From: a phage
Assembly: GCA_012646845.1 (NCBI GenBank)
Contig: GCA_012646845.1_4707.2
Direction: 5' to 3' (one strand)
Length of the DNA stretch: 44,786 bases
Shown here: piece by piece, positions 1-44,786 of the stretch
Position numbering within the stretch: position 1 is the stretch's first letter
Layout: each line of letters opens with the position of its first letter
Notes under the pieces: generated by a model
What the model was told of the DNA's origin: nothing
Databases searched by the model: none
The model's input: only the letters and a program-made list of their open reading frames with translations
Translations under genes and position numbers: made by a program

Positions 1-723
1 CAAGGCACACGTCTTGGCGGATACGCTTATCGTAAAGTGGTTCCCGACAGCGGGTTTACACCGCAGTTGTATCGTCACCGAGCTATCATGTTAGCGTTTA
101 CGAGATATGATGCTAACGTTGTGAACTTAACCGTAAACCATAAGAACGGAATTAAAGGTGACGATTGGTTTGATAACCTCGAATGGGCGACATATGCTGA
201 GAACAATCAACATGCTCGTATGGCAGGGTTGTGTATGGGTACGTCAAAACCTGTTTTGGTTTATGATTACCGTGCACGAATCGAACGTCGTTTTAATAGT
301 ATCGCAGAAGCGGAACGTGCTTATCCGTACGTGCCGAAAGGACGTTTCAAATGGTGGGTAAACAATCCTCCGAAACGTATCCCAGAATGCGATTTATACA
401 TCAAGTTTGCCACGGACAATACGCCTTGGCCGGAGTGGAAACTTGGAGAAGATCGTCGTGTCGAGGACACTGATGGTCGCGGTATTCTCGCTATTAATAA
501 AGAGACGAACGAACGACATGTGTTTCCATCAGTAACTGCTGCCGCAAATGCGTTAGGAATCTCCTGGATTACCGTAAGACGTCATTGCGATCGTCGTGCA
601 GTACCTACGAAACAGCCTTGGTGTTTTCGTTATGCCGATGATATTGCCGCTATGCCTGATTTCGATGTTAATAAATTAGTTCCTAAGAAGAAGCGTGTAT
701 TTAATGTTCCATTAGAACGATAA
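1..723 (+). CDS. HNH homing endonuclease (5' end beyond window edge)
   Basis: Frame open from nt 1 (track start at 37 is GTG); HNH motif VNHKNGIKGDDWFDNLEWATYAENNQHA; C-terminal NUMOD/IENR-like HTH (ALGISWITVRRH). Confidence 0.8.
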   Translation, partial: QGTRLGGYAYRKVVPDSGFTPQLYRHRAIMLAFTRYDANVVNLTVNHKNGIKGDDWFDNLEWATYAENNQHARMAGLCMGTSKPVLVYDYRARIERRFNSIAEAERAYPYVPKGRFKWWVNNPPKRIPECDLYIKFATDNTPWPEWKLGEDRRVEDTDGRGILAINKETNERHVFPSVTAAANALGISWITVRRHCDRRAVPTKQPWCFRYADDIAAMPDFDVNKLVPKKKRVFNVPLER

Positions 724-1197
724 CAGGTCCCCCTACTTGTAATGAGTGGGTGAACTCTCTTTAATTGCTGGAAACCTTTAATGCCCCTCCACACCACAAC
801 GCAATCCGAAAGGGTAAACGTGATGGTTGTCGAAAGACAGAAAAAAGTTGGAGGGGATTACCTATGTTGCAATAAAAGCCGCCGCTTTCTTGGATAACGA
901 AAGGTAACGGTGGTACTAAGGGTAGAAGATAGAAATAAGGTGATCAGCAGCGAAGCCTCTACGGACTGTCGTGACCGATTTCAATAATCGGCGTACAATG
1001 TGCGGACAGACTACGAGGAACGTTCAACGGCCATCCGGTTGCGCGGAGTAGGAGAATTAGGATGTTCTCTGAAAAGGGAGAAGTCGGTCGAGGTGTTGTA
1101 GAAACACCGTTCGGTTTGCTAACGCAAATCTAAGACAGGCTAAGATATGGTCTATTTTACGTTGCGTTCATGTATAGAAATTACTGAACTATCGTAA
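724..1197 (+). ncRNA. Candidate 3' portion of a group I intron (structured, ORF-free)
   Basis: No ORF >=60 aa; R-like ACAGACTACG at 1006-1015 and S-like AAGATATGGTCT at 1142-1153 could form P7 (GACUA/UGGUC); lies directly downstream of an HNH ORF. Confidence 0.3.
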
Positions 1198-1455
1198 GAG
1201 CTCGATATATCTTCAAGTTATCCAAATGGGCAGATACTGCTCAATCTATCCAGAGCGTGTGTTTTTCGCGAGCTCTCACGCATTGAGGGCGTCTCTGACT
1301 ATCAATTCAGGAAGTTAGGTATCAACTTTATTACCGGAGGTAAAACGAACGCTGTAGACTTCTGTAGAATCGTTTATAAAGCACCGTCGATGTTTGAACT
1401 CTTAGAACATTTCGATGCGACGCGTCCAAAAGAGGAAGCGCGAACCATCGAATGA
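1198..1455 (+). CDS. Candidate 3' exon: start-less open frame of 85 codons ending TGA 1453-1455
   Basis: Frame open from stop at 1195-1197 to 1453-1455 with no ATG/GTG/TTG before 1387; followed by a plus-oriented terminator hairpin. Confidence 0.25.
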   Translation, partial: ELDISSSYPNGQILLNLSRACVFRELSRIEGVSDYQFRKLGINFITGGKTNAVDFCRIVYKAPSMFELLEHFDATRPKEEARTIE

Positions 1456-1498
1456 ATCAAGTATGTTGATCCTCGTTTAACAAAAAGAAAACGCATGC

Positions 1499-1547
1499 GA
1501 AGCCCCTCCCCCCGGCGGAAGCCGGAGGGAGGGGTGAGGTTTATGCG
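1499..1547 (+). terminator. GC-rich hairpin (CCCCTCCCCCCGG/CCGGAGGGAGGGG) followed by TTTATGC
   Basis: Inverted repeat 1503-1534 then TGAGGTTTATGCGCG; member of recurrent hairpin family. Confidence 0.5.
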
Positions 1548-2026
1548 CGTTCGTTGCCAACCGTTACTTTGTAGTCAGCGTCGGTTAAGAAAATAGACAG
1601 GAATCCATGTTCTTTGCAAATCTGACTAAGGATGTCAGCAATGATTTCGTTGATCATCGGTTTGTTTGCAAGGGCATAGATGTACCCGGGTGTAAAAGAA
1701 AGTGCGTGATTGATCATAGGCTCATGAGAAGCCAAGATAAGGATCACGTGATGCTTCCCATCGTCGGTAATGACCGCTTGCGTAGACACGAAGAAATCAG
1801 TGAAGCAGCAGCGATCACAGGCTTTAGGTATATACAAATCACCCAGAGCTTCGTCGCGTGCTTTTATGTGTGTTTCAGGGGTGATGCTGCTAAGTTGATC
1901 TTCAGCGAGATCCAAGACATCCTCAATCGTTTTAAGAATAGCGTTGCGGAAATCCTCGCGGTAGAATGGGATGATATCACGATCGTTCATGTAATCGCCG
2001 GATTCGATAGTAAAGTTGATGTTCAT
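1541..2026 (-). CDS. hypothetical protein (161 aa)
   Basis: ORF track; acidic protein-like composition; overlaps less convincing plus-strand ORF. Confidence 0.55.
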   Translation of the reverse strand: MNINFTIESGDYMNDRDIIPFYREDFRNAILKTIEDVLDLAEDQLSSITPETHIKARDEALGDLYIPKACDRCCFTDFFVSTQAVITDDGKHHVILILASHEPMINHALSFTPGYIYALANKPMINEIIADILSQICKEHGFLSIFLTDADYKVTVGNERA

Positions 2027-2136
2027 TGAATGCTCCTAGTGGTTATGTCGATTGATTGACGTGTTAATTTATGTTTGATGAGGTATACTTGAAACTACAA
2101 ATAAGGCTCTCGGCGTTGCTGTTATGGTTCAGTTCT

Positions 2137-2586
2137 TTATCCCTTGTTGGATTCGTCAATATACTTGGTGTCGTAAGACAAATGCTGAATTAATTTTCTA
2201 GGTCTGATGAATATACGACATGTGATAAACACATCAGGATCGTATTGTTCCACGCAACGTCCGAAGGCTCGTTTTGCGGACTGACGCATCAGGGTTAATT
2301 CCTGATCGTTCATCTCATCATCAAATTCGATGTGTATCGTGATTTTATCGGGAAATAAATAGATAGAGTAATCGCTACCAATACCGCCGTCGTCAAAGCG
2401 ATAATCGTTGTGGCAATGGTGGAGTTTACCTTCGTGTATCGTCTGGTACCACCCGACGATACTATCAAGACCCATACCCAGGTGTCCGAATGCTTGGTTA
2501 ATAATATCCTCGACGACGGATGCGGGCGTGGGACCATGGAATAGACGATCTAAGCGCTTTTTCATTGATTTGGTTTTCTCGTTCAT
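2137..2586 (-). CDS. hypothetical protein (149 aa)
   Basis: ORF track; co-oriented with neighbours. Confidence 0.6.
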   Translation of the reverse strand: MNEKTKSMKKRLDRLFHGPTPASVVEDIINQAFGHLGMGLDSIVGWYQTIHEGKLHHCHNDYRFDDGGIGSDYSIYLFPDKITIHIEFDDEMNDQELTLMRQSAKRAFGRCVEQYDPDVFITCRIFIRPRKLIQHLSYDTKYIDESNKG

Positions 2587-2608
2587 GATTTTTTTCCTGT
2601 TATAATCG

Positions 2609-2657
2609 GCATACAGCCCTTCCCCGGCCTTGACGGCTAGGGAAGGGGCTATGCTAC
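2609..2657 (-). terminator. GCATA-flanked GC-rich hairpin (family member)
   Basis: GCATACAGCCCTTCCCC ... GGGAAGGGGCTATGC inverted repeat immediately after stop of 2662..3060. Confidence 0.45.
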
Positions 2658-2661
2658 GTTG

Positions 2662-3060
2662 TTATGCTTCGCAATCAGCTGAAGGCGTCGCGCCTTTCTT
2701 ACCAACGATACGCCAAATCCGACACGCTGGGTAATGGTTAACCTCTAGAGAGCAAGGAATGTTATATTTCTCTTCCAGCGCATAAAGACATTTCGTTAGC
2801 TGCTCCAGCGCGTTCTCGTCGTGTCGTAACGCGTGGTGGCCTAATCGATGTTGGTCGTTCTTTATATACGCCTCGAAGAGAACATGTTGGCGATGTACGC
2901 TGACGTTTACAGCCTCGAGTATAGCTTGGTCGAGCATACGACTAAAGCACATCAACGAGTCAGATACGTTTTCTCGCTTAACCAGATCGATCATGGCGGG
3001 AATATACGAATGGTCGATGTTATCGATGACCGCTTTAGCGACGGAATCCGCAATGTTCAT
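2662..3060 (-). CDS. hypothetical protein, tandem paralog 1 (132 aa)
   Basis: N-terminus MNIADSVAKAVIDNIDH... closely matches neighbour MSIVESIVKAVNDNIDH... Confidence 0.7.
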   Translation of the reverse strand: MNIADSVAKAVIDNIDHSYIPAMIDLVKRENVSDSLMCFSRMLDQAILEAVNVSVHRQHVLFEAYIKNDQHRLGHHALRHDENALEQLTKCLYALEEKYNIPCSLEVNHYPACRIWRIVGKKGATPSADCEA

Positions 3061-3095
3061 CTTTTAATCCCTAGTTTGTTATTGATCACGTATAT

Positions 3096-3491
3096 TTACT
3101 CTTTGACGTCGGTTGTTGTTTCGGTGTGTTTCTCGCTGCTGATGTACCAGAGCAGGTACGCTGGGAAAAGATTGACCTCTAAGCTAAATGGGGTATTGTA
3201 TTTCTCTTCCATTTTACAGAGATGTTCTTTAAGTAAATTTCTCGCGTCACTATCACCACGAACAGAGTGCCAGTCTAGTTCTTTGTTCTCCTTTACCAGG
3301 ACCTCTACGATGATACGTTGCTCGTGAACCTCGGTTTTCACAGTGAAAAGTAAATCGCTGCTATCAAAACGGGTAAAACGAATGTATGAACCAGGTGTTT
3401 TTTCTTGTTTAATAATATCGATCATGGTAGAAATGCGCGGATGATCGATGTTGTCGTTAACAGCTTTAACGATGGATTCTACAATGCTCAT
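3096..3491 (-). CDS. hypothetical protein, tandem paralog 2 (131 aa)
   Basis: Shared N-terminal and central motifs (EEKYN.P.SLEVN) with 2662..3060. Confidence 0.7.
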   Translation of the reverse strand: MSIVESIVKAVNDNIDHPRISTMIDIIKQEKTPGSYIRFTRFDSSDLLFTVKTEVHEQRIIVEVLVKENKELDWHSVRGDSDARNLLKEHLCKMEEKYNTPFSLEVNLFPAYLLWYISSEKHTETTTDVKE

Positions 3492-3615
3492 TTTTTATCC
3501 TTAATGTTATCGATTTGGAAATATTACTTATTTACTGTTTTCTTTATCAACAGTTGTTACCCACGACATGATGGCGGGATGAAAACAGAGCGTGAACGTA
3601 ACCTTCGCGTCGTAT

Positions 3616-4098
3616 TTAAACGCGCAGTTCGCTAGCCGAGTATCGAACGTTTTCCTTTTCGTCTGGAGAGTATTCCATCGTGTAGAATTCATAACCATCG
3701 GAAAACTTGAGTGTTAATGTAATAGGGAAATCGCACGGCATAGCTGATTTCGTAAATGCGTTATTAGCAACATCAGCCAACCGACGTATAGCATCAGTCC
3801 CGCTGACGCTGAACGGTAGTTGTATGTTGATAAGGATACGATGCTTGTAAACATAGAAAACAACGGTACTGTCGAGATAAACGCTGTGGAACGGTATTGT
3901 TGGGATGCGTTCCACGATGGTAAAATACGTCCCGTCATTATCGCTATGTCCCACCGACCAAATATCGGATTTGCGTAGATTTTGTTTGAGAGATTCGATG
4001 CTTCGAGTGACGGTATCAACAACAGGTGTAACGTAAGTGTCTTTATGCGAGTCGAAAAGTTCGTTGACGTTAGATTCGAATGAATACGTTGTTGCCAT
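3616..4098 (-). CDS. hypothetical protein (160 aa)
   Basis: ORF track; co-oriented gene block. Confidence 0.6.
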   Translation of the reverse strand: MATTYSFESNVNELFDSHKDTYVTPVVDTVTRSIESLKQNLRKSDIWSVGHSDNDGTYFTIVERIPTIPFHSVYLDSTVVFYVYKHRILINIQLPFSVSGTDAIRRLADVANNAFTKSAMPCDFPITLTLKFSDGYEFYTMEYSPDEKENVRYSASELRV

Positions 4099-4164
4099 TA
4101 TTCTACCTCAATGGTTTAACCGATACGTGCCCCACCTAACAAGGGACACGTTATCGTTGATTAA

Positions 4165-4665
4165 TTACTCTTCTGTGTTTTCATTGTCGGGATCGTAGTG
4201 GAATTCGAACAGCCCTGAACCGTCGTGCCCGTTGATTGTTAGTATAACGGGCATATCGAATCCTCGGACACGCGAATGAAAACACTGTGCTAATTTTAGT
4301 TTGGCGTATGCCGCTATTTCATTGACGGCAATACACGACTCACCTGTTATACTCAGTATAACGTCGATACTAACAATGTTGGCGTGCAACGCAAAACGCC
4401 AGCGATCGATACGATTATTATCTTTATCGGTTGTCTCGTTTACGAGATAGACTTTATCGTCAACCGACAAAGCGGGACTCCAGCAACGTTCGTTTATTAA
4501 ATTCGCCTGGAGTTTTAGTATCGTCTGATCGATAATATCCCAACACGTAACCAGCGTGACGTCAGGCACTGAATTGAGAAGGGCGAGCACTTTATCCTTT
4601 ATTTTAAGTGCTTCCGCAGGACGCCCGCAAATACCATGCATTTCAACTTTCTTATCCATATTCAC
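4165..4665 (-). CDS. hypothetical protein (166 aa; GTG start, ATG two codons in)
   Basis: ORF track; start codon is GTG at 4663-4665, in-frame ATG at 4657-4659. Confidence 0.6.
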   Translation of the reverse strand: MNMDKKVEMHGICGRPAEALKIKDKVLALLNSVPDVTLVTCWDIIDQTILKLQANLINERCWSPALSVDDKVYLVNETTDKDNNRIDRWRFALHANIVSIDVILSITGESCIAVNEIAAYAKLKLAQCFHSRVRGFDMPVILTINGHDGSGLFEFHYDPDNENTEE

Positions 4666-4702
4666 CTCTTTTTTAATCTAAATGTTAGTTGGGATAGGGC
4701 GA

Positions 4703-5305
4703 TCACATGCTTTCTAGCATATTGACGATCATGGAACCCATACCGAAACTCGGTCTCTCGCCGATGTACTCAGCAAGCTGACGATGGACGTCTTTTGGAT
4801 TTCCTTCTTCACCATCGGCATCGATGTAAACCGAAAAAGAAACCGAATCGGAATCCACGCTGATAACCAGACGACGTTCATTGCGTTCCTTGAGTGTATC
4901 GACAATAGCTGCTTTCAGTACCGGGATCGCATTCATCGCGTGCAAGATATCTCCATCGGGTTTCGGTAGATCGATCTTTTCTTTCAGGTCGATATTGATG
5001 TTGGTTACAATTGGGTTGAGGTCGACCTTGACATAATCGTTAGGATACATGCGAATAATCGCACGATCAATATCTGAACCGTAAAAGTCAACACGTGGCT
5101 TTAACACCTCTTTGTTTGGATCCATGTTTTCATCCATCCCAGCCTGCAAGAAACGTTCTACGTTATCCAGTTCACGATAAACTGACGCTTCGATTTCTTT
5201 CAGATAGTTGGCTGCGGTTTCATGCTCTTTACGCAGCTCGTCTTTAAGGAGCTGTACGGTGGTTTCACTGGAACGAATGCTGTTCGCGAATTGGGTAATT
5301 GACAT
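4703..5305 (-). CDS. hypothetical protein (200 aa)
   Basis: Track ORF begins with TTG at 5335; internal ATG at 5305 preceded by TAAGGA RBS. Confidence 0.6.
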   Translation of the reverse strand: MSITQFANSIRSSETTVQLLKDELRKEHETAANYLKEIEASVYRELDNVERFLQAGMDENMDPNKEVLKPRVDFYGSDIDRAIIRMYPNDYVKVDLNPIVTNINIDLKEKIDLPKPDGDILHAMNAIPVLKAAIVDTLKERNERRLVISVDSDSVSFSVYIDADGEEGNPKDVHRQLAEYIGERPSFGMGSMIVNMLESM

Positions 5306-5402
5306 ATTGAATTCCTTAAATTCTCTTGAGTTCAATTAATGATGAAAAGCTGTAAAAAAGGTGGGGCGAACCCCACCAAAACGTCAGACACACGCAGGAA
5401 AA

Positions 5403-5828
5403 TTAATTCAGTGACGCATATAACGCATAACGACTGTAGATCTCAACCGCCGGTCCGTTATGGGTTAACAGACCATCCTGGTTGTAATACTGGAAAAATG
5501 AATAACGTTTGTCGAAGTGATAAACAAAAGCAATGTCTTTGCCGTCAAAACCTGTGATGCGTGGTCTGTTTTTATCTAGCAATGCTTTGACTTTTAACAG
5601 TGTTGCCGCACGTGCTTTAACGTTAGGGATCAAGCCATCGCAATCGATATAAACTGTGTAACCTGTTTCAGATGTTGCGACGGTCGTATTGCGATTGATG
5701 CGAAAGATTTTTGTTTTGTATGTATCATCTTCAAGAATTGGGTTTTGTTTTTCGTATTTTCGTTTACGCAGAAATTCTACAACGGTAATATAGTTAGCGG
5801 TGATATGTCCGGTTATAGCTTGTAACAT
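5403..5828 (-). CDS. hypothetical protein (141 aa)
   Basis: ORF track; preceded by conserved leader GGATGTCAAG-ATG. Confidence 0.65.
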   Translation of the reverse strand: MLQAITGHITANYITVVEFLRKRKYEKQNPILEDDTYKTKIFRINRNTTVATSETGYTVYIDCDGLIPNVKARAATLLKVKALLDKNRPRITGFDGKDIAFVYHFDKRYSFFQYYNQDGLLTHNGPAVEIYSRYALYASLN

Positions 5829-5940
5829 CTTGACATCCTTTTATATTGGATTGGTTGCAATTGTCTTAAATAGATGATAAGATATTTTGCTCTTATCACT
5901 AAGGTAATATAGCCGTGAAATAGACTGCGTTAACAAGAAA
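5829..5940 (-). promoter_or_regulatory. Conserved promoter/leader module, copy 1
   Basis: Minus strand reads TTTCACGGCTATATTACCTTAG - hairpin (TGATAAGA..TCTTATCA) - CAATCCAATATAAAAGGATGTCAAG-ATG; same architecture at 29786-29889. Confidence 0.45.
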
Positions 5941-5948
5941 TAAAAACA

Positions 5949-6000
5949 GCATAAAACCTCCTCCCCCATCCTTCAAGAGGACGGTGGGAAGAGGGAGAGA
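5949..6000 (-). terminator. GCATAAAA-flanked GC-rich imperfect hairpin (family member)
   Basis: Lies immediately after stop of 6003..6404 on the minus strand. Confidence 0.4.
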
Positions 6001-6002
6001 GA

Positions 6003-6404
6003 TTAAATGTCGTGGACGGCATTGCCGTTTAACCAGCAATACAGCTTAACGCGACACGGATACCGCTTCGTTGCAGTAGCCATTTCATCGCGTAAACGTT
6101 GGTAGATTTCATCCTGGTGTTCACGATCAATGGGGTAATCAGCCCAACATTCGATCATGACGTCACCATTAGTCAGAATCGTCGTACGCATCCTGTCCTG
6201 GACTCGACGATCTTTCCCGGCATTAGGGAAATACATTCCTTCAGTACGAATAAGGTCGCCGCAGGGCATGACTAACCATTCGTTCGTTTTGCCGGTATTC
6301 TTATAATCCATTACGGCTTGCATTGCAGTGTCAACGCTAAAAGAAACATAATTCCAAACGGATGTCCAACGATAGATTGCGGGTTGTTCAAGTGTTTCGT
6401 TCAT
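6003..6404 (-). CDS. hypothetical protein (133 aa)
   Basis: ORF track. Confidence 0.6.
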   Translation of the reverse strand: MNETLEQPAIYRWTSVWNYVSFSVDTAMQAVMDYKNTGKTNEWLVMPCGDLIRTEGMYFPNAGKDRRVQDRMRTTILTNGDVMIECWADYPIDREHQDEIYQRLRDEMATATKRYPCRVKLYCWLNGNAVHDI

Positions 6405-6451
6405 GGAGTGCTTGTCCTATTTTTTATTTTCTGCACAGGATAAATTCAACG

Positions 6452-6498
6452 GCATAAAGCCCTTCCCTGCCCTTATATGGGGCGGGAAGAGTTTATGA
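6452..6498 (-). terminator. GCATAAA ... TTTATGA flanked GC-rich hairpin (family member)
   Basis: GCATAAAGCCCTTCCC ... GGGAAGAGTTTATGA; between 6620..7258 and 6003..6404. Confidence 0.45.
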
Positions 6499-6619
6499 CC
6501 GCAATGAGAATCTCTCACGACAAGCTCACGACGATTATCGCATCACCCCGCGAGTGAGGGAGATCAGGATCACCTCCTACGTCGTAACGACAGTAATCCC
6601 GTTAACGTCGCCTTAGGCA

Positions 6620-7258
6620 TTATGCGAAGCGACGCATGTAACCTGCCAGATAGTTACGTGTATCGAAGTAAGCAATTTCAGGAATTGCGATATTAAGGTC
6701 GATAGCACGGATTTCAACTTGGCGACGGCTTTCATCATAGATCGCATCCATCAGACGCAGTACTGTCAGGAAAGCCATGCGGGTATGGTAGTCCAGCGGC
6801 ATGTTATCGATACCACGATACAGATAACGGTTTGCGTTAAACGCCCCTTCGCGGTTATCTTTCCAGATCTTCAGAATATCAGCAAAGGCGGTGCGGAAAA
6901 CCTCAGGATTATCCACATCCAGTAACGCACGGAAAGCAGACATTAAAGACCGCTGATGACGGATCAACGACTGCGGTGTTTGCGGCATGGTCGGACCCAT
7001 TTCTTCCGCATATTTCTGGAACGGAGCAACCAGGGTTGCGGCACGAGAAGCCACGATAGAAACAGCAGGCGATTCTTTCACCGCCGGTTTCGCAGGCTTT
7101 TCTTCAACGGCGGTTTCCTTCTTCTCAACAGCAGCCGTTTCCGGTTGTGCTACAACGTTGTTGATTGGAGCAGCAGCCGCACCATTTTCCACGGTGGTCT
7201 CTACTGCTGTAATCTTTTCTTCCATTTGTGCGGAACGTTGGTCTTTATTCTTGCTCAT
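6620..7258 (-). CDS. hypothetical protein (212 aa), Ala/Glu/Lys-rich N-terminal low-complexity region
   Basis: ORF track. Confidence 0.65.
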   Translation of the reverse strand: MSKNKDQRSAQMEEKITAVETTVENGAAAAPINNVVAQPETAAVEKKETAVEEKPAKPAVKESPAVSIVASRAATLVAPFQKYAEEMGPTMPQTPQSLIRHQRSLMSAFRALLDVDNPEVFRTAFADILKIWKDNREGAFNANRYLYRGIDNMPLDYHTRMAFLTVLRLMDAIYDESRRQVEIRAIDLNIAIPEIAYFDTRNYLAGYMRRFA

Positions 7259-7283
7259 GTCTATTTCCTTTTGTTTAACAAGG

Positions 7284-8585
7284 TTAACTAATATAAAGTT
7301 CAGGATCGTAAGGCGCTAACGATACACTGGCGTTATGCATTGCTTTCATCATAGTGTTCATGAAAACGTTGTTTACACCGGTGATCTCTGCCCCGATCGC
7401 GTCTGGGGTTGGAGCCATCGCGTTACCGCAACAGGTAGCACAGTATTCCAACGGACCCGCTTTACAGCGTTGAGGATCGCGTAACTTGATGGTTTGTCCT
7501 TCCAAGGAAGCGAATAATTCAGCATCAATAAGTTTAAGCGCTGCGCCGTCGATCATGTAACGGCCGACAAGTAGCTTATCTTTGATGTGGTCGCGGTTTA
7601 CCGTGAACAGAATATGTTCTTGGGTGCCGCAGTCGTCCATCGTGATTTTAAGGTTCTGTGTTGCACGTTGCGATTCTTTAGCCGTTTGTCCGGCTAAAGC
7701 GGTCAACGCACCACGTGAGAACGAACCAGCACGTGCACTGTTGTTGTACTCCGCCCAATGGTCGACGCGCATCCCTTCGGCCAGGCTGTGTGTGATAACG
7801 TTACGTTTACCAGGGTCAACGAAGTCGGCTTCAACCCCCATCATGATGTGCGTTTTCTTTCGAGTATTACCGAAACTCTTACCGGGGTTAATATAGAACC
7901 CTTCCGATTCATCGCCCTTAAAGGATTCCTTATCCATTTTGGTTAGCGTGGCTTCGAGTTTGATCAGTTCTTCAGGGGTGAACTTACCTTCCTCTTGTAA
8001 GCGTGCCAACTCTTTATCACGATAGGCAATAATATCATCATCGACCGTTAACGCTTTATCGCTCATTGAAGGCACAATTAAGCGGTTGATAGCGGTTAAT
8101 GCGCTGATATTGTTGGTGAATTTCTTCACTTCGCTTGCGTACAGCGGACCAATCGGACGCTCGTTAGGATCGGGTATTCCCTCTTCGGGATCATCTGCTA
8201 CGCGCGGCGCAATCAGCGATTCTAGTGTGCCGCTGGTTAACCGTCCTGCCTGATATTCAATCTGAATACCGAAAGCGTCATAAAGGACGTACATATTGAA
8301 CAACGCTTCACCGAAGGTTGTGGTGGTTGTGTTCTTAACCGACGGTAGATCGCCAGGCGCAAGCTCCAACGGATCCCAGAAATTCAACAAGGGTTTTGTT
8401 GGTTCTGTTTCCCATTGGTGTTCTTCACCGTCGATGGTAACCGTAACGATGTTACCTTGACGACGTAATTTAGGCTGATACTTCTCAGCGCCCCCTTCCG
8501 TAAAAGCAAATGCGTCGTTAATCCACTCAAGATAACGGTAATGCCCTTCACGCAACGCGTAAAGGAAATAATCACGAGGTGTCAT
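7284..8585 (-). CDS. hypothetical protein (433 aa) with C-terminal Cys cluster (CATCCGNA)
   Basis: ORF track; long uninterrupted frame. Confidence 0.7.
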   Translation of the reverse strand: MTPRDYFLYALREGHYRYLEWINDAFAFTEGGAEKYQPKLRRQGNIVTVTIDGEEHQWETEPTKPLLNFWDPLELAPGDLPSVKNTTTTTFGEALFNMYVLYDAFGIQIEYQAGRLTSGTLESLIAPRVADDPEEGIPDPNERPIGPLYASEVKKFTNNISALTAINRLIVPSMSDKALTVDDDIIAYRDKELARLQEEGKFTPEELIKLEATLTKMDKESFKGDESEGFYINPGKSFGNTRKKTHIMMGVEADFVDPGKRNVITHSLAEGMRVDHWAEYNNSARAGSFSRGALTALAGQTAKESQRATQNLKITMDDCGTQEHILFTVNRDHIKDKLLVGRYMIDGAALKLIDAELFASLEGQTIKLRDPQRCKAGPLEYCATCCGNAMAPTPDAIGAEITGVNNVFMNTMMKAMHNASVSLAPYDPELYIS

Positions 8586-8598
8586 GTAACAACTCCTT

Positions 8599-9477
8599 TT
8601 AAACGTGGGTCAGGTCACCGTGACGTGAAACGAACTCTGATAACGCTCGGGTTGCTTCTTTGGATTCTTCAGCCATCGGGAAGTTTGCGGTAATAAGTTC
8701 TCGTAAGACAGGGACGAGTTCGTTATCTTCGAGATCAGAAGCTAAAGCGAATGCAATCAGTTCTTGGGTGTATGCATACGGTTGCTGACGTAATGCAGCA
8801 AGCTGATCCCGACACTGCGACATGAGCAGGTCCAGTGGAACCGCTATTGTACCCCCTTCATCAATATACTGACCGAATACCGGTGGGAACGCATCGCTGA
8901 TTACACGAATTCGTCGACGGATGCGATCGGGAATCTGGACGTTTTCTTCGTCGGCGATATTTTCGCTGTCTTTCTCCAGCTTCTTGGTCAGCACCTGCTG
9001 AATGCGTGGGAGTAAGCTTGAATGTACGAAACCGATTAGTGATGTTACACCCACAGCATCGACACCGTAAATATAATGCGCGCATTCCGCTAGCGCTTCA
9101 GCTGCGGTGTAGTCTTCATCTTCAACGATAGCGAGTAGAAAAGCGGTATCGTCATGCGTTTCCAGGTCTAATAACGTAGACGCCAGTGCATGAAGATATT
9201 TCAGGCTATCCAGAGATAGTTGCCCTTCGTTAATTCGGATCCCGAAGGCAAGCAATTGTTGTTTATAAAGTTCGATACACCCGTTTGTTAAAATGATATC
9301 GAGTTCGTTTAAATCGTATTGTTCCCCAGCACCTGACAACATCGTACTACAAAACGTTTCCAGTTGCCCGCATTTAAAATCTTGATATAAACGATACATG
9401 CAATGCTGTAACAGCGTACGCCTTGTTTCAGGGATCTTACCTTCTAACAAAGCCAAGACGGAATCAATCATATCCAC
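8599..9477 (-). CDS. hypothetical protein (292 aa)
   Basis: ORF track. Confidence 0.7.
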   Translation of the reverse strand: MDMIDSVLALLEGKIPETRRTLLQHCMYRLYQDFKCGQLETFCSTMLSGAGEQYDLNELDIILTNGCIELYKQQLLAFGIRINEGQLSLDSLKYLHALASTLLDLETHDDTAFLLAIVEDEDYTAAEALAECAHYIYGVDAVGVTSLIGFVHSSLLPRIQQVLTKKLEKDSENIADEENVQIPDRIRRRIRVISDAFPPVFGQYIDEGGTIAVPLDLLMSQCRDQLAALRQQPYAYTQELIAFALASDLEDNELVPVLRELITANFPMAEESKEATRALSEFVSRHGDLTHV

Positions 9478-9567
9478 TCCGATGCGGTAAATGTCTACTA
9501 GCTCTCATAATCTATTGAAGAAACTACCAGCTTACGCCAACTTAGATTAATCAGGAGTAACCATCCC

Positions 9568-10041
9568 ATGCCAGTTTCATCCAAACCAAGAAAGAAATCA
9601 GTAGGAAAACCTAAAGCTCAGGAAACAACAGCGATTCGTTGGGACGAGTTACGTGAACCTATCGAAAACTGCGAATTGTTATTAGGCACCCTGGGTGCGG
9701 CTATTTACCAAGCGACACAACCCTGTCGTTTACGATTAACCCAAAACAAGCGTGATGAGTTCGTTGCGTTATCAACAAGTACGAATAAAGATCTGACCGA
9801 ACTTCAAACCGAGTTGACGACGATCAAGAACTCCATTACGCCGATGTATGGTAAAGAAGTCGATGAACAAAGTATTCTGTTACAGTACAACTACGGGATG
9901 TCGTTAATGAATATCCTGGAACGTGCATCCGATATTCTGCGTCCTGACGTTGCACGCCTGAGCCAACTGCGTGTTGAAGGGATGGAGAACCAGATCCGAT
10001 TCGCTAACAGTGTTAAATCTCAAGGAGCCACCGAAGCATGA
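9568..10041 (+). CDS. hypothetical protein (157 aa)
   Basis: ORF track; AGGAG RBS upstream; stop overlaps next start (ATGA). Confidence 0.65.
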   Translation: MPVSSKPRKKSVGKPKAQETTAIRWDELREPIENCELLLGTLGAAIYQATQPCRLRLTQNKRDEFVALSTSTNKDLTELQTELTTIKNSITPMYGKEVDEQSILLQYNYGMSLMNILERASDILRPDVARLSQLRVEGMENQIRFANSVKSQGATEA

Positions 10042-11696
10042 GCGAACAAGAAAAAGAAGTCGTGACGAATCAGGAAGCCATTGAGCCTTCAGAGTCGTCC
10101 GTTGAAACAATGATTCCAGCAAGTGAGGGTAAAGACGAAGCTGTCACTACCGAAGGAGATGTAGCGGCTCCAGAAGCAACCCGTGAAGAAGAACCATCGC
10201 ATCCACCGCTGGTCGATTTCTCGAAGGCGACGATACGTTTCCAATGCGAAGACATTCGTCCTAAGAGTCCGAAGAAAACAAAACGTCAGCCGTTGGTGTT
10301 ACCGCTGTATTCTCCGCGTGTACAGACAGCGTATTACAAGGAATACATCAACGAAGCAATGGATACCGTGCAAGCCATTGTCGCTCAACGCGGTAAACCT
10401 TCGGACGAGCAATTTGATAAATTCAGTAAAGCGGTAGTGCAATCGGTTGCTGATGGGCAATACCAACCGCGTGGGCCAGCTCATGATCGTGCGTTGGAAC
10501 GTAAGGGTAGTCAGTGGACTAACGTACCCGTAGACTCATCGGGTGTTGGTCGTGTTATTCCTGGCATCCCACAACCGAACCATATTCCTGATGATGTCGA
10601 AGCGCCGTTGACAGGAACCGATGCGATCTATTTTGCTATCCGCAATACGAAATCGGGCGCACCTGCGGTAATGCCGTTATGGCATAGCGGTATTAAGCTG
10701 CAGTTCAATCCACCGTCAAATGAACGTGTTGCGATTATGCATGAACGTATCGCACGTGATAAAATCCTGGGTGGACGTGATAGTACCGGTTTCCTGTTTT
10801 CGGCAACCTCGATTATCACCATGAAGCATGCTATCGAATTAGCGTTAGAATGCTGTTACATGGCCAACGTACCGAACCTGGATATCCAGCGTTTGAAAGA
10901 CATTATTCCGGTTACCGATGTTCCAGCGTTATTGTTGAACGTGCTGGTAACCATGTACCCGTACGGCTATCCTTACGTACAGACCTGCTATCAGAATCCA
11001 GAAACCTGCGACTATCGTGTTGAAGATACCGTAAGCTTTGCGAAGCTCTATCAAGTTGACAACAGCGCAATTACCAAACGTATGCGACAGATCATGACCG
11101 AAGGTCCGGTCATGACAGATGAACTTTTGCGTGAGTATGCAAACGAGCTGGGCGAAACAAACTCCCGTACGCTGGATCTGTCTGACAACGGTTCGGTTAT
11201 CATTGAGCTTGAAGTACCGAAGATTTCACGTCAGATTGCCATGGGTGAACGCTGGTTAAGTGATACCCTGGAAGATCTGCGTGATATTCTATCGCGTCCG
11301 TCAATGACCGAAGAAGAGCGTGATCGTGTTATTCGTGAGCGTCAGTTCTATAGCTGGATGCGTCAATATGATGCGTGGATCAAATCGATGCATGTGTCGG
11401 TAAACGGCACCATGCGTCGTGTAAGCGATGCAGATACGGCAACGGTATTAGCACAGCTGTCTCGTGATAGCGACCTTCGTGAACGCTATATCGATGGGTT
11501 GATGCAGTTCATCGGTGATTCGACGATTGCGCTCGCAGCGATGCCTGCCTGGAAATGTCCGAAATGTAATACCGATATTGCTGACAATCTGCGTGACCAG
11601 AAATACTACGATCTGATTGCTTTGGATGTACCCCAGCTTTTTTTTACCCTAAACTCCGTCCAATCTCTTCAGGAGGGGATGGACGCGGTATTCTAA
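10038..11696 (+). CDS. hypothetical protein (552 aa), acidic low-complexity N-terminus
   Basis: ORF track; translationally coupled to upstream gene; T8 run 17 codons before stop. Confidence 0.75.
   Translation: MSEQEKEVVTNQEAIEPSESSVETMIPASEGKDEAVTTEGDVAAPEATREEEPSHPPLVDFSKATIRFQCEDIRPKSPKKTKRQPLVLPLYSPRVQTAYYKEYINEAMDTVQAIVAQRGKPSDEQFDKFSKAVVQSVADGQYQPRGPAHDRALERKGSQWTNVPVDSSGVGRVIPGIPQPNHIPDDVEAPLTGTDAIYFAIRNTKSGAPAVMPLWHSGIKLQFNPPSNERVAIMHERIARDKILGGRDSTGFLFSATSIITMKHAIELALECCYMANVPNLDIQRLKDIIPVTDVPALLLNVLVTMYPYGYPYVQTCYQNPETCDYRVEDTVSFAKLYQVDNSAITKRMRQIMTEGPVMTDELLREYANELGETNSRTLDLSDNGSVIIELEVPKISRQIAMGERWLSDTLEDLRDILSRPSMTEEERDRVIRERQFYSWMRQYDAWIKSMHVSVNGTMRRVSDADTATVLAQLSRDSDLRERYIDGLMQFIGDSTIALAAMPAWKCPKCNTDIADNLRDQKYYDLIALDVPQLFFTLNSVQSLQEGMDAVF
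11639..11645 (+). other. T TTT TTT slippery heptamer (candidate -1 frameshift site)
   Basis: Heptamer is in X_XXY_YYZ register in the 0 frame of 10038..11696; the -1 frame is open from 11597 through 12118. Confidence 0.3.
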
Positions 11697-11788
11697 TCGA
11701 TCCGCGATACGGGTTACACGACGGACAACTTGTTCGTAATGATGAAAAAATCTGGGAATTGCTGTTAGCGCGTAAAGGCGACGGTGGC

Positions 11789-12118
11789 ATGAAACTGAAC
11801 ATCGAAATGGGTATTGCGTACGATACCATGTTTGGCATGTATGATCGTGTTAACGACTGGACGCCGTTGAAATGGGTTGCTCAGCACCCCGCTGAAGATC
11901 CCTGGGACAGATTAGGGATTAAGCCCTTAATCGAGGATTATGTTCGATTCGGTATTAAAGAGTTCATGACGCTGGATGCGTTTTTACAAGCACCGTATCC
12001 TTACGCGCAAACGGTACTCAAAATCGCACAAGACGAACTGCGGAAACGTAGTGCGGTACTGGACGACGATGAGGACAAGTTACGACGAGAAGAAGAACGT
12101 TTACGAAACGGAAAATAA
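11789..12118 (+). CDS. hypothetical protein or frameshift extension of 10038..11696
   Basis: Track ORF begins with TTG at 11759; first ATG at 11789; frame continuous with -1 frame of upstream gene. Confidence 0.45.
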   Translation: MKLNIEMGIAYDTMFGMYDRVNDWTPLKWVAQHPAEDPWDRLGIKPLIEDYVRFGIKEFMTLDAFLQAPYPYAQTVLKIAQDELRKRSAVLDDDEDKLRREEERLRNGK

Positions 12119-12119
12119 A

Positions 12120-12629
12120 ATGGCGAGATTTACCAGTTTGATTGGGTTGGATATTTGGGAAACACCGGCTGACGTTCGGGTTATTCCTGTCAACACCGTC
12201 GGTGTGATGGGGCGTGGTCTTGCCAAGCAGGCAGCTGATCGTGTACCCGGTCTTCTTGAAGCGTACCGTAAGCAATGTCGAGATGGGTTTAAGGTGGGCG
12301 AAGTCGTATCGTATCAACATGGCGATAACGATCAACTCACCTACGTGTTGTTTCCATCAAAATCGGATTGGCGTGAAAGAACACGGCGCGAGTATATCGT
12401 TAACGGTTTACTGGCGTTAAAAGCGTGGTTATTGGAGCTTCAGTTCGAAAGAGACGGCTTCTCATACCACCGTCCGGCTGAACCACTGATTGTCGCAATT
12501 CCTCCGGTTGGTTCTGGTTGCGGTAATATCGGTTACGGACAATCCGAGACAATCCAGCCTCAATGGGTACGCGCACAAATCAAACAGTATCTTGCCACCG
12601 TGCCAAACGTTCATTTCTACTTGTTCTAA
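12120..12629 (+). CDS. macro-domain protein (putative ADP-ribose binding/hydrolase)
   Basis: ATG at 12120; motifs VIPVNTVGVMGRGLAKQAADRVPG and IAIPPVGSGCGNIGYG resemble macro-domain glycine-rich loops. Confidence 0.7.
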   Translation: MARFTSLIGLDIWETPADVRVIPVNTVGVMGRGLAKQAADRVPGLLEAYRKQCRDGFKVGEVVSYQHGDNDQLTYVLFPSKSDWRERTRREYIVNGLLALKAWLLELQFERDGFSYHRPAEPLIVAIPPVGSGCGNIGYGQSETIQPQWVRAQIKQYLATVPNVHFYLF

Positions 12630-12639
12630 TGCAAAGATA

Positions 12640-12687
12640 GCATAACCCTCCTCCTGGCCTGAACCAGGAGGAAGGGTGTTTTTATGC
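12640..12687. terminator. Bidirectional terminator hairpin between convergent genes
   Basis: GCATAA-CCCTCCTCCTGG-CCTGAA-CCAGGAGGAAGGGTG-TTTTTATGC; perfect extended inverted repeat. Confidence 0.65.
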
Positions 12688-14196
12688 CGCGAAGGTTGGC
12701 TTGTTGCTGGCTTCCCAGGCGGTAGCACCGGTGTCGAAATCGGCATGTTCTGTTACGTTGGAGACGTTCCAACCGGAGATATCCTGGTTGAACGCCTTTG
12801 CGTCCTCAAACATGCTCCGCATCGAAACAATATTAGACATGTTCCAGCTACCGATGTTCTGGTTGAACACAACAGCACTACGGAACATGCGATCGGCATT
12901 CGTTACGTTCGACATATCCCAACCGATGACGTTAGGATCGTTGAACTTCGAACAGCCTAAGAACATCGAGTTGGTGCTGGTGACAGCAGTAGGCAGCTCT
13001 GCCGGGACCGACGTCAGGTTGCTAGCACGTTCGAATGACCAGTTACGGACATCATTCTGTTTCCCGAAGCTCAGAACCGCGAGCAGCGCGTTACCGCCGA
13101 GGTTGATTTTCAGGGATTTAAGTCCGCTCTCTTTCCAACCAATCTCGATGCGACCGGCTTGCGTAACGTCGATGCCCGTATTCGCACCTTCGACAACGTC
13201 TACCTTCACATTGTCGTACGAGAGACGATACCAGAGTTCTGGGTCGACGCCGCCGGTAAGAGGAATATCACCATCGCCCAATGGCACGTCAAACGTGTCG
13301 GAGATAACAGAAAGATCCAGCGCACCCGGCTGCACGGTAGCGGTGAAGTAGGTGAAGTCCTCTGGCTCGGTCACGACCTCATGGTAGCGAAGATACACAT
13401 CGCCAGCCCAAGATTCCGTTTCGGCGTAATCCGTGCTAAGATGCACTGCCTTGTATCCGTCATCAAGGTCGTGCACGGCGATTACATACGCATATTCGAG
13501 CAACGTCGCGAACTCAGTGCGGGTGGTTTCATCGTACCCACCCGCTGAGACCAGACGGTCGATAATGTCGTTACGTAACGCATCATCGATAGCGGCACCG
13601 ATTTCCATCGTCGCCACGTTGTGCTTCGCGACGATCTCATCCCAATCTAACGACAGCGACAGCAGACTCAATGAGGCAAGAGAGTCGCTGTTGTGTAAAT
13701 AGTTGAGTGTATAAAGGTCGGTTTTAGCGATGATGGTCACCAGGTCCAACGTATCGTTGGCGACGGTGAACTTGAGTTTACCTGCCCATACGTAGGAGGC
13801 ATCCGCTGCGTTAAGTTCGAGTTCCTTAACGCCGCTGTCTTCAAAGGTCACTGCGGTTTGCAGATCGGCTTCCAAGAAGTCAACGGTTTTGTCTAACGAC
13901 ACCCCATACCGTGCAGCTAACTGATCGACCACAGCGCCGATGGTGGTATCTGCGTTAACGATGAAGCGCAGAGGAAGACCCAGGAAGTTCTTGGTAAGAT
14001 CTCGGCGAACATAGACCAGGGTTTGTTCGTTGAAGTAGGGGCTACCCTCTAACGGTTTGATGCGGACACTCACCGCATCTGTAGCGTCGTCCTTAGCGAC
14101 AAACTCAAACGTCACGTCCTGTTCGGTCAGCGTAAGCTGGTTCTTACTGTTAACCAGTTCCAGCAACTCATCTTTCCAGTGTTGTAATAACTTCAT
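12682..14196 (-). CDS. putative receptor-binding/tail fibre protein with C-terminal DUF285 (BspA-like) repeats
   Basis: C-terminal repeats GWDMSNVTNADRMF / FNQNIGSWNMSNIVSMRSMF / FNQDISGWNVSNVT; N-terminal domain shared with 15364..17976 and 23321..23848. Confidence 0.75.
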   Translation of the reverse strand: MKLLQHWKDELLELVNSKNQLTLTEQDVTFEFVAKDDATDAVSVRIKPLEGSPYFNEQTLVYVRRDLTKNFLGLPLRFIVNADTTIGAVVDQLAARYGVSLDKTVDFLEADLQTAVTFEDSGVKELELNAADASYVWAGKLKFTVANDTLDLVTIIAKTDLYTLNYLHNSDSLASLSLLSLSLDWDEIVAKHNVATMEIGAAIDDALRNDIIDRLVSAGGYDETTRTEFATLLEYAYVIAVHDLDDGYKAVHLSTDYAETESWAGDVYLRYHEVVTEPEDFTYFTATVQPGALDLSVISDTFDVPLGDGDIPLTGGVDPELWYRLSYDNVKVDVVEGANTGIDVTQAGRIEIGWKESGLKSLKINLGGNALLAVLSFGKQNDVRNWSFERASNLTSVPAELPTAVTSTNSMFLGCSKFNDPNVIGWDMSNVTNADRMFRSAVVFNQNIGSWNMSNIVSMRSMFEDAKAFNQDISGWNVSNVTEHADFDTGATAWEASNKPTFAA

Positions 14197-14203
14197 TTTG
14201 GCC

Positions 14204-14380
14204 TCATTCTAAGCGTGGCATTGAGGGAACCTCGTGCCGGTGTTTTCGGAATTGTGTGTCGATAACCTCACGAAGCTTCAGGGCATCGTGAAGAGTCGAC
14301 GAGTTATACAACGTGAGCGTTACCGTCATGCGGGTGCGTTCACGCGTGTATTCTTTCCGACTGATGATGTCCGTATGCTG
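14204..14380 (-). pseudogene. Partial duplicate of the 3' half of gene 14389..14763
   Basis: Frame encodes ...TVTLTLYNSSTLHDALKLREVIDTQFRKHRHEVPSMPRLE*, paralogous to ...TVTLELFNKSTWVDAYRLREVIDGQFRKHRHEVPSMPKK... of the adjacent gene; DNA-level similarity evident. Confidence 0.45.
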
Positions 14381-14388
14381 TTATGCTA

Positions 14389-14763
14389 TTAATGTTCGTT
14401 CCAGATGGCATCTTCCGGTGGAACAATAGGATCTTTCTTCGGCATTGATGGCACTTCATGACGATGTTTACGGAACTGTCCGTCGATAACTTCACGAAGC
14501 CGGTACGCATCAACCCACGTTGATTTATTGAACAGCTCCAACGTCACAGTTAACCGCGTTCTTGACATTGAATAGCTTTTCTTTGCAATCAAATCGGGAT
14601 AATTCAGTTGAGCGAACCATGCCCGTATTTGTGCTTCGGTAAAAGCGATGCTGTAATAACTAAGTTTACCGTCATTAAAATCGTGCGCGTGGGTGTAACG
14701 TCCAGCGTAACGCCAAACAAGATGCACATTCAGATCGATCCATGGTGGGGTGGTATCAGCCAT
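14389..14763 (-). CDS. hypothetical protein (124 aa)
   Basis: ORF track. Confidence 0.65.
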   Translation of the reverse strand: MADTTPPWIDLNVHLVWRYAGRYTHAHDFNDGKLSYYSIAFTEAQIRAWFAQLNYPDLIAKKSYSMSRTRLTVTLELFNKSTWVDAYRLREVIDGQFRKHRHEVPSMPKKDPIVPPEDAIWNEH

Positions 14764-14772
14764 GTGTTACCC

Positions 14773-15342
14773 TCAACGATTCTTCATCACTTTACCCAGG
14801 CTTTCGATATTATCCCAAAAGCGATTTTTACTTGGCGCATCGCCGACGATAACCGACATCAAATCACGACGCTCGCGACTGATGATACCCTGCGATTTCC
14901 AGATCACCATCGTCCAGCAAGCAGCCAGAACGAACAGATGGTTAATACTCGGTTTGGTTTGTGCGATGAACGCAAGCCATGCCCAGATACCGGTATATAC
15001 TACCGTCACTAAAAAGAGAGAGATTGTTGCAACGACAACAACGAAGTTTTGGATGGCTGGCTGATTGGCGTTATCCTGAAAAGCGGTAAGATCAGGAAGA
15101 TTACCTTCAACGGAACTCGTATCATCGATTTCCAATTCTTCGATTTCTTTTCGTATGTCGGGAGCTAATCCGGCATCATCAAGATGCTTTTTTAACCGCT
15201 GTATACTTAATCGTTGACCGACAGGGATATTAATGTTGTCGTAACTATTAAGCACATCAACCAGGGAGCGTCCGTCAACGAGAACCAGGCTCGCGGTACC
15301 CATCGTTTGCGGTTTTATTTTGTAAAGATCTTTTACTTTCAT
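14773..15342 (-). CDS. hypothetical membrane protein (189 aa)
   Basis: Hydrophobic segments VVVATISLFLVTVVYTGIWAWLAFIA and LFVLAACWTMVIW. Confidence 0.65.
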   Translation of the reverse strand: MKVKDLYKIKPQTMGTASLVLVDGRSLVDVLNSYDNINIPVGQRLSIQRLKKHLDDAGLAPDIRKEIEELEIDDTSSVEGNLPDLTAFQDNANQPAIQNFVVVVATISLFLVTVVYTGIWAWLAFIAQTKPSINHLFVLAACWTMVIWKSQGIISRERRDLMSVIVGDAPSKNRFWDNIESLGKVMKNR

Positions 15343-15363
15343 GTAGACACCACCTCCAACGTG

Positions 15364-17976
15364 TTAAGCGTCTGGTGTAAAATCAAAAGGAACGTCCGTA
15401 CGAATGATATCATAACGTTTTCCTAGGAAATAGAACTCTTCGGGAACCTGACCGGGAATGATGCTATCGCCGATGAACTGTGGGTATGCCCAGATGTACT
15501 GAGTGAGTCCTTCGAACATATCCAGGTTATTTGCGTGGTTACCCATGATACGTTTCCAGAGTTCGCGTTTATACGGTGTTTTGACATCGAACCCATAAAG
15601 CGGTGCGAGGTCTTCGCCTGGAACAAACCCCAGGTAATAGTGGATCTGACTAACCGGGAACCCAAGCGTGTCTCGCGGAATGGTGATCGCTCGCTCAGCC
15701 TTGGTGACATGCGTCTCAATAATCCAGTCGTAGCACTCCGAATAGAACCGATCGAATTTCTCTGGATTGTACCACGCTTTGGGAAGATTCAGTTTCTCTG
15801 TGAACGCGTTCGACATGATCGTCGGCAAGAACGGAAGAACGCCGGTTTTGATCTGCGTGTATTTCGATTTTACCCGATTGACCAGATTCCAGCAAGCAGA
15901 GCCGAGCTGATCGTTGCAGAACTCAACGTACAGATCGTAATCCCCACCCGATAATGGATTATTAATGTCGCCGATATCGGCGGCGTATTTGTTGGGGTAT
16001 CGGTTATTGAAAGCCAGTTTGGTTTGGTAATCGTAGATACACGGTTTGTTGTTCGCCGTGTTGATCCACCACCAGGGTTCACCTACTTGTACACAAATGT
16101 CTTGGACATGCGGGTAGATGATATCAGCAAACGCGGTTAACACATCCCCTAACCACGTCATCGCATGTTGGTTGCATGGCGACAACAACCAAGACGGCGG
16201 CGTATATCCGGTTGCTGCGATGTTTCCTTCCCAATCCTGCTGCGCCCATTCGAACGGGCATGCGGTACTCATCAATTCGTAACTTAAACTGATGGTGATA
16301 GAGAAATGATGTTTTGCAGCATATGCGGCGAACGCTTCATGCCACGCGATACAGGGTGGATTTAATACATCCGTGGTGTTCACCAGTAACTTACCCGCAC
16401 TTGGCGTCCAGACAGTATCGTAGAAATGCGACATGCCAACATAATGCACTAATTCATCCTGATACCCTGCATAAACCAGGTTTTCAAATACGCGCTCCGG
16501 CGTGATGTTGTAATGGTCATCGTAAGCGGTTATCGCACGAAGTTCGTGTGGTGTACAGTGGTGGCGACTAACCGTCATTTCCTGATACACCCCATCGATA
16601 GGAAGAATCTCGAGGGTTAAACCGAGGTCGATTGGCGTTTCCAGGTAGGTCGTTTCAGTCGCATCTTCCTTATAATGTCGAGAACTCATACTGAACATCA
16701 GCGACGTGACCGATTCGAGTTCGATAGGTTCGTCAGCATAGAACCCCGCCATCGCGTCGTTGAAATCGATCGTTACGATTGCGCTTGTACCGTCTTCAGA
16801 GACGTCGGTCGCATATCGGGTTAATGAGATATACTGACGGCTATCGTCTTTGTGTACGATGGTTAGAACCGGCGGGTGTTCGGTATCTGCAAAGTTACGC
16901 TGATCGCCAGTAAATGTGATCTTCGCTTTAAAGATCAAACCGAGCAACGACGTCATTGGATCATACGCAACACAACCGTGATCCAGCGTATCCGTTGTCC
17001 GCCATTCTATCCCGACCAACCCGTTAGCGGTATGGCATCGCATATACGCATTAAGTACCATGTCTTCACTGACAACCGCGAAGTTCTCTGTTGACTGACC
17101 GTTGATAATCCAATACATCGGTTGCCAGAGGTTACGCGTACCTTTTGCGTAGCGGTAGGTTGGTGCGCCTTTAGGGTTGCCGTTATTGAGATGGAATACG
17201 GCAGTACCTTGGTAATGATCGTTCGTGTTAATCGGAACAGTGTACGCGTCGCCGAGGTCCGTACGTTCGACCTTCGTGACAGTTGCGTTTTCAAACAGCC
17301 TGCGTAGTGTAGGAAGACCAATATCATCAGGCGCGTTTTCTCGACGAATTGCGTCCGCGATGCGATGGGCTAGGGCGGGGTAAATGGTCTCACCCTGCTG
17401 TAAGTTTGCAAGACCTACAAAGCGATCGGGGTTGATACCGGCAATCAATAACTCAACATCGCCCCTCGTTCTATCATCATGGAGGTATTTCAGTCCAGTA
17501 AGATCGAGGTGTCGAATTAACGACAACAGATTGTACTTACGGTTTTCAACAGTCAGTACAAGATCACCTGCCCAAACCAAACTTCCCTCATCCACCATTA
17601 CTCTAACGGATTGGCGGCCTGTGGTAGACGTTGTTGTCGTTTTATTTAATTGTCCTTGTAGGAAGTCGGTTGCGAGGTCAAAGGCAACGCCGTAACGGTC
17701 AGCGACCGCCTGCATGATTTCACGTAACTGGGTATCTTCTTCAATGATGATCTTGACAGGTATTCCCAAGAACGCTTTGGCGAGGTCTCGCTTAACCATC
17801 GAGACGAATACGGATTTGTAATATCGGCCTCCATCTTTCCCTTTAAAAAGAATGGAGGTTGTTTCGGGCGACGATAGAACACGTGCAAATTCAACATCGT
17901 CGGAAGTAAGAGAAAGTCCGTTTTTCTCGTTGACCAATCTTAGTATTTCATTTTGCGCGGTTTCATGCAACTTCAT
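15364..17976 (-). CDS. large putative receptor-binding protein/tailspike (870 aa)
   Basis: N-terminal domain (VKRDLAKAFLGIPVKII) shared with 12682..14196 and 23321..23848; long Trp/Tyr-rich C-terminal domain. Confidence 0.75.
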   Translation of the reverse strand: MKLHETAQNEILRLVNEKNGLSLTSDDVEFARVLSSPETTSILFKGKDGGRYYKSVFVSMVKRDLAKAFLGIPVKIIIEEDTQLREIMQAVADRYGVAFDLATDFLQGQLNKTTTTSTTGRQSVRVMVDEGSLVWAGDLVLTVENRKYNLLSLIRHLDLTGLKYLHDDRTRGDVELLIAGINPDRFVGLANLQQGETIYPALAHRIADAIRRENAPDDIGLPTLRRLFENATVTKVERTDLGDAYTVPINTNDHYQGTAVFHLNNGNPKGAPTYRYAKGTRNLWQPMYWIINGQSTENFAVVSEDMVLNAYMRCHTANGLVGIEWRTTDTLDHGCVAYDPMTSLLGLIFKAKITFTGDQRNFADTEHPPVLTIVHKDDSRQYISLTRYATDVSEDGTSAIVTIDFNDAMAGFYADEPIELESVTSLMFSMSSRHYKEDATETTYLETPIDLGLTLEILPIDGVYQEMTVSRHHCTPHELRAITAYDDHYNITPERVFENLVYAGYQDELVHYVGMSHFYDTVWTPSAGKLLVNTTDVLNPPCIAWHEAFAAYAAKHHFSITISLSYELMSTACPFEWAQQDWEGNIAATGYTPPSWLLSPCNQHAMTWLGDVLTAFADIIYPHVQDICVQVGEPWWWINTANNKPCIYDYQTKLAFNNRYPNKYAADIGDINNPLSGGDYDLYVEFCNDQLGSACWNLVNRVKSKYTQIKTGVLPFLPTIMSNAFTEKLNLPKAWYNPEKFDRFYSECYDWIIETHVTKAERAITIPRDTLGFPVSQIHYYLGFVPGEDLAPLYGFDVKTPYKRELWKRIMGNHANNLDMFEGLTQYIWAYPQFIGDSIIPGQVPEEFYFLGKRYDIIRTDVPFDFTPDA

Positions 17977-17998
17977 TGAAAACCTCAGCCCTTTAGAA

Positions 17999-18640
17999 TT
18001 AGATGTACTGCTTACCGCCCACGAAGGAAGTTAGCCAGTTCCCACTGACAAGCTGTGATACCCAGCCAGGCACTGCCCTGCCATTCTGACTCATCACATT
18101 ACCACACCAACCAGGGAATCCGGGACGGATATAATAGAAAGTTAAATTGTAGAGATGGCAATTCCATACTGCAACGTTATGTTTACGAGCAACCGCTTTA
18201 AAGACAAACGCAACGGGTAAAGGCGACGATAGCAATTCGGTCACGGGGACGGCCGACCAGTTCGCATTTGCGTTCCACGGTTGCCAGGTATGGCTACGCG
18301 AGTCGCAATATACGTTACCGTTGTTACCTCGCCCACCCGCATTCCACCATAGCGACGGACTCATGTTCTTAAGTGAGGTAAATTGCTGTGGTGGAATATT
18401 CGGAATAATAACAGGGTTGACGCCTTGCCCATTTTTCTTTTCTTTTGCGTTCACATACCCGCTTATCGATTCGAGGTATTTGACACCAGGATAATTGTTC
18501 TGGACTCGTGTCGCAATATCACGGACATCAAACGTCCAGCAGATCATGGTGTTGTAGTAAGCATCGGTGTTGTCGTACCATGCGTTACCATCTTGTAAAC
18601 GTGCGCCACTATTCGGTGTTTTATCTGTGCTTATAGCCAT
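17999..18640 (-). CDS. hypothetical tail-associated protein, paralog 1 (213 aa)
   Basis: C-terminal 40 aa (RPGFPGW.GNVMSQNGRAVPGWVSQLVSGNWLTSFVGGKQY) identical to neighbour apart from one residue. Confidence 0.7.
   Translation of the reverse strand: MAISTDKTPNSGARLQDGNAWYDNTDAYYNTMICWTFDVRDIATRVQNNYPGVKYLESISGYVNAKEKKNGQGVNPVIIPNIPPQQFTSLKNMSPSLWWNAGGRGNNGNVYCDSRSHTWQPWNANANWSAVPVTELLSSPLPVAFVFKAVARKHNVAVWNCHLYNLTFYYIRPGFPGWCGNVMSQNGRAVPGWVSQLVSGNWLTSFVGGKQYI
18035..18103. repeat. 69-nt near-identical direct repeat, copy 1
   Basis: Matches 18792-18860 with a single mismatch. Confidence 0.85.
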
Positions 18641-18746
18641 GGTATTGTCCTATACTACGATGATTGAGGTATCGAATGTCGGACGCCTGGTGTCGTCTGG
18701 TAGTACATACAGAAACACCCGCAGATAAAACAATAACTCCCATCAA

Positions 18747-19412
18747 TTAAATTGATGTTAGATACTGCTTACCTCCGACAAACGATGTCAACCAGTTCCC
18801 ACTGACAAGCTGTGATACCCAGCCAGGCACTGCCCTGCCATTCTGGCTCATCACATTACCAGCCCATCCCGGAAAACCAGGTCGGAAAATATATACTTGA
18901 ATATGTGTTAAAGCGTTATCATTACCTCCACCAACAGCAACATTACGACGTCCGGATGATGGGAAATATTCTTTTAAGAACAGGGGATCGTTTGCCAATA
19001 AAGAAGCAGGCCAAGGATTAGCGGATGCGTCAACATCGAATTCGGTCCATCGCCATTTGCGTCCGGTATCGAACCAGGTTGACGTACCGCCACCACGCAC
19101 CGCAAGATTGCGTGCATCACGGGCACTGTATATTGATTCGATGTTTCGCCACCCACCTTTTGCGGCGTTTGCCGCATAGCAAACCGCATTACCACCATTC
19201 TTCTTTTCGTAAACGGTTCGTTTGATATGAACACGGTCGATAAACGCTTCACCGTATTTGTTGACAAGTGTTTGCGCAATATCACGAAGATCGTGCATAT
19301 GAAAGGCGATGTCTTCGTTGTGGAACCACGTTGTCGGGTTCCAAACGGTGCCGTTTGGTTCGGCACACATCGATCTGATATTGTTGCGCTGATTAATCGC
19401 GATAAAGCCCAT
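18747..19412 (-). CDS. hypothetical tail-associated protein, paralog 2
   Basis: Start moved to ATG at 19412 (GAGGTG RBS; track start at 19475 lies inside an upstream hairpin); N-terminal DLRDIAQTLVNKY aligns with DVRDIATRVQNNY of paralog 1. Confidence 0.7.
   Translation of the reverse strand: MGFIAINQRNNIRSMCAEPNGTVWNPTTWFHNEDIAFHMHDLRDIAQTLVNKYGEAFIDRVHIKRTVYEKKNGGNAVCYAANAAKGGWRNIESIYSARDARNLAVRGGGTSTWFDTGRKWRWTEFDVDASANPWPASLLANDPLFLKEYFPSSGRRNVAVGGGNDNALTHIQVYIFRPGFPGWAGNVMSQNGRAVPGWVSQLVSGNWLTSFVGGKQYLTSI
18792..18860. repeat. 69-nt near-identical direct repeat, copy 2
   Basis: Matches 18035-18103 with a single mismatch. Confidence 0.85.
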
Positions 19413-19527
19413 GGCCCACCTCGTTTCTATTCTCGAAGGAAATTTCATACGATGACGCCATAACAGCTCCCCCATCCCCCCAACCCGTAAGGGAAGGGAG
19501 GATGTAAGGGAAGGAGGAGCTATTTAA

Positions 19528-20031
19528 TTACTGGCTGACAACCTCAACGGAACTGGGATCGGCGATCAGCGCACGGTCGGTAGAACAATTGAAGAAGACC
19601 ATCCCAACACCATCGCCGTTCGAGTTCAGGGTTGAACTTACGTAAGACAATGTTGGTTTATTCATACGGTAGAAGCGTTCGCTGGTGGTGGTATTGAACC
19701 CCAGATCAACGTAGTCTTTCACCGTGGTGTACAGCTGTGTGGACTCGAAAACGGTTACCGGAGAGTCAACGGTAAACTGACTGCCTTCATCCACAACCAG
19801 AACTTTATCGTTCCAGATTTCAGTGGTTGAGAACTTCGGTTTCCAATGTTCGAATTCCTGGGTTGCGCCCCAGCAAGAATACACAGCGAGATTGCTGTTC
19901 TTCTCGACAGGTTTTAACCCCACCAGTTGTGTCAGGCCTTTATCCAGGTTCGGTAAGCCTTCCAGCGTAGCACACCCACCCAGAGAAAGTACCATCAACA
20001 TACCGAGAATAATCGCGCAAAGTTTCTTCAT
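19528..20031 (-). CDS. lipoprotein (167 aa)
   Basis: Signal peptide with lipobox MKKLCAIILGMLMVLSLGGC. Confidence 0.75.
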   Translation of the reverse strand: MKKLCAIILGMLMVLSLGGCATLEGLPNLDKGLTQLVGLKPVEKNSNLAVYSCWGATQEFEHWKPKFSTTEIWNDKVLVVDEGSQFTVDSPVTVFESTQLYTTVKDYVDLGFNTTTSERFYRMNKPTLSYVSSTLNSNGDGVGMVFFNCSTDRALIADPSSVEVVSQ

Positions 20032-20075
20032 CGTCGGATTTCCTTATGTGTTAACGGAAGTGATTTCCATAGTAA

Positions 20076-20660
20076 TTACACAGCTGTAGGAAGTTCAGGC
20101 CAATCGATATTTGGTGCTGTTGATGTGTCAACGCGGTGCAGAGCCACCCGATACTTTTTCCATGCTGTCAGCATCGACACCTCTTCTTCCGTTGCGATCT
20201 CCAGATCCACAGCATCCTGAAGTGGCGCAATACGATCATTCGCTGCCTGCATCAGACTGTTTTTTGTTTCTTCCGCCTCCCGGACATGGGATTGTTTTTC
20301 CGCATCTGTATCTTTCACCCAGGTTGTTCCGTCCCACTTCTGAAACTCTCCTTCCGGGGATAACCAAGTAGTATTTTCTGGTAACGGACCGAGTTCAGAA
20401 ATAAATAACGCGTCGCCGGAAGCCACATCATAGACGGTTTTACCCCGATGGTCTTCAACAATATACCACGATTCATTTTCACTGTTAAAAACTGCCACAA
20501 AGTCAGCAGGAATTTCCGGTGGGGCGATATCTGTAGAATTAGCTGGTAGTCCCGTATGCGGTGGAATATATGCGTCGCCTTCACCAATAAACTCATTGGT
20601 TCCGGCCAGCAGATTATAAATTTTTATGGTTTGTGGTTCATCACTCATTCTGAATGCCAT
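20076..20660 (-). CDS. tail fibre assembly protein (chaperone)
   Basis: Start overlaps fibre stop (TAATG); sequence resembles Tfa/gpG-type chaperones; position immediately downstream of fibre gene. Confidence 0.8.
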
Positions 20661-23314
20661 TATGCAAGCCTCACGATGTAGTTAAATGCGATGTTTTTGA
20701 CGGTGTTTTCCGCGTTACCCGCGGCGTTAACGGTGATGGTGTGTCCATGCGATCCAATCGCAACCGAGTGCGTATGCGCACCAATACCTACAGTATGTGC
20801 ATGTGCACCGGCACTCGCGGCTGTACCGGACAATGAGTGACTATGAGCGCCAGCAGAAGAAGTGTTGACATCGTATTTAGCATAATCAGGCGACCCACTT
20901 CCCGGAGTACCACTGGTGCCACCTGCGACAAATCTCATCGAGTGGGTGTGTGCTCCAGCCGTGTTTGTGGAACCACTCAGACTGTGCGTATGCGCCCCGG
21001 TGTTATTCGTGGTTTTAGTGCCGTAATCAAACGACGATGTGGTTTTCGTCCCCAAATCCGTACCGGATGCGCTGGCGCTATGGTTGTGCGATTTAATGCC
21101 GTCCTGTTCCTGAGACAATACAGCACGACCACTGGCAGGTTTGCCCTTAATCGTCCAGCCACGCATATCAGGAATAACGCCTGACGGATAAGCCACTGCA
21201 AGTTTCGGGTATACAGATTTGTCAAAAGTCTGCCCTTGCATCAGAGCATAACCAGACGGAACGGTATCTGAAGGCCATGGAATAGGCGTACCAACAGGCA
21301 ACGCTGAACCGCCATCCGAACCCGCATCTTTGGTTGGTATAACGATGTTCGCCGAGCCGTCGAACTCAATACCGTTGATTGTGACAGCCGTTTGCAATTT
21401 CGTGGCTGTCGCAGCGTTACCCGTCGTATTCTGATTACCAACCGCATTGACGCCCGGTAATGCAATATCCGCTGTTCCGTCAAAGGCAACACCACCGATT
21501 TTACGTGCGGTTTGTAGCTTGGTTGCACTAGCGGCGTTACCGCTGGTATTCTGGGTGCCAGCTTTGTTAACACCGGGGAGATCGATGTTAGCAGAACCAT
21601 CGAAGCTGACGCCACCTATCGTTCTTGCGGTAGCGAGTTTAGCTGCTGTGGCTGCATTATTACCCACTTTCAGCCAATCATCCCATGGGCCATCCTGGCC
21701 GTTCCATGCTGCCGTTAAACTACGTACGTAAATATTGCCGGTACGTACAGTGTAACGTTGCGTTCCACCGAATTGTCCGGCAGGGAGCACTTCAAGGTAA
21801 CCTGCGGCATTTGCTTCAGGGAAATTGTGGGCGACGTCCGCGTTCGTTGATACTGGTTTAGACCAAATACCCACGGACGCTTCAACCGGACCGTAAGTAT
21901 TCAGATTTGCGTCGGTGGGGAGCTGTCCTCGAAAACGCTGGAATTGTGTTGCCGATAACCCCAACGTTGTTTGCATGCTTTCAATGCTGGATTGCTGCAG
22001 TAACGTCCGTGCTGTCGACGTAATCACGGTAAGCGCAACTTTATTAACACCGGTGAAATACGGGAGTTTGTCTGCTGATGTCACTAAACCTGAAAAGGCG
22101 GTCAGTAATTCGTTAAGGGGTTGCTTCCCAGCTAACGCATTTGTTACCGTCGTTGCGAAATTAGGATCGCTTCCTATAGCTCGAGCCAGCTTATTAAGCG
22201 TATTTAGCGTCGCTGGTGACGAGTCGATCAGTGCCGTGATCGCACGCATCACAAATTCCGTGTTGGCTATCTGTCGACTGCTATCGTTAACTGCTGCGGT
22301 GGGCGCTGCTGGCGTACCAGTGAATACAGGGCTATTAAGATCCGCCTTGAGGGCGATGAGGCGTTTAAGCGCTTCAACATCAACTTTCAGGTTTTCCCAT
22401 CCGATGAGAGAACCATCACCGTTGGCATGATAACGGTTGTACCAGAAGTCACCGTTAACGCCAAAAAAGAATATACATTTCTCTTCGTTTTGTGGACCGG
22501 AACTATTTCGTGATGAGTCGATATATTTGATTTCAATAAGACCGCTAAACACCACCCCTGGGATTATATTGTTGTCTCCAGCTGACTGTGATACCTGGTA
22601 CATCCCCGGGGTTGCGGCTTTAACCCATGTTAAGAATTCTGTTACTCCAGCGGTACCGCTAAAATTCTTAACGTCGGTAAGTATCGCCCCATAACCGAAC
22701 ATACCGGGTAGAGCCACTCGTCCGCTGGTACGATCACGAATATCTGTCGCAACAACAGGCAATTGTTTACGAACGGCATTAACCGCTTTAGGCGTGGCCG
22801 ATTTTGTCTCGTCGTCGCTATCGGTTTCATTACTTAGAATAGTTAAACCGCGTGTAGCAGTAGTTGCATCAGGAAGAAATGCGTTATCCAACACCTTAAG
22901 CTGTATTGCACTCGTATTACTAACAACGACATGCACCTGACAGTTAAGAACGCTGGTTGCGCCTTCGGCAGGCGTAGGCTTATATCTTTCTGGCGCACTG
23001 CAGACGGCAATCAGAACACCTTGGTCGTCATACAGACCGATCTCACGTACCCAGAACCCACCTTGACTAGCAGGAATAATACCCTCAACGATAATCCTGG
23101 TTGTACTATCGCCATCCGTATGGACATTGGAAACTTCCCCACGATAAACTTCATGGACAAGCGCTGTTTGACTGGTGGTTGGGGTTGGGATCGAACCACT
23201 ACCATCGCCAACGGCAAAGTGTGTGATTTTTAGTTTCTTACCGTCAGGAAGTAACGCTGCAGCGATACGTTCTGCGCCTTTATCGGTAACGACCGTTTTA
23301 TATGCTGTACTCAT
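20660..23314 (-). CDS. tail fibre protein, P2 gpH-like N-terminus, internal repeats, His-rich C-terminus
   Basis: N-terminus [21 protein letters not shown]...[20 protein letters not shown] resembles gpH-type collar domain; ~39-aa tandem repeats ([28 protein letters not shown]); C-terminal GAHTHS repeats. Confidence 0.9.
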
Positions 23315-23320
23315 GATGTT

Positions 23321-23848
23321 TTATCCTGGATAAATAGTGATGGTATCGCCAATGACGGCTGTAGCACCGGTGTAAAGATAAGCCGGAGATACATCACGCT
23401 GGTTTGTCGCAGTAAGATCCAGTCGACCACGCCAAACCATAGAGGTACTCGCAATGGGGATAGAAATCTTTTTGGATATATCGTCACGAAAATCAATAAC
23501 AGTGGCAAGGGTAACTGCATCAAAGTCAACGTCGGGGTCAAAGACGAACCCGTATTGATCTGAAATCGCCCGAATAATCGCATTTATAGTTGTTGTCTCA
23601 ACGGACTCTAAAACGATTTTTACCGGTATTCCTAGAAATACCTTCGCAATATCGCGTCGAGCGTAAACGATAAAACTTTCACCGTTCCACCTTGTTCCTT
23701 CATTTGCTGTGACGATCACTTTTGCCATGTTAGCACCGGAACTTCCATCCAAGACTAATGTAAGATCGGAGCTGTTGAACACGCTACTGTTACGTCTGTT
23801 TATCAATGACGTCAGTTCGTCTTTCCATGGCGGGTAAAGTGAACACAT
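23321..23848 (-). CDS. hypothetical protein carrying the shared RBP N-terminal domain only
   Basis: Start moved to ATG at 23848 (GGAGGAGGG RBS); ARRDIAKVFLGIPVKIV motif matches N-termini of 12682..14196 and 15364..17976. Confidence 0.65.
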   Translation of the reverse strand: MCSLYPPWKDELTSLINRRNSSVFNSSDLTLVLDGSSGANMAKVIVTANEGTRWNGESFIVYARRDIAKVFLGIPVKIVLESVETTTINAIIRAISDQYGFVFDPDVDFDAVTLATVIDFRDDISKKISIPIASTSMVWRGRLDLTATNQRDVSPAYLYTGATAVIGDTITIYPG

Positions 23849-23871
23849 ATATGCACCCTCCTCCAACATAA

Positions 23872-24462
23872 TCAGATTAAATATAAACTTCTTAAACGTG
23901 GAACACGATTCGAGATAAACGTAAACGGCCTTAACGACCGCATAAAATTCCGCGCATACCCTCTATCCCGACAAAGCGAGGGGGGTTTATCCATCGGAAA
24001 ATCCGTAGGAGACCGATAGGTGTTTTCCTGTTGATACGTAAACAAGAAATCGATCCAATGACTGATGTAAGTGAATAGCTTCTCAGGGATAGCTAAACCG
24101 CGATCATGCAGTCCTGCATAAAGCCTCACCGCTGAAAAGAAAGCCCTCGGCTGATAACCAGACCATGCTGTCTGATCGCCGAAGTGGTACATCGTAAAAT
24201 CATTAACTTTCGATCCGCTTGGCGCATCCCAACGATCCCACACGTACGCACTCGCACCCGACCCTAAAACCCCGAATTTCTGATAATACCACTGCTGTGA
24301 GTCATACCAGAAATTCACAACATTCCGAATCATGAGGTCACGTCGTTCAGCCGGTACGTCCATATCCAGGAAGACCCATGGATGTTGGTAGCCAGGATAA
24401 GGCTGACCACGCCAACTGTCGAACGTCAACGCTTCCTCTTGCCATGATGCTTCAGGATACAT
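23872..24462 (-). CDS. hypothetical protein, Trp/Tyr-rich (196 aa)
   Basis: ORF track; first gene after strong terminator. Confidence 0.6.
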   Translation of the reverse strand: MYPEASWQEEALTFDSWRGQPYPGYQHPWVFLDMDVPAERRDLMIRNVVNFWYDSQQWYYQKFGVLGSGASAYVWDRWDAPSGSKVNDFTMYHFGDQTAWSGYQPRAFFSAVRLYAGLHDRGLAIPEKLFTYISHWIDFLFTYQQENTYRSPTDFPMDKPPSLCRDRGYARNFMRSLRPFTFISNRVPRLRSLYLI

Positions 24463-24518
24463 GCTGACCTCATAGATGATCGTTGATAGGAAAGAAACCT
24501 AATTCATACCATGGGAAC

Positions 24519-24577
24519 CTCAAAAAAAAAAACAAAAAATAGGAAAACGATGCTCATCCTTTTAGGGATGAGCATCG
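24519..24577 (-). terminator. rho-independent terminator (minus strand)
   Basis: Perfect 12-bp stem CGATGCTCATCC/GGATGAGCATCG (24548-24577), followed on minus strand by TTTTCCTATTTTTTGTTTTTTTTTTTG. Confidence 0.8.
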
Positions 24578-24597
24578 CGTACCGTTATATCGAATGA

Positions 24598-25176
24598 TTA
24601 ATAAGGAATCAGATCGTTAAGCTTTTCTTCTTCAATGACAAAGAAGTTGTTCTGGTCGTCTAAATCTGTTAGCAGGACTTGTCCGACAGTAAAGCACGTG
24701 CCACCCTTCTTAGGCATCCATACCGGCTCATTCGTTACCTTATCGGGATACCATTTGAAACGATTGGTATCCAAGAAGAACGCAGCTTTGTTCGCTTTAT
24801 CCGTTGATCGGTAGCTTACTAACGCTGGCCATTCGATCCAGGTATTTGTGCATGGCACATGTAAAGGATACCATGCACGCCAACGTTTGCCCGGCTTGTT
24901 AGGATCAACCCAATACTCGGCAGTCAATACAGCATCTTTATAATGTTTCTGTATTAACATTTCGAGCACAAGCTCATTGCCTTTTGATGAATCTAAAGTC
25001 ACTTCAGCCATATAAAGAGATTTAGGTAATCCAGACTGTTTTGTGGGTAGCGTTACGACACCGGTAACCAACGGTCTGCTCGGCTTACGCTTCCGTTCTT
25101 TCCGATGTGTGTAAAGGAATAGCCCGATAGCTGCGGCAACAAGTATAATAAACAACACTACCTTAATCCAATTCAT
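24598..25176 (-). CDS. hypothetical membrane-anchored protein (192 aa)
   Basis: N-terminal TM segment WIKVVLFIILVAAAIGLFLY followed by basic stretch. Confidence 0.65.
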   Translation of the reverse strand: MNWIKVVLFIILVAAAIGLFLYTHRKERKRKPSRPLVTGVVTLPTKQSGLPKSLYMAEVTLDSSKGNELVLEMLIQKHYKDAVLTAEYWVDPNKPGKRWRAWYPLHVPCTNTWIEWPALVSYRSTDKANKAAFFLDTNRFKWYPDKVTNEPVWMPKKGGTCFTVGQVLLTDLDDQNNFFVIEEEKLNDLIPY

Positions 25177-25922
25177 TCGTCAATATCTCCTTCTACAAAC
25201 AGAGTCAATTTGATTTCAGGGTCATAGAACATAGTAATCACATCATCTTGCTCTACTGAACGTTGTGCTGTCCATAATAACTGTTCATCCCGAATATCAA
25301 ATTTATGCCGCTCATCACTCACCACGGCTTCCGCATCAACGTAATGGTAAACATCGCCGAGAGGATTCTCAATCCAACCGCGTACCATCAAACGTTCTTT
25401 TTGTTTACGTGTAAAGAAGCGATAAGGATCTTCACACGTGCGCCATACATCCCCGTTCCCACCGACCAGCTCATCATAAACTTTAGAGAGTTCGTCAGGT
25501 ACCGGAATCAAAATGTTATCTTGATAGTTCGACCAGAAACGACATACATCTTGGATCAGCTCATCGTCCTGCAGTTTGATTGCCGCGTCATTATGATCGA
25601 TTTTAACAGCATCGATATCATGATGGGTAAACGGAAGAGCGTCTAGGTTTGCCACCACGATCTCGATGCCATCGTGGTGAACACGAACCCACCCGTCAAA
25701 CCATCGGTACCCGTCAGCTTGATATAACGTTGTATGATATCTGACAACATTGATGTCTTCGAACGAGTCCAATAAAGCTTTAGCTGCTAGAAGCGGCGAA
25801 AAGTTCTTTGATTGTCCCGGCTTACGTATTTCTTCTTTGATGAACAATTTACCAAGAATCGGATGTTCGATAACAAAACCACAGGAAAGCATGATGCTTC
25901 CTTGATAGCGTGCTTCTTGCAT
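25173..25922 (-). CDS. hypothetical protein (249 aa)
   Basis: ORF track; stop overlaps downstream start. Confidence 0.65.
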   Translation of the reverse strand: MQEARYQGSIMLSCGFVIEHPILGKLFIKEEIRKPGQSKNFSPLLAAKALLDSFEDINVVRYHTTLYQADGYRWFDGWVRVHHDGIEIVVANLDALPFTHHDIDAVKIDHNDAAIKLQDDELIQDVCRFWSNYQDNILIPVPDELSKVYDELVGGNGDVWRTCEDPYRFFTRKQKERLMVRGWIENPLGDVYHYVDAEAVVSDERHKFDIRDEQLLWTAQRSVEQDDVITMFYDPEIKLTLFVEGDIDE

Positions 25923-25999
25923 TTTCTATTCCTCAAACAAAAGATTGTCTTTTACACGACATGCTTACAAGTACACAGGTTACTGAATTTCTGTAAGAG

Positions 26000-26530
26000 T
26001 TAATTCTTGTTCTTTACGAACTCTACCGCTTCCAGAATAGCAGCGTTTAATCGTTGACCGCGTTCCTCCATTGTCCCGCCATCGCGATGTCTGAAATTAA
26101 CCGAGTGGATATCCCAAGCCCAGTAATGTGTCTCCGGCGTGTCATCTTCTTTGGTGGGATCGCTCAATCTGTTAACCCCAATTCGCCAAATATAATCAGC
26201 GGGTTGGCGTCGTAAGCATTCACCTATAGCGTCTATATAAGACAACCCTTCGGTCGTTACGGCGACGATAACGTGCGGGTGCTTACGAACAACCTTTGTG
26301 CTTGTTTTCCCATCAACGACCACTTTACGGGTTACATTATCATGTCCTTCGCATGACCACATCGGTGCAATACCAGGCGCATCTAACAACGCCTGGCATG
26401 CGGGTAATATTCCAGGTTCAATGACTCCTTCCTTGATAGCCATCCGTGCACGTTCTTTGAATATCGCTAATTGTTCTTCACTGACAACAAAAGAAAACAT
26501 AATTACTCCTTTCTGGTTCTTCCCCTCCAC
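26000..26530 (-). CDS. hypothetical protein (176 aa)
   Basis: ORF track. Confidence 0.6.
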   Translation of the reverse strand: MEGKNQKGVIMFSFVVSEEQLAIFKERARMAIKEGVIEPGILPACQALLDAPGIAPMWSCEGHDNVTRKVVVDGKTSTKVVRKHPHVIVAVTTEGLSYIDAIGECLRRQPADYIWRIGVNRLSDPTKEDDTPETHYWAWDIHSVNFRHRDGGTMEERGQRLNAAILEAVEFVKNKN

Positions 26531-26572
26531 AGCCTCAGGAAGAGAAGAACCGTTTGCTAAGTTGCTGGGTAA

Positions 26573-26821
26573 TTAAAATGCATTGATTGGACTGTTCAAT
26601 GCTTTATCACGGATTTGAATCGCCGCCAGCATCGCTTTCTGGTACGAATCGTAAGCATCAACAGAAACCGTCAGATCAACCAATTTCTCTAATACGGATT
26701 CAGCCGCTTTTACGCGGACGCGGAACTTGGTGATTGCGTTATCTTTGTTACGATAAACCGTGATGTGGTGCAGCGGTTGAACTTTGGTTTTAACGGATTT
26801 AGTTGCTTTGATCGCTTTCAT
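26573..26821 (-). CDS. hypothetical basic protein (82 aa)
   Basis: ORF track. Confidence 0.55.
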   Translation of the reverse strand: MKAIKATKSVKTKVQPLHHITVYRNKDNAITKFRVRVKAAESVLEKLVDLTVSVDAYDSYQKAMLAAIQIRDKALNSPINAF

Positions 26822-26868
26822 GATGATTTCCTTCTTTATTAGGATGATTACATTTAGTCAGTTTAACG

Positions 26869-26910
26869 GCATAAACCCTCCCCGCGTATGGCAGGAAGGG
26901 TGTATGGATT
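26869..26910 (-). terminator. GCATAAA-flanked GC-rich hairpin (family member)
   Basis: GCATAAACCCTCCCC ... GGAAGGG after stop of 26915..27412. Confidence 0.4.
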
Positions 26911-26914
26911 TGTT

Positions 26915-27412
26915 TTACGCGTGTCGTCGTTTACCAAAGAAAATATGATTGTCTACCACGGTGATATTGGTAGCGTTTTTTCTGAAATGTTTAGGGCGAA
27001 GATGTTTCGCGTTAAAGAATACGGCTCCTCGTGTTGGATCGGCTTTACGGTAAGCAACAATGTCGTTATTGCGCAATGTTGCGACCTCTCGTGCTATCGC
27101 TCTTGCACGATTGAATGCAGCATGATCGCGTATAACAATTCGTTGTTGTCTTGCCCAGGGGAATTGACCTCTTTGCAGTACGACGTCTCTGACGTTCGTA
27201 GGGAATCGGTAGTCCATAGATCGATTATGTATTAAAAACGCCACGGAGTATTGCCCTTTTACAGATTCGCCTCTGGCTTCCATATACACAGCGCATGCGA
27301 CGATCTCTTTCCGGCAATCGATTCTAGGCCCTGCGTTCACCGATGCTTGACTGAACGGTGCGATAAGCAACATAACAAGCCCTAAAACCAACGTGTGTAA
27401 AATACCTTGCAT
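26915..27412 (-). CDS. SleB-like cell-wall hydrolase with N-terminal export signal (candidate endolysin)
   Basis: Hydrophobic N-terminus ILHTLVLGLVMLLIAPFSQA; motifs AVYMEARGE and LIHNR resemble SleB/CwlJ hydrolase family. Confidence 0.55.
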   Translation of the reverse strand: MQGILHTLVLGLVMLLIAPFSQASVNAGPRIDCRKEIVACAVYMEARGESVKGQYSVAFLIHNRSMDYRFPTNVRDVVLQRGQFPWARQQRIVIRDHAAFNRARAIAREVATLRNNDIVAYRKADPTRGAVFFNAKHLRPKHFRKNATNITVVDNHIFFGKRRHA

Positions 27413-27665
27413 CTTAATAACCTCACGATAAGGTGCTGTCCACTGGCGTCTTGATAACGCATCCCGTCTATCGGGTTGTTCTATTCAGCGGGCAGCAGGT
27501 TAGCGTCAGATGTTTGCCCGACATCCACGACAGAAATAAACGGTACTGAAAATGCGGTCTCCTCTGGTTTGGCAATAAACATAACGTTGGATAACAGAAC
27601 CCATTTCCCGCATCCAACGCGGTAAAGGTGTACATCGTTTGAATTCATATAGTTTCTCAAAGATG

Positions 27666-27968
27666 TTAACCTCTACCGTCGAGCCACAAGTTGTATTTCT
27701 CACGAGCGTCGGGATCACGATAGATGCAACGGTACCTTAACTCCGGTAATAATCCGGTTCGCACTAACTCATCCGTTAACTTTCTACGACGTTCTACGCC
27801 GTTATGGATACGACGTAACTCACGAAAATTAAGCGGTGTTTGTTTCAATAGAACCCCCATTACGATCGGGCGATGATCAATTTCATACAGCGATAATACA
27901 CCACGTATTTCATCTAATACCTGCTCGCGATCGATTAGTATTCGATCATGATATTTTAATTGTTCCAT
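27666..27968 (-). CDS. hypothetical protein (100 aa)
   Basis: ORF track. Confidence 0.5.
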   Translation of the reverse strand: MEQLKYHDRILIDREQVLDEIRGVLSLYEIDHRPIVMGVLLKQTPLNFRELRRIHNGVERRRKLTDELVRTGLLPELRYRCIYRDPDAREKYNLWLDGRG

Positions 27969-27994
27969 AACAGCCGCTCTCGTTTCAGGGGGAG

Positions 27995-28237
27995 TTAAGT
28001 ATTGTGATTATTCCTACCTACATTCCTCAACAGTGTAACGATAACGAATACCGCCACCATCAAGAAGACGAACCATAACCCGACATTAATTCGGGCAGCA
28101 GGTTCATCGACCATGAAGAACATCATCCCACAAAACCCAATGACCATCCATGCTAGAACCATCCCCGTTAATCCCCGTAGTAGCATATGTCCCATCATGA
28201 ACTCCTTCTTACTTTTTCTGATAAAGCGATGATTCAA
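27995..28237 (-). CDS. small two-TM membrane protein (holin-like)
   Basis: Two hydrophobic helices (GMVLAWMVIGFCGMMFFMV; VGLWFVFLMVAVFVIVTLL). Confidence 0.5.
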   Translation of the reverse strand: MNHRFIRKSKKEFMMGHMLLRGLTGMVLAWMVIGFCGMMFFMVDEPAARINVGLWFVFLMVAVFVIVTLLRNVGRNNHNT

Positions 28238-28379
28238 ATTTTAGAAACATCACTAACGCGAATGCGAGTAACAACGCACGTACCCACATACCTCCTTGAT
28301 AGCTGTTGTACAACATAAAGACCAGAGCGATGCCGCCCATATGCAGGCGGCACTTATCGAACAGTGTTGGTTTATACAT
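28211..28379 (-). CDS. small membrane protein (56 aa, below ORF-track cutoff)
   Basis: Hand-translated MYKPTLFDKCRLHMGGIALVFMLYNSYQGGMWVRALLLAFALVMFLKFESSLYQKK. Confidence 0.3.
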
Positions 28380-28599
28380 AGGAGATTAAACGTTGAATGA
28401 TTTTTACTTTGCCTTTACCTGGACCTTTCTTGCGGCGATTCAACAGACGGATACTGTTTCCAGTTACGGTGTCGCCATCATAATCAGCCTGGAACTGTGA
28501 TAAAAAAGCAGGTTGTATCCGGTTGACACCAAGATTGTTGTGGAAAGGATTGAGACTTAAAAGAGGGTTAGCTGGAATCATCGTATTGTCCTTACTCAA
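28372..28599 (-). CDS. hypothetical protein (75 aa)
   Basis: ORF track. Confidence 0.4.
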   Translation of the reverse strand: MSKDNTMIPANPLLSLNPFHNNLGVNRIQPAFLSQFQADYDGDTVTGNSIRLLNRRKKGPGKGKVKIIQRLISYV

Positions 28600-28950
28600 T
28601 TATTTACCCAGATAGAGGTATTCACCACCCTGAATAGCACCGGTTGTTGGGTCAACCAGTATGCGAACCCGCGCATAGGTCTTGAAAGAGGGATTGAAAA
28701 CTTCGAAGTCTGCCACTTTCAATTTCACGTTGGGATTGATAGGGTTCTTAACACCAGGAAGTTCTTTCGGTAATCCGAAGTCGACACCGCATTCTTCAAG
28801 GTCTGCTGGCGTCATGCTTTCCATGGCCATGTAAATTGCTTTTGCTTTATCGTAAACCTCTGGGCTATCCAGCAATCCAGCCTGCGCTGAACCGACAACA
28901 CTACCGAACAGAATAGCAACAGCAACAAACAATTTAGTTAACGTTTTCAT
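28600..28950 (-). CDS. secreted protein (116 aa)
   Basis: Signal peptide MKTLTKLFVAVAILFGSVVGSAQA. Confidence 0.65.
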   Translation of the reverse strand: MKTLTKLFVAVAILFGSVVGSAQAGLLDSPEVYDKAKAIYMAMESMTPADLEECGVDFGLPKELPGVKNPINPNVKLKVADFEVFNPSFKTYARVRILVDPTTGAIQGGEYLYLGK

Positions 28951-28986
28951 GATATTTTCCTCGAAAGTAAAATGTTACAATACCTA

Positions 28987-29409
28987 TTAACGTACGGCTG
29001 CTACGCTGTTAGCGCATGCCTGAATATCATCGGTATTTACGATGATGGTTTCGTTAAACGCACGAATGCGTGCACGACGGGCTTCTTTAAGACTGGCGAT
29101 TGCGTTAGCAGCTTGATCCGTATTCGCAAGGCTAATAACCGGGATCAAACGCATGTCCGGACTGCAGATATTCAATGCTTGGTATACACGGCCGTTGATT
29201 CCTACGGTATCAGACATCGGATAGTGCGCACGACATTGAAATTGACCCATGACAACAAGCGAGCGATCGGAGATACCAATCTGATAACGACCGTCTTCGC
29301 TGTAGGCGTAGCAGTTATTCCCACGAGCCATCCAGTTAGCTTGTGCTTGTGCACTAACAAAAGCCAGGGTAGCAACGATAGCGAGTACGATATTTTTGAA
29401 CAGTTTCAT
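28987..29409 (-). CDS. secreted protein (140 aa)
   Basis: Start at ATG 29409 (AAGGA RBS); signal peptide MKLFKNIVLAIVATLAFVSAQAQA. Confidence 0.65.
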   Translation of the reverse strand: MKLFKNIVLAIVATLAFVSAQAQANWMARGNNCYAYSEDGRYQIGISDRSLVVMGQFQCRAHYPMSDTVGINGRVYQALNICSPDMRLIPVISLANTDQAANAIASLKEARRARIRAFNETIIVNTDDIQACANSVAAVR

Positions 29410-29437
29410 GATAAAGATCCTTATTGAAATAAAATCG

Positions 29438-29466
29438 GTATAAAGCCCCCCATTTAGGGGGACCTG
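29438..29466 (-). terminator. GGTATAAA-flanked short GC hairpin (family member)
   Basis: GCCCCCC-ATTTA-GGGGG after stop of 29468..29785. Confidence 0.35.
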
Positions 29467-29467
29467 A

Positions 29468-29785
29468 TTAGTTTGCACTTAAGAAATGGCCCAGAACCGT
29501 TACGATTGGAAACAGTCCCGTAACCGTATTATCGCCAGAAAACATCATCTTTGAGTCGTTAACCGTAATGAAACGGATGTCGGTTGCAGACCCATCGATA
29601 GCGACAAAACGCATCGAGTTTGGTGGAAGATCCTCAACAACTTCCACGAGGTGTTCACGATTTTCAAAGGCTTCTTTAACACGACGCATGAAACGAATCA
29701 ATGTTCCTTCAGCGTCGGCTTCCAAATGACCTAAGATATCGCGATTATTACGAATAGCGAATACAGCCATTTTAAACATACACAT
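29468..29785 (-). CDS. hypothetical protein (105 aa)
   Basis: ORF track; same conserved leader as 5403..5828. Confidence 0.6.
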   Translation of the reverse strand: MCMFKMAVFAIRNNRDILGHLEADAEGTLIRFMRRVKEAFENREHLVEVVEDLPPNSMRFVAIDGSATDIRFITVNDSKMMFSGDNTVTGLFPIVTVLGHFLSAN

Positions 29786-29889
29786 CTTGACATCCTCTTA
29801 TATTGGATTGATTGCTAATAATTCAAGGTGAAGTCAATGACTCCATTGCTTCACCTAGGTAATATAGCCGTGAAAATTAATGCATTGAC
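29786..29889 (-). promoter_or_regulatory. Conserved promoter/leader module, copy 2
   Basis: Minus strand reads TTTTCACGGCTATATTACCTAG - hairpin (GGTGAAG..CTTCACC) - CAATCCAATATAAGAGGATGTCAAG-ATG. Confidence 0.45.
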
Positions 29890-30846
29890 TCACGTCTTTG
29901 CTACATGGGGCTGAATCTCGTCGATGCGTTTAACCACAACCTCAGGGAAAAGTTGGAGGATTTCGTCAGGTGGTGTCGTACCTTCTGTCCAACGATAACG
30001 TTCAACCTTTTCGATGCGTGGACTCCCTCCGACGTCAGCGATACGAAAGATACAGGCGATGCCTAAATCGAAACATACGCTGTAAATATCTTCCGTACCT
30101 CCTTTATCGGCAAGTATTTTCGCAAAATGCTCGTTATCAGGAAGAATGGCTAAATTACGGATACACCAAACATTATCACCCATTTCTTCAAGTTTTGGGT
30201 AGGTTAAAGTGTGCCCGTAGCATGTTAACCATCGATGATTTTCTAGGCGGAAGTCCTTATCTCCTGGCCGATAACCCAGTATCACCTCGGTGTAGAAAAG
30301 ATTGGGCATATCGAGCAGTTCTTGCACTGTCGGGCCGGTATGCTCCCAGAGACAGATTTGTTTACGGTCTATATCGTAATCTGTGACGTTACTCACCTCC
30401 CAACTTATCGTAAGTTCATCGACAACGTGCCAACCTAAAGCATGTTCACCACCAAGCAGATTAACAATAGCTGCTATCTCGTGCTTGTCAAATACCCCCA
30501 AATTCTGCGGTGGTTGCATCGTACGTAATGGCTCCCATAACGCACTGTAATCATAGAGCAAATGACGACACAGACTTTTTGTTAAGGGGGTATGTTCAGT
30601 AAACAGTGGAAGAATCACCGTATCCAGCAACGGACGTAATGGATGATTGTCGGGTGGCAACGAAGCGTATAACCGACTTTCCTTTTTAGGAATGTCGTAA
30701 CCAAACCCGTAACGCTCCGAAATGAGTGCAATCAGCACTTTTGCTACGCGGTTACGTAGCATGCGATGGATATCATCACTGTAACTGAATTTCGGTTTAT
30801 TACCGCAAACGAAGGTGAAGTATCTGGGCGTTAGCGCAGCCATCAT
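29890..30846 (-). CDS. hypothetical protein (318 aa)
   Basis: ORF track. Confidence 0.7.
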   Translation of the reverse strand: MMAALTPRYFTFVCGNKPKFSYSDDIHRMLRNRVAKVLIALISERYGFGYDIPKKESRLYASLPPDNHPLRPLLDTVILPLFTEHTPLTKSLCRHLLYDYSALWEPLRTMQPPQNLGVFDKHEIAAIVNLLGGEHALGWHVVDELTISWEVSNVTDYDIDRKQICLWEHTGPTVQELLDMPNLFYTEVILGYRPGDKDFRLENHRWLTCYGHTLTYPKLEEMGDNVWCIRNLAILPDNEHFAKILADKGGTEDIYSVCFDLGIACIFRIADVGGSPRIEKVERYRWTEGTTPPDEILQLFPEVVVKRIDEIQPHVAKT

Positions 30847-30853
30847 CTTTCCC

Positions 30854-31300
30854 TCAATCTAAATAGTACGTGATGGAAAGGTCTTTTCCATCGAACACGA
30901 TATCCGCGCAGTCATGGATCGTCGGTAATACCATTTTGGCGGCTACTGGAACGTACGCCTGCAACTCCATGAAGTTATCCATACGGAATGCACGACGCAC
31001 CATCAGCGGCGTTAGTGTAAACGTTACGCTGACGTTACCACCTGAGGTCAAGTGCATTATCGCATGCCCATGATCGCACCAACAATGGTTTTCGAGCCAT
31101 CCGGTGTAAATCAGAATATTTTTCTCTTCGTCGTAATAAGCAATGCCGGTCTGCTTTAAACGGCTGGTAAACCGAGAGGCTTGCTCGTAGCCCGCACGCA
31201 ACATTCGAGCAACCAAACGGGTATTGTTAGCGATTCGATTCTGTTCGTTGGTTTTTGTGGTTTTGAAAAGTTCGATACGTTCTGCTTTTGTAATTTGCAT
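30854..31300 (-). CDS. hypothetical protein (148 aa)
   Basis: ORF track. Confidence 0.65.
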   Translation of the reverse strand: MQITKAERIELFKTTKTNEQNRIANNTRLVARMLRAGYEQASRFTSRLKQTGIAYYDEEKNILIYTGWLENHCWCDHGHAIMHLTSGGNVSVTFTLTPLMVRRAFRMDNFMELQAYVPVAAKMVLPTIHDCADIVFDGKDLSITYYLD

Positions 31301-31379
31301 GGTTACTGTCCTTTTGAAATATGTTTAGATAAGGAGGATTTACCGGATATTAAAAAGTTATTTGGTGTATGTAATGTTT

Positions 31380-31979
31380 TTACTTGGGTTCCAGTGTTGG
31401 TCCGAACAACCAGAATGTCAGACGCCGGTAAACCTGTTCGATGACTGCGGCTTCTGTTTGCTCTTCTAGTGCTTTCCCTTTCTTATGTTGTATTTCTGGC
31501 GGTATGTCGTCGTTGTAAACGTACCCTGCTGAGAAGTCCCACATCAACCGTTTACCGAAAGTAGGTAAAAACACCTCTTCGAATCGGAACGCTTTCGAAT
31601 TCCAATGAAGCAGCTGATCGGATTCAACATGTAAAGCTTTATTACGTTTGCTTGGCATGTTTCCGAAGTACTGAACGATAGCTGATTTCATAACCCGATC
31701 TGCGAAGTCTTTGGCTTCGGCCTCATCGAGGGGAGGCAGACGATGCGACAGATTCAGCTTGCGTTGTTCAACATCGATCTTACGCATCGCTTTAATCAAA
31801 TCACCCGGAACGATTTTACCCTTATGGCCTTCCTGTCGGTGTATGAAACACCCCTGGAATAATACGCAAAGTTCTTGAGGTGCGGTACTTTCCATTCGTC
31901 CGTAAGCAACGATCACCGATCGACGACGATCGATAACTTCGCGGATAAACCGCGGCTCAGTAATACTCACCACTGTCAT
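31380..31979 (-). CDS. hypothetical protein (199 aa)
   Basis: ORF track. Confidence 0.65.
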   Translation of the reverse strand: MTVVSITEPRFIREVIDRRRSVIVAYGRMESTAPQELCVLFQGCFIHRQEGHKGKIVPGDLIKAMRKIDVEQRKLNLSHRLPPLDEAEAKDFADRVMKSAIVQYFGNMPSKRNKALHVESDQLLHWNSKAFRFEEVFLPTFGKRLMWDFSAGYVYNDDIPPEIQHKKGKALEEQTEAAVIEQVYRRLTFWLFGPTLEPK

Positions 31980-32023
31980 TTAAAGCCCTCTTTATCTTTT
32001 TCCATTTCTCTTTACACAACCAC

Positions 32024-32749
32024 TTAAGACGTTGCCATCTTACTTTCCAGAGACTTCTTCGGTAAACCATGGATAACTCCTTCCGGGGTTAAGAACACAC
32101 AGTCTGGATTCTGCGTTCGTGAACGGTCTTCTGGACTGTTCAACGAGAACAACAACGCAGAAATACCTTTTGTCCGATTTAACGTTGCGACGATCACATC
32201 AAGCTGTCGTAGCGCATCCGATACGGTTCGATGAGGAACGATTCGCGACTGTTTGAAGCTGGCTAACCGCCAAGTCTCGAACAAACAACGTAGTTTAAAC
32301 ACGTCGGACGGAATAGCAGTAGATCCCTGTTCGATAACCTCAACACGATCAGCTTCAGGATAACCTACAGCAACCGCACTAAAGTGTCTTACCCCATTAT
32401 GAAAATCATCGATAGACGCTTCAGCGTATTTACATACCGTGCCAGAAACGACCATCACTTTTGCTAAACCGCGATAATTGATCGTCAATGGAATACGAAA
32501 TACGCGTAAAGCATGTTCTGGATTTAATGAGACGTCGTTAACCTTTGTTGCGATCAACTTACCACGCTCGTAACGTGCGGTGAATGGCAGCCCGTCATAA
32601 ACGGGATTAATCACAACGCCCCCTGGGGAGGCGTTAGCGTTAAGATGGGTGTTAAGCCAATCGGATACTTCCTGTCTACTAGTTACGATTAACATAAAAC
32701 GGTCCTCCATTTCTTTTCCTTTATTCATGACGAGTATCTTCCAAATCAT
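32024..32749 (-). CDS. hypothetical protein (241 aa)
   Basis: ORF track; start uncertain. Confidence 0.6.
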   Translation of the reverse strand: MIWKILVMNKGKEMEDRFMLIVTSRQEVSDWLNTHLNANASPGGVVINPVYDGLPFTARYERGKLIATKVNDVSLNPEHALRVFRIPLTINYRGLAKVMVVSGTVCKYAEASIDDFHNGVRHFSAVAVGYPEADRVEVIEQGSTAIPSDVFKLRCLFETWRLASFKQSRIVPHRTVSDALRQLDVIVATLNRTKGISALLFSLNSPEDRSRTQNPDCVFLTPEGVIHGLPKKSLESKMATS

Positions 32750-33371
32750 CCCTTTGTTTTGTAAATTCTGATTGCTTGCGATAAACCGTCCACGAATCGT
32801 GTATACCGTTAAAAGTCAAATGGCGCGCATTTAAGTTCACGGTGAATTCCTCTACAGAGGCAAAATCCGAACGAAGCATCAGATGAAAGTTATCGTCCCC
32901 GGTACAGCCTCCGTACCCTTCGCCCTGATAAATCAAAAGCTGGTGGGGTTGGATACGTGCGGCAACCAACGCAGCTTGTGGTTTGTCGTAAGGCGGCCAT
33001 GACAGTAGAATAACATCGTACTGTGAAAGATCGATGTTTGTGTAGTCGGCTTGCTGGATATCATCAATAAACGGATGGGGGTGTACTTTAATATCGTACG
33101 CGGTAACATCCTCTACACCGAGTTTACGTAGGACGTAAGTCAGGTAACCTGTCCCACAACCCAGGTCAGCGACACGTCTACCGTAACAGATGTTCGCCAA
33201 CTGGAGTGCTGTATCCATAGTTAACAACGACCATCCAACGCGTTGTGTGTATTCTTCACGTACATCCCATTGTTGACGGAACGTCATCGGTTCTATGATG
33301 TTAGCAAACTGCTGGTACGGCAACGGCATTTTGGTTTCGCCTTGCGTGAGTAAAGCAATAACATCGTTCAT
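32721..33371 (-). CDS. SAM-dependent methyltransferase (putative amino-methyltransferase)
   Basis: Start at ATG 33371 (AAGGAAAC RBS); motif I VADLGCGTGYL and motif IV-like LLSWPPYD. Confidence 0.7.
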   Translation of the reverse strand: MNDVIALLTQGETKMPLPYQQFANIIEPMTFRQQWDVREEYTQRVGWSLLTMDTALQLANICYGRRVADLGCGTGYLTYVLRKLGVEDVTAYDIKVHPHPFIDDIQQADYTNIDLSQYDVILLSWPPYDKPQAALVAARIQPHQLLIYQGEGYGGCTGDDNFHLMLRSDFASVEEFTVNLNARHLTFNGIHDSWTVYRKQSEFTKQRDDLEDTRHE

Positions 33372-33388
33372 TTTGTTTCCTTTTATCA

Positions 33389-33414
33389 GCATAAACCCTC
33401 CCATACCGGGAGGG
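33389..33414 (-). terminator. GCATAAA + perfect hairpin CCCTCCC-ATACC-GGGAGGG
   Basis: Perfect 7-bp GC stem directly upstream of methyltransferase RBS. Confidence 0.55.
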
Positions 33415-33419
33415 TACGA

Positions 33420-33545
33420 TTATTCATTTTCAATAACTTTAAGATTCGGTGTGCCGAGCGTTTTCTTCACCAACGCCTCAGCAACGCGTTTCTCGATGAA
33501 ATCGGTCGAATTGCTTCCGTTAATAACCAGTGTTTTGATGCTCAT
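33420..33545 (-). CDS. small ORF (41 aa, below track cutoff)
   Basis: Hand-translated MSIKTLVINGSNSTDFIEKRVAEALVKKTLGTPNLKVIENE; GAAGGA RBS. Confidence 0.3.
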   Translation of the reverse strand: MSIKTLVINGSNSTDFIEKRVAEALVKKTLGTPNLKVIENE

Positions 33546-34048
33546 GCTAAAATTCCTTCATTACCTAACAGTCGATTACGATGACGTCGGTACATTTGAC
33601 AAAGTGTTGTGATTTGATAAAGTTTGTTGTAACGTACCTCGATACGTTTTTGCACCTCTTTCCACGGAAGTTTATCGTATTGCCGATAACGATGGATTTC
33701 ATTCAACATCCGAAGACGCGTAGGATCGGTATTCTTTATTGTTACGAGCTTCACGCGCTGGTATCCGCGCTGCAACCCCGATTCCGAATACGTAATACCG
33801 AACTCATCCTGAATGATAGTAATGATCTCCCGCCATCGGCGCTTCTCACCGTCACGTAAATGGACAACCCGTGATAAGATATCGTTCCGATTACGATGAC
33901 TCAGTTTAATGTTAAGCATTGATGCGATCGCGCTAATTGCTCTCTGACTCCGTCCTAACGCATCACCGATCTCTTTCGATGTCATGACGCCAGCGTTTCG
34001 GCGTATGAATGCGATTTCGGTTGTTGTGTATTCTTTACCTGCTGCCAT
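33542..34048 (-). CDS. HTH-repeat protein, array member F
   Basis: Repeats YTTTEIAFIRRNAGVMTSKEIGDALGRSQRAI and WREIITIIQDEFGITYSESGLQRGYQR. Confidence 0.7.
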   Translation of the reverse strand: MAAGKEYTTTEIAFIRRNAGVMTSKEIGDALGRSQRAISAIASMLNIKLSHRNRNDILSRVVHLRDGEKRRWREIITIIQDEFGITYSESGLQRGYQRVKLVTIKNTDPTRLRMLNEIHRYRQYDKLPWKEVQKRIEVRYNKLYQITTLCQMYRRHRNRLLGNEGILA

Positions 34049-34512
34049 TTTTTACCACGTGTGTTATAATAGTAACGTTGACAAAGATGTGTGTGATGGT
34101 ACTCCCGTTTGAACTCGACATTGATAATGCGAGCAACTTCTCTCCATCTGACCCCTTCATGTCGCAGTGCTGTGATACGGTCTGAAATTTTGCACCATTC
34201 ATCTGGGTCGTATCGTCGCAGTTTATGGCGTCGTATTACGGAGGCGACGCTCGCTTTCGATCGGCCAAGATGGTTTGACAGTTGTTTAACCGAGTATCTG
34301 TGGATATTATCGCGAATATAGGAAAGCTCGTTGTTCGTATATGCCTCATTGGTTCTCGGCGAAGGGAACAATACGTATAACTTATTCTTAATCGCGCTTT
34401 CTGTGCGTTGAAACACGGTAACCAGTTCACTAATCGATGGTCTAGGTATTTGATACGCGTAATTCTCGAGGCGTGAGAGTTCCTCATCTGTCCAGCGGCG
34501 GTATTTGCGCAT
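33982..34512 (-). CDS. HTH-repeat protein, array member E
   Basis: Start at ATG 34512 (AAGGAG RBS); WTDEELSRL..., SVKQLSNHLGRSKASV, WREVARIINVEF modules. Confidence 0.7.
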   Translation of the reverse strand: MRKYRRWTDEELSRLENYAYQIPRPSISELVTVFQRTESAIKNKLYVLFPSPRTNEAYTNNELSYIRDNIHRYSVKQLSNHLGRSKASVASVIRRHKLRRYDPDEWCKISDRITALRHEGVRWREVARIINVEFKREYHHTHLCQRYYYNTRGKKWQQVKNTQQPKSHSYAETLAS

Positions 34513-34987
34513 GGGCAACTCCTTTGTTTTTCGTGTAATAGCACCAACGTTGATACAACGCATGTTTATTCGTTGTAATCCCAAATTTAACAACAACGTC
34601 GTATGTGATAATATTCCAATTTTGGGTGACGTTAAGTCGTTCCGCGATAAACGCGATAATCGCTTCCCGTTCTTGCTTGGTTAACGCACGACGAATTCCA
34701 TTAAGCCGTATAAACTGACGAACCGAGTCATACGAACGGTTTAAATCATACGCAATCTCCCTCAGCGATTTTTGTTTGATTACGGACTTGATGTATGCAC
34801 GTTCTTCTTCCGTATACGGTCGATGCTTCTGGCGCTGACGTATTCCCAAACGCCCCAGACACGCGTCGATGCTGGCGTATGTTCGTCCTGTCCGTTGTGC
34901 GATTTCATCAATCGTCAGCGGCGTGTTCAAGTACATGTGTGTAACATCTTTTAACTCATCGTTACGCCACGGCCGAGGTCGTCCCAT
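34484..34987 (-). CDS. HTH-repeat protein, array member D
   Basis: WRNDELKDV...IDEIAQRTGRTYASI; SLREIAYDLNRSYDSV; WNIITYDVVVKFGIT. Confidence 0.7.
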   Translation of the reverse strand: MGRPRPWRNDELKDVTHMYLNTPLTIDEIAQRTGRTYASIDACLGRLGIRQRQKHRPYTEEERAYIKSVIKQKSLREIAYDLNRSYDSVRQFIRLNGIRRALTKQEREAIIAFIAERLNVTQNWNIITYDVVVKFGITTNKHALYQRWCYYTKNKGVAHAQIPPLDR

Positions 34988-35465
34988 CTTGTATCCCTCT
35001 TTTCTTTCTATGATGCCACCAACGCTGATAAACAGCTTGCTTCGTCCGTGTTATGCCAAAATGCGCATTAACCCGTTCAGCAATGTGGTACCAATCCTGC
35101 GTTTCTTCTAACAATGCATCAACGAAGGCTATGAAGATCTTAGTATCATCCTCGCTTAACCGCTTGAAACCATGGCGGTGTGCTATTGTTCGAATACTGT
35201 TTGGATCTCTGTTTAAATCGCGTGCGAGCTGTTTGTAACTTTTGTGCTTACAGTGTAGTCTGATATATTCCAACTCATCGACGCTGAAACGTTTATGTGG
35301 TTTACGACGTTCGACATTTAAGTATATCAACCTCGATTTAATTGCACCGTACGTTGTTTCCATGATTTCTGCGATTTCACGGATTTTTAATTTCGGATGG
35401 CGGTAGTACAATTCCAGCAGCTGTTCATCATCCTTACGATTCCATCGTCGTACTGGGGGTTTCAC
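34962..35465 (-). CDS. HTH-repeat protein, array member C (GTG start)
   Basis: WNRKDDEQLLELY...IREIAEIMETTYGAI; SYKQLARDLNRDPNSI; WYHIAERVNAHFGIT. Confidence 0.7.
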   Translation of the reverse strand: MKPPVRRWNRKDDEQLLELYYRHPKLKIREIAEIMETTYGAIKSRLIYLNVERRKPHKRFSVDELEYIRLHCKHKSYKQLARDLNRDPNSIRTIAHRHGFKRLSEDDTKIFIAFVDALLEETQDWYHIAERVNAHFGITRTKQAVYQRWWHHRKKRGIQDGTTSAVA

Positions 35466-35478
35466 AACTCGATTTCTC

Positions 35479-35946
35479 CTATTCTACGCGTTTTAATGCT
35501 TGAGTGTAGTAGAGGGTATGAACACCACTTAATGTGTAATGGGTGTTAAATTCGTTATTGATGATATTCTGTATTCTCTCCCAGGTTTTCTTCTCTTTTC
35601 TAAGAGTATGTATTCGGTGATAAATCATCTCTCGACGTTGCGCTTTGCACGCGATAATACCGTAGCGGTAGCAGAGTTTAGCGATCGCGTCCACGCTACG
35701 ATTGAACATTACCGCGGCTTCTTTCACGCTGTGCGTCTTGAGATAATCGGCTAACATCACGCGTTCTTCGAAACAACAATAGCGGTGACGCGACGTGAGT
35801 TTCCAGCGCTTGCGATTACGGTTAATTCGACCTTGAACCGAACCTTCCGTTCGGCCAAGTCGTACCGCAATCTCTTGCATCGGGATACCGTTGCGATAGA
35901 GGGTAATCAACATCGCATCTTCTTCGGGTGTCCAGTCTTTGACCAT
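35479..35946 (-). CDS. HTH-repeat protein, array member B
   Basis: WTPEEDAMLITLYRNGIPMQEIAVRLGRTEGSV (Myb/SANT-like pattern); SVKEAAVMFNRSVDAI; WERIQNIINNEF. Confidence 0.7.
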   Translation of the reverse strand: MVKDWTPEEDAMLITLYRNGIPMQEIAVRLGRTEGSVQGRINRNRKRWKLTSRHRYCCFEERVMLADYLKTHSVKEAAVMFNRSVDAIAKLCYRYGIIACKAQRREMIYHRIHTLRKEKKTWERIQNIINNEFNTHYTLSGVHTLYYTQALKRVE

Positions 35947-35958
35947 AGTACCACCCCA

Positions 35959-36271
35959 TCAACGTCTTACTTTAAGCGGTATCTTGTTTCGGAAACAATA
36001 ACACCGGATGGCGTGTACGCTACGATTCATTATTTCAGCAATTTCTTTTAGGGTATGTTTCTTTGCAAGCATAGCAATCCTAACCCTTTCTTCTGGTGTG
36101 TAAACTCCCCCACGAGGAGGTAGGTCACCTCGTCGTTTCCTCAACTTGAGGTAACGCGCGCGAATAGAACACGGCGTCCGATCCATACAACGCGCTATTT
36201 CTTTATAGCTCGCTTTTGGTGATGTGCTAAGAATAAGCAGCAGCGCTTCATCCTCTTTATCCGTCCAACGT

Positions 36272-36279
<8 letters not shown>
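35959..36279 (-). CDS. HTH-repeat protein, array member A (two modules)
   Basis: WTDKEDEALLLIL...SYKEIARCMDRTPCSI; TLKEIAEIMNRSVHAI. Confidence 0.7.
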
Positions 36280-39334
<3,055 letters not shown>

Positions 39335-39383
39335 GTTGTCGTTTCCTCCATACGAAACCAAAAAATTGTCAAAATGTACATCA

Positions 39384-39420
39384 GCATAACGCCCGTGCCC
39401 GCCCGCGATGGGAGGGACAC
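39384..39420 (-). terminator. GCATAA-flanked imperfect GC hairpin (family member)
   Basis: GCATAACGCCCGTGCCCGCCC ... GGGAGGGACAC after stop of 39442..40074. Confidence 0.3.
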
Positions 39421-39441
39421 AGGCAATACGCTTTTATTTCA

Positions 39442-40074
39442 TCAAGACTTCACAACGCATTCGACTTCGTCGTTCATATAGGCTTCGTATAAAGACAGCA
39501 CTTCCTTCATTTTAATTTCAGGTAGCGCGACGGAACGAATCGCTTTCAGGATATTCCGTGTTTGATGGTGTTTAGCCTTCGCCTCACGCAGTTTACAGAA
39601 TTGACGGATGCAGGTATTAACTTTACCACCTTCCGCACGTTCGAGGGCGACGTGCAGCTTCAGATCCAGTAATACTTCCGTGAGTTCCTGGGTGGCGGGA
39701 TCGTTACGAATAAGTCGCACCGTCCGTTCATCCGGATTCAGCATCGTAAGGTACTGAAGCTTGATCTGCTCAGGTACGGGTTTCGTGTTCATCATGATGG
39801 TGTCAAACTGTTCCTTAACATCCAACTCATTGAACACATAACGTTCGATGTGTACGACGTGCGCTTTTCCTGACTCGCCATAAACCGCCATCGCACGATA
39901 ATCATCGAACAACACAGCATACAACAAATCCTGTTCCGGTCCGGTGGTACCATCGATGAGCTTCGGTGCATACTTCTTAAAGAAGCCGCAACGAACCGCC
40001 TCATCCGGCATGAGCGTCCACGCATTAACGGGTTGCTTTACGAGTTCCATGTAACACCTCATCAAGATTATCAC
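39442..40074 (-). CDS. hypothetical protein (210 aa; start uncertain)
   Basis: ORF track. Confidence 0.6.
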   Translation of the reverse strand: MIILMRCYMELVKQPVNAWTLMPDEAVRCGFFKKYAPKLIDGTTGPEQDLLYAVLFDDYRAMAVYGESGKAHVVHIERYVFNELDVKEQFDTIMMNTKPVPEQIKLQYLTMLNPDERTVRLIRNDPATQELTEVLLDLKLHVALERAEGGKVNTCIRQFCKLREAKAKHHQTRNILKAIRSVALPEIKMKEVLSLYEAYMNDEVECVVKS

Positions 40075-40345
40075 TTACACCTGGCGGTACCACGATACCG
40101 GTACGAATCACAGCAGCAACTTCCTGCATGCCTTTACCCTTCAACGCATAGGTTTCATGTACCACATTACGTCGAGTCGTTAATCCAACAAATTTACATA
40201 CAACCATGTTGTTTTCTGAAAGATAAGCGGTGTCGAGTTCACCATGCAACAATTCTTTCTCTTTGGTGTCAATACCCAATAACGCAATTTGATAAGCCGA
40301 AAGTTTCCAATAACGCATGTTATCACCCAAACTGTTAAGAAGCAT
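40025..40345 (-). CDS. hypothetical protein (start uncertain)
   Basis: ORF track; overlaps neighbours at both ends. Confidence 0.45.
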   Translation of the reverse strand: MLLNSLGDNMRYWKLSAYQIALLGIDTKEKELLHGELDTAYLSENNMVVCKFVGLTTRRNVVHETYALKGKGMQEVAAVIRTGIVVPPGVSDNLDEVLHGTRKATR

Positions 40346-40751
40346 CCTGTTTAATGTCGATGAGTATTTCCGTTCGAACCGGATTGGTCAGTACGGCCCG
40401 CATGCGTTCAAGCATCATTGGGTTATCCGTAACCACCACATCGGCGTAACACAACGGATGACTTTCGAACGCTTCCGTGTCGCTTACTAACAGGACACCC
40501 ATCACATTTACGTATTGCGGTATGCGGCCACGAATGCGTTGCCACATGTCTTGAGTAAGGTCCTCGCTTTCTAATGCAACCACGACAACGGGACTGATAT
40601 TTACCGGGAAACGCGGATGCACTGTGCGGCGAAACGTTATCCAGCTTTCGATGTGGGATAATGCGAGTTCGAGAGAACAGCATTTTGGAGAAATCTGTAT
40701 GTTTATTTGTTGAATCAATGAAAGGGGGTTTTGTACAGTCTCTTCAGCCAT
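40335..40751 (-). CDS. hypothetical protein (138 aa)
   Basis: ORF track. Confidence 0.6.
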   Translation of the reverse strand: MAEETVQNPLSLIQQINIQISPKCCSLELALSHIESWITFRRTVHPRFPVNISPVVVVALESEDLTQDMWQRIRGRIPQYVNVMGVLLVSDTEAFESHPLCYADVVVTDNPMMLERMRAVLTNPVRTEILIDIKQDAS

Positions 40752-41729
40752 TTACTTTTTCCTGAAAATCAATGTCGGTAAGCCGTTTCTTACAGCATAA
40801 TACAACACTAAGAGGTTAATCTTGCCAGTGGATACCGTAAGCATTTTACGACGACGCGGTAAACTAACCGGTACGGTAGATGCCATCGTCGCACTGTTCT
40901 TGAACGTTTGGGAATAACGTCGCAGCGACGCTTCACCTAACAACGGAAGGAACAGATCCTCAGTAAGAATATCATCGCAGATATACGTAATCGCAAGTAA
41001 CGGCGGATTCCACTCGTTCAGGAACTCGAAAATCTCGTTTGCGATACCCAGTGCGTTATTGGGAAGCGGAACCTCACGAACATATTTCTGATTGCCTTTA
41101 TCCAGCAGGATTCTCGACATACAGTAGTCGTGGATTATACCCGCAACGTCATCCGCTGTCTCAGCATTCTGCATCAATGCCCGTGCTTCTTCCCAAGCCA
41201 GCTGACGTTTTGTTTCGTAATAGGTTGGTTTCAAAACCGCGTAAAAATCATGGATTAAACGACCAACGTCGCCACGGGTTTTCTCAGCCAGCGCGATCGC
41301 GTACGCTTTCTTCTCCGCATCCGTTAAGATCTGATTACGCCACAGTTCATATTCGTCTAACAGCTCGGTGTATTTGGCGGTCCAGTCAGAGGAAAGATAA
41401 TAACCGATGCTATCAATCAACGCCTTCGTTAAAACACCCAGACGTTCGCGTCTCGGATCGACCGACGGTTCATAGACGAAAGGCAGCTTCGGTTTTTCAA
41501 AACCGCTGGCTACGACGGTATCTGAAAAAGCGTTCGCGAAAACACCCATCGGTTTCCATGACGTGAGGAGATCCTGATACAGCATCGGATGAACGTTATT
41601 AATCGCTGTGAATTTATCGTCGAAAAGACTCACGCTTGGATGTTCGGCATTCGCAAGTTCAAAATAAATTATTTCGAGCAACGCCTTTACTGCATCGCGT
41701 GTCTTATCGATTGGGCCAACAGAAGCCAT
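40752..41729 (-). CDS. hypothetical protein (325 aa)
   Basis: ORF track. Confidence 0.7.
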   Translation of the reverse strand: MASVGPIDKTRDAVKALLEIIYFELANAEHPSVSLFDDKFTAINNVHPMLYQDLLTSWKPMGVFANAFSDTVVASGFEKPKLPFVYEPSVDPRRERLGVLTKALIDSIGYYLSSDWTAKYTELLDEYELWRNQILTDAEKKAYAIALAEKTRGDVGRLIHDFYAVLKPTYYETKRQLAWEEARALMQNAETADDVAGIIHDYCMSRILLDKGNQKYVREVPLPNNALGIANEIFEFLNEWNPPLLAITYICDDILTEDLFLPLLGEASLRRYSQTFKNSATMASTVPVSLPRRRKMLTVSTGKINLLVLYYAVRNGLPTLIFRKK

Positions 41730-41743
41730 GTAAATTATCCTCG

Positions 41744-42010
41744 TTAAAAAGTACCCATGATCGATAGGGCAATATGGTCTTTATTCGCACGCGCTTGTAA
41801 CGACATATCGAGACCGCTTTTCTTAATATGCCAGCGTGCCACCAGTTCCGGTTGGTCAACGGAATACAACCCTTCTCGATGTTTATTCAACCATTTAGCA
41901 ATCGGATGCAATTTATCGGGATTGACCACACCCAATTCCAAGCCGCCAGGTGTTAATGGTTTAGAATAAAAGTCAAGTACGTTCCGTAAAAAGTCATCCT
42001 CGATGCTCAT
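41744..42010 (-). CDS. hypothetical protein (88 aa)
   Basis: ORF track. Confidence 0.55.
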   Translation of the reverse strand: MSIEDDFLRNVLDFYSKPLTPGGLELGVVNPDKLHPIAKWLNKHREGLYSVDQPELVARWHIKKSGLDMSLQARANKDHIALSIMGTF

Positions 42011-42123
42011 CGTAGCATACCTACCATGCCAATTACGGCAAACAGTACGCCGACGGCGCTATACGCAAGCAGCGCTTTAGCAACCCAAGATTTTATTTCC
42101 GCAAGCTCGTCATTATTTACCAT
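42007..42123 (-). CDS. small single-TM protein (38 aa, below track cutoff)
   Basis: Hand-translated MVNNDELAEIKSWVAKALLAYSAVGVLFAVIGMVGMLR; GGGGTGAG RBS; stop overlaps next start (ATGA). Confidence 0.3.
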   Translation of the reverse strand: MVNNDELAEIKSWVAKALLAYSAVGVLFAVIGMVGMLR

Positions 42124-42199
42124 ATCTCACCCCGTTAGGTTATTGCCTGATCTCATACCTTTACCTAAGCGTATCCCCGCCATTAAGACGGGGTGCTTA

Positions 42200-42574
42200 T
42201 CACCAGAGACGATTACCTTCCTCGTCCCACCAAGCAATCGCTTGTGTCGACCCAAATGCGTTAGGGCGTAATGCCATGCCCTTACGGTCAACGATTAACC
42301 GCAACTCAGTACCGAACCATTCAATCGAGATAAACAAACCCTTCCGAATGATTGCTTGATAACCTGATAGCCGTTCAAAGAGCCGTTGAAAAATCTCATC
42401 ATGTTCACACGACACTAATGCTTCTGAATAACGTCGCATCGATTTTGCATCGCTAGGTAAACGTGTTCTACAGTTCCACCATAACACAGCGTACATCAAT
42501 GCGGCATTACGCAATCGTAACGATTGAACCGGTGTTAATTGCCGTCCTTCAACATCGTCGATAATAACGTACAT
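42200..42574 (-). CDS. hypothetical protein (124 aa)
   Basis: ORF track. Confidence 0.6.
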   Translation of the reverse strand: MYVIIDDVEGRQLTPVQSLRLRNAALMYAVLWWNCRTRLPSDAKSMRRYSEALVSCEHDEIFQRLFERLSGYQAIIRKGLFISIEWFGTELRLIVDRKGMALRPNAFGSTQAIAWWDEEGNRLW

Positions 42575-42580
42575 TGCGTC

Positions 42581-42835
42581 TTATTCCGCGCTTGTTTCCT
42601 TAACATGGACACATTCCGCATCGATAGTCACACCGGTAGAACGATGGGTCTCGTTGGGAGAATCAAATCCGCCATTGAACAGCATCGCGAACGTGTTATT
42701 ATCCATACGAGCAAAGGTCTCCGCAATACGATCGGGATGAAAATCGGTGCGGTTGATGGTCGATTTCACAAAAACTCCTATAAACGATTTAATTATTGGT
42801 ATTAAGATTAAAGCAGGATCTGCGGACAGCAGCAT
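42581..42835 (-). CDS. hypothetical protein (start uncertain)
   Basis: ORF track; 5' part overlaps 42808..43293. Confidence 0.35.
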   Translation of the reverse strand: MLLSADPALILIPIIKSFIGVFVKSTINRTDFHPDRIAETFARMDNNTFAMLFNGGFDSPNETHRSTGVTIDAECVHVKETSAE

Positions 42836-43293
42836 GATTCGTAACCACCTTCATGGGGTAACGTATTGCTGGTGTCAGGCCAGACAAGCTGAATGCCTGC
42901 AACTTTTTTACCATATCGAGCGAAAGCCGCTATCGCATACACTTCGTTGAAGGATTCAATATCCTCAATTTCGCGCACGTCAAGACGCAAGGTTTCACCC
43001 GTACCTTTCAAAGTCAGATTACCATCGAACGCGCCTAACGGGATGGTCTTTGCTTTCACCATGAAGTTACCCAGCTTGTTGATTGCTGAACCAAGGGCAG
43101 GGCAGTAACCGGACACGAAGATTTCCGGCATTCCATGTTCGGTTAGACCAACGGTATACATAAAGCCAGGCTCGTCGCTTCCCTCATCGGGAGCGACACC
43201 GACAATAGCCCACTGCTTTTTCTCGATATATTCTTCGACAAAATCGTCCAGTTTTGAAAAATTGTTTTCATTAAGTTTAACTGTGTTACTCAT
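42808..43293 (-). CDS. hypothetical protein (161 aa)
   Basis: ORF track. Confidence 0.65.
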   Translation of the reverse strand: MSNTVKLNENNFSKLDDFVEEYIEKKQWAIVGVAPDEGSDEPGFMYTVGLTEHGMPEIFVSGYCPALGSAINKLGNFMVKAKTIPLGAFDGNLTLKGTGETLRLDVREIEDIESFNEVYAIAAFARYGKKVAGIQLVWPDTSNTLPHEGGYESCCCPQILL

Positions 43294-43567
43294 GTTCTTT
43301 ATCCTTTAATGCGTTTTCTAACCAACGGACATAACTTTCACGATAAACATGAATATGTCTTTTACCGTCGCGAAAGTTGGGATCAATAAGATGAATCGCA
43401 GCGTGGGTTGAGGCAGCCGCATGCTGCAAATGTTTTCGTGTTAATCGTCCACGTTTTACCCAGCGTTGAATATACCGCGCGTCTGCCGCTAAACAGGTAC
43501 GTTCATCGATGAAAGGTACCAATACCTGAACGATGCTACCGTAATACACCATCGAACTGTTGAACAT
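43286..43567 (-). CDS. hypothetical protein (93 aa)
   Basis: ORF track. Confidence 0.55.
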   Translation of the reverse strand: MFNSSMVYYGSIVQVLVPFIDERTCLAADARYIQRWVKRGRLTRKHLQHAAASTHAAIHLIDPNFRDGKRHIHVYRESYVRWLENALKDKEHE

Positions 43568-43597
43568 CTGCGTCTCCGTGCAAATGGATGGGGCGGA

Positions 43598-43906
43598 TTA
43601 GTGAAGAATTACTGTTTGCGATCCGTTCTCGTATTCAGCAAGTAACTCGTCGTACCGACGATCAACTGTCTTGATCGCATTATCAATCTCCGACATGTCT
43701 GATGCCGTAGATCGTTTCGTTTCCAATCGATATACTAACGCATCACGCATACCCTCGGCTGCAGCGAGTTCACAGGTTGCTTGATGTTTATTATCCGAAA
43801 AGACGAAGAATGGTTTGTTCTCTTCATCAGCCAAAAAGTAGTCACGAATCGCAACCAACCTTTCTTCTGGAACCAGTTCACAATTGTTTTCGTTCATTTT
43901 CATCAT
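43598..43906 (-). CDS. hypothetical acidic protein (102 aa)
   Basis: ORF track. Confidence 0.6.
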   Translation of the reverse strand: MMKMNENNCELVPEERLVAIRDYFLADEENKPFFVFSDNKHQATCELAAAEGMRDALVYRLETKRSTASDMSEIDNAIKTVDRRYDELLAEYENGSQTVILH

Positions 43907-43911
43907 CTCAC

Positions 43912-44244
43912 TTAAAGTTTTAACGTATTGACGCCGTTTATAAAGGCGTTGATTTCATTGTCGATGTTACCGGTTTGCTCGATAATCTTCTCCACCATCA
44001 ATCTTGGTTTGTTGTAAGCAATACTTACAGCATCGGGACCATTCCCATACATGCTCGCCACGTAAATTCGAAGTTCTTTTAAACGATCAAGTAACAACTG
44101 CGCGATTTCCAGAACTTCTTCTGTGGTGGTCTGTACGTTGCATTCGCGTAACTTGTGCTCTAACAGCGAAGTCGCAGCATCAAGCATGGATGTGTATTTA
44201 CGGTAGTTATAAATATCAATTATAGCTGTCTGATTCATATACAC
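43912..44244 (-). CDS. hypothetical protein (110 aa)
   Basis: ORF track. Confidence 0.6.
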   Translation of the reverse strand: MYMNQTAIIDIYNYRKYTSMLDAATSLLEHKLRECNVQTTTEEVLEIAQLLLDRLKELRIYVASMYGNGPDAVSIAYNKPRLMVEKIIEQTGNIDNEINAFINGVNTLKL

Positions 44245-44249
44245 GTTAT

Positions 44250-44618
44250 TTATTTATCGGGGTCTGGAAAATAGTAAAATCGCCAATGTAACATAGAAAT
44301 CGCATTTCTTATTCGATTCGCACGAACACGACGTCCGAGAAAGGACTTGTAGCAAGAATCGCAATCCATAAACAACTCATGGCTCGATTTCATCAGAACC
44401 ACGATGTCTCTTATATACGAATTGCAGTACTCGATAAACGGGTCTGTATCGTACGTATATTTCCTCGCGCTACCTATCCCCAACTCTCTATTTAACTCAC
44501 GACAATTTATCATGAGCTTCACATAACGGATAAGCCGAACGAAGTCACGTAAATTACGATTAAACCAATAGCGATACCAAAATGACTGTATACCCCAAAC
44601 AGTTCTATTTAACTTCAT
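44250..44618 (-). CDS. hypothetical protein (122 aa)
   Basis: ORF track. Confidence 0.6.
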   Translation of the reverse strand: MKLNRTVWGIQSFWYRYWFNRNLRDFVRLIRYVKLMINCRELNRELGIGSARKYTYDTDPFIEYCNSYIRDIVVLMKSSHELFMDCDSCYKSFLGRRVRANRIRNAISMLHWRFYYFPDPDK

Positions 44619-44786
44619 TGATACCTTCTATTAGTTGTACAGCAACTTCTTTTTCGGTGCTATAAAAGAACTTGCGGTGGAACTGAACAAGAAGCTTTTC
44701 GAATTTACATTGAACGATCTTTTTGCGTTCGATATGACCCAGGGAGAGCAAAGCACCCATGCAACGTACCGCTTGTTCAAGAACCT
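44605..44786 (-). CDS. hypothetical protein, 5'-truncated by window edge
   Basis: Minus-strand frame open from window end to stop at 44605-44607 (...QLIEGINEVK*), overlapping next start. Confidence 0.4.
   Translation of the reverse strand, partial: VLEQAVRCMGALLSLGHIERKKIVQCKFEKLLVQFHRKFFYSTEKEVAVQLIEGINEVK

Follow-up and report, generated by a model that had tools for sequence, protein, structure and literature searches.

The gene analysed here belongs to a Goslar-like jumbo phage of E. coli/Salmonella and likely encodes a protein of the virion surface, in which a baseplate-filament anchor domain (DUF7941) is joined to a short DUF285 leucine-rich-repeat (LRR) domain with a putative binding function. 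We consider that its 504-aa product is probably an accessory virion adhesin borne on the baseplate filaments of a Goslar-like chimallivirus (nucleus-forming jumbo myovirus). As the combination of DUF7941 and LRR was described for Goslar gp161 in 2026, the sequence finding is the expected extension of that family, a further case of it and no surprise. What is new here is a 1.7-kb presence/absence indel that includes the gene, the swap of its central cassette and an exact 75-nt difference between its alleles. The subject bears on how nucleus-forming jumbo phages, which come into question for therapy as they escape many DNA-targeting defences, find their hosts. The coordinates of the features are collected in Table 1 and refer to the window, that is, the whole stretch of 44,786 nucleotides that was analysed.

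Table 1. Features of the DUF7941-DUF285 gene and its surroundings in the window
Feature	Position	Strand	Basis
DUF7941 + DUF285/LRR protein, 504 aa + stop, complete CDS	12682..14196	-	ORF list, Pfam, exact-sequence look-up (EFI3750183.1)
Residues 1-156, DUF7941 N-terminal globular domain, conserved anchor/docking part	13729..14196	-	Homologue identities and family profile
Residues 157-272, DUF7941 linker and C-terminal subdomain, fast-diverging	13381..13728	-	Pfam and identities; subdomain scheme of Basu et al.
Residues 273-339, beta-rich spacer, poorly modelled	13180..13380	-	Alignments; low pLDDT
Residues 340-384, non-canonical N-terminal turns of the LRR solenoid	13045..13179	-	
Residues 385-504, DUF285/PARCEL repeats	12685..13044	-	Pfam, repeat spacing, pLDDT 92-98
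Central cassette, residues about 157-466, replaced/diverged against orthologues in L003-L005	12796..13727	-	blastn break points
Natural 75-nt (one-unit) indel junction, between 12775 and 12774	12764..12775	-	DNA alignment with L010
GAGG Shine-Dalgarno, 5 nt upstream of ATG	14202..14205	-	Direct reading of the sequence
Segment of 1723 bp, 29 bp instead in Goslar	12651..14373		blastn against Goslar 87793-101395
GC-rich hairpin between the convergent macro-domain gene and the DUF7941-DUF285 gene	12646..12675		Terminator annotation in Goslar
Pseudogene remnant, 3' end of a second gp084-like gene	14204..14341	-	78.7% DNA match to the 3' end of Goslar gp084
gp86-like paralogue: DUF7941 + N4 gp64/gp65-like NCTSP_N + TIM barrel	15364..17976	-	Homologue of Goslar gp086
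Tail-fibre assembly chaperone (Caudo_TAP)	20076-20660	-	Pfam
Classical tail fibre (Phage_tail_fib, Collar)	20660-23314	-	Pfam
182-aa protein, DUF7941 only, directly beside the tail-fibre gene	23321..23869	-	Pfam; local HMM E 1.6e-50

Anchor and repeat domains of the encoded protein

Residues 3-272 matched DUF7941 (PF25613) over profile positions 3-275 of 276 in Pfam (97.6 bits against a cutoff of 27), and a local DUF7941 HMM recovered the 504-aa protein at E 1.7e-73. A DUF7941 profile built around the protein matched phiKZ gp127 (PDB 9xqd_0, 'PHIKZ127') over the full length at E 1.3e-12; this homologue was reached by the family profile alone, as single-sequence phmmer against the PDB returned only spurious antibody matches. 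In the outer peripheral baseplate of phiKZ, the star-lobe complex contains a gp139 band that is terminated by gp127 (PMC13250141). Conservation along the protein was uneven, since residues 1-156 showed 87% identity to P0003 and 56% to Goslar gp161 and residues 157-272 only ~20% to any homologue. Over residues 1-250 the identity to the neighbouring 870-aa gp86-like protein was 34%. On direct reading of the N-terminus, MKLLQHWKDELLELVNSKN, neither a hydrophobic signal nor a lipobox was seen. DUF7941 is a chimallivirus-specific filament family, of which 12 of 56 representatives carry DUF285 and only one of 56 has a true LRR_5 domain.

The first-pass annotation had proposed DUF285 repeats at the C-terminus, and these proved to be real. 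DUF285 (PF03382) was matched by the Pfam profile at residues 404-493 (window 12718-12987; 86.9 bits against a cutoff of 25, E 1.1e-24), with PARCEL units placed 25 residues apart. A degenerate unit (385-412) is followed by unit 1 (413-438), unit 2 (439-463) and unit 3 together with the conserved C-terminal cap (464-504). These tandem units of ~25 residues follow the consensus F..FNQ.I..W[ND]VS.V..M..MF, the W of W[DN]xS recurs at 426, 451 and 476 with an exact 25-residue spacing, and DNA repeats occur at 75- and 150-nt spacing. The single-repeat NCBIfam model TIGR02167 scored 24.3 bits against a cutoff of 30, which is below the NCBI naming threshold and denotes similarity only, and the Mbov_0838 PARCEL lipoprotein model also remained below threshold (66 bits, cutoff 500). 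A Pfam search of the 504-aa protein gave no T9SS C-terminal domain.

Structure prediction of residues 271-504 with a 40-sequence alignment yielded a right-handed beta/loop LRR solenoid that is superimposable on solved LRR proteins. The spacer ahead of it was modelled with low pLDDT (fragment residues 32-69), and in alignments it shows a degenerate 'PLGDGD' motif against the PKD-like 'DWGDG...HTY' of homologues. Full-length AF2 with a 12-sequence alignment gave a mean pLDDT of 52, and that model was therefore left out of the fold search.

Two other parts of the first description had to be given up. The repeats are not 'BspA-like' in the strict sense, as neither LRR_5 (PF13306) nor any other LRR Pfam family matched at E<=1, and membership of BspA/LRR_5 was ruled out on this ground. 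The label 'BspA family' is only an NCBI naming habit for DUF285 proteins. Nor is the module unusual in a phage: DUF285 was matched in 85 phage records, of which some contain 20 to 40 or more copies, and besides the DUF7941 representatives counted above it is found in 38 BFVD viral models; the architecture had already been described for gp161.

Inverted repeats in 12600-14400 were restricted to the terminator, with no PARCEL-style dyad symmetry of the coding DNA, and palindromy was rejected as a feature. One repeat unit holds a 6-bp GTTGGA/TCCAAC dyad, which follows from its GW..SN codons. A 216-aa antisense ORF (12701-13351) was also discarded, being equalled or exceeded in 10.8% of synonymous shuffles.

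Genomic neighbourhood and variation of the gene

The chimallivirus origin of the window is seen in its synteny with Goslar (94% identity over 74% of a 10-kb stretch). Goslar-like contigs up to 244 kb long carry homologues of the 504-aa protein, and relatives encode DUF7941-DUF285 genes at the same locus, within the tail-fibre cluster or in tandem at the gp161 locus. Goslar-like chimalliviruses of this kind were found in E. coli and Salmonella assemblies. Among phage isolates, DNA-level matches to the region came from Goslar alone, and Goslar is without the gene; the 1.7-kb segment had no match in complete E. coli genomes. Because Goslar infects E. coli without it, the gene is dispensable at least on some hosts.

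The presence/absence indel adjoins the tail-fibre cluster, and the gene itself runs in the same orientation as the gp86-like and tail-fibre genes and is contiguous with them. The gp084-like remnant translates as ERTRMTVTLTLYNSSTLHDALKLREVIDTQFRKHRHEVPSMPRLE followed by a stop and is also present in L003. It can be read as the footprint of cassette arrival and favours the insertion of a foreign fragment, although the presence/absence may alternatively have arisen by deletion in Goslar. The GC-rich hairpin is a probable bidirectional terminator. The genes on either side, for a macro domain and gp084, are not obviously structural.

As the first-pass annotation had named the product a phage receptor-binding or tail protein, we looked at it against the other tail genes of the window. 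Host recognition at the virion surface stands as plausible, since DUF7941 is common to phiKZ gp127 and the gp86-like neighbour and gp161 occurs in virions, but the classical fibre or tailspike part of that claim does not stand. The nearby tail-fibre cluster and the label 'virion structural protein' borne by the PHROG families matching the N-terminus would suit a classical trimeric tail fibre or tailspike receptor-binding protein, an identity that is nevertheless barely credible and that we ruled out. Pfam and PHROG searches detected no tail-fibre, collar, beta-helix tailspike or chaperone-dependent domain, the N-terminus is DUF7941 with no fibre shaft, the LRR solenoid that was predicted is of the monomer type, and the window has a separate canonical pair (20076-23314), made up of the real tail fibre (20660-23314) and Caudo_TAP.

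It is also very unlikely that the product is no external virion protein at all and acts as an intracellular factor, or as an effector that is packaged, injected and directed by its LRR against a host or phage protein during infection. It shares its N-terminal module with phiKZ gp127, which was placed by cryo-EM on the outer baseplate, the inner-body proteins that are injected are of a different family (PF12699), and the shared orientation and contiguity with the gp86-like and tail-fibre genes point the same way. What speaks for such an effector is that chimalliviruses package and inject many proteins (bioRxiv 10.64898/2026.04.21.720040), that some mycoplasma DUF285 proteins act on host-cell proteins, e.g. 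beta-actin, and that the flanking macro-domain gene and gp084 are of the non-structural appearance mentioned above.

Apart from its presence or absence, the gene varies in its centre and in its number of repeat units. Compared with the relatives L003-L005, both ends of the cassette-bearing gene keep 93-95% identity, and the segment identities along the gene run 87 / 20 / 19 / 45 / 82%. The GC content of the cassette is 52.5%, in the top 2.3% of windows. The close alleles encode either 504 aa (n=4) or 529 aa (n=2); an 11-nt direct repeat, GGTTGGAACGT (12774-12764), borders the extra unit of the 529-aa alleles, and on both sides of the 75-nt indel the DNA identity to L010 is 100%. These six alleles come from independent samples, their ORF is intact and they are 98-99% conserved. 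As the LRR is almost without point variation among them, this allele class shows no sign of ongoing diversifying selection, and the window holds no second copy of the variable region in the manner of a diversity-generating-retroelement template. The mosaic break points and the exact 75-nt unit indel are typical of variation of the host-range-module type.

The same observations bear on whether the gene is merely carried along. PARCEL ORFs have been characterised as mobilome cargo spread by HGT (PMC2996958), and a gene that sits within an indel with a recombination scar and has raised GC content might be a recombination-spread PARCEL-type cassette, a dispensable passenger that contributes nothing to fitness. 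We regard this as highly improbable, as the ORF is intact with a good SD and terminator and its conservation holds across independent alleles, its sole length change is in frame and amounts to exactly one structural unit, the same architecture is repeated in many chimalliviruses, the expression of the paralogue gp161 amounts to about 111 copies per virion, and PARCEL-style dyad symmetry was not detected.

Proposed role at the virion surface

The setting for a role of the protein is provided by the DUF7941 filament-cloud model, a preprint proposal drawn from AlphaFold, negative-stain EM of one protein and phiKZ density (bioRxiv 10.64898/2026.04.21.720040). According to this preprint, purified Goslar gp22 forms filaments in negative stain, the assembly of the other members is predicted, multivalency and lengths in the micrometre range are proposed for the filaments, CBM, GH or LRR payloads are carried by Goslar gp86, gp92 and gp161, and the DUF7941 density in Goslar was not resolved (bioRxiv 10.64898/2026.04.21.720040). 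Goslar gp161, counted among the DUF7941 'fibre cloud' proteins, was detected in purified virions with 27 peptides, 54% coverage and about 111 copies per virion, in a preparation that according to its authors also held non-virion assemblies, e.g. phage-nucleus proteins, and gp86 was present at about 4.5 copies per virion (bioRxiv 10.64898/2026.04.21.720040).

We infer that the 504-aa protein is likewise incorporated into the virion, belongs to the filaments and binds a ligand on the host surface. Residues 1-272 would dock head-to-tail with other DUF7941 proteins, an oligomerisation that is predicted, and would so tether the protein to, or build it into, flexible filaments radiating from the baseplate. 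The LRR solenoid with its C-terminal cap (residues about 340-504) would then be displayed as the putative ligand-binding payload, which would most likely touch a host surface structure first and reversibly and could thereby raise the capture radius and avidity ahead of commitment by the tail fibres and baseplate. Its specificity may be tuned by presence or absence of the gene, by exchange of the central cassette and by gain or loss of the 75-nt unit.

The displayed tips might instead bind environmental matrices (mucus, biofilm polymers, capsule/EPS) or flagella, and not a host receptor, and so hold the phage where hosts occur, as is thought for Ig-like capsid decorations. This is unlikely, although several points agree with it: the sole knockout phenotype found for a DUF285-containing protein is a weaker adhesion to mucin and to bare polystyrene (PMC5071367), the proposed filaments are micrometres long and multivalent, Goslar does without the gene, and such phages occur in gut-associated E. 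coli/Salmonella isolates. The L. lactis protein of that knockout, however, has several other adhesive domains besides DUF285, and the payloads of the sister DUF7941 proteins (carbohydrate-binding/hydrolysing, N4 gp64/gp65-like barrel) are typical of host-envelope recognition.

Quite unlikely, in turn, is a structural or assembly role, with the LRR as a protein-protein interaction module in the peripheral baseplate by which DUF7941 filaments or tail fibres are capped, cross-linked or anchored without any host contact. An LRR that is invariant across six alleles and the heteromeric interaction network predicted for DUF7941 (bioRxiv 10.64898/2026.04.21.720040) would be in keeping with it, but an essential part would neither be missing from Goslar, nor swap its whole central cassette among close relatives, nor vary in its number of units.

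If the adhesin reading and the DUF7941 filament model are right, such genes are exchangeable "tips" that decide what the filaments stick to. Goslar without the gene, relatives with other cassettes and alleles one repeat unit apart make up a natural experiment with three contrasts, which could be used to probe the effects of DUF7941-LRR proteins on adsorption and host range as well as the function of DUF285/PARCEL. A wider proposal, that DUF285/PARCEL arrays on DUF7941 filaments are a principal, fast-evolving determinant of chimallivirus host range and that single-unit slippage, of which the exact 75-nt indel between 11-nt direct repeats would be a case, acts like a contingency locus, is in our judgement unlikely. 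If it were true, slippage would yield 504-aa and 529-aa receptor-binding variants in otherwise identical populations circulating between E. coli and Salmonella, and a repeat family so far unexplained, whether in bacteria, in giant viruses or in jumbo phages, would gain its first defined function, that of a viral attachment module.

Comparison with known systems

The closest isolate homologue is Goslar gp161, which belongs to the same phage lineage (35.7% identity over the full length, E 2e-69) and like the 504-aa protein joins a full DUF7941 to DUF285/LRR units that end in the same C-terminal cap. It is a paralogue and not an orthologue, as it lies downstream of an SNF2 helicase whereas the window locus lies between gp083 and gp084, and the 56% identity in the N-terminal domain falls to about 20% in residues 157-384. 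The phiKZ proteins gp127 and gp126, from a phage of Pseudomonas, consist of DUF7941 only, without a C-terminal payload. DUF7941 of gp127 is homologous over its whole length to the 504-aa protein, a similarity seen by profile only, and it is the only DUF7941 with an experimentally known place, which is in the outer peripheral baseplate at the tip of the gp139 band. Goslar gp86 and its homologue in the window (15364-17976) have the same DUF7941 and share with the 504-aa protein the logic of one anchor and a swappable host-recognition payload, and the homologue lies two genes from the 504-aa gene; their payload, however, is an N4-type TIM barrel (PDB 9lc0 gp64, E 4.6e-30) and not an LRR, and is conserved in Goslar.

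The same repeat and predicted fold are found in DUF285 proteins of large viruses, such as Aeromonas phage D3, Klebsiella phage N1M2, Vibrio phage pir03 ('PARCEL' ORF200), cyanophage ACG-2014f and Aureococcus anophagefferens virus, most of which have much longer arrays without the DUF7941 anchor. In AaV, two DUF285 proteins are packaged in virions (PMC7507832). Bacterial PARCEL/DUF285/TIGR02167 proteins, among them Mycoplasma LppQ and MbovP0145, Bacteroidota T9SS surface proteins and L. lactis AJ89_07570, also share the 25-residue amphipathic repeat, its variable copy number and its horizontal spread, and the phage repeat units are up to 50-58% identical to units of bacterial surface proteins. 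The phage protein differs from them in having a DUF7941 virion anchor instead of a signal peptide, lipobox or T9SS sorting domain, and three to four units compared with up to dozens. Functional data on bacterial DUF285 proteins are sparse and heterogeneous. BspA of Tannerella forsythia and the LRR_5 (PF13306) proteins are without a profile match in the 504-aa protein.

The 504-aa protein may work much as do branched sets of receptor-binding proteins of the CBA120/G7C type, which combine several receptor-recognition proteins that have one common attachment module and differing payloads. The members of such sets are trimeric beta-helix tailspikes arranged on a defined branched scaffold, whereas the 504-aa protein has a presumably polymerising DUF7941 anchor and a monomer-type LRR payload.

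Repeats and predicted fold of the 504-aa protein

The DUF285 repeats that the first-pass annotation had proposed for the 504-aa protein (NCBI EFI3750183.1, from an E. coli assembly) were confirmed far beyond chance. The three strings it had singled out were located at residues 425-438, 444-463 and 469-484, the tryptophans of the W[DN]xS motif at 426, 451 and 476 are spaced by exactly 25 residues, and Pfam DUF285 (PF03382) matched residues 404-493 with an E-value of 1.1e-24 (86.9 bits, cutoff 25). The units were seen in the DNA too, as direct repeats spaced 75 nt and 150 nt. With 12 sequences, AF2 modelled the full-length protein poorly (mean pLDDT 52), and a model of residues 271-504 that drew on 40 sequences reached good quality (pTM 0.80; repeats pLDDT 92-98); the predicted fold is an LRR solenoid. 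The label "BspA-like" holds at the fold or clan level only, as the protein gave no profile match to LRR_5 (BspA-type) or other LRR Pfam families. NCBIfam models of PARCEL, the newer name of the repeat (TIGR02167, Mbov_0838), matched, but under their curated cutoffs, and PARCEL-type DNA dyad symmetry sought in the gene was not significant. That the repeats are a neutral PARCEL passenger is highly improbable, as the ORF is intact, conserved and in frame. In the alignment of homologues of residues 271-504, a PKD-like DWGDG...HTY segment often directly precedes the repeats in bacterial and phage DUF285 proteins; its counterpart here is a degenerate, poorly modelled PLGDGD...YRLSY.

The annotation had also called the module unusual in a phage, which did not hold. 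DUF285 matched 85 phage records, certain of them holding 20 to 40 or more copies; at E<=1e-3 it also matched 38 BFVD models, among them those of the jumbo phages N1M2 and D3, of cyanophages and of an Aureococcus virus, the particles of which package two DUF285 proteins (PMC7507832); the module is thus widespread in large viruses. The sole DUF285 knockout phenotype found is reduced adhesion to mucin and polystyrene (PMC5071367), which speaks for matrix or mucus adhesion instead of receptor binding, a reading that we regard as unlikely. An intracellular or injected effector, for which the actin binder MbovP0145 offers a comparison, is very unlikely.

Features of the 504-aa gene and of related genes in the window
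Feature	Coordinates	Strand	Remarks
504-aa gene	12682-14196	-	single ORF, ATG to stop
GAGG Shine-Dalgarno			5 nt upstream of 504-aa gene
GC-rich hairpin	12646-12675		downstream of 504-aa gene; common to convergent macro-domain gene
Antisense ORF, 216 aa	12701-13351	+	over C-terminal half of 504-aa gene
gp084-like pseudogene remnant	14204-14341	-	3' end of second copy; in spacer directly upstream of 504-aa gene
gp86-like protein, 870 aa	15364-17976		two genes from 504-aa gene; DUF7941 N-terminus, then NCTSP_N and TIM barrel
gp087 homologue	17999-18640		adjacent to 242-aa gene
242-aa gene	18747-19475	-	within second indel
gp088 homologue	19528-20031	-	adjoins tail-fibre cluster; no Pfam match
Canonical tail fibre	20660-23314		with Caudo_TAP chaperone
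Short DUF7941 gene	23321-23869		third in window; adjoins canonical tail fibre

The antisense ORF was rejected as a feature, an equally long stop-free antisense run being present in 10.8% of 2000 synonymous-codon shuffles.

The DUF7941 module, a proposed anchor, and its payloads

Residues 3-272 matched Pfam DUF7941 over its whole length (97.6 bits), and the module is 34% identical over 250 aa to that of the gp86-like protein, the TIM barrel of which is related to phage N4 gp64/gp65 (PDB 9lc0). A DUF7941 profile built from 56 sequences gathered around the window protein matched phiKZ gp127 (PDB 9xqd chain 0) over its whole length with an E-value of 1.3e-12. As gp127 ends the gp139 band of the star-lobe complex in the outer peripheral baseplate (phiKZ structural atlas, PMC13250141), the anchor is tied by homology to a protein with an experimentally determined virion position. 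The proposed reading as a receptor-binding or tail protein is partly supported; the protein is without classical fibre or spike domains, which makes a classical trimeric fibre or spike the most remote of the alternatives.

When 1.84 billion representatives were searched exhaustively with HMMER, residues 1-300 serving as the query, only 58 relatives came up (E<=1e-3; 134-1478 aa). Among the 56 scanned, 12 carried DUF285, one LRR_5 and one an NCTSP barrel. A DUF7941-DUF285 gene occupies the same locus in three related contigs (P0003 in L003-L005), and in L006 one lies within the tail-fibre cluster alongside three other DUF7941 genes. P0002 (775 aa; L008, 8001-10328), in the same neighbourhood as the window gene, has a single DUF7941 anchor followed by two successive LRR modules, each with a C-terminal cap, and L009 (8001-12474) holds two DUF7941-DUF285 genes in tandem at a gp161-type locus; both are evidence of payload duplication.

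Variation at the locus

The window is syntenic with the E. coli jumbo phage Goslar, a chimallivirus, at 94% DNA identity. As a mere 29 bp of Goslar take the place of window 12651-14373 (1723 bp), that phage has no gene at this position and lacks the 192-bp upstream spacer as well. The gp084-like remnant, the stop codon of which overlaps the Shine-Dalgarno of the 504-aa gene, is common to L003 and absent from Goslar, which suggests that the cassette came in with a piece of a neighbouring gene from a diverged relative; deletion in Goslar is a possible alternative. The gene is richer in GC (52.2%) than the window (46.1%), with 55.4% in residues 273-384, and its variable cassette ranks among the 2.3% of windows highest in GC; a foreign origin of the cassette would fit this.

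The gene matches L003 at 93% DNA identity as far as 13728; similarity breaks down over 13727-12796 and returns at 94.6% from 12795; the protein segments are 87% (1-156), ~20% (157-384), 45% (385-466) and 82% (467-504) identical to P0003. The 90% cluster of the window protein comprises four 504-aa and two 529-aa alleles, all 98-99% identical, from E. coli assemblies, Salmonella assemblies and metagenomes. The 529-aa allele in L010 differs by an exact 75-nt insertion, which the 11-nt direct repeat GGTTGGAACGT delimits, with 100% identity on both sides; slippage or unequal exchange has thus added or removed one structural unit. The novelties of the locus are gene presence/absence, within-gene mosaicism and repeat-number polymorphism. 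An internal structural or cross-linking role fits poorly with such dispensability and cassette swapping and is quite improbable. No DGR-like template copy was found within the window.

A second indel relative to Goslar, L003 and L006 (18693-19417) adds the 242-aa gene, whose product is a diverged paralogue of the gp087 homologue (36% identity overall; 27/28 identical over the last 28 residues). Besides, the fibre is 884 aa long (~1324 aa for gp090 of Goslar) and the chaperone 194 aa (138 aa in Goslar), both encoded within 20076-23314 (-), and Goslar DNA similarity ends at 20117, just within the chaperone gene; the classical fibre cassette appears to have been swapped as well. The 1.7-kb segment gave no match to complete E. 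coli genomes. Near-identical genes are present in Salmonella enterica assemblies, where the contigs are 54 kb, 231 kb and 244 kb long; Goslar-like jumbo phages are thus being sequenced along with enterobacterial isolates, perhaps because of a carrier state or of contamination.

Proposed function and comparison with Goslar virion proteins

We consider it fairly probable that DUF7941 anchors the protein in or on baseplate filaments and that the LRR is displayed as a host-binding tip whose specificity is altered by variation. The DUF7941 module would place the protein within or upon filaments that the baseplate anchors, the solenoid on display would touch a ligand on the host surface early and reversibly, and cassette exchange together with unit-number change would alter specificity. 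Domain identities, predicted fold, baseplate-protein homology, genomic context and variation are shown directly; for this protein, virion incorporation, filament membership and the ligand are what we infer. The alternatives rank, by decreasing likelihood, as matrix adhesion, structural role, effector, passenger and classical fibre.

DUF7941 is a chimallivirus-specific family with Goslar members gp22, 23, 31, 33, 34, 86, 91, 92, 93 and 161; purified gp22 forms filaments with predicted head-to-tail docking, and the peripheral baseplate was proposed to anchor a "fibre cloud" in which gp86, gp92 and gp161 bear carbohydrate-binding, glycoside-hydrolase or LRR payloads (bioRxiv 10.64898/2026.04.21.720040). 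Virion mass spectrometry in that preprint detected gp161 with 27 peptides, 54% coverage and ~111 copies per virion (range 74-174), and gp86 at ~4.5 copies, in a preparation that, as its authors caution, held non-virion assemblies too. Its table also estimates ~737 copies per virion for gp088, an abundant, uncharacterised virion protein with a homologue in the window.

Gp161 is the closest homologue among phage isolates, with 35.7% identity over the full length and the same architecture, but is encoded at another place in the Goslar genome. The 504-aa gene is a further paralogue or member of the recently described DUF7941 and LRR class of chimallivirus virion proteins, and its locus supplies a useful natural variant series.

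Follow-up and report, generated by a model that had tools for sequence, protein, structure and literature searches.

A gp084-like gene fragment in a Goslar-like jumbo phage is probably the remnant of a diverged homologue that arrived with an accessory fibre-type gene

Two neighbouring minus-strand genes of a phage genome, encoding proteins of 124 aa (14389..14763) and 504 aa (12682..14196), are separated by a gap of 192 nt (14197-14388) that contains what looks like a second, diverged half of the smaller gene. This raises the question of whether the fragment arose in place, by duplication of its neighbour, or was brought in from another genome, and whether it still serves a function. All positions given here refer to the window, the whole stretch of 44,786 nt that was analysed. 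At the nucleotide level the region is 93-95% identical to Escherichia phage vB_EcoM_Goslar (Goslarvirus), a jumbo phage that forms a nucleus, and the source of the window is a Goslar-like (Chimalliviridae) jumbo phage of E. coli. The minus-strand order in Goslar is gp086 - gp085 - gp084, followed by an annotated terminator and the convergent macro-domain gene gp083; gp086 (minus strand) has 870 aa with DUF7941, NCTSP_N and TIM barrel domains according to Pfam, and gp085 (minus strand) has 189 aa. The resident genes and the fragment are arranged in the window as follows.

14773-15342, minus strand: orthologue of gp085, 189 aa, with a hydrophobic central segment and without family assignment
14389..14763, minus strand: orthologue of gp084, the intact resident small gene, 124 aa, last in the gp086-gp085-gp084 operon
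14374..14388, minus strand: native 3' sequence of gp084 on the recipient side, 15 nt, TAGCATAACAGCATA
14204..14373, minus strand: 5'-truncated remnant of a diverged gp084-family gene, with codons corresponding to residues ~56-109, its own short tail and TGA
14204..14329, minus strand: largest ATG-initiated open reading frame in the remnant, 41 aa, probably not expressed

The resident 124-aa protein shares 97.6% amino acid identity with Goslar HOV27_gp084, and the whole of gp084 is conserved at 96.8-100% amino acid identity among 14 Goslar-like genomes. Searches of gp084 against Pfam and PHROG gave no match. An AlphaFold2 model of moderate quality (built from a four-sequence alignment, pLDDT 69) predicts a fold consisting of two beta-beta-alpha units, and the best match of this model in the PDB (Foldseek) had an E value of only 0.37. 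Mass spectrometry of the Goslar virion detected gp085 at ~3-7 copies per virion, comparable to gp086, and a single peptide of gp084 at trace level (bioRxiv 10.64898/2026.04.21.720040); these copy numbers suggest a role for gp085 as partner of gp086 in the virion and for gp084 as a non-structural helper.

Translation of the gap in one minus-strand frame gives QHTDIISRKEYTRERTRMTVTLTLYNSSTLHDALKLREVIDTQFRKHRHEVPSMPRLE, in which 58 codons are open from a TAA at 14383-14381 to a TGA at 14206-14204; the other two minus-strand frames contain 4-5 stops. The TAA closing this frame at its 5' end, as the original prediction had it, is contributed by the native 15 nt downstream of gp084. The remnant protein (TDIISRKEYTRERTRMTVTLTLYNSSTLHDALKLREVIDTQFRKHRHEVPSMPRLE) aligns without gaps to residues 54-109 of gp084, with 36 of 55 amino acids identical (65%) and a BLOSUM62 score of 192, compared with a mean of 24.4 (sd 4.4, maximum 44) in 2000 shuffles. 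The nucleotide local alignment scores 65, against a mean of 17.2 (sd 2.4, maximum 33) in 500 shuffles, its best stretch being 60 nt at ~80% identity, and tblastn likewise finds significant similarity to the gp084 family (E 1e-20). The claim that the gap holds a diverged copy of the 3' half of its neighbour is therefore borne out at both the protein and the nucleotide level. As to its extent, the homologous stretch is real but had been drawn too short at the 5' side: homology continues to ~14371 (DIISRKEY ~ DLIAKKSY) and so reaches the insertion junction at 14373/14374 described below.

What is left of the gene starts at residue ~56, and the N-terminal half that is conserved in the gp084 family (PPWIDLNV, RYTHAHDF) is missing. 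The first start codon in the frame corresponds to residue 71 and has no Shine-Dalgarno motif; it opens the only ATG/GTG/TTG reading frame present, so the predicted ceiling of 41 aa for an ATG-initiated product (14204..14329) holds. Given this late onset of the homology, the TAA upstream and the absence of a ribosome-binding site at the first available start, the sequence is a remnant and not a functional member of the gp084 family.

Comparison with Goslar by blastn shows collinearity with the window at 6606-12650 and 14374-18692, and between these blocks 1,723 nt of the window stand in place of 29 nt within the Goslar terminator. The same empty site is found in 11 Goslar-like genomes, namely Goslar (L005) and ten from IMG/VR and public metagenomes (L003, L004, L011-L018); in each of them the homology ends precisely at 14374 and is picked up again at 12650-12661. 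The inserted segment and its further parts are listed here.

~12651..14373, minus strand: whole insert relative to Goslar-type genomes, ~1.72 kb (1,723 nt), from blastn against the 11 empty-site genomes
14197..14205, minus strand: ribosome-binding region of the acquired gene, GAGG (14205-14202), 5 nt before the ATG at 14196
12682..14196, minus strand: acquired accessory fibre-type gene, 504 aa, DUF7941 at aa 3-272 and DUF285/BspA-like leucine-rich repeats at aa 404-493
12796..13727, minus strand: variable central part of the acquired gene, unalignable between the window allele and the allele of L019-L022 (P0004)
12640..12681, no strand assigned: insert-borne terminator hairpin, CCCTTCCTCCTGG-TTCAGG-CCAGGAGGAGGG, with flanks GCATAA/TTATGC

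The insert thus comprises the 5'-truncated gp084-like remnant, which forms its left end, a complete DUF7941+DUF285 fibre-type gene (12682..14196) and a terminator of its own. It takes the place of ~25-29 nt of the native terminator hairpin, namely its 5' arm and its loop. The empty site reads ...TAATAGCATAACAGCATA-(CCCTCCTCC loop GGAGGAGGG)-TTATGCTATC..., and the junctions in the window read ...TAATAGCATAACAGCATA|CGGACATCATC... on the left and ...GGCATAAAAACACCCTTCCTCCTGGTTCAGGCCAGGAGGAGGG|TTATGCTATC... on the right. At the left joint, recipient sequence 15 nt past the gp084 stop runs directly into a foreign gp084 homologue at approximately its codon 55, within a few nucleotides of where the protein homology (DIISRKEY ~ DLIAKKSY) sets in. 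The right crossover falls in or beyond the 3' arm GGAGGAGGG, which the insert and native hairpins have in common. The hairpin carried by the insert was recovered by a terminator scan (12649-12672), folds at -31.2 kcal/mol (z -4.2) and is identical in all eight insert-bearing copies that we found. Its flanks GCATAA...TTATGC also occur downstream of P0122, a 104-aa gp084-like protein of a more distant relative (L024), which indicates that the donor terminator was homologous to that of the recipient.

The amount of divergence between the remnant and gp084 bears directly on its origin. Over 165 aligned nucleotides the identity is 57%, with 21, 14 and 36 differences at codon positions 1, 2 and 3, respectively. 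By the Nei-Gojobori method synonymous sites are saturated (pS 0.885) and pN is 0.29; the source gene of the remnant thus evolved under purifying selection, and the two copies must have parted long ago and both been functional genes for most of that time. The half of gp084 that matches the remnant is 94.5-100% identical at the amino acid level in 14/14 sampled Goslar-like genomes, which differ from each other by up to 14% in the flanking nucleotides (range 2-14%). P0122 (loci L024/L025), on the other hand, is 47% identical to the remnant and to gp084 alike. With 65% identity to the resident protein, the remnant is therefore placed by sequence comparison in a lineage outside all sampled Goslar-like diversity, although nearer to it than the L024/L025 phage.

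A tandem duplication of the 3' half of gp084 in situ, with subsequent divergence of the downstream copy, might be suggested by the adjacency of the two homologous segments, which lie ~224 nt apart in the same orientation. We consider this origin highly improbable: the divergence expressed in 57% nucleotide identity and saturated synonymous sites far exceeds the 2-14% that separates the surrounding genome from its relatives, a second copy has left no trace in 11/11 empty-site relatives, and an untranslated copy could have maintained neither a pN of 0.29 under saturated pS nor an open frame. Furthermore, the remnant never occurs apart from the foreign DUF285 gene, and the boundary of the insert coincides exactly with the end of the homology. 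The original prediction had called the fragment a footprint of segmental duplication or recombination in the receptor-binding locus; recombination is the part that stands, with the remnant as the left end of an insert, and duplication is not supported by the saturation and the absence from 11 relatives. Saturated sites, the contrast of 65% with 94.5-100% identity and the occurrence only within the insert instead point to a diverged homologue from elsewhere that came together with the DUF285 gene. In summary of these data, our preferred reading, to which we give a probability of roughly 80%, is that a diverged gp084 homologue was transferred together with an accessory DUF7941-DUF285 fibre gene and survives as a non-coding remnant.

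The polarity of the change, from empty to filled, is supported by the native hairpins. The hairpin of the empty sites differs from that of the insert in its 5' arm and loop, and its arms show compensatory changes among the relatives, so that the empty state appears to be old and not a deletion product of the filled site. The reverse, a filled ancestor from which the cassette was deleted, could in principle be mediated by short GCATA repeats present at both ends (..CAGCATA|CGG.. and ..GCGGCATAA..), but such a loss would leave the insert hairpin (CCCTTCCTCCTGG...) behind, whereas the empty sites carry a different, co-varying 5' arm and loop. In addition, the most divergent Goslar-like genomes, L013 and L017, are empty, and the filled copies are nearly identical across backgrounds, making a deletion origin very unlikely. 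It should be noted that even with a filled ancestor the remnant would still derive from a foreign homologue. Regarding the native hairpins themselves, the compensatory pairs of arms observed in L003-L005 and L011-L018 are CCCTCCTCC/GGAGGAGGG and CCCTCTCCC/GGGAGAGGG. The hairpin of L016 has the inner TTCCCTGCTGGGTT swapped for its reverse complement AACCCAGCAGGGAA, a flipped hairpin centre.

Site occupancy is thus polymorphic, with 11 empty genomes and 8 filled copies whose junctions are identical. The filled copies are the window and seven independent metagenome contigs from different samples (L006, L007, L019-L023). The short contigs L006 (ENA) and L007 (Logan) encode the exact 504-aa protein and have an identical remnant and junction; L023 carries an allele of the fibre gene that is 94% identical and 529 aa long; and L019-L022 share an allele (P0004) of 467 aa with 46% amino acid identity overall to that of the window, in the same locus order of gp086-gp085-gp084-[192-nt gap]-DUF7941/DUF285-macro. 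All three alleles are accompanied by the remnant, the same left joint and the same terminator. Since the window is apparently metagenome-derived or similar and the locus is polymorphic in nature, a chimeric contig built from reads of two co-occurring phages has to be considered, but the same left and right junctions recur in seven contigs from different runs and pipelines (ENA and Logan), which leaves an assembly artefact next to no probability and argues for a single origin of the insertion.

The presence of the insert does not track the relatedness of the flanks. The left flank of the window differs by 1.9% from the empty L011 and by 2.3% from the empty L003, compared with 3.5-5.1% from the filled L019-L021, and the flank of L020 is closest to Goslar; the filled genomes are thus not each other's closest relatives. 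Among L019, L020 and L021 the inserts show only 0-1 differences in 661 nt, whereas their flanks differ by 4-25 nt in gp085 and 9-14 nt in gp084. Such near-identical inserts in differing backgrounds, together with the incongruent distribution, indicate a cassette that is younger than the backgrounds it occurs in and that, as judged from these comparisons, has been spreading between them by homologous recombination, with the remnant always travelling along.

The more distant relative L024/L025 encodes a module of a DUF7941/DUF285 protein, a 188-aa protein and the 104-aa P0122. In these loci (8316-10614, Logan), a different DUF7941 gene, 733-748 aa long and convergent in orientation, occupies the site between P0122 and the macro gene. 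The position of gp086 is occupied by a DUF7941-DUF285 protein of 775-790 aa, so that the module of fibre gene, gp085-like and gp084-like gene is conserved while the type of fibre varies. The occurrence of this module in L024/L025 as well indicates that genes of the gp085/gp084 type accompany DUF7941 fibre genes. With a different DUF7941 gene found at the same place, the intergenic site before the macro gene is a hot spot with at least three states.

The fibre-type gene of the cassette encodes an N-terminal DUF7941 (PF25613, E 1.1e-27) and a C-terminal DUF285 (PF03382, E 1e-24), the latter in agreement with the earlier assignment of this neighbour. Its architecture (DUF7941 with DUF285/BspA-like LRR) is that of Goslar gp161, and it has the N-terminal DUF7941 module in common with Goslar gp86; identity is only 34-36%, being 35.7% to gp161 and 34% to the DUF7941 part of the resident gp086, and its locus is not that of gp161. 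By these sequence criteria the 504-aa gene is an additional, optional member of the DUF7941 family that is absent from Goslar. Ten DUF7941 proteins have been identified in the Goslar virion, gp22 was shown to form filaments and a baseplate-anchored 'fibre cloud' was proposed, in a model where gp86, gp92 and gp161 with their carbohydrate-binding, hydrolase or LRR domains serve host recognition (bioRxiv 10.64898/2026.04.21.720040). Virion association and filament formation of DUF7941 proteins are known only for these Goslar paralogues, from mass spectrometry and electron microscopy (bioRxiv 10.64898/2026.04.21.720040).

The alleles differ by ~1-5% in the remnant and, over its first ~166 nt, in the fibre gene; divergence then rises to ~22% from ~14030; the alignment is lost at 13727-12796 and regained for the last ~113 nt. 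Hence the alleles agree at the two ends of the protein, with ~160 conserved N-terminal aa (DUF7941) and ~37 conserved C-terminal aa, and the centre is replaced. In L023, positions 1702-1733 (window ~12748-12792) add ~25 aa near the C-terminal DUF285 repeats, which looks like the expansion of a repeat unit.

Several collections were searched for the gene from which the remnant derives. A tblastn search of gp084 against 50,697 phage records returned Goslar only, and a word index of 5.8 billion proteins yielded only the Goslar-type cluster P0001 for gp084; for the remnant the same index gave no candidates, a weak negative given that the known homologue P0001 was missed too. Scans with degenerate patterns derived from the gp084/remnant alignment (IMG/VR, JGI metagenomes, GTDB genomes) gave only 63-64% matches, or none. 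An exhaustive HMMER search of 1.84 billion representatives retrieved P0122 only, besides a spurious repeat protein (P0123), and the 50%-identity clustering behind these representatives could hide a donor-type sequence. Similarly, the 504-aa protein had no match in a scan of IMG/VR, and its DUF7941-DUF285 homologues P0006 and P0031 sit at the equivalents of gp161 and gp91-93 with no gp084-like neighbour. No intact second copy or donor gene was found in related genomes either, the check that had been named for the original prediction. An intact donor-type gene being absent from the collections searched, the donor arrangement described below is our reconstruction and not an observed locus.

Typical members of the group have a late operon of gp086 - gp085 - gp084 ending at a hairpin terminator that it has in common with the convergent macro-domain gene. 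The donor, presumably a more distant and unsampled relative, would have had a gp084 homologue separated by 7 nt from a downstream DUF7941-DUF285 fibre-type gene, with a homologous terminator after the latter. The 1.72-kb cassette from this genome would have taken over the site of the native hairpin at the expense of its 5' arm and loop. The right-hand crossover seems to be homologous, as it lies in the conserved 3' arm of the hairpin or past it, and the left-hand joint is likely illegitimate, linking recipient sequence past the gp084 stop to ~codon 55 of the donor gp084 homologue. The outcome would be an intact resident gp084 followed by a beheaded C-terminal half of the donor copy, without promoter or start, that persists through its youth and its physical linkage to the acquired gene. 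Homologous recombination in the flanks would then have carried the cassette into further Goslar-like backgrounds, and the middle of the fibre gene would have been exchanged for other alleles. We infer the direction of transfer; the sequence would fit the entry of the cassette into a Goslar-type genome as well as the joining of a donor-type genome to a left arm of Goslar type.

The remnant would now form a 192-nt leader with a native ribosome-binding site for the acquired gene. Its one clear present role is structural, in that its last codons and stop overlap the GAGG of the acquired gene; this GAGG, which overlaps the TGA, is invariant in 8/8 copies. Because the 5' arm of the native terminator is removed, transcription of the gp086 operon should run through the remnant and reach the new fibre gene via this leader. 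A sigma-70-like promoter scan of 14197-14388 detected none, phage-polymerase promoters being outside the coverage of the scan. Late genes of chimalliviruses are transcribed by their own RNA polymerases.

The remnant might alternatively be a functional element under selection, either a 41-aa micro-protein (MTVTLTLYNSSTLHDALKLREVIDTQFRKHRHEVPSMPRLE) containing the last strand and helix of the gp084 fold or a cis-acting leader or phage-RNA-polymerase promoter. In keeping with this, its frame of 58 codons is open where the other frames have 4-5 stops, the full 170 nt are kept in 8/8 copies with five variable sites, a divergence below that of the coding genes on either side, folding of the leader is somewhat more stable than expected (z -2.4, 4/200 shuffles as good), and the ribosome-binding site of the downstream gene overlaps the stop codon of the remnant. 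However, four of the five variable sites are nonsynonymous, including 2/2 within the 41-aa frame (in the adjoining DUF285 gene, 50/76 differences are at third codon positions). These few sites give no sign of coding constraint, and stops and frameshifts have not accumulated yet. The 15 nt upstream of the 41-aa frame contain no Shine-Dalgarno motif, and the ATG was skipped by gene callers, with no gene calls at the remnant in L019-L021. The remnant spans the second predicted beta-beta-alpha unit of gp084, and the 41-aa product would lack beta3, the first strand of that unit (AlphaFold2, pLDDT 69); neither an Rfam match for the leader nor a sigma-70-like promoter was found. As for a fusion with gp084 by read-through or frameshifting, the remnant is out of frame with gp084 and behind TAA TAG, and we rejected this candidate.

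The low divergence of the remnant among filled genomes (1.0-1.6%, vs 2-6% for the neighbouring coding genes gp084 and gp085) is seen to the same degree on both sides of it, in the final ~50 nt of gp084 and the initial 166 nt of the DUF285 gene; we attribute it to the youth of a co-transferred block, and functional constraint would look the same. We thus regard a selected functional element as unlikely, and decidedly unlikely the more specific possibility that the half-gene has been kept as a micro-protein assisting the adjacent fibre protein or as a cis-acting leader or promoter needed by the acquired gene, in which case gp084-type sequences would be a portable 'adaptor' travelling with DUF7941 fibre genes. 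The fragment is most probably a non-coding pseudogene remnant whose present part is that of a leader for the acquired gene.

The cassette invites comparison with the morons, accessory gene cassettes of tailed phages (the Hendrix/Juhala concept). As in morons, extra DNA lies between genes that are adjacent in close relatives, comprises a complete gene with its own terminator (here 12649-12672), is present or absent at one site, and has a patchy distribution with a history differing from that of its flanks. Unlike morons, the insert has no promoter of its own that was detected by the sigma-70-like scan, its expression presumably depending on read-through; it encodes a virion fibre-type protein instead of a lysogenic-conversion function, and it drags along a truncated piece of the upstream gene of the donor. 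Mosaic tail-fibre and receptor-binding genes of phages conserve an N-terminal anchor and swap the distal part. The acquired gene resembles these in its conserved ends (first ~160 aa, last ~37 aa) and replaced centre, and differs from a classical trimeric fibre in its anchor, the chimallivirus-specific DUF7941 that was proposed to polymerise into the 'fibre cloud' (bioRxiv 10.64898/2026.04.21.720040).

In the PeSL-mediated shuffling of T4-type phages, cassette boundaries at conserved intergenic stem-loop or terminator motifs provide short homology (PMC2839356, PMC4122927), and the right boundary in the common 3' arm of the terminator hairpin is similar. In contrast to PeSL cassettes, only one boundary is at a hairpin and the other was joined illegitimately within a coding sequence; the window contains a single copy of the hairpin motif, with no evident promoter part. 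With its motif at one boundary only and unrepeated in the window, the insert was not classified as a PeSL-type cassette. The illegitimate left joint has left its scar in the truncated upstream gene, and the event as such is ordinary phage mosaicism.

The value of the remnant is that of a marker of an optional additional DUF7941 and leucine-rich-repeat fibre gene in Goslar-like jumbo phages, carried between gp084 and the macro-domain gene at a hot spot of recombination. The cassette, which seems to come from an unsampled related lineage and to be spreading between backgrounds with at least three alleles already, is relevant to differences in host range within a group for which the 'DUF7941 fibre cloud' was proposed only recently, and it physically ties the uncharacterised gp085/gp084 pair to DUF7941 fibre genes.

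The window differs from Goslar at further places. A second insertion is located at 18693-19417 and holds an extra 242-aa ORF (18747-19475, minus strand) that is missing in Goslar and in L019. This is a paralogue of the adjacent 213-aa gp087 orthologue (17999..18640), with 36% identity overall, almost identical last ~45 aa and 77% nucleotide identity at 18758-18886, and it may be another addition of the cassette type to the same structural operon. Collinearity with Goslar is lost near 20117, the window being different at ~20118-23314, and the 884-aa ORF at 20660..23314 (minus strand) has patchy nucleotide similarity of 67-74% to the Goslar tail-fibre gene gp090, so that the classical tail fibre of this genome also differs from that of Goslar.

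Follow-up and report, generated by a model that had tools for sequence, protein, structure and literature searches.

Gene conversion and modular exchange are already well known in phage receptor-binding loci. Duplicated bacterial genes, such as tufA and tufB of Salmonella, undergo concerted evolution by short-tract gene conversion, and phages with multiple receptor-binding proteins (e.g., those with branched tailspike systems) attach alternative proteins through a common conserved anchor. In T-even phages, the tail-fibre adhesins gp37 and gp38 recombine at conserved motifs (Tetart et al. 1996, 1998, as cited in Trojet et al. 2011, PMC3157838). A literature search turned up no specific account of gene conversion between tail-fibre paralogs of phages.

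The locus described here lies within a 44,786-nt stretch of phage DNA (the window), a relative of which, at ~93% nucleotide identity, is Escherichia phage vB_EcoM_Goslar, a 237-kb nucleus-forming chimallivirus (jumbo phage) of E. coli. Two adjacent genes of the window, A and B, encode proteins with divergent bodies and an almost invariant C-terminal motif. Sequence comparisons across the Goslar-like population make it probable that a short gene-conversion tract joins A and B, in paralogs that diverged anciently and whose motif is under protein constraint.

The A/B locus and its neighbourhood

Gene A was found between homologs of gp086 and gp088, in the same position as gp087 of Goslar (HOV27_gp087, YP_009820772.1), an uncharacterised virion-associated protein with which it shares 93% amino acid identity and the C-terminal motif; Table 1. 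Beyond the gp088 homolog lie a Caudo_TAP tail-fibre assembly gene and then a tail-fibre gene. The gp86 protein was named in the Goslar paper among the DUF7941 host-recognition candidates. The nucleotide alignment with Goslar spans only 66% of positions 17500-20100. The start of gene B at 19412 is correct, being preceded by a GAGGTG Shine-Dalgarno sequence. A longer open reading frame for B, extending to 19475, was rejected as a read-through artefact, since Goslar has a stop codon there and the spacing between the Shine-Dalgarno sequence and the ATG suits 19412; a 17-residue N-terminal extension of the B′ protein P0003 was dismissed on the same grounds.

Table 1. Features of the A/B locus and its surroundings (window coordinates).
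Feature	Position	Strand	Remarks
Gene A	17999..18640	(-)	213 aa; ortholog of Goslar gp087; jelly-roll body (predicted) and C-terminal motif
Gene B	18747..19412	(-)	221 aa; diverged paralog of A in a variable slot that is empty in Goslar
Putative conversion tract in A	18035..18103	(-)	codons G179-W201; 68/69 identical to 18792-18860
Putative conversion tract in B	18792..18860	(-)	partner of 18035-18103
Motif-coding segment of A	18005..18127	(-)	41 codons; A-type synonymous flanks
Motif-coding segment of B	18762..18884	(-)	41 codons; B-type synonymous flanks
Segment absent from Goslar (37 nt instead)	18693..19417		gene B and part of the A-B spacer; blastn
gp086-like downstream neighbour	15364..17976	(-)	870 aa; DUF7941 and N4-gp65-like (non-contractile tail sheath protein) TIM barrel; Pfam
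gp088-like upstream neighbour	19528..20031	(-)	167 aa; lipoprotein-type signal peptide
Tail-fibre gene (884 aa) with its Caudo_TAP assembly gene (194 aa)	20076..23314	(-)	host-range module; Pfam
Caudo_TAP assembly gene	20076-20660		neighbour of the A/B locus; Pfam

The host-recognition modules of the window look reshuffled relative to those of Goslar. In place of the distal tail fibre and assembly protein of Goslar, which are 1324 and 138 residues in length, the window carries a different pair, and positions 20118-21335 have no nucleotide match to Goslar. A 1.7-kb segment at 12651-14373, which Goslar does not carry, contains an open reading frame (12682-14196, minus strand) for a protein of 504 residues with DUF7941 and DUF285 domains. 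Conversely, the window is devoid of gp093 and of most of gp092 (a 1198-residue DUF7941 “tail protein”), the gap corresponding to positions 104358-108006 of the Goslar record, which fall between window positions 24427 and 24428. A further segment of ~1 kb that is not in Goslar (2671-3650) holds two open reading frames of ~131 residues with no match in Pfam. In the minus-strand spacer past the gp088 stop codon (19476-19527), a G/C-rich imperfect hairpin of the GCTCCTCC...GGAGGAGC type was observed, which is longer than its Goslar counterpart; a consensus terminator scan gave no call there.

The near-identical tract and its origin

An earlier sequence-only reading had described A and B as adjacent paralogs with near-identical C-termini, sharing a 69-nt stretch that differs at one position, in genes that are otherwise far more diverged. 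Each of these observations was borne out. The two proteins are paralogous (BLASTP E=1e-35; 39% identity over 198 residues), and their C-terminal motifs are identical at 41/42 residues (RPGFPGW[C/A]GNVMSQNGRAVPGWVSQLVSGNWLTSFVGGKQY; one residue differs), whereas their bodies, with the C-terminus left out, are only ~26% identical. The single mismatch between the two 69-mers is a synonymous T/C difference in AGT/AGC (18089 vs 18846). The 69-mer occurs exactly twice in the whole window, against a chance expectation of 0, and comparison of the locus with itself revealed a larger direct repeat of 131 nt (18006-18136 vs 18763-18893), with 85% identity and a spacing of 757 nt. The segment of amino acid identity (41 codons, 123 nt) exceeds the tract of DNA identity in length. 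Within this segment, the core differs between A and B at 1/69 nucleotides, and its flanks differ at 8/24 (5′) and 8/30 (3′), nearly always synonymously. A short second patch of identity (18512-18529 vs 19275-19292; 16/18 nt), covering the family-conserved motif FD[LV]RDIA, is too short for a conversion call.

The locus was compared across 23 further contigs and Goslar, yielding ~24 distinct alleles of the aligned motif segment, in which the core was defined as the central 23 codons. Within the 41 codons of identical amino acid sequence, degenerate codons differ between A and B at 14/17 positions in the flanks but at only 1/20 in the core (Fisher p=1.5e-6). In the flanks, one set of synonymous states is found in all A genes and another in all B genes; the synonymous states of the core do not track this split. 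The flank differences between A and B are alike across all genomes with two genes, whereas core differences number 0/69 in the sister contig L016 (QZLZ01001428.1), 1/69 in the window, and 15-18/69 in the seven others (L002, L003, L017, and L019-L022). Thus, full homogenisation was observed in only two genomes, the window and L016, which are closely related.

Comparisons with orthologs gave a concordant picture. The core of window A differs from that of most A orthologs at 10-17/69 positions (3-7 in three close or recombinant relatives), although its flanks differ from theirs at only 1-2/54, and the core of window B differs from that of B orthologs, with L016 left out, at 12-20/69. The nearest neighbours of window A are A orthologs when judged by the flanks (one difference), and window B when judged by the core (one difference). 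The same switch of nearest neighbour was seen between A and B of L016, and between A of Goslar and the B′ allele. The core is the most amino-acid-conserved part of gene A; even so, its divergence between window A and most A orthologs amounts to 17-22%, compared with 6-8% for the remaining gene, as expected from the import of paralog-derived synonymous variants. The PHI test on the 24 distinct alleles gave an observed value of 0.725, compared with a permuted mean of 0.850 (0/5000 permutations), and 65% of the informative site pairs were incompatible. Recent gene conversion, one of the two explanations offered by the sequence-only reading, is thus favoured by the contrast at synonymous sites, the incongruence between orthologs and paralogs, the PHI test, and independent examples in relatives. 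Its suggestion of a “recombination hotspot for module swapping” also fits the mosaic of the motif and the variable B slot.

The window and L016 each carry private substitutions that are common to their own two copies, and in each of the two paralogs they differ from one another at positions 30 and 67 of the core, which indicates at least one transfer after the two lineages split. The core of the window combines A-type with B-type states and has two further states that are unique to it; a third donor allele, or more than one event, may therefore have been involved.

A related history can be read from Goslar, in which the B slot is empty. The spacer upstream of Goslar gp087 contains ATG GCG ATA GCG CGA ACT ATA GGG TTC ACG TCC (MAIARTIGFTS), the first 11 codons of the B′ allele (P0003), of which L002 and L017 have intact copies. 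The 3′ half of the gp087 core carries the B′-type states GCT, TCG, and TCG GGT, an exact match to B′ of L002, and its nearest core neighbours are the B′ genes of L002 and L017 (L002_B and L017_B); its core differs from that of window A at 13/69 positions. The core of the A gene in L024 shows the same B′-type states in its 3′ half. Together, the 5′ remnant and the B′-type half-core point to a former B′ gene in Goslar, which appears from these sequences to have converted part of gp087 and then to have been deleted. Among the relatives, the slot is empty or holds B or B′, and the A gene is of type A1 or A2. In L003, a 98% B is paired with a 68% A2, indicating that the bodies have been reassorted.

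In the mechanism that we propose, the starting point is that A and B are ancient tandem paralogs of the gp087 family, each with a predicted jelly-roll body followed by a motif of ~41 residues. Constraint on the motif would hold the coding DNA of A and B at ~75-85% identity over ~125 nt, so that the motif DNA could serve as a landing pad for homologous recombination between copies 757 nt apart on replicating phage genomes. A tract of ~70 nt from one copy would have replaced its counterpart in the other, so that synonymous differences were lost from the centre of the motif but kept in the A-type and B-type flanks, and at least one further conversion would have occurred in the lineage after its split from L016. 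The tract may have come from intragenomic conversion, or from exchange between non-allelic copies on co-infecting relatives. Recurrence of such events across the Goslar-like population would give rise to the fine mosaic of motif codons.

Several other origins of the tract were considered. One, which we regard as unlikely, is that slots A and B each received one and the same circulating core allele in separate imports, by ordinary homologous recombination with co-infecting relatives. The mosaic of the motif across the population and the significant PHI test would be compatible with such imports, as would the reassorted bodies in L003 and the window-like 5′ half-core of L013, a genome with an A gene only. 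However, two independent imports of the same 69 nt with identical boundaries would be required, and the private substitutions shared by both copies within the window and within L016 make import less parsimonious. The B′-type patches in the A genes of Goslar and L024 require a non-allelic exchange between A and B′ in any case. A simple recent tandem duplication, a diversity-generating retroelement (DGR), or an invertible tail-fibre segment is hardly credible, even though the genes are in tandem beside tail-fibre genes and the repeat lies at their 3′ ends. The divergence of the bodies excludes a recent duplication, and full-length alignment did not reveal the uniform high identity that the sequence-only reading had named as refuting its view. 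The repeats are direct rather than inverted and lie in two genes on the same strand, in contrast to an invertible segment, and a DGR is at odds with a single synonymous T/C mismatch and a peptide that is invariant across the family rather than hypervariable.

The second explanation offered by the sequence-only reading, strong constraint at the nucleotide level, did not withstand the comparison with relatives. A functional nucleotide element in the 69 nt (such as a structured RNA, a regulatory site, or a site recognised by an enzyme) is very improbable: a core hairpin can be drawn at -22 to -25 kcal/mol, but its fold z-scores of only -1.2 to -1.5 are not significant, and compensatory changes that would preserve the structure are not apparent. 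Over the same 69 nt, A and B of seven relatives differ at the 15-18 positions noted above, and window A differs from most A orthologs at 10-17, almost all of these changes being synonymous. Rfam gave no match in 17500-20100, and a promoter and terminator scan revealed nothing relevant. Just as little probability was given to an assembly artefact, in which the assembler would have crossed or collapsed two similar repeats. A repeat of ~70-130 nt at a spacing of 757 nt can tangle short-read graphs; however, the independent contig L016 is equally homogenised with other private substitutions, the flanks on both sides are correctly A-type and B-type, and partial patches are present in the genome of the Goslar isolate. 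Gene conversion between A and B remains the preferred reading, and we consider the tract to be a real, well-resolved, and mechanistically ordinary example of it. The analysis also brought to light the gp087 family and its variable slot, which are of greater interest than the tract itself.

The gp087 family, its motif and its predicted fold

The family motif, PGFPGW..NG.AVPGW.SQL..GNWL..F.GGK.Y (~41 residues), is present in both A and B. Full-length homology places A (93-96% identity to Goslar gp087 and the family protein P0001) and B (E=4e-26 to P0001) in the same family. Word-indexed searches retrieved five other cluster representatives, and a HMMER profile search run in full against 1.84 billion representatives retrieved only 11; the family is very small and specific to chimalliviruses. 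Its distant members include proteins of Serratia phage PCH45 (370 residues) and Salmonella phage SPLA10 (218 residues). The motif is common to all members, down to 21-27% identity, and residues F175, P176, P191, G192, G200, and L203 are invariant in 14 members, down to 21% identity. This family-wide conservation accounts for the identical peptide in A and B by purifying selection on the protein, which keeps the motif near-invariant. The longer homologs carry the motif internally, with another 95-150 residues after it. Scans of A, B, and the remote homologs against Pfam, PHROGs, and NCBIfam matched no family, neither the Caudo_TAP nor the T-even gp38 adhesin profile of Pfam was found in A or B, and the one match in a search of PDB sequences with the profile, to Cas9 (E=0.44), was due to chance.

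Synteny of the locus, within a tail-fibre and host-recognition cluster, is kept in the window, Goslar, and L002-L024. In PCH45, SPLA10, and L029, the gene of this family comes immediately after a 575-residue fibre gene with a Peptidase_S74 chaperone domain. The exception to this location is P0006 in L030, which has no recognisable tail genes adjacent to it. Two candidate associations were rejected. A conserved two-gene module of a gp088-like lipoprotein and a gp087-family gene was discarded, as the upstream gene in L030 is unrelated, and neither gp086 nor the P2-like fibre is an obligatory partner of the motif, as L012 has a B-type gene without either. This more distant relative (ERZ27298684 k141_12685, positions 5715-7587) carries a lipoprotein and a single B-type gene (P0005, 70% identity to B), and is devoid of gp086, the A gene, and the pair of P2-like fibre and assembly-protein genes. 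In L003 (5224-5991), L021, and P0004, the stop codon of B is lost, and read-through into the A-B spacer yields a protein of 255 residues instead of 221. In L002, the contig carrying B′, the A gene (2441-3082) starts with GTG and is interrupted by an in-frame stop (W to *). It may be a pseudogene; if so, one of the two copies would seem to be dispensable.

AlphaFold2 models of A and B were built on an alignment of 14 sequences. The beta-sandwich bodies were modelled confidently (pLDDT 83.7 for A and 78.7 for B). The motif was the least confident region, with pLDDT <50 at residues 190-205 of A and 198-211 of B, and a final strand rejoins the sheet. Prediction of the C-terminal structure, as suggested by the sequence-only reading, thus gave a poorly modelled motif in the monomer. 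The models are beta-jelly rolls of the DNRLRE/CBM96-like type, resembling carbohydrate-binding modules, and match the solved modules 8wab and 7vbo. Sequence identity of A and B to carbohydrate-binding modules is 6-10%, the jelly roll is a widespread topology, and sequence profiles do not support membership in these families; the predicted likeness is therefore one of fold only.

In mass spectrometry of Goslar virions, gp87 was represented by four peptides, with 28.6% coverage and an estimated 13-30 (~19) copies per virion, and the N-terminal gp087 peptide AISTDKTPNSGAR was among those observed (Table S4, 10.64898/2026.04.21.720040). Some contaminants detected in that dataset have copy numbers similar to ~19, such as thymidylate synthase at ~20; the neighbouring gp086, gp088, and gp089 were estimated at ~4.5, ~740, and ~52 copies, respectively (10.64898/2026.04.21.720040). 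The high value for gp088 could reflect a truly abundant virion protein or co-purifying membrane vesicles. The N-terminus of its homolog in the window is the lipoprotein-type signal peptide MKKLCAIILGMLMVLSLGGC. The same 2026 cryo-EM and mass-spectrometry preprint neither models nor discusses gp87; its authors propose that filaments of DUF7941 proteins, bearing carbohydrate-binding domains, lie at the peripheral baseplate, where it leaves much of the density unassigned (10.64898/2026.04.21.720040).

On the basis of the models, the chances are even that A and B serve as alternative accessory proteins that bind glycans, whose bodies would bind host surface glycans with different specificities. 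The role of the motif as a shared virion-attachment peptide, raised by the sequence-only reading, is plausible; the invariant motif would be a docking or assembly element through which alternative heads use the same virion site, probably at the peripheral baseplate or the fibre apparatus. A bolder and more doubtful proposal, offered tentatively, is that the gp087 family is a hitherto unrecognised class of exchangeable accessory receptor-binding heads, with the motif acting both as a docking plug and as a patch of DNA homology for cassette exchange, by which heads would be acquired, lost, and reassorted. If this were true, the motif would dock any head onto the peripheral baseplate or fibre apparatus of nucleus-forming jumbo phages, and cassette exchange at the motif would account for the empty, B, and B′ states of the slot.

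Relation to known systems

The locus is a compact natural case in which protein constraint on a short motif makes a recombination substrate within otherwise unalignable paralogs. The 24 distinct alleles resolve individual conversion patches, and Goslar gp087 carries a molecular fossil of a deleted paralog. These findings mark the gp087 family, which has a variable gene slot, as a candidate component of host recognition. Its Goslar member, gp087, is a concrete candidate for fitting the unassigned chimallivirus peripheral-baseplate density, and the family is a possible target for host-range engineering of jumbo phages.

As in gp37 and gp38 of the T-even phages, as summarised in Trojet et al. 2011, the exchanges map to a conserved motif. 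However, gp38 is a polyglycine sandwich, whereas A and B are predicted jelly rolls that have no Pfam match and are unrelated to it in sequence or fold. In A and B, the exchange takes place between tandem paralogs of one genome, over ~70 nt inside the motif, and the observed outcome is homogenisation of the motif rather than a swap of specificity. Invertible segments, such as those of Mu Gin and P1 Cin, have inverted repeats flanking C-terminal cassettes, in contrast to the direct repeats of A and B. The repeats of DGRs differ at template adenines and encode a hypervariable peptide, unlike the one T/C mismatch and invariant peptide found here. The structural matches also diverge from A and B in this region: neither 8wab (chondroitin-sulfate-binding, DNRLRE domain) nor 7vbo (alginate-binding) has a counterpart of the C-terminal motif.

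Alongside the T-even recombination, the nearest parallel is with duplicated genes of the tufA/tufB type, in which paralogs are likewise closer than orthologs over the tract, and private substitutions are found in both copies; A and B are not homologous to the proteins of either case. The difference is that the tract in A and B occupies ~10% of the gene, and the rest is too diverged to recombine, so that the two genes keep distinct bodies. Branched tailspike systems likewise combine a short conserved module with divergent bodies in adjacent host-recognition genes; their anchor is N-terminal and has a known partner, whereas the module of A and B is C-terminal, or internal in the longer homologs.

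Follow-up and report, generated by a model that had tools for sequence, protein, structure and literature searches.

A conserved phage lipoprotein, predicted to reach the outer membrane, encoded at the end of an exchanged tail-fibre module in a Goslar-like jumbo phage

The window analysed here, a stretch of 44,786 nucleotides of phage DNA (NCBI GenBank assembly GCA_012646845.1, contig GCA_012646845.1_4707.2), carries a short gene on its minus strand next to the tail-fibre genes. The question that this locus raises is whether the gene encodes a genuine lipoprotein and, if so, what such a protein would do in the envelope of the infected cell. A first-pass annotation had taken the product for a lipoprotein with the lipobox LSLGGC, encoded immediately downstream of a fibre/chaperone pair, and had proposed it as a superinfection-exclusion or receptor-masking factor on the paradigm of T5 Llp and FhuA. 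The gene and its export signal comprise the following features.

19528..20031, minus strand: coding sequence of the lipoprotein (167 aa; ATG at 20029-20031, stop codon at 19528-19530)
19975..20031, minus strand: predicted signal peptide, residues 1-19 (MKKLCAIILGMLMVLSLGG), read from the sequence with a PROSITE-type lipobox rule and kept in all homologs
19972..19983, minus strand: lipobox L17-G18-G19-C20, conserved columns in 22 homologs
20039..20045, minus strand: putative ribosome-binding site AAGGAAA, 7 nt upstream of the lipoprotein ATG, read from the sequence

The open reading frame begins with MKKLCAIILGMLMVLSLGGCATLEG, and the N-terminus of its product, MKKLCAIILGMLMVLSLGGC, has a basic n-region (K2 and K3) followed by a hydrophobic core of 14 residues and then the lipobox. 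This layout of a signal for signal peptidase II, MKK + LCAIILGMLMVLS + LGG|C20, passed the PROSITE PS51257-type rule, and a search of all six frames with a rule of this type left the gene as the sole credible lipobox ORF in the 44.8-kb window. The LSLGGC motif noticed earlier corresponds to residues 15-20, and the lipoprotein call was upheld both by the rule and by conservation: across 22 homologs, which share an overall identity of 27-35%, L17 and C20 were invariant and G19 was nearly invariant (at least 90%). The retention of the lipobox at such a low overall identity indicates that the signal is under selection and is not a chance occurrence, and Cys20 is predicted to be the lipid-modified first residue of the mature protein. 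The cleavage context is MKKLCAIILGMLMVLSLGG|C with Ala at position +2, and Asp at +2 was absent from all 22 homologs. The Lol sorting rule for the +2 residue of lipoproteins is established in E. coli, and with Ala at this position the Lol pathway would be expected to deliver the protein to the outer membrane, a location that we infer from the signal. Thus, the gene encodes a real and conserved phage lipoprotein, with the outer membrane as its predicted destination.

Comparison with phage genomes showed that the window is closely related to vB_EcoM_Goslar, an Escherichia phage and one of the nucleus-forming jumbo phages of E. coli; between 10 and 30 kb of the window, 79% of the sequence matched Goslar at 92.6% nucleotide identity. 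The lipoprotein is the ortholog of Goslar gp88 (Goslar_00088, HOV27_gp088, YP_009820773.1; 96.4% amino acid identity), which has the same signal peptide and the same place after the fibre chaperone, and the ortholog in SPN3US is gp159 (18.1 kDa). The dN/dS ratio of the gene between the window and Goslar was 0.084, like that of the neighbours gp85-gp87, which indicates purifying selection. The sole family-database match was phrog_9559. A family-profile search of 5.8 billion proteins returned 27 clusters, and an HMM search of 1.84 billion representatives gave 17 matches, the strong ones being family-sized and four weak ones being longer proteins; no captured host gene or bacterial homolog was evident in this HMM search. 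With tblastn the gene was found in 55 phage records, which included Goslar, SPN3US-like phages of Salmonella, E. coli and Proteus, and Erwinia phages of several genera. No copy was found in E. coli chromosomes and plasmids, and an origin of the gene as a prophage moron was rejected because these genomes lack it. When the lipoprotein and 22 family members were searched against Pfam, NCBIfam and PADLOC, no match was obtained beyond a generic lipid-attachment-site model, and a profile search of PDB sequences with the family gave no match. Literature searches brought up nothing relevant on SPN3US gp159 or on a lipoprotein or spanin of SPN3US, and the published phage Tn-seq covers no phage with this family. 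By these sequence comparisons the family is small, found in phages only, and conserved by vertical descent in those that infect E. coli, Salmonella and Erwinia.

The part of the protein that follows the lipidated cysteine was modelled with AlphaFold2, and the features recognised in the model and in the alignment are given below.

19567..19896, minus strand: predicted beta-barrel domain, residues about 46-155 (AlphaFold2 model)
19873-19875, minus strand: invariant Cys53, first barrel strand, conserved column
19585-19587, minus strand: invariant Cys149, last barrel strand, conserved column
19897..19971, minus strand: predicted tether of about 25 residues from the lipidated Cys to the barrel, low-confidence in the model

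The barrel core had a pLDDT of 84-91 over most of its length; residues 17-36 fell below 50, and the tether is shorter in the SPN3US-like homologs. The two invariant cysteines, placed on the first and the last barrel strand, probably form a Cys53-Cys149 disulfide. The mature protein has 148 residues, six of which are proline (4% proline). A Foldseek search of the model against the PDB gave nothing below E = 0.01, and the fold is predicted to be a generic beta-barrel without a specific structural relative. The lipobox, the lack of Asp at +2 and the invariant cysteines together fit a protein that would be lipidated after export, would reach the outer membrane and would form its disulfide in the periplasm. 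One alternative would make such a protein a periplasmic inhibitor of a peptidoglycan hydrolase, like MliC/PliC or T4 Spackle, with the tail-tip lysozyme of superinfecting phages or the phage's own endolysin as its supposed target. This function appears very unlikely, as the structural scores were no better than those of dozens of unrelated 8-stranded barrels, no Pfam match to MliC or PliC was obtained even at E = 5, and the comparison of the model with the PDB brought up nothing significant.

The timing of expression was approached through the sequence upstream of the ribosome-binding site, where a short motif was noticed.

20068..20071, minus strand: TATG motif, candidate late promoter of the non-virion RNA polymerase (nvRNAP); predicted start G20068, 37 nt upstream of the ATG

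The non-virion RNA polymerase of phiKZ recognises late promoters with the consensus TATG, in which the G is +1 (PMC4666361). In five of the six lineages of the family, TATG was present 34-61 nt upstream of the lipoprotein start codon, against a chance of 0.07-0.09 per lineage, and in the most divergent Goslar-like contig it was preceded by a hairpin and a T-run that looked terminator-like when read by eye. Many of the most abundant Goslar virion proteins (MCP, sheath, gp23, gp30, gp188, gp214 and gp158) have genes that are also preceded by the motif, which is absent upstream of the Goslar chimallin and PhuZ genes. The distribution of these motifs suggests that the promoter logic of phiKZ carries over to Goslar-like phages, and the lipoprotein is probably made late and strongly from its own TATG promoter. 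A TATATTACC-like element was seen upstream of the chimallin gene.

The genes on the upstream side of the lipoprotein gene were compared with those of Goslar and of its relatives.

20076..20660, minus strand: tail fibre assembly protein (Caudo_TAP, 194 aa; Pfam 7e-43), in lambdoid-like DNA
20660..23314, minus strand: tail fibre of 884 aa (Phage_tail_fib, Collar and fibre repeats), with residues 1-664 like Goslar gp90

The lipoprotein gene indeed lies downstream of the fibre/chaperone pair, as had been noted earlier, on the same strand and after a gap of 44 nt. Residues 1-664 of the fibre have 83% identity with Goslar gp90; residues 665-884 bear no relation to it and make up a lambdoid-type tip, and the chaperone of the window shares 32% identity with Goslar gp89. 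Relative to Goslar, the stretch 20118-21335 of the window has been replaced, and with it the fibre tip and the larger part of the chaperone; its DNA is 85-88% identical to lambdoid side-tail-fibre/tfa genes. This is a recent swap of a host-range module between a jumbo lytic phage and temperate phages, with its breakpoint about 90 nt upstream of the lipoprotein start. Five Goslar-like genomes had five different fibre/chaperone modules with the same lipoprotein downstream, so that its place at the end of the host-recognition module has been kept in all five. Apart from the window and Goslar, these are three contigs, one with a Gly_rich_2 fibre and Caudo_TAP, one with a fibre and DUF4376, and one with a 1375-aa protein. 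The lipoprotein gene of SPN3US-like and Erwinia phages stands alone on its strand and not beside a fibre. In SPN3US itself, gp159 is flanked on one side by the DUF7941 protein gp160, with the DUF4376 protein gp161 beside gp160, and on the other by the DUF1353 protein gp157, the weakly Peptidase_M15-like gp158 and the GH108 endolysin gp156.

These comparisons bear on the T5 Llp/FhuA paradigm, under which the lipoprotein would be a mask, of the Llp or Cor type, for the receptor used by the adjacent tail fibre. T5 Llp is likewise a phage outer-membrane lipoprotein encoded beside a receptor-binding gene, and the position of a predicted outer-membrane lipoprotein directly downstream of a fibre and its chaperone, which is kept in Goslar-like genomes, speaks for such a mask; by analogy with T5 Llp and Cor, a small beta-rich domain facing the periplasm could be a plausible shared way of working. 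However, BLASTP with T5 Llp (taken from the T5 record) gave no alignment, and hhalign aligned 18 signal-peptide columns only, at a probability of 35%, so that outside the signal peptide no homology to Llp supports the specific form of the paradigm. At 148 aa, the mature part is longer than that of T5 Llp (about 61 aa); the gene also runs in the same direction as the fibre genes, behind a late-type motif, whereas T5 llp and oad are divergent and llp has a promoter of its own. The co-variation with the fibre that would go with an Llp-type mask also fails, for the lipoprotein is 96% identical, with a dN/dS of 0.08, in phages with unrelated fibre tips and a swapped chaperone. In addition, the family is conserved across phages of other genera, where it is not beside a fibre, and the upstream motif is late-type rather than an early promoter. 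The constancy of the lipoprotein while the fibre tip changes argues that it is not a T5-style mask of the receptor of that fibre, and we consider a mask of this kind extremely unlikely. The lipoprotein and its fibre-adjacent place were thus retained from the first-pass annotation together with envelope-directed exclusion, which stays the leading though tentative idea, and the T5 Llp mechanism was given up.

Published data on the Goslar virion raised the possibility that the protein belongs to the particle. In a 2026 preprint on these virions, gp88, which by its coordinates is the ortholog of the lipoprotein studied here, is one of ten abundant "virion-associated" proteins of unknown function. 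It is represented by 20 peptides and 209 spectra at 77.84% coverage, and its copy number is put at about 740 per virion (range 491-1158); among the unmodelled proteins of CsCl-banded virions it ranks fourth in abundance. It lies outside the atomic/cryoEM model, and the word lipoprotein is not applied to it (bioRxiv 10.64898/2026.04.21.720040). The Goslar fibre gp90 is present at about 43 copies, and gp88 is at 17 times that number (bioRxiv 10.64898/2026.04.21.720040). This abundance, and the location of the gene among DUF7941 and fibre genes in both clades, would agree with a genuine virion-associated protein carried in hundreds of copies on released particles, for example in a DUF7941 filament cloud or in membrane patches; gp88 on such particles could be carried by patches of outer membrane, or by the DUF7941 filament cloud, picked up at lysis.

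The abundance of gp88 in the virion mass spectrometry thus speaks for a virion component, but it is confounded by host outer-membrane proteins in the same sample. Among the peptides listed in Table S4 from A to about D, at least 19 rows belong to OmpA, at least 29 to OmpC, at least 17 to OmpF and at least 2 to Lpp, compared with at least 31 rows for the major capsid protein, and the single-peptide intensities of the host proteins in that part of the table are of the same order as those of gp88 (bioRxiv 10.64898/2026.04.21.720040). The same Goslar run contains gp103, a phage protein secreted by a signal peptide (SPI), and according to the authors nucleus fragments and PhuZ filaments co-purify with the virions (bioRxiv 10.64898/2026.04.21.720040). 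Furthermore, SPN3US gp159 is missing from the virion spectral-count table of that phage, which jumps from gp155 to gp160, while its DUF7941 neighbour gp160 is present with 112-280 spectra. The strictly conserved Sec/SPII signal and the cysteine pair would direct the protein to the periplasm, and such export is hard to square with the assembly of virions in the cytoplasm. For this reason, co-purifying outer-membrane material is favoured as the source of gp88 in the virion preparations, and its being a genuine constituent of released particles, outside the cryoEM model as it is, appears quite unlikely.

The peptides of gp88 were also considered with regard to its processing. Neither ATLEGLPNLDK nor CATLEGLPNLDK (mature N-terminal peptide) is among the Goslar peptides listed from A to about D, which is expected if gp88 is lipidated, and the coverage arithmetic is ambiguous, as the 130 covered residues may be residues 32-167 minus 6 or else may include the 28-residue signal-containing peptide; the unprocessed peptide of gp88 is LCAIILGMLMVLSLGGCATLEGLPNLDK. 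The host outer-membrane peptides found in the listed part of this purified-virion sample mean that copy numbers of envelope-located phage proteins need care. For the Goslar proteome this is a caution that a top "virion-associated" protein with an export and lipidation signal may report outer-membrane debris.

A late phage lipoprotein of the outer membrane also recalls the o-spanins, such as lambda Rz1 and phiKZ gp141.1. [quoted passage not shown] Unlike an o-spanin gene, the lipoprotein gene had no i-spanin neighbour in any clade, the upstream gene in the window being the Caudo_TAP chaperone, which has no TMD; in addition, the mature protein has no proline-rich character and its model is a folded barrel (core pLDDT 84-91), and its identity as an o-spanin was rejected on these grounds. 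A scan of the SPN3US genome revealed a second lipoprotein, gp205 (lipobox LLTGC), whose gene follows that of gp204, a protein with an N-terminal TMD, at a distance of 9 nt, and the two make up an unannotated candidate spanin pair at 180017-180976. Homologs of gp205 were found in 73 phage records, Erwinia relatives included, and not in Goslar. The coexistence of the gp205 family and the family studied here indicates that the latter is not the o-spanin in SPN3US-type phages.

Homologs of gp204 and gp205 are absent from Goslar, no i-/o-spanin pair could be recognised in its genome, and under strict as well as relaxed rules gp88 is the single lipobox ORF of the whole genome. A lysis role for gp88 is therefore possible in this lineage: it would breach or destabilise the outer membrane late in infection, as an unlinked o-spanin-like partner or as a spanin-independent factor, at least in Goslar-like phages. 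Such a role would agree with the late-type promoter and the high abundance, which are traits of lysis lipoproteins, with the location of the gene in SPN3US-like phages within 2 kb of the GH108 endolysin and the weakly Peptidase_M15-like protein, and with the long same-strand gene block that the lipoprotein shares with a Hydrolase_2 endolysin and a holin-like protein. It is set against the arrangement in which an o-spanin gene invariably follows an i-spanin gene (PMC12894885) and not a fibre chaperone, against a mature part modelled as a barrel with 4% proline and not as a short proline-rich chain, and against the separate gp204/gp205 pair of SPN3US and the presence of both lipoproteins in Erwinia relatives. 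On balance, we regard a function as lysis accessory as unlikely. A related composite proposal, that gp88 either rides on released particles and acts in the next infection or is the spanin-independent outer-membrane opener of Goslar-like phages, is distinctly improbable in our estimate.

Lysis-cluster-like genes were observed in the window at 24598-25176 and 26915-27412, both on the minus strand. The cluster encodes a 192-aa protein with an N-terminal TMD and a basic stretch, in a topology like that of the class IIIb holin of phiKZ, and a Hydrolase_2 endolysin with an N-terminal signal or SAR-like segment, and Goslar gp099-gp103, which lie beside it, are small membrane or secreted proteins. One source presents the phiKZ protein gp143 as a holin-specific lysis regulator (PMC12894885), and another assigns it to the DUF7941 baseplate-filament family (bioRxiv 10.64898/2026.04.21.720040).

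The explanation that we put forward tentatively, as possible but well short of probable, is that the lipoprotein is made late and in abundance, reaches the outer membrane, and there conditions the envelope of the infected cell and the debris that this leaves, by receptor-independent exclusion or by protection of the progeny. The protein would be processed by Sec and signal peptidase II, lipidated on Cys20 and delivered by the Lol pathway to the inner leaflet of the outer membrane, where a beta-barrel closed by a disulfide would be held in the periplasm on its tether of about 25 residues; the late-type (TATG) promoter would provide large amounts of it late in infection. The barrel might then bind a component of the envelope, or a part of the penetration machinery of an incoming phage, that is itself conserved, the receptor of the neighbouring fibre tip not being its proposed target, and infected cells and post-lysis debris would no longer be productive targets for related phages or sinks for progeny. 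The whole functional step of this mechanism is one that we infer. It is consistent with the conserved lipobox, +2 position and cysteines, the purifying selection, the kept position, the TATG motif and the abundance of gp88 in lysate-derived material.

Several points count against the exclusion reading. No homology links the family to exclusion, and PADLOC found nothing. T5 llp and T4 imm and sp are early genes, and a protein that is expressed late would come at the wrong time for superinfection exclusion of the classical kind. About 740 copies per virion equivalent would need a very high density in membrane debris, which weighs against a reading based on debris, and the missing spanin in Goslar also weighs against exclusion, as a lysis role may stay possible there. 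TraT of the F plasmid is an abundant surface-exclusion lipoprotein of the outer membrane that lowers entry by kin elements and some phages, and is surface-exposed and oligomeric. By functional analogy, the protein studied here could resemble it as an outer-membrane lipoprotein of a mobile element that is not tied to one variable adhesin, but no search showed a sequence or fold relation between the two.

To our knowledge, phage outer-membrane lipoproteins are known mainly as spanins or small receptor blockers. The family described here would be a third one, unrelated to either and long conserved in nucleus-forming jumbo phages that infect Enterobacterales. If the lipoprotein does exclude kin phages or protect progeny, it would bear on the design of jumbo-phage cocktails, and a role in lysis, if it has one, would supply the outer-membrane step that is missing in Goslar-like phages.

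The remaining surroundings of the gene differ between the window and Goslar on both sides: in the window, the lipoprotein gene is preceded by another fibre tip and another chaperone and is followed by an additional 242-aa gene. The 242-aa ORF (18747..19475, minus strand) lies inside a 725-bp insertion (window 18693-19475) that is absent from Goslar; it is a paralog, with 36% identity, of the 213-aa homolog of gp87 at 17999..18640, and the last ~35 residues of the two are nearly identical. An unusual polypyrimidine tract at 19476-19527 separates this ORF from the lipoprotein stop codon. In published mass spectrometry, Goslar gp87 is present at about 19 copies per virion equivalent. An equation of Goslar gp87 with SPN3US gp157, suggested by their equal length (213 aa), was dropped because gp157 is a DUF1353 protein and gp87 has no such match, the two being set apart by domain matches alone. 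The 189-aa membrane protein gp85 adjoins the lipoprotein gene in one relative and was tried as a conserved partner of the lipoprotein; it was rejected, since its family is found in phages without the lipoprotein and has no member in SPN3US-like phages.

The set of DUF7941 'filament' proteins also varies among close relatives. Goslar gp092, a DUF7941 host-recognition protein encoded by a gene of 3.6 kb, is mostly deleted in the window (23872-24462, with the junction at 24427/24428), and a 196-aa ORF is all that remains of it. At 12682-14196 on the minus strand, the window encodes a 504-aa protein with DUF7941 and DUF285 that has no Goslar counterpart at that position, and a 584-aa protein in one related contig resembles it.

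Follow-up and report, generated by a model that had tools for sequence, protein, structure and literature searches.

A gene encoding a SleB-like cell-wall hydrolase (gene A) lies on one strand of a Goslar-like phage genome together with two upstream genes that encode small membrane proteins (genes C and D). This raises the question whether the three genes make up a lysis cluster, as an earlier note on this DNA had proposed, or whether the hydrolase serves the phage in some other way. We addressed this question in the 44,786-nt stretch of contig GCA_012646845.1_4707.2 (assembly GCA_012646845.1) that contains the locus, hereafter the window. Sequence comparison identifies the window as part of a Goslar-like nucleus-forming jumbo phage of enterobacteria: its identity to Escherichia phage vB_EcoM_Goslar is 92% over the region, and the entire window corresponds to Goslar 81.7-129.9 kb. 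The locus is variable among Goslar-like relatives. The window lacks gp100, a gene for a protein with four transmembrane domains (TMD) that in Goslar sits between genes C and B and that is present or absent in other relatives. Gene B occurs in two divergent alleles (∼59% versus >90% aa identity), and Goslar gp099 is a different allele from gene B of the window, with 59% aa identity. The features discussed below are as follows.

Gene G: 28987..29409, minus strand, 140-aa predicted secreted Cys-containing protein with signal peptide MKLFKNIVLAIVATLAFVSAQAQA followed by N, Goslar gp104
Gene F: 28600..28950, minus strand, 116-aa predicted secreted protein with classical signal peptide MKTLTKLFVAVAILFGSVVGSAQA followed by G, Goslar gp103
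Gene E: 28372..28581, minus strand, 69-aa soluble protein with basic C terminus, in the same operon and probably coupled to D, Goslar gp102
Gene D: 28209..28379 (stop codon included), minus strand, 56-aa membrane protein, unannotated in the Goslar records
Gene C: 27995..28198, minus strand, 66/67-aa predicted inner-membrane hairpin protein, Goslar gp101
Gene B: 27666..27968, minus strand, 100-aa soluble basic protein, at the position of Goslar gp099
Spacer/leader: 27413..27665, minus strand, 253 nt between gene B and the hydrolase gene
Gene A: 26915..27412, minus strand, 165-aa predicted exported SleB-fold Hydrolase_2 peptidoglycan hydrolase, homolog of Goslar gp098

The reading of 26915..27412 as a SleB/CwlJ-like hydrolase is borne out by family, fold, and catalytic motif. 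Gene A matches Pfam PF07486 Hydrolase_2 over model positions 1-100 of 100 (E = 3e-16, 60.3 bits for a cut-off of 27), as well as PHROG 938 "endolysin," and Hydrolase_2 is the only domain found. Its counterpart in Goslar, gp098 (YP_009820783/QBO63891), has the same length (165 aa), 91% aa identity, the same neighbors, and the same upstream leader, and is labeled "endolysin" or "putative cell wall hydrolase" in the records. The hydrolase is thus already labeled, and its annotation is an ordinary finding; a literature search on Goslar lysis genes and gp098 found no experimental work. An AlphaFold2 model computed from 85 diverse homologs collected by profile search has a mean pLDDT of 87.3, with residues 31-160 mostly >90 (a model computed from four near-identical sequences, with a pLDDT of 46, was discarded). 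When this model was compared with the PDB using Foldseek, the only significant matches were 4FET and 4F55, both SleB catalytic domains, with a probability of 1.0 and target-normalized TM scores of 0.72-0.74. Glu45, Arg47, and Arg64 are invariant across the 85 homologs. Glu45 lies in the sequence YMEARGE, of the form Y-x-E-[AS]-R-G-E, which aligns with YgEsRGE of SleB. As assessed by comparison with Goslar, pN/pS for gene A is 0.25.

Gene A is nevertheless not a true SleB spore cortex-lytic enzyme. It shares with the catalytic domain of Bacillus SleB, a germination-specific lytic transglycosylase, the fold, the Y-x-E-x-R-G-E motif, and the Hydrolase_2 family, but sequence identity is just ∼22%, the N-terminal PG_binding_1 domain is absent, and the score against NCBIfam TIGR02869, the true SleB equivalog, is 43.5 bits, well below the cut-off of 236.5. 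As its host does not form a spore cortex, gene A must have ordinary Gram-negative murein as its substrate. By analogy with SleB, the enzyme probably cleaves MurNAc-GlcNAc bonds via Glu45.

The earlier note had left open whether the hydrophobic N terminus of gene A is a cleavable signal or a signal-anchor-release (SAR) segment. Using rule-based criteria, a signal peptide is predicted at residues 1-23 (27412..27344), with cleavage between SQA and S. In the sequence, MQGILHTLVLGLVMLLIAPFSQA followed by SV, the h-region is rich in Leu and Val, position -5 is Pro, and positions -3/-1 are Ser/Ala. The n-region contains no Lys or Arg, whereas the h- and c-regions fit a Sec signal by the same rules. 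The core, TLVLGLVMLLIA, is strongly hydrophobic (best 12-mer Kyte-Doolittle score of 2.88), and Gly, Ala, Ser, Thr, and Cys together make up only 20% of the first 20 uncharged residues. Together with the SQA-S site and its Pro at -5, these properties led us to reject a SAR endolysin and to retain the first of the two options, a classical cleavable-type Sec signal, as the best prediction. The SQA-S site is common to gene A and its T5-like homolog. More generally, an N-terminal signal, anchor, or lipobox is found in all seven phage-lineage homologs, and a hydrophobic N-terminal signal in 131 of the 148 closest cluster representatives of the family. A conserved pair of Cys residues (Cys33 and Cys40) directly behind the signal fits a periplasmic protein. 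The host Sec system would thus export the product of gene A, the signal peptide would be cut after Ala23, and the enzyme would act on the sacculus from the periplasm, no holin being needed for its release.

Phage enzymes that reach the periplasm in this way have precedents. Lys44 of phage fOg44 is an endolysin with a cleaved signal peptide, and phage 21 combines the S21 pinholin with the R21 SAR endolysin. Gene A resembles both systems in that export of the endolysin by Sec is independent of the holin (a prediction in the case of gene A), but its strongly hydrophobic N terminus with a cleavage site is not SAR-like, unlike that of R21. In systems of the S21/R21 type, a small N-in/C-in protein with two TMD could serve as the depolarizing trigger, and gene C has a similar shape. 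On the other hand, the candidate membrane genes do not adjoin the hydrolase gene here, belong to no holin family, and lack polar lumen residues in TMD2.

The membrane proteins themselves are real. Gene C, which the earlier note placed at 27995..28237, stands as a gene for a protein with two TMD, but its start is not the TTG at 28237. It is an ATG at 28198/28195 preceded by a Shine-Dalgarno sequence, GAAGGAG. Its 19 homolog clusters all comprise proteins of 63-69 aa, and pN/pS versus Goslar is 0.14. TMD1 (residues ∼9-30) is Gly-rich, and is followed by an acidic loop (DEPAAR), TMD2 (residues ∼39-57), and a short basic C-terminal tail, RNVG(R/K)…, with a predicted N-in/C-in topology. TMD2 is almost purely hydrophobic, with no polar lumen-lining residues. 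Gene C also begins Met-Met-Gly-His-Met, which would suit a dual-start antiholin, but this idea was rejected because relatives start with MGHM or MIWLK. The 56-aa membrane ORF of the earlier note, gene D, is likewise confirmed as a gene, being intact in 14 of 14 related loci with nine distinct nucleotide sequences. Its pN/pS of 0.25 in its own frame is the lowest among the six frames, and variable sites are distributed 16/8/26 over the three codon positions. Two short stretches of the D protein are hydrophobic (residues 14-25 and 31-46), Arg34 and the N-terminal half are invariant, and the tail ends in LYQKK. The gene starts with an ATG that overlaps the gene E stop codon (ATGTATAA). Because gene D also lacks its own Shine-Dalgarno sequence, its translation is probably coupled to that of gene E. 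Genes C and D are thus under purifying selection in ∼14 Goslar-like genomes.

Whether these proteins are holins is a different matter. Both are small membrane proteins with a charged C terminus, a holin feature that is necessary but very unspecific, and neither matches a holin family in Pfam, PHROGs, or NCBIfam. No homologs of genes C and D were seen outside Goslar-like phages, and gene C is present only in Goslar among 50,697 phage records. Considering its shape, which is all that marks it out, gene C may be a holin candidate. The whole Goslar genome encodes only ∼10 small membrane proteins, including C, D, and the nearby gp100 with its four TMD.

Genes C and D belong to a tightly packed operon, G-F-E-D-C-B, upstream of the hydrolase gene; besides the two membrane proteins, its products include two that are predicted to be secreted. 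Gene G, the first gene of this envelope-directed run, has a pN/pS of 0.06, and gene F one of 0.11. Neither gene F nor gene B has a family match in Pfam, PHROGs, or NCBIfam. Genes C and D are on the same strand as gene A and lie 583-967 nt upstream of it, with gene B, a terminator-like hairpin, and the 253-nt spacer in between. The hairpin (∼27620..27584, -17.9 kcal/mol) has a U-rich tail and is followed by UUAUGUUUAUUG. The tight spacing from G to B, followed by the hairpin and the spacer, suggests that gene A is a transcription unit separate from the operon. A scan for sigma-70 promoters and terminators returned sites in numbers no greater than expected by chance.

At the nucleotide level, the first ∼181 nt of the spacer (27665..27485) are ultra-conserved; the 3′ end of the spacer provides the Shine-Dalgarno sequence of the hydrolase gene, GTGAGG. 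The element is single-copy and restricted to Goslar-like phages, with no repeat copies and nothing similar in E. coli or other phages. It contains no tRNA and has no Rfam hit at E ≤ 1. As assessed by RNAfold, its z-score is -1.6 in the sense and -0.2 in the antisense orientation, and it shows no covariation because it is almost invariant. We also considered whether either of two 55-aa ORFs in the spacer might be coding. Seven sites vary, without a bias toward third positions, and so little change cannot be reconciled with normal synonymous drift; coding was therefore rejected.

The earlier note had set its lysis cluster against a canonical endolysin/holin pair elsewhere in the genome. Half of such a pair exists outside the window. 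Goslar gp024 combines GH108 and PG_binding_3 domains with no TMD and is of the canonical endolysin type; PMC7188820 includes a demonstration of muralytic activity for GH108-PG3 endolysins. The IMG/VR genome closest to the window carries both a GH108 enzyme and a SleB-like enzyme, and GH108 homologs in small phages are located in classical holin/spanin cassettes. No annotated holin, however, adjoins either gp024 or gene A. Goslar gp024 is located among tail-fiber genes, and its neighbors gp027 and gp028 were rejected as holin/spanin candidates, as they have no TMD and resemble the N termini of tail fibers. Elsewhere in Goslar, gp204 is a tail protein with a lysozyme domain.

The earlier note was also correct that the cluster contains no lipoprotein o-spanin. 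The cluster and its surroundings contain no spanin pair, and no ORF at 24-30 kb of the window has a lipobox. Of all ORFs in the window and in Goslar, only 19528..20031 (gp088) has a convincing lipobox, and it lies between a tail-fiber assembly gene and a soluble ORF. In phiKZ, which belongs to the same family as the Goslar-like phage (Chimalliviridae), the cassette gp141/141.1/142/143/144 shows that phages of this kind lyse by means of a holin, an endolysin, and spanins (Manohar et al. 2026, PMC12894885). There, a soluble transglycosylase endolysin is released by a class III holin with a single TMD, whereas the Goslar-like phage has a hydrolase predicted to be exported and no spanin pair. When gp141, gp141.1, gp142, gp143, and gp144 were compared by tblastn with the window and the Goslar genome, nothing better than E = 0.66 was found. 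The window ORF 14773..15342 (gp085), which has one central TMD and is conserved beside tmk in other chimalliviruses, was considered as a phiKZ-like holin and rejected, having no similarity to phiKZ gp142.

Relatives of gene A in other phages, large virulent ones that infect Gram-negative bacteria, place it in context. They include the T5-like "SleB putative cell wall hydrolase," CB7_83 and CR3_087 of the rV5/Certrevirus group, Pakpunavirus ORF33, and PA5oct gp368. Each has Hydrolase_2 as its single domain, is similar in size, and carries a signal peptide or anchor at the N terminus, with an aa identity to gene A of 28-34%. Most of these exported SleB-like homologs have no membrane-protein neighbor and lie outside lysis cassettes. 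Indeed, the T5 gene is in the early region, the rV5-like gene adjoins rIIA/rIIB, and the Pakpunavirus gene lies between ligase and phosphohydrolase genes. The homologs in PA5oct-like phages, LucasX, and Sugarland are likewise outside lysis cassettes, and the nearest metagenomic relatives are found among TerB, Band_7, and Tad2-like genes. T5-like and rV5-like phages have a known endolysin and holin apart from the SleB-like gene; in T5-like Salmonella phages, an M15 endolysin is encoded beside the holin, with the SleB-domain ORF far away (PMC11180984). Certrevirus is the sole group with a membrane-protein neighbor, a 65-aa protein with two TMD whose gene overlaps the SleB-like gene and which has been proposed to be a class II holin (PMC7344957). 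This overlap makes it possible that such hydrolases and hairpin membrane proteins are functionally linked. Gene C and the Certrevirus candidate, CB7_82, are unrelated (hhalign probability of 0.4%).

Taken together, these findings make it on balance probable that gene A encodes a holin-independent, Sec-exported, second muralytic enzyme with an accessory role, situated beside a separate operon rather than within a proven lysis cassette. The GH108 muramidase encoded outside the window, presumably cytoplasmic, would be the canonical-type endolysin and gene A most likely the second, accessory enzyme, expressed as its own unit behind the highly conserved 253-nt leader. Genes C and D, in their separate operon, may be a holin and an antiholin or may serve another envelope function. 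The roles of the two enzymes might also be reversed: gp024 lies among tail-fiber genes with no adjacent holin and could therefore be an accessory or virion enzyme, with gene A as the main lysin. It also counts against an accessory role that C, D, and gp100 lie closest to a lysin gene. What stands of the cluster in the earlier note is therefore an exported-type hydrolase near two membrane proteins; what does not is the functional tie, given the separate operon, the hairpin and spacer, and the lack of a holin family.

If the locus were a true lysis cassette after all, which we regard as unlikely, gene A would be the principal secreted endolysin of the Lys44 type, gene C a class II holin or pinholin, and gene D, with or without E, an antiholin or regulator. 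The enzyme would accumulate in the periplasm, restrained by the proton-motive force, until C depolarized the membrane at a programmed time. The position of a predicted exported muralytic enzyme <1 kb from two conserved hairpin membrane proteins is what such a cassette would look like, as are the N-in/C-in topology and basic C-terminal tail of gene C, which recall class II holins. Moreover, phiKZ gp141-144 have no sequence homolog in Goslar or the window, which leaves room for a different system, and Certrevirus offers an analog in its proposed class II holin with two TMD overlapping a SleB-like gene (PMC7344957). In the same group, expression of the rV5-like homolog CB7_83, which has a signal peptide, is toxic to E. 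coli (PMC7344957), an observation that also counts for the accessory reading. However, gene B, the terminator-like hairpin, and the 253-nt spacer divide the membrane genes from the hydrolase gene, C and D match no holin family, TMD2 of C is almost purely hydrophobic, and its Met-Met start is not conserved, as relatives have MIWLK variants. A spanin pair is absent in or near the cluster, a canonical-type GH108 endolysin is encoded elsewhere in the genome, and in other phages SleB-like homologs mostly lack a membrane neighbor and coexist with a separate holin-endolysin pair.

The same homologs, found in early or accessory regions beside rIIA/rIIB, replication, or anti-defense genes, would suit a non-lytic role in the envelope, a reading that we consider distinctly improbable. 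Here, the transglycosylase would loosen the sacculus during infection, for instance to allow the mid-cell bulge round the phage nucleus, or G, F, D, and C would act in superinfection exclusion or receptor masking, for which Imm and Sp of T4 are parallels. The composition of the operon, with two secreted and two small membrane proteins, and the Goslar-genus-specific and variable nature of the cluster (gp100 presence, two B alleles) are in line with such a role. So is the bulging of Goslar-infected cells as the phage nucleus grows, described in bioRxiv 10.1101/2021.10.25.465362. By contrast, searches of Pfam, PHROGs, and NCBIfam revealed nothing related to Imm, Sp, or other exclusion proteins, and a periplasmic transglycosylase that is not regulated should be lytic, judging from the toxicity of CB7_83 (PMC7344957). 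That gene A might instead encode a virion-associated entry lysin, its hydrophobic N-terminal segment not being an export signal, is very improbable indeed. Jumbo phages do carry muralytic domains in their virions, as the tail protein gp204 illustrates in Goslar, but gene A is small and single-domain, has a signal-like N terminus that is conserved family-wide, and is not in a structural module. In addition, PA5oct gp368 was not detected in virions (PMC7318152), which also counts for the accessory reading. An accessory, exported enzyme thus remains the reading that we prefer.

Among nucleus-forming jumbo phages, phiKZ is the only one whose mode of host lysis is known, and a recent review of these phages is silent on the subject. 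For Goslar, the list of candidates is now narrowed to the soluble GH108 enzyme, the SleB-like enzyme with predicted export, and a few small membrane proteins. Two of the latter are encoded in this window, and one of these (D) is unannotated. It is a rather unlikely possibility that A, C, and D form the lysis system of E. coli nucleus-forming phages, non-homologous to that of phiKZ and spanin-less, with the ultra-conserved ∼180-nt leader, as a structured RNA or a site for protein binding, setting when the hydrolase is made, or else that the enzyme remodels the sacculus for the mid-cell bulge. Beyond this family, SleB-like hydrolases with predicted Sec export recur as stand-alone genes in many large virulent phages, including T5-like, rV5-like, and PA5oct-like phages and Pakpunavirus.

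Region 24000-32000 shares 92% identity with Escherichia phage vB_EcoM_Goslar, a nucleus-forming jumbo phage of 237 kb, and collinearity with Goslar (81.7-129.9 kb, 90-95% identity) extends across the entire window, a few indels excepted. An IMG/VR genome (237.5 kb) is nearer to the window than Goslar in the same region, and ∼12 more Goslar-like contigs were found in public assemblies. Some Goslar-like contigs (239-244 kb; the source of the gene C homologs P0004 and P0008) are filed as Salmonella enterica assemblies, a hint that Salmonella too is accompanied by phages of this genus, as carrier state or contamination. The three ORFs that the earlier note had combined into a candidate lysis cluster, an exported hydrolase plus two small membrane proteins, are all present on the minus strand. 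They belong to a gene order that is conserved in all relatives, listed here along transcription.

28987..29409, minus strand: gene G, secreted protein, 140 aa
28600..28950, minus strand: gene F, secreted protein, 116 aa
28372..28581, minus strand: gene E, soluble protein
28209..28379, minus strand: gene D, membrane protein, 56 aa
27995..28198, minus strand: gene C, membrane protein
27666..27968, minus strand: gene B, soluble, basic protein
27413..27665: spacer, 253 nt
26915..27412, minus strand: gene A, hydrolase

Gene A is a homolog of Goslar gp098, which GenBank labels "putative cell wall hydrolase" and RefSeq "endolysin". Its assignment as a SleB/CwlJ-like hydrolase was borne out by a full-model match to Pfam Hydrolase_2 (60.3 bits, cut-off 27), by alignment with the SleB catalytic domains 4F55 and 4FET, YxExRGE motif included, and by the fold of its AlphaFold model. 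This model reached a pLDDT of 87 with diverse homologs gathered by profile search (46 with four near-identical sequences), and its significant PDB matches were SleB catalytic domains only (probability 1.0, TM 0.72-0.74). The protein also matches PHROG 938, and Glu45, Arg47, and Arg64 show no variation across 85 homologs. Orthology to spore SleB was ruled out (43.5 bits versus 236.5 for the equivalog model), and a domain profile search found no PG-binding domain.

The hydrophobic N terminus of gene A had been proposed to be of either cleavable or signal-anchor-release (SAR) type. Gly, Ala, Ser, Thr, and Cys make up only 20% of the segment, which therefore resembles a cleavable Sec signal rather than a SAR domain. 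In this segment (MQGILHTLVLGLVMLLIAPFSQA, with SVNAG after the putative cleavage site), the core of Leu and Val is strongly hydrophobic, position −5 is Pro, and Ser and Ala occupy −3 and −1; the sole atypical trait is that no Lys or Arg precedes the core. Export is predicted to be common to the entire SleB-like family, with an N-terminal hydrophobic signal in 131 of the 148 closest cluster representatives from a search of 1.84 billion proteins. The type of signal appears to differ by lineage, i.e. a cleavable signal peptide in Goslar, T5-like (MKAALLLVAALTFSFSSQA, followed by S), and rV5-like phages (a classical one in the latter), an uncleaved signal anchor in Pakpunavirus and PA5oct-like phages, and a lipobox (LTLSAC) in Xanthomonas phage LucasX (L016 2740..3366). 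A Cys pair right after the signal (Cys33/Cys40 in gene A) is kept in the nearest relatives.

Of the two membrane proteins, the one previously placed at 27995..28237 (gene C) does have two TMDs, but its TTG start did not hold. The 80-aa ORF was shortened to an ATG at 28198/28195, given the GAAGGAG Shine-Dalgarno 4-5 nt upstream and homologs of 63-69 aa in 19/19 clusters. From its two TMDs, its acidic DEPAAR loop, and a tail that is short and basic, gene C is predicted to adopt an N-in/C-in topology; its pN/pS versus Goslar is 0.14. Gene D, which is annotated in neither Goslar record (L001 11211..11381, minus strand, in Goslar), is by its pattern of variation a genuine gene, subject to purifying selection across the 14 related loci: it is intact in each of them, with nine different nucleotide sequences, none of the other five frames has a pN/pS as low as its 0.25, and its variable sites are distributed 16/8/26 over the codon positions. 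Its ATG overlaps the stop codon of gene E (ATGTATAA), and it has no Shine-Dalgarno of its own. Neither C nor D matched a family in Pfam, PHROGs, or NCBIfam, and each was found only in Goslar among 50,697 phage records.

Genes G to B are separated by gaps of ≤36 nt or overlap, while the spacer starts with a hairpin (−17.9 kcal/mol) followed by UUAUGUUUAUUG and ends with the hydrolase Shine-Dalgarno. From this tight spacing and the hairpin-bearing spacer, the membrane genes and the hydrolase look like separate units. An indel lies between C and B (window ∼27978..28003; Goslar L001 10618..10989), where Goslar encodes gp100, a 123-aa multi-TMD membrane protein, and most relatives have a gene of 119-125 aa. 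This extra gene is dispensable, as it is missing from the window and from two relatives (L009 and L019). Gene B exists as two alleles, window and Goslar sharing ∼59% amino acid and 62% nucleotide identity between flanks that are both >90% identical, with a recombination boundary ∼45 nt ahead of the stop codon.

Within the spacer, the first ∼181 nt (27485..27665, minus strand) show 0.3-1.8% mean pairwise divergence among 11 Goslar-like genomes, versus 4-30% for the flanking genes. Comparison with the most divergent group, in which protein F is only 65% identical, gives one difference over the 181 nt. None of the frames has a codon-position bias among the few variable sites, and the constraint thus acts on nucleic acid rather than on the 55-aa ORF placed there by gene callers. 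The element contains a terminator-like hairpin (∼27620..27584) and may function as a leader RNA, as an sRNA, or in protein binding. It had no Rfam match, significant folding z-score, covariation, second copy, or relatives outside Goslar-like phages.

Other genes in the window are as follows.

12682..14196, minus strand: DUF7941+DUF285 protein, 504 aa, window-specific
14773..15342, minus strand: gp085, 189 aa, single central TMD (residues ∼101-119)
18747..19475, minus strand: ORF without family match, 242 aa, window-specific
19528..20031, minus strand: gp088, lipoprotein, 167 aa (MKKLCAIILGMLMVLSLGGC…)
20076..20660: Caudo_TAP tail-fiber assembly gene, containing an Rfam IS009 match
24598..25176, minus strand: gp094, 192 aa, N-terminal TMD, then a very basic stretch (HRKERKRKPSRP)

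The cluster lacks a lipoprotein o-spanin, as noted earlier, and gp088 stands alone as a convincing lipoprotein, both in the window and across the Goslar genome. It directly follows the tail-fiber assembly gene. Since no i-spanin partner adjoins it, gp088 may serve in exclusion or receptor masking instead of acting as an o-spanin. The IS009 match (20119..20317, minus strand; 173.8 bits, E=1.5e-41) probably arises because the Caudo_TAP gene is homologous to tfa genes from cryptic prophages of E. coli. The architecture of gp085 recalls the phiKZ class III holin gp142, without sequence similarity; gp085 is kept in the chimalliviruses PCH45, PhiEaH1, Moabite, and 2050HW, where it adjoins thymidylate kinase. 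The TMD and basic stretch of gp094 predict an N-out orientation in which a large domain faces the cytoplasm; the protein is limited to Goslar-like phages, and its gene is 1.7 kb downstream of gene A. Goslar lacks a counterpart of either window-specific gene at these sites, and DUF7941/DUF285 genes of relatives lie instead downstream of gp094.

A full lysis cassette, in which C would be the pinholin and D the antiholin, is unlikely. Goslar and the genome closest to the window encode another candidate endolysin, the GH108+PG_binding_3 protein gp024, which has no hydrophobic N terminus. GH108-PG3 proteins are proven endolysins (PMC7188820), and in small phages GH108 homologs belong to textbook cassettes that also comprise genes for TMD proteins and overlapping i/o-spanin genes. 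Moreover, gp024 is downstream of a phiKZ gp139 homolog, roughly matching the site of the phiKZ endolysin gp144. Of the canonical endolysin/holin pair that would speak against the cluster, only the endolysin was thus found, since no holin lies beside gp024 either, and this, together with the lack of Goslar homologs of the phiKZ holin, regulator, and spanins and a genome-wide total of only about ten small membrane proteins, speaks for the cassette. So does Certrevirus, in which the SleB-like gene, toxic in E. coli, is overlapped by a two-TMD protein, non-homologous to gene C, proposed as a class II holin (PMC7344957). Against it, no spanin pair was found in or near the cluster, and SleB-like homologs stand alone in early or accessory regions, mostly without a membrane-protein neighbor: next to rIIA/rIIB in rV5-like phages, in the early region of T5, among nucleotide-metabolism genes in Pakpunavirus, replication genes in CB7, and TerB, Band_7, and Tad2-like genes in the nearest metagenomic relatives. 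In T5-like Salmonella phages, the holin adjoins an M15 endolysin, distant from the SleB-domain ORF (PMC11180984). A literature search found no publication on Goslar lysis genes.

A non-lytic envelope role is less likely still; one version ties it to the mid-cell bulging of Goslar-infected cells reported in bioRxiv 10.1101/2021.10.25.465362. The reading we favor, with moderate confidence, is that gene A encodes a Sec-exported, holin-independent second muralytic enzyme.

Follow-up and report, generated by a model that had tools for sequence, protein, structure and literature searches.

A duplicated early promoter and leader module with predicted 5' hairpins in a Goslar-like jumbo phage

Results

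The module and its surroundings

The stretch of phage DNA analysed here (the window; 44,786 nt, contig GCA_012646845.1_4707.2) matches Escherichia phage Goslar with 92% identity over 91% of a 20-kb query. Synteny extends over Goslar gp070-gp126, RNA polymerase beta-like subunit included, and the 433-aa ORF at 7284..8585 on the minus strand is syntenic with Goslar gp078. Judged by its sequence, the window phage is a Goslar-like chimallivirus, a nucleus-forming jumbo phage of the Chimalliviridae. Several RNA polymerase beta-like subunits are annotated in Goslar, as expected of a split beta/beta'-type enzyme.

All features described in the following lie on the minus strand. The original prediction had placed a duplicated promoter and leader module at 29783-29889, and each of its two conserved boxes turned out to have exactly two occurrences in the window. 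Copy 2, followed in the direction of transcription from 29889 to 29783, reads TTTTCACGGCTATATTACCTAG-GTGAAG(15 nt)CTTCACC-TTGAATTAT-TAGCAATCAATCCAATATAAGAGGATGTCAAG-ATG; the sequence as first quoted was correct except for the 9 nt of TTGAATTAT between the hairpin and TAGCAA, which had been omitted. The ATG (29785-29783) opens the ORF 29468..29785, so that the module indeed lies upstream of this gene. Copy 1 (5826-5934) precedes the ORF 5403..5828. Box A (TTTCACGGCTATATTACCT, 19 nt) has the same letters in both copies, and a third one was found in the window neither at up to 3 mismatches in the tool scan nor at up to 5 mismatches with a script (chance expectation 0.00). Box B (28 nt with one R in the search, 0.00 occurrences expected) shares 31/33 nt between the two loci in its full length. 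In copy 2, it extends over 29783..29815 (GCAATCAATCCAATATAAGAGGATGTCAAGATG) and contains the Shine-Dalgarno sequence GAGGA (29793-29797), a 7-nt spacer and the ATG, while the copy 1 box (5826..5858; GCAACCAATCCAATATAAAAGGATGTCAAGATG) likewise includes a Shine-Dalgarno sequence and the ATG at 5826-5828. Repeat finding returned the same pairs as 34 nt at 94% (family D11) and 39 nt at 79% (family D8). The segments between the boxes cannot be aligned with each other; in copy 2 this part includes a linker (29816..29826; TTGAATTATTA) that is not conserved with copy 1.

The two genes behind the module are unrelated. The 105-aa gene (29468..29785) is the orthologue of Goslar gp105 and the 141-aa gene (5403..5828) that of gp075; both are ORFans confined to Goslar-like phages, and BLASTP between the two proteins gave no alignment, so that we rejected paralogy. 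Neither has a match in Pfam, and matches to PHROG were marginal. The 105-aa gene is followed by a terminator-like hairpin (29443..29465; GGUCCCCCU/GGGGGGCUU, then UAUACCGAUUUUAUUU; -16.4 kcal/mol, z -2.4), which has the phiKZ-type form (PMC10914365) and is not called by a canonical scan. Behind the 141-aa gene lies a canonical intrinsic terminator (5354..5377; GGTGGGG TTCG CCCCACC TTTTTT), annotated at the same place in Goslar. On the upstream side, the copy 2 promoter abuts the stop codon of the ORF 29890..30846, and copy 1 is directly preceded by the terminator of a late gene (5945..5994), with a C-rich/G-rich hairpin (5957-5994) followed by GUUUUAUGCUGU (-28.4 kcal/mol, z -4.1). The latter matches the phiKZ terminator motif ...GGGRRGGBYTTATKYYGT (PMC10914365).

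Box A belongs to the early promoters of the Goslar clade

Box A is an early promoter of the Goslar clade, of the phiKZ-type virion-RNA-polymerase kind, and not a private repeat of this phage. Goslar carries 13 sites matching YTAYATTACYT-NNN-TG, all of them on the minus strand, intergenic and upstream of genes, including the chimallin gene gp246, and the two window promoters correspond to the Goslar sites 86696 and 113788. The supposed two-copy module therefore has to be divided: box B is specific to two genes and stays at two loci, whereas box A is a promoter used throughout the clade.

The copy 2 promoter extends from -1 to -37 (29853..29889), with box A at 29857-29875 and the TATATTAC core at 29859-29866, i.e. 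-14 to -7. In copy 1 (5898..5934), box A lies at 5902-5920 and the core at 5904-5911. For both copies, the start is predicted by homology: in copy 2 it is the G of the invariant T-G-A, 6 nt past TATATTAC, at 29852 (about +/-3 nt), and in copy 1 it is 5897, equivalent to Goslar 113783 and 86691, respectively. The T-G at fixed spacing after the core is invariant in the 13 Goslar sites and both window sites; inverted repeats reach up to 3-6 nt further upstream.

This layout agrees well with what is known from related phages. Among the first 50 kb of phiKZ, we found seven sites of the early-promoter type, all with the TATATTAC core and with the arrangement TATATTAC-(5N)-T-G, which equals the spacing in the window and in Goslar. 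The AR9 promoter has been defined as TATATTAT-(6N)-G+1, and transcription in phiKZ starts 6 nt downstream of the consensus (PMC5312081). Moreover, according to a review, every RNAP-encoding jumbo phage has an AT-rich motif centred near -10 upstream of its early operons (PMC7598289). The Goslar-clade promoters share with the phiKZ and AR9 promoters of the virion RNA polymerase (vRNAP) a core about 10 nt before the start, a G 6 nt after the core, the many copies ahead of early operons and downstream genes that are on when only the vRNAP is active. They are set apart by clade-specific flanks, TTTCACGR before the core and YT-NNN-TGA after it, and by two upstream sub-types (GTTAAT... or TTGAAAAAAA). 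Our literature search found no published early-promoter consensus for Goslar, and a full-text search with 'TATATTAC' alone retrieved unrelated papers only. The promoter class itself is already known, and its current understanding stands.

Promoter copies mark the borders of vesicle-stage transcription

For expression, we relied on published Goslar RNA-seq data (10.1101/2023.09.20.558163, Sup. Table 2), which report on the Goslar orthologues and not on the window phage itself. In this study, knock-down of ChmA arrested the infection at the vesicle stage, where the virion polymerase alone transcribes (10.1101/2023.09.20.558163). Under these conditions, the first gene behind each of the 13 sites shows a log2 fold-change of +0.5 to +1.3, with +1.05 to +1.17 for gp075 and +0.96 to +1.08 for gp105. 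The neighbouring gene on the upstream side is off at 8 of the 13 sites (e.g. gp076 at -4.5 to -6.1), and two more sites show a step up, from gp106 (about +0.1) to gp105 (about +1.0) and from gp176 to gp175. At every promoter copy in Goslar, a gene block begins that is still on in the vesicle-arrested infection. The read counts are deduplicated, come to about 1 read for each nt in most genes and look saturated, and are therefore unfit for testing a stabilising effect of the leader.

Both leaders are predicted to fold from the first nucleotide

The two inverted repeats differ in sequence and design. In copy 2 (29827..29855), GGTGAAG pairs with CTTCACC, and the 15-nt 'loop' holds an additional 5-bp helix (CAATG/CATTG), whereas copy 1 (5874..5899) pairs GTGATAAGA with TCTTATCAT around an 8-nt loop. 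Both are predicted to fold more stably than shuffled sequence: taken alone, the 27-28-nt repeats reach -8.9 kcal/mol (z -2.8; 1/200 shuffles as good) in copy 2 and -9.6 kcal/mol (z -5.7; 0/200) in copy 1. When the RNA is made to begin at the predicted +1, copy 2 forms a 9-bp bulged stem-loop of nt 1-23 (29852-29830; -8.8 kcal/mol, z -2.6) and copy 1 a 7-bp stem of nt 1-22 (5897-5876; -7.6 kcal/mol, z -3.7). Nucleotide 1 is paired in both window copies and in all eight orthologue variants, four of which are variants of copy 2, and in all of them the start of the stem coincides with the predicted, homology-set +1. The hairpin would therefore be a 5'-terminal stem-loop. It overlaps with the promoter because its 5' arm (GTGA...) is itself the conserved initiation region.

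Other early leaders show this feature in part. The predicted fold pairs nt 1 in 7/13 Goslar early leaders and nt 1 or 2 in 9/13, compared with 25% and 30% of control TGA sites (P = 0.02 and 0.004), in a test that is blunt with respect to register, as similar counts are obtained at offsets from -4 to 0. In addition, several inverted repeats run 1-6 bp upstream of the predicted +1, which is less easily reconciled with an RNA whose first base is precisely +1. In Goslar as well as in phiKZ, the chimallin leader has a hairpin from nt 1. Depending on the criterion, a convincing 5' hairpin is missing from about one third to one half of the Goslar early leaders, and among the seven sites in the first 50 kb of phiKZ the chimallin leader is the only one with a strong hairpin, so that we dropped the idea of a general feature of phiKZ early promoters. 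Since many Goslar and most of the examined phiKZ early leaders do without it, the hairpin is not required by this promoter class. A known RNA family was also considered and dropped: around copy 2, Rfam 15 had nothing to offer at E<=1, and around copy 1 only chance matches far below threshold to irrelevant families.

Selection on the hairpin is supported indirectly

The module had been described as containing a covarying hairpin. It is true that the sequence differs between the copies while a stem is kept at the same place; however, as the two copies cannot be aligned, they represent two different hairpins and not covarying columns. Strict covariation within the gp075/gp105 hairpin has to be rejected, as there is no double-sided pair change among the eight gp075-type orthologues. 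In their stem, seven of ten pairs are invariant and two alternate between G.U and G-C; the gp105-type copy has an invariant basal stem. What speaks for structure-level conservation comes from other changes. In copy 1-type leaders, the loop GCAAAATA has been swapped for CATCGGGT with the stem intact. The sister leader of gp021 has two pairs changed on both sides and one changed to a wobble, with pairing kept at 100%, and the gp046 leader varies at just two of its 51 nt, which compensate each other as one pair, at -2. Together with the folding from nt 1, loop replacement and compensation in sister leaders indirectly support selection on the structure.

Discussion

A probable early-expression cassette

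The module is an early promoter combined with a predicted 5' hairpin and a 33-nt ribosome-binding leader, which is useful for annotation and adds no new type of element. On balance, we favour an early-expression cassette composed of a vRNAP promoter, a stabilising 5' hairpin and a translation-initiation leader, which has probably spread by cassette copying or recombination. The virion-packaged multisubunit RNA polymerase, injected together with the DNA, would read box A plus about 15 nt upstream of it, with TATATTAC at -14 to -7; the invariant T-G-A would occupy -1, +1 and +2. The 5' hairpin would most likely hide the 5' end of the transcript from RppH and from 5'-end-dependent RNase E of E. 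coli, resulting in a more stable mRNA as it would be needed in the first minutes of infection. Box B would serve as the translation-initiation region, consisting of an A/U-rich leader with a Shine-Dalgarno sequence (GAGGA or AAGGA) at a distance of 7 nt from the AUG.

For the proposed role of the hairpin there is a well-known precedent, as ompA-type 5'-terminal stem-loops protect E. coli mRNAs from RppH and 5'-end-dependent RNase E. The window leaders resemble these in having a hairpin at the predicted 5' end, no unpaired 5' nucleotide and an unstructured ribosome-binding region downstream. In contrast to the ompA type, their stems are short (7-9 bp), the 5' arm is at the same time the promoter's initiation region, and stabilisation is a prediction here.

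The occurrence of one cassette in front of two unrelated ORFans is likely to be explained by copying or recombination of promoter-leader cassettes among early promoters, after which the hairpin segment may have been exchanged or have diverged with the stem kept. For gp075 and gp105, we regard duplication of such a cassette as the most likely origin. Two observations fit into this picture. Firstly, one Goslar-like genome has a 45-nt leader cassette at the gp021 promoter that another one carries, letter for letter, at the gp075 promoter. Secondly, phiKZ has an identical pair of promoter and leader at about 2665 and 4516, upstream of PHIKZ006 and PHIKZ010.1. As in the window, an early promoter together with a leader up to the Shine-Dalgarno sequence precedes two different genes; in the phiKZ pair, however, the leader is the same over its full length and lacks a 5' hairpin, whereas the window pair carries a divergent hairpin between conserved boxes. 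Three features of early leaders deserve attention: 5' hairpins with some compensatory evolution, the leader shared by two ORFans and the 45-nt cassette at differing promoters.

A more far-reaching and rather improbable extension would be a modular 5' 'address label' on early jumbo-phage mRNAs, made up of the +1 hairpin and sometimes of a shared leader such as box B. If it were true, cassettes would be mobile between early promoters, as the placement of the 45-nt cassette suggests, and the label would exert a control beyond generic stability, specific to the life cycle of these phages; candidate roles would be exit of mRNAs from the early vesicle, hand-over to ribosomes or a timed translational shut-off of a subset of genes.

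Alternative explanations

Box B could also be a translational operator at which a bound phage protein or RNA controls the two early genes together. This possibility, which we consider improbable, is suggested by the identity of 31/33 nt between two loci that have neither related hairpins nor related coding regions, and by CAATCCAATATAA upstream of the Shine-Dalgarno sequence, which is invariant in the 17 listed sequences of both loci (12 distinct ones aligned). It would also be in line with the finding that, in related phages, ChmC binds to phage mRNAs in the vicinity of start codons (10.1101/2023.09.22.559000). Box B occurs at no loci other than the gp075 and gp105 orthologues, and there in all Goslar-like genomes that were recovered. 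Nevertheless, these genomes are only about 8% diverged, which makes the invariance weak evidence, and with 2 variable sites in 28 nt among the orthologues, compared with 4 in 19 in the adjacent linker, box B is not clearly more strongly conserved. Besides, no partner emerged. Antisense complementarity to another early leader amounts to one 11-mer, TCCAATATAAG, in the gp182 leader of Goslar, and pairing in trans was rejected on account of its ordinary energy, which 17% of random segments reach as well; the 10-mer count over the genome is near chance. Structures that sequester the Shine-Dalgarno sequence were likewise rejected, with helices of only 4-5 bp and no significance (z -0.75 in copy 2), and the lack of an Rfam match also speaks against an operator. 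The phiKZ pair, which is equally identical, points to simple duplication.

It is also conceivable, and in our view quite unlikely, that the inverted repeat acts in the DNA, either as a start-site hairpin or cruciform that aids melting or escape of the vRNAP or as a palindromic operator. In favour of this, the repeats reach back beyond the predicted +1: those of the gp105, gp075 and gp046 leaders cover -3 to -1, those of the cassette versions (CCTTCATGA/TCATGAAGG) -6 to +3. In addition, the compensatory change of gp046 lies at -2, and the fold enrichment extends over registers -4 to 0. On the other hand, the stem sequences are unrelated between promoters, so that no single DNA-binding protein could read all of them. 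The loops are between 3 and 13 nt long; by the nt-1 criterion, about half of the 13 promoters have no repeat and are early-expressed anyway, and the phiKZ promoters of the same layout are mostly without one. Comparable in some respects is the vRNAP promoter of phage N4, a DNA hairpin with a 5-7 bp stem and a 3-nt loop upstream of +1 that is recognised by a single-subunit enzyme. Common to both systems are an RNA polymerase carried in the virion and an inverted repeat near the start site. In contrast to N4, the repeat in the window is variable and overlaps with +1 or lies downstream of it (starting at -3 to +1), and it is the TATATTAC box that is recognised. With loops of 4-13 nt, differing sequences and no repeat at about half of the promoters, we rejected an N4-type hairpin promoter.

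We assign a low probability to the view that the module is merely left over from a recent duplication, its hairpins being functionless inverted repeats that arose by chance. The close relationship of the compared genomes, the lack of double-sided covariation in the hairpin and the merely moderate enrichment of 5' hairpins would be compatible with it. However, the duplication is older than the split of at least eight genomes, all of which have kept both copies, and the segments between the boxes have diverged past alignment, yet both still fold (0-1/200 shuffles as good). The replaced loop with its intact stem and the compensatory changes in the gp021 and gp046 sister leaders also argue against neutrality.

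A processing site for RNase III or RNase E, or an attenuator or terminator in the leader, is very unlikely. In its favour, no terminator separates gp106 from the copy 2 promoter, and as gp106 is transcribed too, read-through RNAs from it would carry the whole inverted repeat internally, and premature-termination products from 5'UTRs have been described for phiKZ (PMC10914365). The stems in the leaders, however, are followed by CUUGAAUUA and CUAUUUAAG and not by a U-tract, and the terminator scan finds none at either hairpin, which led us to reject a terminator or attenuator. Substrates of RNase III are typically far longer than the 7-9 bp of these stems.

Finally, a host sigma-70 promoter with a leader is hardly credible: copy 1 offers TTAACG-16-TATATT (9/12 positions), but copy 2 has no match, such sites are not more frequent than in shuffled sequence, the conserved block spans the spacer up to +2 unlike in sigma-70 promoters, and the motif is of the phiKZ/AR9 vRNAP type, whose phiKZ-type transcription is independent of the host RNAP (PMC7598289, PMC10914365).

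For the early promoters of the Goslar clade, we arrive at a working consensus of about TTTCACGRCTAYATTACYT-NNN-TGA, with the start at the predicted G. Since it coincides one-to-one with the boundaries of vesicle-stage transcription, the early units of Goslar, the E. coli model for nucleus-forming phages, become easy to annotate and to engineer.

Two copies of a promoter/leader module

The module occurs twice in the window, both times on the minus strand. Copy 2 (29889->29783) reads TTTTCACGGCTATATTACCTAG GTGAAG-(15 nt)-CTTCACC TTGAATTAT TAGCAATCAATCCAATATAAGAGGATGTCAAG ATG, the ATG being the start of the 105-aa ORF 29468..29785, and copy 1 (5934->5826) precedes the 141-aa ORF 5403..5828. The layout originally quoted for copy 2 is correct overall, except that 9 nt between the hairpin and TAGCAA had been left out. 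The duplication itself was confirmed, as both boxes were found exactly twice: the 19-nt promoter box A (TTTCACGGCTATATTACCT) is the same in each copy, a search of the window for a third site gave nothing whether ≤3 mismatches were allowed (tool scan) or ≤5 (script; 0.00 expected by chance), and the leader box B (CAATCCAATATAARAGGATGTCAAGATG) has exactly two occurrences. A repeat finder returned the module repeats as 34 nt at 94% and 39 nt at 79%. The segments between the boxes cannot be aligned with each other, but both carry an inverted repeat whose predicted fold is more stable than that of shuffled sequence, at -9.6 kcal/mol (z -5.7) in copy 1 and -8.9 kcal/mol (z -2.8) in copy 2.

When 20 kb of the window are compared with Escherichia phage vB_EcoM_Goslar, a nucleus-forming jumbo phage of 237 kb, 91% of the query aligns at 92% identity, and the gene order follows that of Goslar gp070-gp126. 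The genes downstream of both copies are orthologues of gp075 (141 aa) and gp105 (105 aa); their proteins have no relationship to each other, match no Pfam family and were found, across a phage collection and IMG/VR, in Goslar-like phages only. Directly 5' of copy 1 lies the strong phiKZ-type terminator of the late upstream gene (5957-5994, -28.4 kcal/mol); copy 2 adjoins the stop codon of its upstream gene with no terminator in between. A canonical terminator marks the end of the 141-aa gene (5360-5377), and a terminator-like hairpin follows the 105-aa gene (29443-29465).

Box A as an early promoter

Scanning the Goslar genome, assembled whole from six fetched pieces, with YTAYATTACYT-NNN-TG gave 13 sites, all on the minus strand and all upstream of genes: gp004, gp021, gp040, gp046/047, gp075, gp105, gp159, gp175, gp182, gp200, gp214, gp225 and chmA (gp246), which encodes the nuclear shell protein chimallin. 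Box A is thus not the two-copy element of the original prediction, and this consensus for early promoters of the Goslar clade is new. The conserved block spans about -40 to +2, is longer than the box first described and ends in an invariant T-G-A. One site (49723-49741) lies within the annotated gp047 ORF (49584-49772), in its annotated start region; since the annotated start codon would be upstream of the predicted transcription start, it is probably wrong.

Early promoters of phiKZ follow the same layout, TATATTAC-(5N)-T-G. The AR9 early promoter is AAATATATATTAT-(6N)-G+1, and phiKZ and phiR1-37 transcripts start 6 nt past the consensus (PMC5312081). According to a review, all jumbo phages that encode an RNAP have a motif of this kind before their early operons, centred near -10, and the virion RNA polymerase uses it (PMC7598289). 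Four of the five defining features of the phiKZ-type early promoter class are present and the fifth, the start position, is present at the sequence level only; the module is a member of this known class, and the original promoter/leader reading was right. It does not belong to the N4-hairpin promoters. We consider box A very probably an early promoter of the virion RNA polymerase. Transcription likely starts at the G of TGA or within 3 nt of it; counting 6 nt from TATATTAC predicts +1 at window positions 29852 and 5897.

Goslar RNA-seq data from the literature (10.1101/2023.09.20.558163, Sup. Table 2) support this reading independently at the functional level: with ChmA knocked down, infection stalls at the early vesicle stage, when the injected polymerase alone is transcribing. 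The knock-down splits the genes into an "on" class, with a log2 fold-change of about +0.5 to +1.3, and an "off" class at -3 to -7. At 13/13 sites the first gene downstream is on, and the neighbour on the upstream side is off at 8 of them. For example, gp076 is off (-4.5 to -6.1) whereas gp075 is on (+1.05 to +1.17), and the same contrast separates gp005/gp004, gp022/gp021, gp041/gp040, gp048/gp047 and gp213/gp214. Smaller steps are seen from gp106 to gp105 (about +0.1 to about +1.0) and from gp176 to gp175 (about -0.5 to +0.9). The chmA "TSS sequence" of that study starts 91 nt 5' of the ATG, i.e. 2 nt before the chmA box A. The published counts show no fall past gp075 or gp105, with early expression running on through gp070 and gp094, respectively, and the hairpins downstream of both genes are therefore probably leaky.

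In this context, two phiKZ-type terminator-like elements in the window, at 5945-5994 (-) and 29425-29465 (-), match the phiKZ terminator motif of PMC10914365: a C-rich/G-rich hairpin is followed by (T)TTAT... with no plain T-run. A canonical terminator scan called neither.

A leader common to two genes

Box B, 33 nt up to and including the ATG, is identical at 31/33 positions between the copies, and this leader common to two genes is a further new finding. A search allowing 7 mismatches gave no other site in either Goslar or the window, and every Goslar-like genome that contains the two loci carries box B at both. Across the 17 sequences listed, only three positions vary: N in GCAA-N-CAATCC, the Shine-Dalgarno R and an R five nt before the ATG. 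This invariance among orthologues weighs little, since the genomes compared differ by only about 8%. Because GAGGA or AAGGA stands 7 nt from the AUG, box B is at least a translation-initiation region. A translational operator, which would be compatible with the early-promoter reading, is unlikely, as box B has no Rfam match, a weak and non-significant potential to sequester the Shine-Dalgarno sequence and no convincing antisense partner; an ordinary duplicated ribosome-binding leader is the better-favoured view. The box B 11-mer TCCAATATAAG has an antisense stretch in another early leader, gp182 (Goslar 166002-166012 (+)), a pairing attributable to chance, with 17% of random segments reaching such duplex energy.

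A predicted 5'-terminal hairpin

In the RNA from the predicted +1, nt 1 is paired in copy 2 (GAAGCAAUG-GAGU-CAUUG-a-CUUC, -8.8 kcal/mol), in copy 1 (GAUAAGA-GCAAAAUA-UCUUAUC, -7.6 kcal/mol) and in 8/8 sequence variants from about ten other Goslar-like genomes (IMG/VR and metagenomes). Two genomes carry a wholly different loop in place of the 8 nt of the gp075 hairpin (CATCGGGT for GCAAAATA) on an untouched stem, in agreement with the predicted structural conservation, and in one genome a G-C pair has become G.U through a C->U change. The hairpin had also been called covarying, which did not hold: among 8 gp075-type orthologues no pair changes on both sides, 7/10 pairs never vary and two alternate between G.U and G-C. 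The gp105-type hairpin varies in the upper stem and loop only.

Real compensatory changes, likewise new, are present where sister early leaders have the corresponding hairpin. The gp021 leader has two double-sided pair changes and one wobble change (100% pairing versus 14-47% with partner columns slid), and the only two substitutions in 51 nt of the gp046 leader form one A-U to G-C pair. Pairing of nt 1 is predicted in 7 of the 13 early leaders of Goslar (25% at control TGA positions, P = 0.02) and nt 1 or 2 in 9 (30%, P = 0.004), the register of this test being blunt, with offsets -4 to 0 equally good. Besides, the gp046 compensatory pair lies at -2, several repeats reach 1-6 bp upstream of the predicted +1 and only the chimallin leader among seven phiKZ early leaders has a strong 5' hairpin. 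The hairpin therefore stands outside the promoter definition, as a common trait, apparently under selection, that only part of the early leaders share. The predicted chimallin mRNA hairpins at nt 1 in phiKZ (45582 (+); -8.8 kcal/mol, z -3.0) and Goslar (172964 (-); -9.1 kcal/mol, z -2.5) are unrelated in sequence.

In E. coli, a stem-loop at the 5' end is an established block to RppH and to 5'-end-dependent RNase E. By this analogy, the stem-loop might work in the RNA as a 5'-terminal protective structure, a reading that we hold tentatively, at slightly less than even chances. A hairpin acting at the DNA level to help initiation is improbable, and a module that is a neutral remnant slightly more so. 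We regard a processing site or attenuator as quite improbable, the leader hairpins failing as terminators. A sigma-70 promoter is the most remote explanation, as the scan gave 9/12 for copy 1 and no match for copy 2, and the module does not belong to that class.

Origin of the copies and wandering leader cassettes

Cassettes of promoter and leader seem to pass by copying from one early promoter to another in this phage family. In phiKZ, an identical early promoter and leader up to the Shine-Dalgarno sequence stands at 2665 and 4516 (+), before PHIKZ006 and PHIKZ010.1, so duplication of promoter/leader modules recurs within the family. Whole-cassette duplication, after which the hairpin segment would have been exchanged or have diverged, is the simplest account of the two window copies.

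The Goslar clade also has a wandering leader cassette, again a new finding: an identical 45-nt version lies at the gp021 promoter of one genome and the gp075 promoter of another, between TATATTAC and the promoter's native start region, and versions that have diverged occur at gp200 in Goslar and one relative, as well as at gp075 of a third genome. The cassette comprises the 39-53 nt between TATATTAC and a second ACCTnnnTGA; the version shared by gp021 and gp075 is TTCATGATGCCATGCATCATGAACGCGACGCGTAAGCGTTACCTT. It is located in Goslar at about 226,640-226,690 (minus strand), and in the sequences labelled L016 (about 3058-3102 (+)), L046 (minus strand), L007 (4384-4436 (+)) and L052. Its RNA folds from +1 at -19 to -26 kcal/mol. 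The cassette has the look of a small mobile leader element or of recombination between promoters.

Elsewhere in the window, the tail-fibre tip and tail-fibre assembly genes (20089-21298) share 85-88% DNA identity with side-tail-fibre modules of many lambdoid coliphages; the region is different in Goslar itself and looks like a horizontally exchanged host-range module. Direct repeats in neighbouring small minus-strand ORFs at 18006-18136/18763-18893 (131 nt, 85% identity) and 2938-3066/3369-3497 (129 nt, 71% identity) are probably tandem gene duplications.

Follow-up and report, generated by a model that had tools for sequence, protein, structure and literature searches.

The window, by which we mean the whole 44,786-nt stretch of DNA analysed here, is about 92% identical to the E. 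coli jumbo phage Goslar, and its minus strand carries the methyltransferase gene discussed below together with the features collected in Table 1. The reading frame called in the first-pass annotation is well founded: it is opened by an ATG at 33371, ends at 32721, encodes 216 aa and is preceded by a Shine-Dalgarno-like AAGGAAA (33376-33382) that serves this start. Two alternative in-frame ATGs, at 33392 and 33404, leave an uncertainty of 7-11 residues at the N-terminus; the RefSeq start of the Goslar orthologue is the equivalent of 33392, and proteins of 216, 223 and 227 aa are all represented among the database homologues. Between an upstream remnant ORF and the methyltransferase gene lies a hairpin with an 8-bp GC-rich stem (-16.2 kcal/mol, z = -2.2, by folding and stem search). 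It had been described as a terminator, with the gene beginning its own transcription unit. The hairpin is indeed present and is kept in Goslar, but the terminator scan did not call it an intrinsic terminator and just three U residues follow the stem, so that both the terminator and the separate transcription unit are unproven.

Table 1. Coordinates of the methyltransferase gene, its motifs and its surroundings in the window
Feature	Residues	Position	Strand	Remarks
Methyltransferase-fold CDS		32721..33371	minus	216 aa, stop codon included; from ORF list and sequence; orthologue of Goslar gp111
Possible N-terminal extension		33372..33404	minus	start codons in frame: 33392 (223 aa), 33404 (227 aa)
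N-terminal cap / motif X region	38-58	33198..33260	minus	invariant R38, Y41, G46, T51, E/D53, L58 (conservation table)
Motif I, VADLGCGTGYL	67-77	33141..33173	minus	SAM-binding glycine loop
Motif II, VTAYD	89-93	33093..33107	minus	beta2 ends in near-invariant D93
SWPPYD	124-129	32985..33002	minus	motif IV position, after beta4
YQGEGYGGCTGDDNF	148-162	32886..32930	minus	beta5 end and Gly-rich loop, family-specific
GIHDSW	189-194	32790..32807	minus	G-I-H-D-x-W just before the last strand
GC-rich hairpin ACCCUCCC-GGUAU-GGGAGGGU, then UUAUGCUGAU		33395..33415	minus	between upstream remnant ORF and methyltransferase gene

The orthologue in Goslar is gp111 (HOV27_gp111, YP_009820796.1). The two proteins share 89.8% amino acid identity, and their genes have the same position and orientation, between homologues of gp110 and gp112-115, with collinear flanks; Goslar differs in having gp112 and gp113 adjoining gp111, both of which are missing from the window phage. 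The dN/dS ratio against the Goslar orthologue is 0.13, indicating that the gene is under purifying selection. The protein is a member of PHROG 19090, which matches residues 35-198 in a PHROGs profile search (E 9.6e-19) and is labelled 'unknown function'. The RefSeq annotation of gp111 goes only as far as 'class I SAM-dependent methyltransferase', and a further database search, run with the profile of the family, turned up no names other than 'hypothetical protein' or 'SAM-dependent methyltransferase'. In the literature, we found no paper on Goslar gp111, on its PhiCh1/phiH1 homologue or on the methyltransferase family as a whole. The gene is a genuine, conserved, small SAM-dependent methyltransferase gene of a Goslar-like jumbo phage, and the earlier description of its setting as a virulent phage agrees with this Goslar-like, nucleus-forming background. 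Within the window it is an ordinary accessory gene, whose generic annotation was already present in Goslar.

The AF2 model (pLDDT 84) displays the class I methyltransferase fold, a seven-stranded sheet with alternating helices that runs from beta1-alphaA-beta2 to a beta6-beta7 hairpin. Motif I, D69-L-G-C-G-T-G75, follows beta1 and conforms to the class I pattern (D/E)xGxGxG. Among 160 homologues, G73 is conserved in 98%, G75 in 97% and D93, the near-invariant ribose-binding acidic residue of class I methyltransferases, in 96%. Generic methyltransferase Pfam models also match motif I, all slightly under their cut-offs, and together with the conservation these matches confirm the motif as it was first assigned. 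Upstream of it, the motif X region was aligned by hhalign to the GVFS...D.GS segment of RsmC. Judging by these sequence features, the protein probably still binds SAM, using motifs X, I (D-x-G-x-G-x-G) and II (D93) of the conventional kind.

At the motif IV position, SWPPYD is located about 50-57 residues downstream of motif I and at the end of beta4, SWPPY directly following the strand 120-124 of the AF2 model, so the order of the two motifs is the non-permuted one. This I-then-IV order had been likened to that of gamma-class amino-methyltransferases. The order is there, but being the default in nearly all class I methyltransferases it does not single out gamma-class DNA methylases. The classification of SWPPYD as a (D/N/S)PP(Y/F)-type motif, on the other hand, has to be abandoned, since the residue right before PP is Trp, with Ser one position further upstream. 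Across the 160 homologues the family signature is S-W-P-x-Y, with W in 160/160, the first P in 157/160 (98%) and Y in 132/160 (83%), while the position after the first P is occupied by D in 50 sequences, P in 44 and C in 21, the query having P-P-Y. An invariant Trp stands where the catalytic Asp/Asn (D/N/S) would be expected.

To place the protein among known methyltransferases, we compared it by hhalign with a panel of 15 E. coli comparators. The best match was the combined profile of RsmC, YfiC and PrmC (the MTS trio; 95.6%, E 1.3e-8) and the second-best was PrmA (score 47.7, 91%), these probabilities being rough because each comparator profile draws on no more than one to three E. coli sequences. 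In this comparison S-W-P-x-Y is aligned to SNPPF of RsmC and to SNPPY of PrmC, and the proposed kinship to HemK/RsmC-like enzymes is supported, these being the closest relatives that can be recognised. Searches of Pfam, NCBIfam and PADLOC gave only sub-threshold generic matches over the SAM-binding half. For Pfam PF05175 (MTS) the query reached 20.2 bits, under the gathering threshold of 23 bits, which some homologues pass (28.2 bits for P0048, 24.3 bits for P0117), and 30 of 147 members match this model at E<=1e-3. The scaffold is that of a remote relative of the small N-methyltransferases of the RsmC/TrmN6/PrmC/PrmA type, which act on RNA and protein.

This relatedness is accompanied by distinct differences. 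With MTS (PF05175, comprising the m2G enzymes RsmC/RlmG, the m6A enzymes TrmN6/YfiC and the glutamine-N5 enzymes PrmC/HemK) the query shares the class I fold and the register of motifs X, I, II and III, whereas its family has the invariant Trp for the catalytic Asn/Asp, leaves the second Pro unconserved and adds both an invariant E-G-x-G-G-C-T-G-D-D loop and a G-I-H-D-x-W insertion; moreover, the query is devoid of the N-terminal substrate-binding domain. PrmA, the ribosomal protein L11 lysine/N-terminal methyltransferase, is likewise strongly acidic and is the top NCBIfam match, a weak one, but the alignment spans the SAM-binding half only and the N-terminal L11-binding domain of PrmA is absent in the query. 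The Trm112-dependent enzymes METTL5, Mtq2 and archaeal Ta1320/PH1948 carry NPPF/NPPY and require a Trm112 partner; no partner gene is evident here, and their alignment to the query ends just short of motif IV.

DNA methylases are the class I methyltransferases most often encoded by phages, which speaks for the suggestion in the first-pass annotation of a DNA N6-adenine or N4-cytosine methylase that counteracts restriction. That an orphan DNA methyltransferase, whether N6-adenine, N4-cytosine or non-specific, marks phage DNA against restriction is, in our estimate, doubtful. Size alone does not exclude DNA, because there are phage DNA adenine methylases of only ~170 aa that have no recognition domain of their own (Pfam PF05869/TIGR01712). 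SWPPYD does occupy the motif IV position with Pro and Tyr kept, and PADLOC gives weak matches, over the SAM-binding half, to mad2 (E 7.5e-7) and to a Type II methyltransferase model (E 6e-5). However, it is the D/N/S of motif IV that hydrogen-bonds the target amino group, and this residue is replaced by the invariant Trp. No DNA-methylase model of Pfam or NCBIfam (N6_Mtase, N6_N4_Mtase, MethyltransfD12, DNA_methylase) matches the query or any of the 147 members, and the four lowest of the 15 hhalign comparators are HsdM (score 15.4), Dcm (14.9) and YhdJ (12.4), with the rRNA enzyme RlmJ between them. The gamma-class enzymes of the HsdM and M.TaqI type have in common with the query the order of motifs I and IV and, within the latter, a Pro and an aromatic residue, but the query has neither D/N/S nor a target-recognition domain nor an N6_Mtase Pfam match, and its alignment to HsdM (hhalign score 15, 0.26%) is misregistered. 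The protein is also a single domain without a specificity-subunit partner, and it is acidic (pI 4.9, net charge -12; family median pI 5.25). Only a single basic residue is invariant in the family.

Genomic context bears on the same question from both sides. In the haloviruses phiH1 and PhiCh1, the homologue lies right after a YhdJ-like DNA methylase gene, overlapping its stop and translationally coupled to it, within the viral methylase region (PMC6210493), which speaks for DNA. Over 74 loci, however, neither a conserved neighbour nor a restriction enzyme or DNA methylase recurs beside the gene: an all-against-all BLAST of 945 neighbours from these loci produced no cluster common to more than three of them, and a Pfam scan of 128 immediate neighbours found HNH in four and otherwise nothing recurring. 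Furthermore, the DNA of Goslar is susceptible to restriction enzymes (PMC6563267), and phages that form a nucleus (chimalliviruses) escape restriction through compartmentalisation, their DNA being shielded by the phage nucleus and not by modification (PMC12908238). The anti-restriction role is therefore not supported, and we infer that the protein is not a classical DNA amino-methylase, that identity being unlikely. If DNA were methylated after all, the D/N/S of canonical motif IV would be shown to be dispensable.

Beyond the SAM motifs, seven more residues, all polar or aromatic, are (near-)invariant in the 160 homologues. In the loop after beta5, G150, E151, G155 and C156 are invariant, and D159/D160 and F162 are conserved. 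The second family-specific element, the GIHDSW insertion between beta6 and beta7, has D192 in 99% and W194 in 89-91%. E151, C156 and D192 are family-invariant and at the same time absent from known relatives. Going by the fold topology, the acceptor would occupy a putative pocket at the C-terminal edge of the sheet, lined by family-invariant residues: W125/Y128 following beta4, E151 and C156 (plus D159/D160) following beta5, and H191/D192/W194 preceding beta7.

The invariant cysteine brings to mind a different chemistry. The protein might be a minimal carbon-methyltransferase using Cys156 as the nucleophile and E151 or D192 as the acid/base to modify pyrimidine C5 in RNA, DNA or a nucleotide, by a mechanism like that of TrmA/RumA (m5U) or RsmB (m5C), but we consider this quite improbable. 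C156 is found in a G-G-C-T context, D192 at a place comparable to the Glu base of m5U enzymes, and alignments to C5-pyrimidine methyltransferases place C156 against the catalytic Cys and contain a 5-residue insertion, hhalign pairing the cysteines at an overall probability of 2-12%. Both the family and the m5U enzymes TrmA, RlmC and RlmD (PDB 8z62, 2jjq) have a Cys beyond beta5, invariant in the family, and an acidic residue around the start of the last strand, and 8z62 is the best PDB match of the family profile (E 2.6e-6, over the SAM half). Yet membership in the m5U or m5C groups, tried by hhalign with E. coli TrmA, RlmC, RlmD, RsmB and RsmF, was rejected, as the probabilities were low (12% for the m5U trio and 10.7% for the m5C pair against the value for the MTS trio given above), and none of the 147 members scanned matched the m5U Pfam family. 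Neither the motif IV forms DPPR/DAPC nor the SCNP/TCS context is present, S-W-P-x-Y being found instead, and the query has neither a TRAM nor a central domain. In addition, the 8z62 alignment ends before beta5, and the distance of the Cys from the strand exceeds that in the known enzymes by 5 residues. Just as improbable is a new catalytic type on an RsmC/HemK-like scaffold, in which a stacking Trp would have taken the place of the amino-group-binding Asp/Asn and a new Glu151/Cys156/Asp192 set would methylate a pyrimidine carbon in RNA, DNA or a nucleotide by Cys-dependent, m5U/m5C-type chemistry. If true, this would mean an independent origin of C5-methyltransferase chemistry across jumbo phages, haloarchaeal viruses and possibly giant viruses. 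Slightly less improbable, and unlikely all the same, is that the methyl acceptor is a small metabolite of cationic or nucleotide-like character, such as a polyamine, nucleotide or signalling molecule, or that SAM is used for non-methyl transfer.

At a threshold of E<=1e-3 the family to which the protein belongs comprises 7,652 cluster representatives; the stricter threshold of E<=1e-30 gives 768. Confirmed loci number 119 in 2.9 M viral contigs versus 22 in 185,579 species genomes; the family is large, mostly viral and so far uncharacterised and unnamed. Its cultured carriers are jumbo phages and haloarchaeal viruses, and fold relatives are present in giant viruses. Core homologues are 165-230 aa long, a range that includes the single-domain query. 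One homologue (P0078) is a tandem duplication, and for the N-terminal extensions of four others (P0062, P0092, P0135 and P0120) nothing matched in Pfam, PHROGs or the PDB. Linkage to tRNA genes was considered as evidence for a role in translation and rejected, although we keep it as a lead. In HGTV-1 the homologue is embedded in an array of 30 tRNAs, and at five loci a tRNA is found within 1 kb, but the presence of a tRNA within 6 kb in 17/101 loci is not statistically convincing without a proper background, and in loci with one or two tRNAs the distances between gene and tRNA look uniform. Neither the window nor Goslar (PMC6563267) encodes a tRNA.

We lean, with somewhat more confidence than doubt, toward a functional, stand-alone orphan class I SAM methyltransferase of viral type with a predicted non-DNA acceptor, most likely RNA or protein of the translation apparatus. 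The acceptor would be conserved across hosts, the likeliest candidates being a tRNA/rRNA base or a basic protein of the translation apparatus, and methylation would take place in the host cytoplasm during infection. The other option raised in the first-pass annotation, an RNA/protein methylase acting on host machinery, is a better fit to the evidence than a DNA methylase, but it is unproven, and the preference for RNA or protein rests on remote similarity in which the SAM-binding half dominates. As to individual substrates, RNA is a tentative possibility, protein is less probable and on a par with DNA, and a small molecule or nucleotide is less probable still, as is some other substrate or no catalysis at all.

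A more general consequence is that motif I and a 'PPY' string are insufficient for calling a DNA methylase; HemK and N6AMT-type enzymes were formerly mis-called DNA methylases likewise. Nucleus-forming phages allow a direct test of the assignment, since there an enzyme located in the cytoplasm cannot serve as a DNA methylase. If the targets of the family are RNA or protein of the translation apparatus, it would represent a widespread, unstudied route for large viruses to retune host translation.

From its sequence, we interpret the query, an orthologue of gp111 of the E. coli jumbo phage vB_EcoM_Goslar, as a viral orphan among the class I SAM-dependent methyltransferases. It is a remote relative of the RsmC/TrmN6/PrmC/PrmA group, set apart by a motif IV variant that contains Trp and by a Glu/Cys/Asp set of its own. 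The first-pass annotation had proposed a small methyltransferase, either a DNA methylase or an RNA/protein methylase, on the basis of motif I and SWPPYD, the latter read as a (D/N/S)PP(Y/F)-type motif. It had placed both motifs correctly and its observation is real, but it misdescribed one key point. In (D/N/S)PP(Y/F) enzymes the position before PP is always Asp, Asn or Ser. Conservation counts from an alignment of 160 homologues reveal a different pattern after strand beta4, S-W-P-x-Y, in which an invariant Trp (160/160) takes the place of Asp/Asn/Ser, while the first Pro is found in 157/160 and Tyr in 132/160 sequences. The next position after the first Pro is variable (Asp in 50, Pro in 44 and Cys in 21), so the "PPY" of the query is partly accidental.

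Coordinates of features in the window, in the query protein and in homologous loci
Feature	Location	Strand	Remark
Methyltransferase ORF	32721 (stop end)-33371 (ATG)	minus	216 aa; AAGGAAA ribosome-binding-like site precedes ATG
Alternative in-frame ATG	33392	minus	223 aa; equivalent to Goslar orthologue start in RefSeq
Alternative in-frame ATG	33404	minus	227 aa
Upstream hairpin	33395-33415	minus	8 bp, GC-rich; between upstream ORF and methyltransferase gene; span with flank 33388-33415
Second hairpin	12649-12672	minus	GC-rich; span with flank 12639-12672
838 bp of Goslar absent	33420-33545		junction near 33520
gp115-gp118 homologues	33542-35465	minus	four overlapping tandem paralogues, 167-204 aa
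VADLGCGTGYL	residues 67-77
SWPPYD	residues 124-129
R38	N-terminal helix		family-specific, (near-)invariant
G150-E151	end of beta5		family-specific, (near-)invariant
G155-C156	Gly-rich loop Y-x-G-E-G-x-G-G-C-T-G-D-D-x-F		family-specific, (near-)invariant
H191-D192-x-W194	just ahead of last strand		family-specific, (near-)invariant
PhiH1_425	phiH1 51,449-52,024		PhiCh1 counterpart PhiCh1p84
Homologue in or adjoining tRNA genes	HGTV-1 (L117/L079) 3387-4031
Homologue in or adjoining tRNA genes	L052 6495-6570
Homologue in or adjoining tRNA genes	L014 5740-5833
Homologue in or adjoining tRNA genes	L056 6843-6916
Homologue in or adjoining tRNA genes	L085 7162-7234
Suppressor-type tRNA	L048 7910-7982		anticodon CUA; 1.5 kb from homologue

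Several further residues are (near-)invariant in the family and not in its relatives. The class I sheet order is 3-2-1-4-5-7-6, which puts the start of beta7 next to the C-terminal ends of beta4 and beta5 at the substrate-binding edge. Judged from this topology and the DSSP assignment of the AF2 model, the family-specific residues most probably line one pocket. In hhalign one of them, C156, is aligned with the cysteine that serves catalysis in m5U and RNA-m5C enzymes (with GEGYG as an insertion), and the best PDB match of the family profile is 8z62, an archaeal m5U747 rRNA methyltransferase (E 2.6e-6). These two matches form a second lead, Cys-dependent C-methylation, which we consider quite improbable, as overall hhalign probabilities are low (12% against a profile of the m5U trio, 10.7% against that of the m5C pair) and the other signature motifs of these enzymes are absent from the family.

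To place the family, its profile was run through hhalign against 15 methyltransferases of E. coli K-12, whose sequences came from the genome record.

hhalign scores of the family profile against E. coli K-12 methyltransferases
Enzyme	Target	Score
RsmC	rRNA m2G	51 (93%)
PrmA	protein Lys	47.7
YfiC/TrmN6	tRNA m6A	47.1
PrmC	protein Gln	40
RlmD, TrmA, RlmC	RNA m5U	22-26
RsmB	RNA m5C	24
RsmD	rRNA m2G	21
RsmJ, RsmF	rRNA m2G, RNA m5C	18
HsdM	DNA m6A, gamma	15
Dcm	DNA m5C	15
RlmJ	rRNA m6A	13
YhdJ	DNA m6A, beta	12

A small profile of RsmC, YfiC and PrmC matched the family at 95.6% (E 1.3e-8), and the top alignments pair SNPPF of RsmC and SNPPY of PrmC with S-W-P-x-Y. Among substrate-specific Pfam families, PF05175 (MTS) alone is matched by many members (30/147), and METTL5 is the best single-sequence PDB match. 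The earlier description "HemK/RsmC-like" therefore holds as remote homology but not as membership, since the defining catalytic residue differs. The query is acidic (pI 4.9, net charge -12; family median pI 5.25), and the family has one invariant basic residue; this brings the query nearer to PrmC and PrmA than to those panel members that act on rRNA or DNA, which is weak evidence. We judge the acceptor most likely not to be DNA: an RNA or a protein belonging to the translation apparatus would come first, followed by a small molecule.

A DNA methylase, in turn, seems unlikely. HsdM, Dcm and YhdJ are among the four lowest comparators, and the prior for a protective enzyme is lowered because Goslar DNA can be digested with restriction enzymes (PMC6563267) and chimalliviruses escape restriction by enclosing their own DNA (PMC12908238). 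In its favour, the homologue in the haloarchaeal viruses phiH1 and PhiCh1 overlaps a YhdJ-like N4/N6 DNA methylase gene at that gene's stop codon (PMC6210493), the sole link to DNA methylation encountered among homologues. Other homologues keep company with tRNA genes. In HGTV-1 the homologue (gene 67) is inside a 30-tRNA array and its annotated start overlaps tRNA-Leu; at five metagenomic loci a tRNA lies no more than 1 kb away, and five loci (L014, L027, L056, L057, L062) have tRNA-Ile(UAU) nearby. A tRNA within 6 kb occurs at 17/101 loci, a share that is not significant in the absence of a background. Neither the window nor Goslar (PMC6563267) encodes a tRNA. The two contexts point different ways, and neither association is statistically secure. 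Clustering of 945 neighbouring ORFs from 74 loci gave no cluster present in more than three loci, and when the 128 immediate neighbours were scanned with Pfam, no restriction, methylase or biosynthetic partner turned up repeatedly. As a separate observation, ARAGORN calls the suppressor-type tRNA of L048, a 482-kb viral contig, tRNA-Pyl, a sign that this phage may recode stop codons.

The family is large. An exhaustive profile search yielded 7,652 cluster representatives, of which 768 reach E<=1e-30; almost all have a length of 165-260 aa. Scans for the pattern gave 119 confirmed loci in viral contigs 17-500 kb long and 22 in 185,579 species represented by one genome each. Among cultured viruses, the carriers are for the most part jumbo phages of Aeromonas, Salmonella, Klebsiella, Xanthomonas and Pseudomonas, along with PhiCh1, phiH1 and HGTV-1; Klosneuvirus-like giant viruses have fold relatives. 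None of the sources searched gives any member a functional name. Pfam, NCBIfam and PADLOC returned generic methyltransferase matches below cut-offs, all confined to the SAM-binding half of the query, and PHROGs returned phrog_19090, of unknown function (E 9.6e-19). Domain fusions were uninformative: in the 610-aa homologue P0078 the entire domain is duplicated in tandem, and P0062 and P0092 (about 400 aa) share an N-terminal domain of ~165 aa without a match in Pfam, PHROG or PDB.

The surrounding region is 92.3% identical in DNA to Goslar, a nucleus-forming chimallivirus. Homologues of 216, 223 and 227 aa are all present in databases, and the extra N-terminal residues are not conserved, leaving the analysis unaffected. 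The query shares 89.8% amino acid identity with gp111, labelled "class I SAM-dependent methyltransferase" in RefSeq. At 88.8% nucleotide identity to Goslar and dS 0.42, its gene is the most divergent in 31380-35465 (dS of neighbours 0.06-0.36). Nonetheless, dN/dS of 0.13 and the lack of stop codons indicate purifying selection and hence, as judged from this comparison, a functional gene rather than a relic. Neighbouring genes are tightly packed on the same strand, the gp110 homologue downstream starting ~25 nt past the methyltransferase stop. Directly upstream, the paralogue array gives weak matches to helix-turn-helix, Myb-like and sigma-70 region 4 domains and seems to encode a set of related, small DNA-binding proteins. 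The segment absent relative to Goslar takes with it the larger part of gp112 and, save for its first few codons, the whole of gp113 (a putative acetyltransferase). What is left is a 41-aa remnant ORF that joins the gp113 start to the gp112 end.

The gene was earlier said to follow a terminator hairpin. The hairpin is genuine (-16 kcal/mol, z = -2.2) and kept in Goslar, but the terminator scan did not call it and only three U residues follow. The gene may form a separate transcription unit. The second hairpin is followed by the same GGTTATGCT string, both running straight into GG(G/T)TTATGCT, and GGTTTATGCT with at most 1 mismatch is present 7 times, where 2.7 would be expected. Hairpin and GG(G/T)TTATGCT may form a terminator/promoter module that recurs in this phage group; the arrangement recalls the TATG motif described for late promoters of phiKZ-like phages.

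Within the window, then, this is an ordinary accessory gene whose generic annotation already exists in Goslar. At the level of the family, its signature represents a testable variant on a known methyltransferase type.
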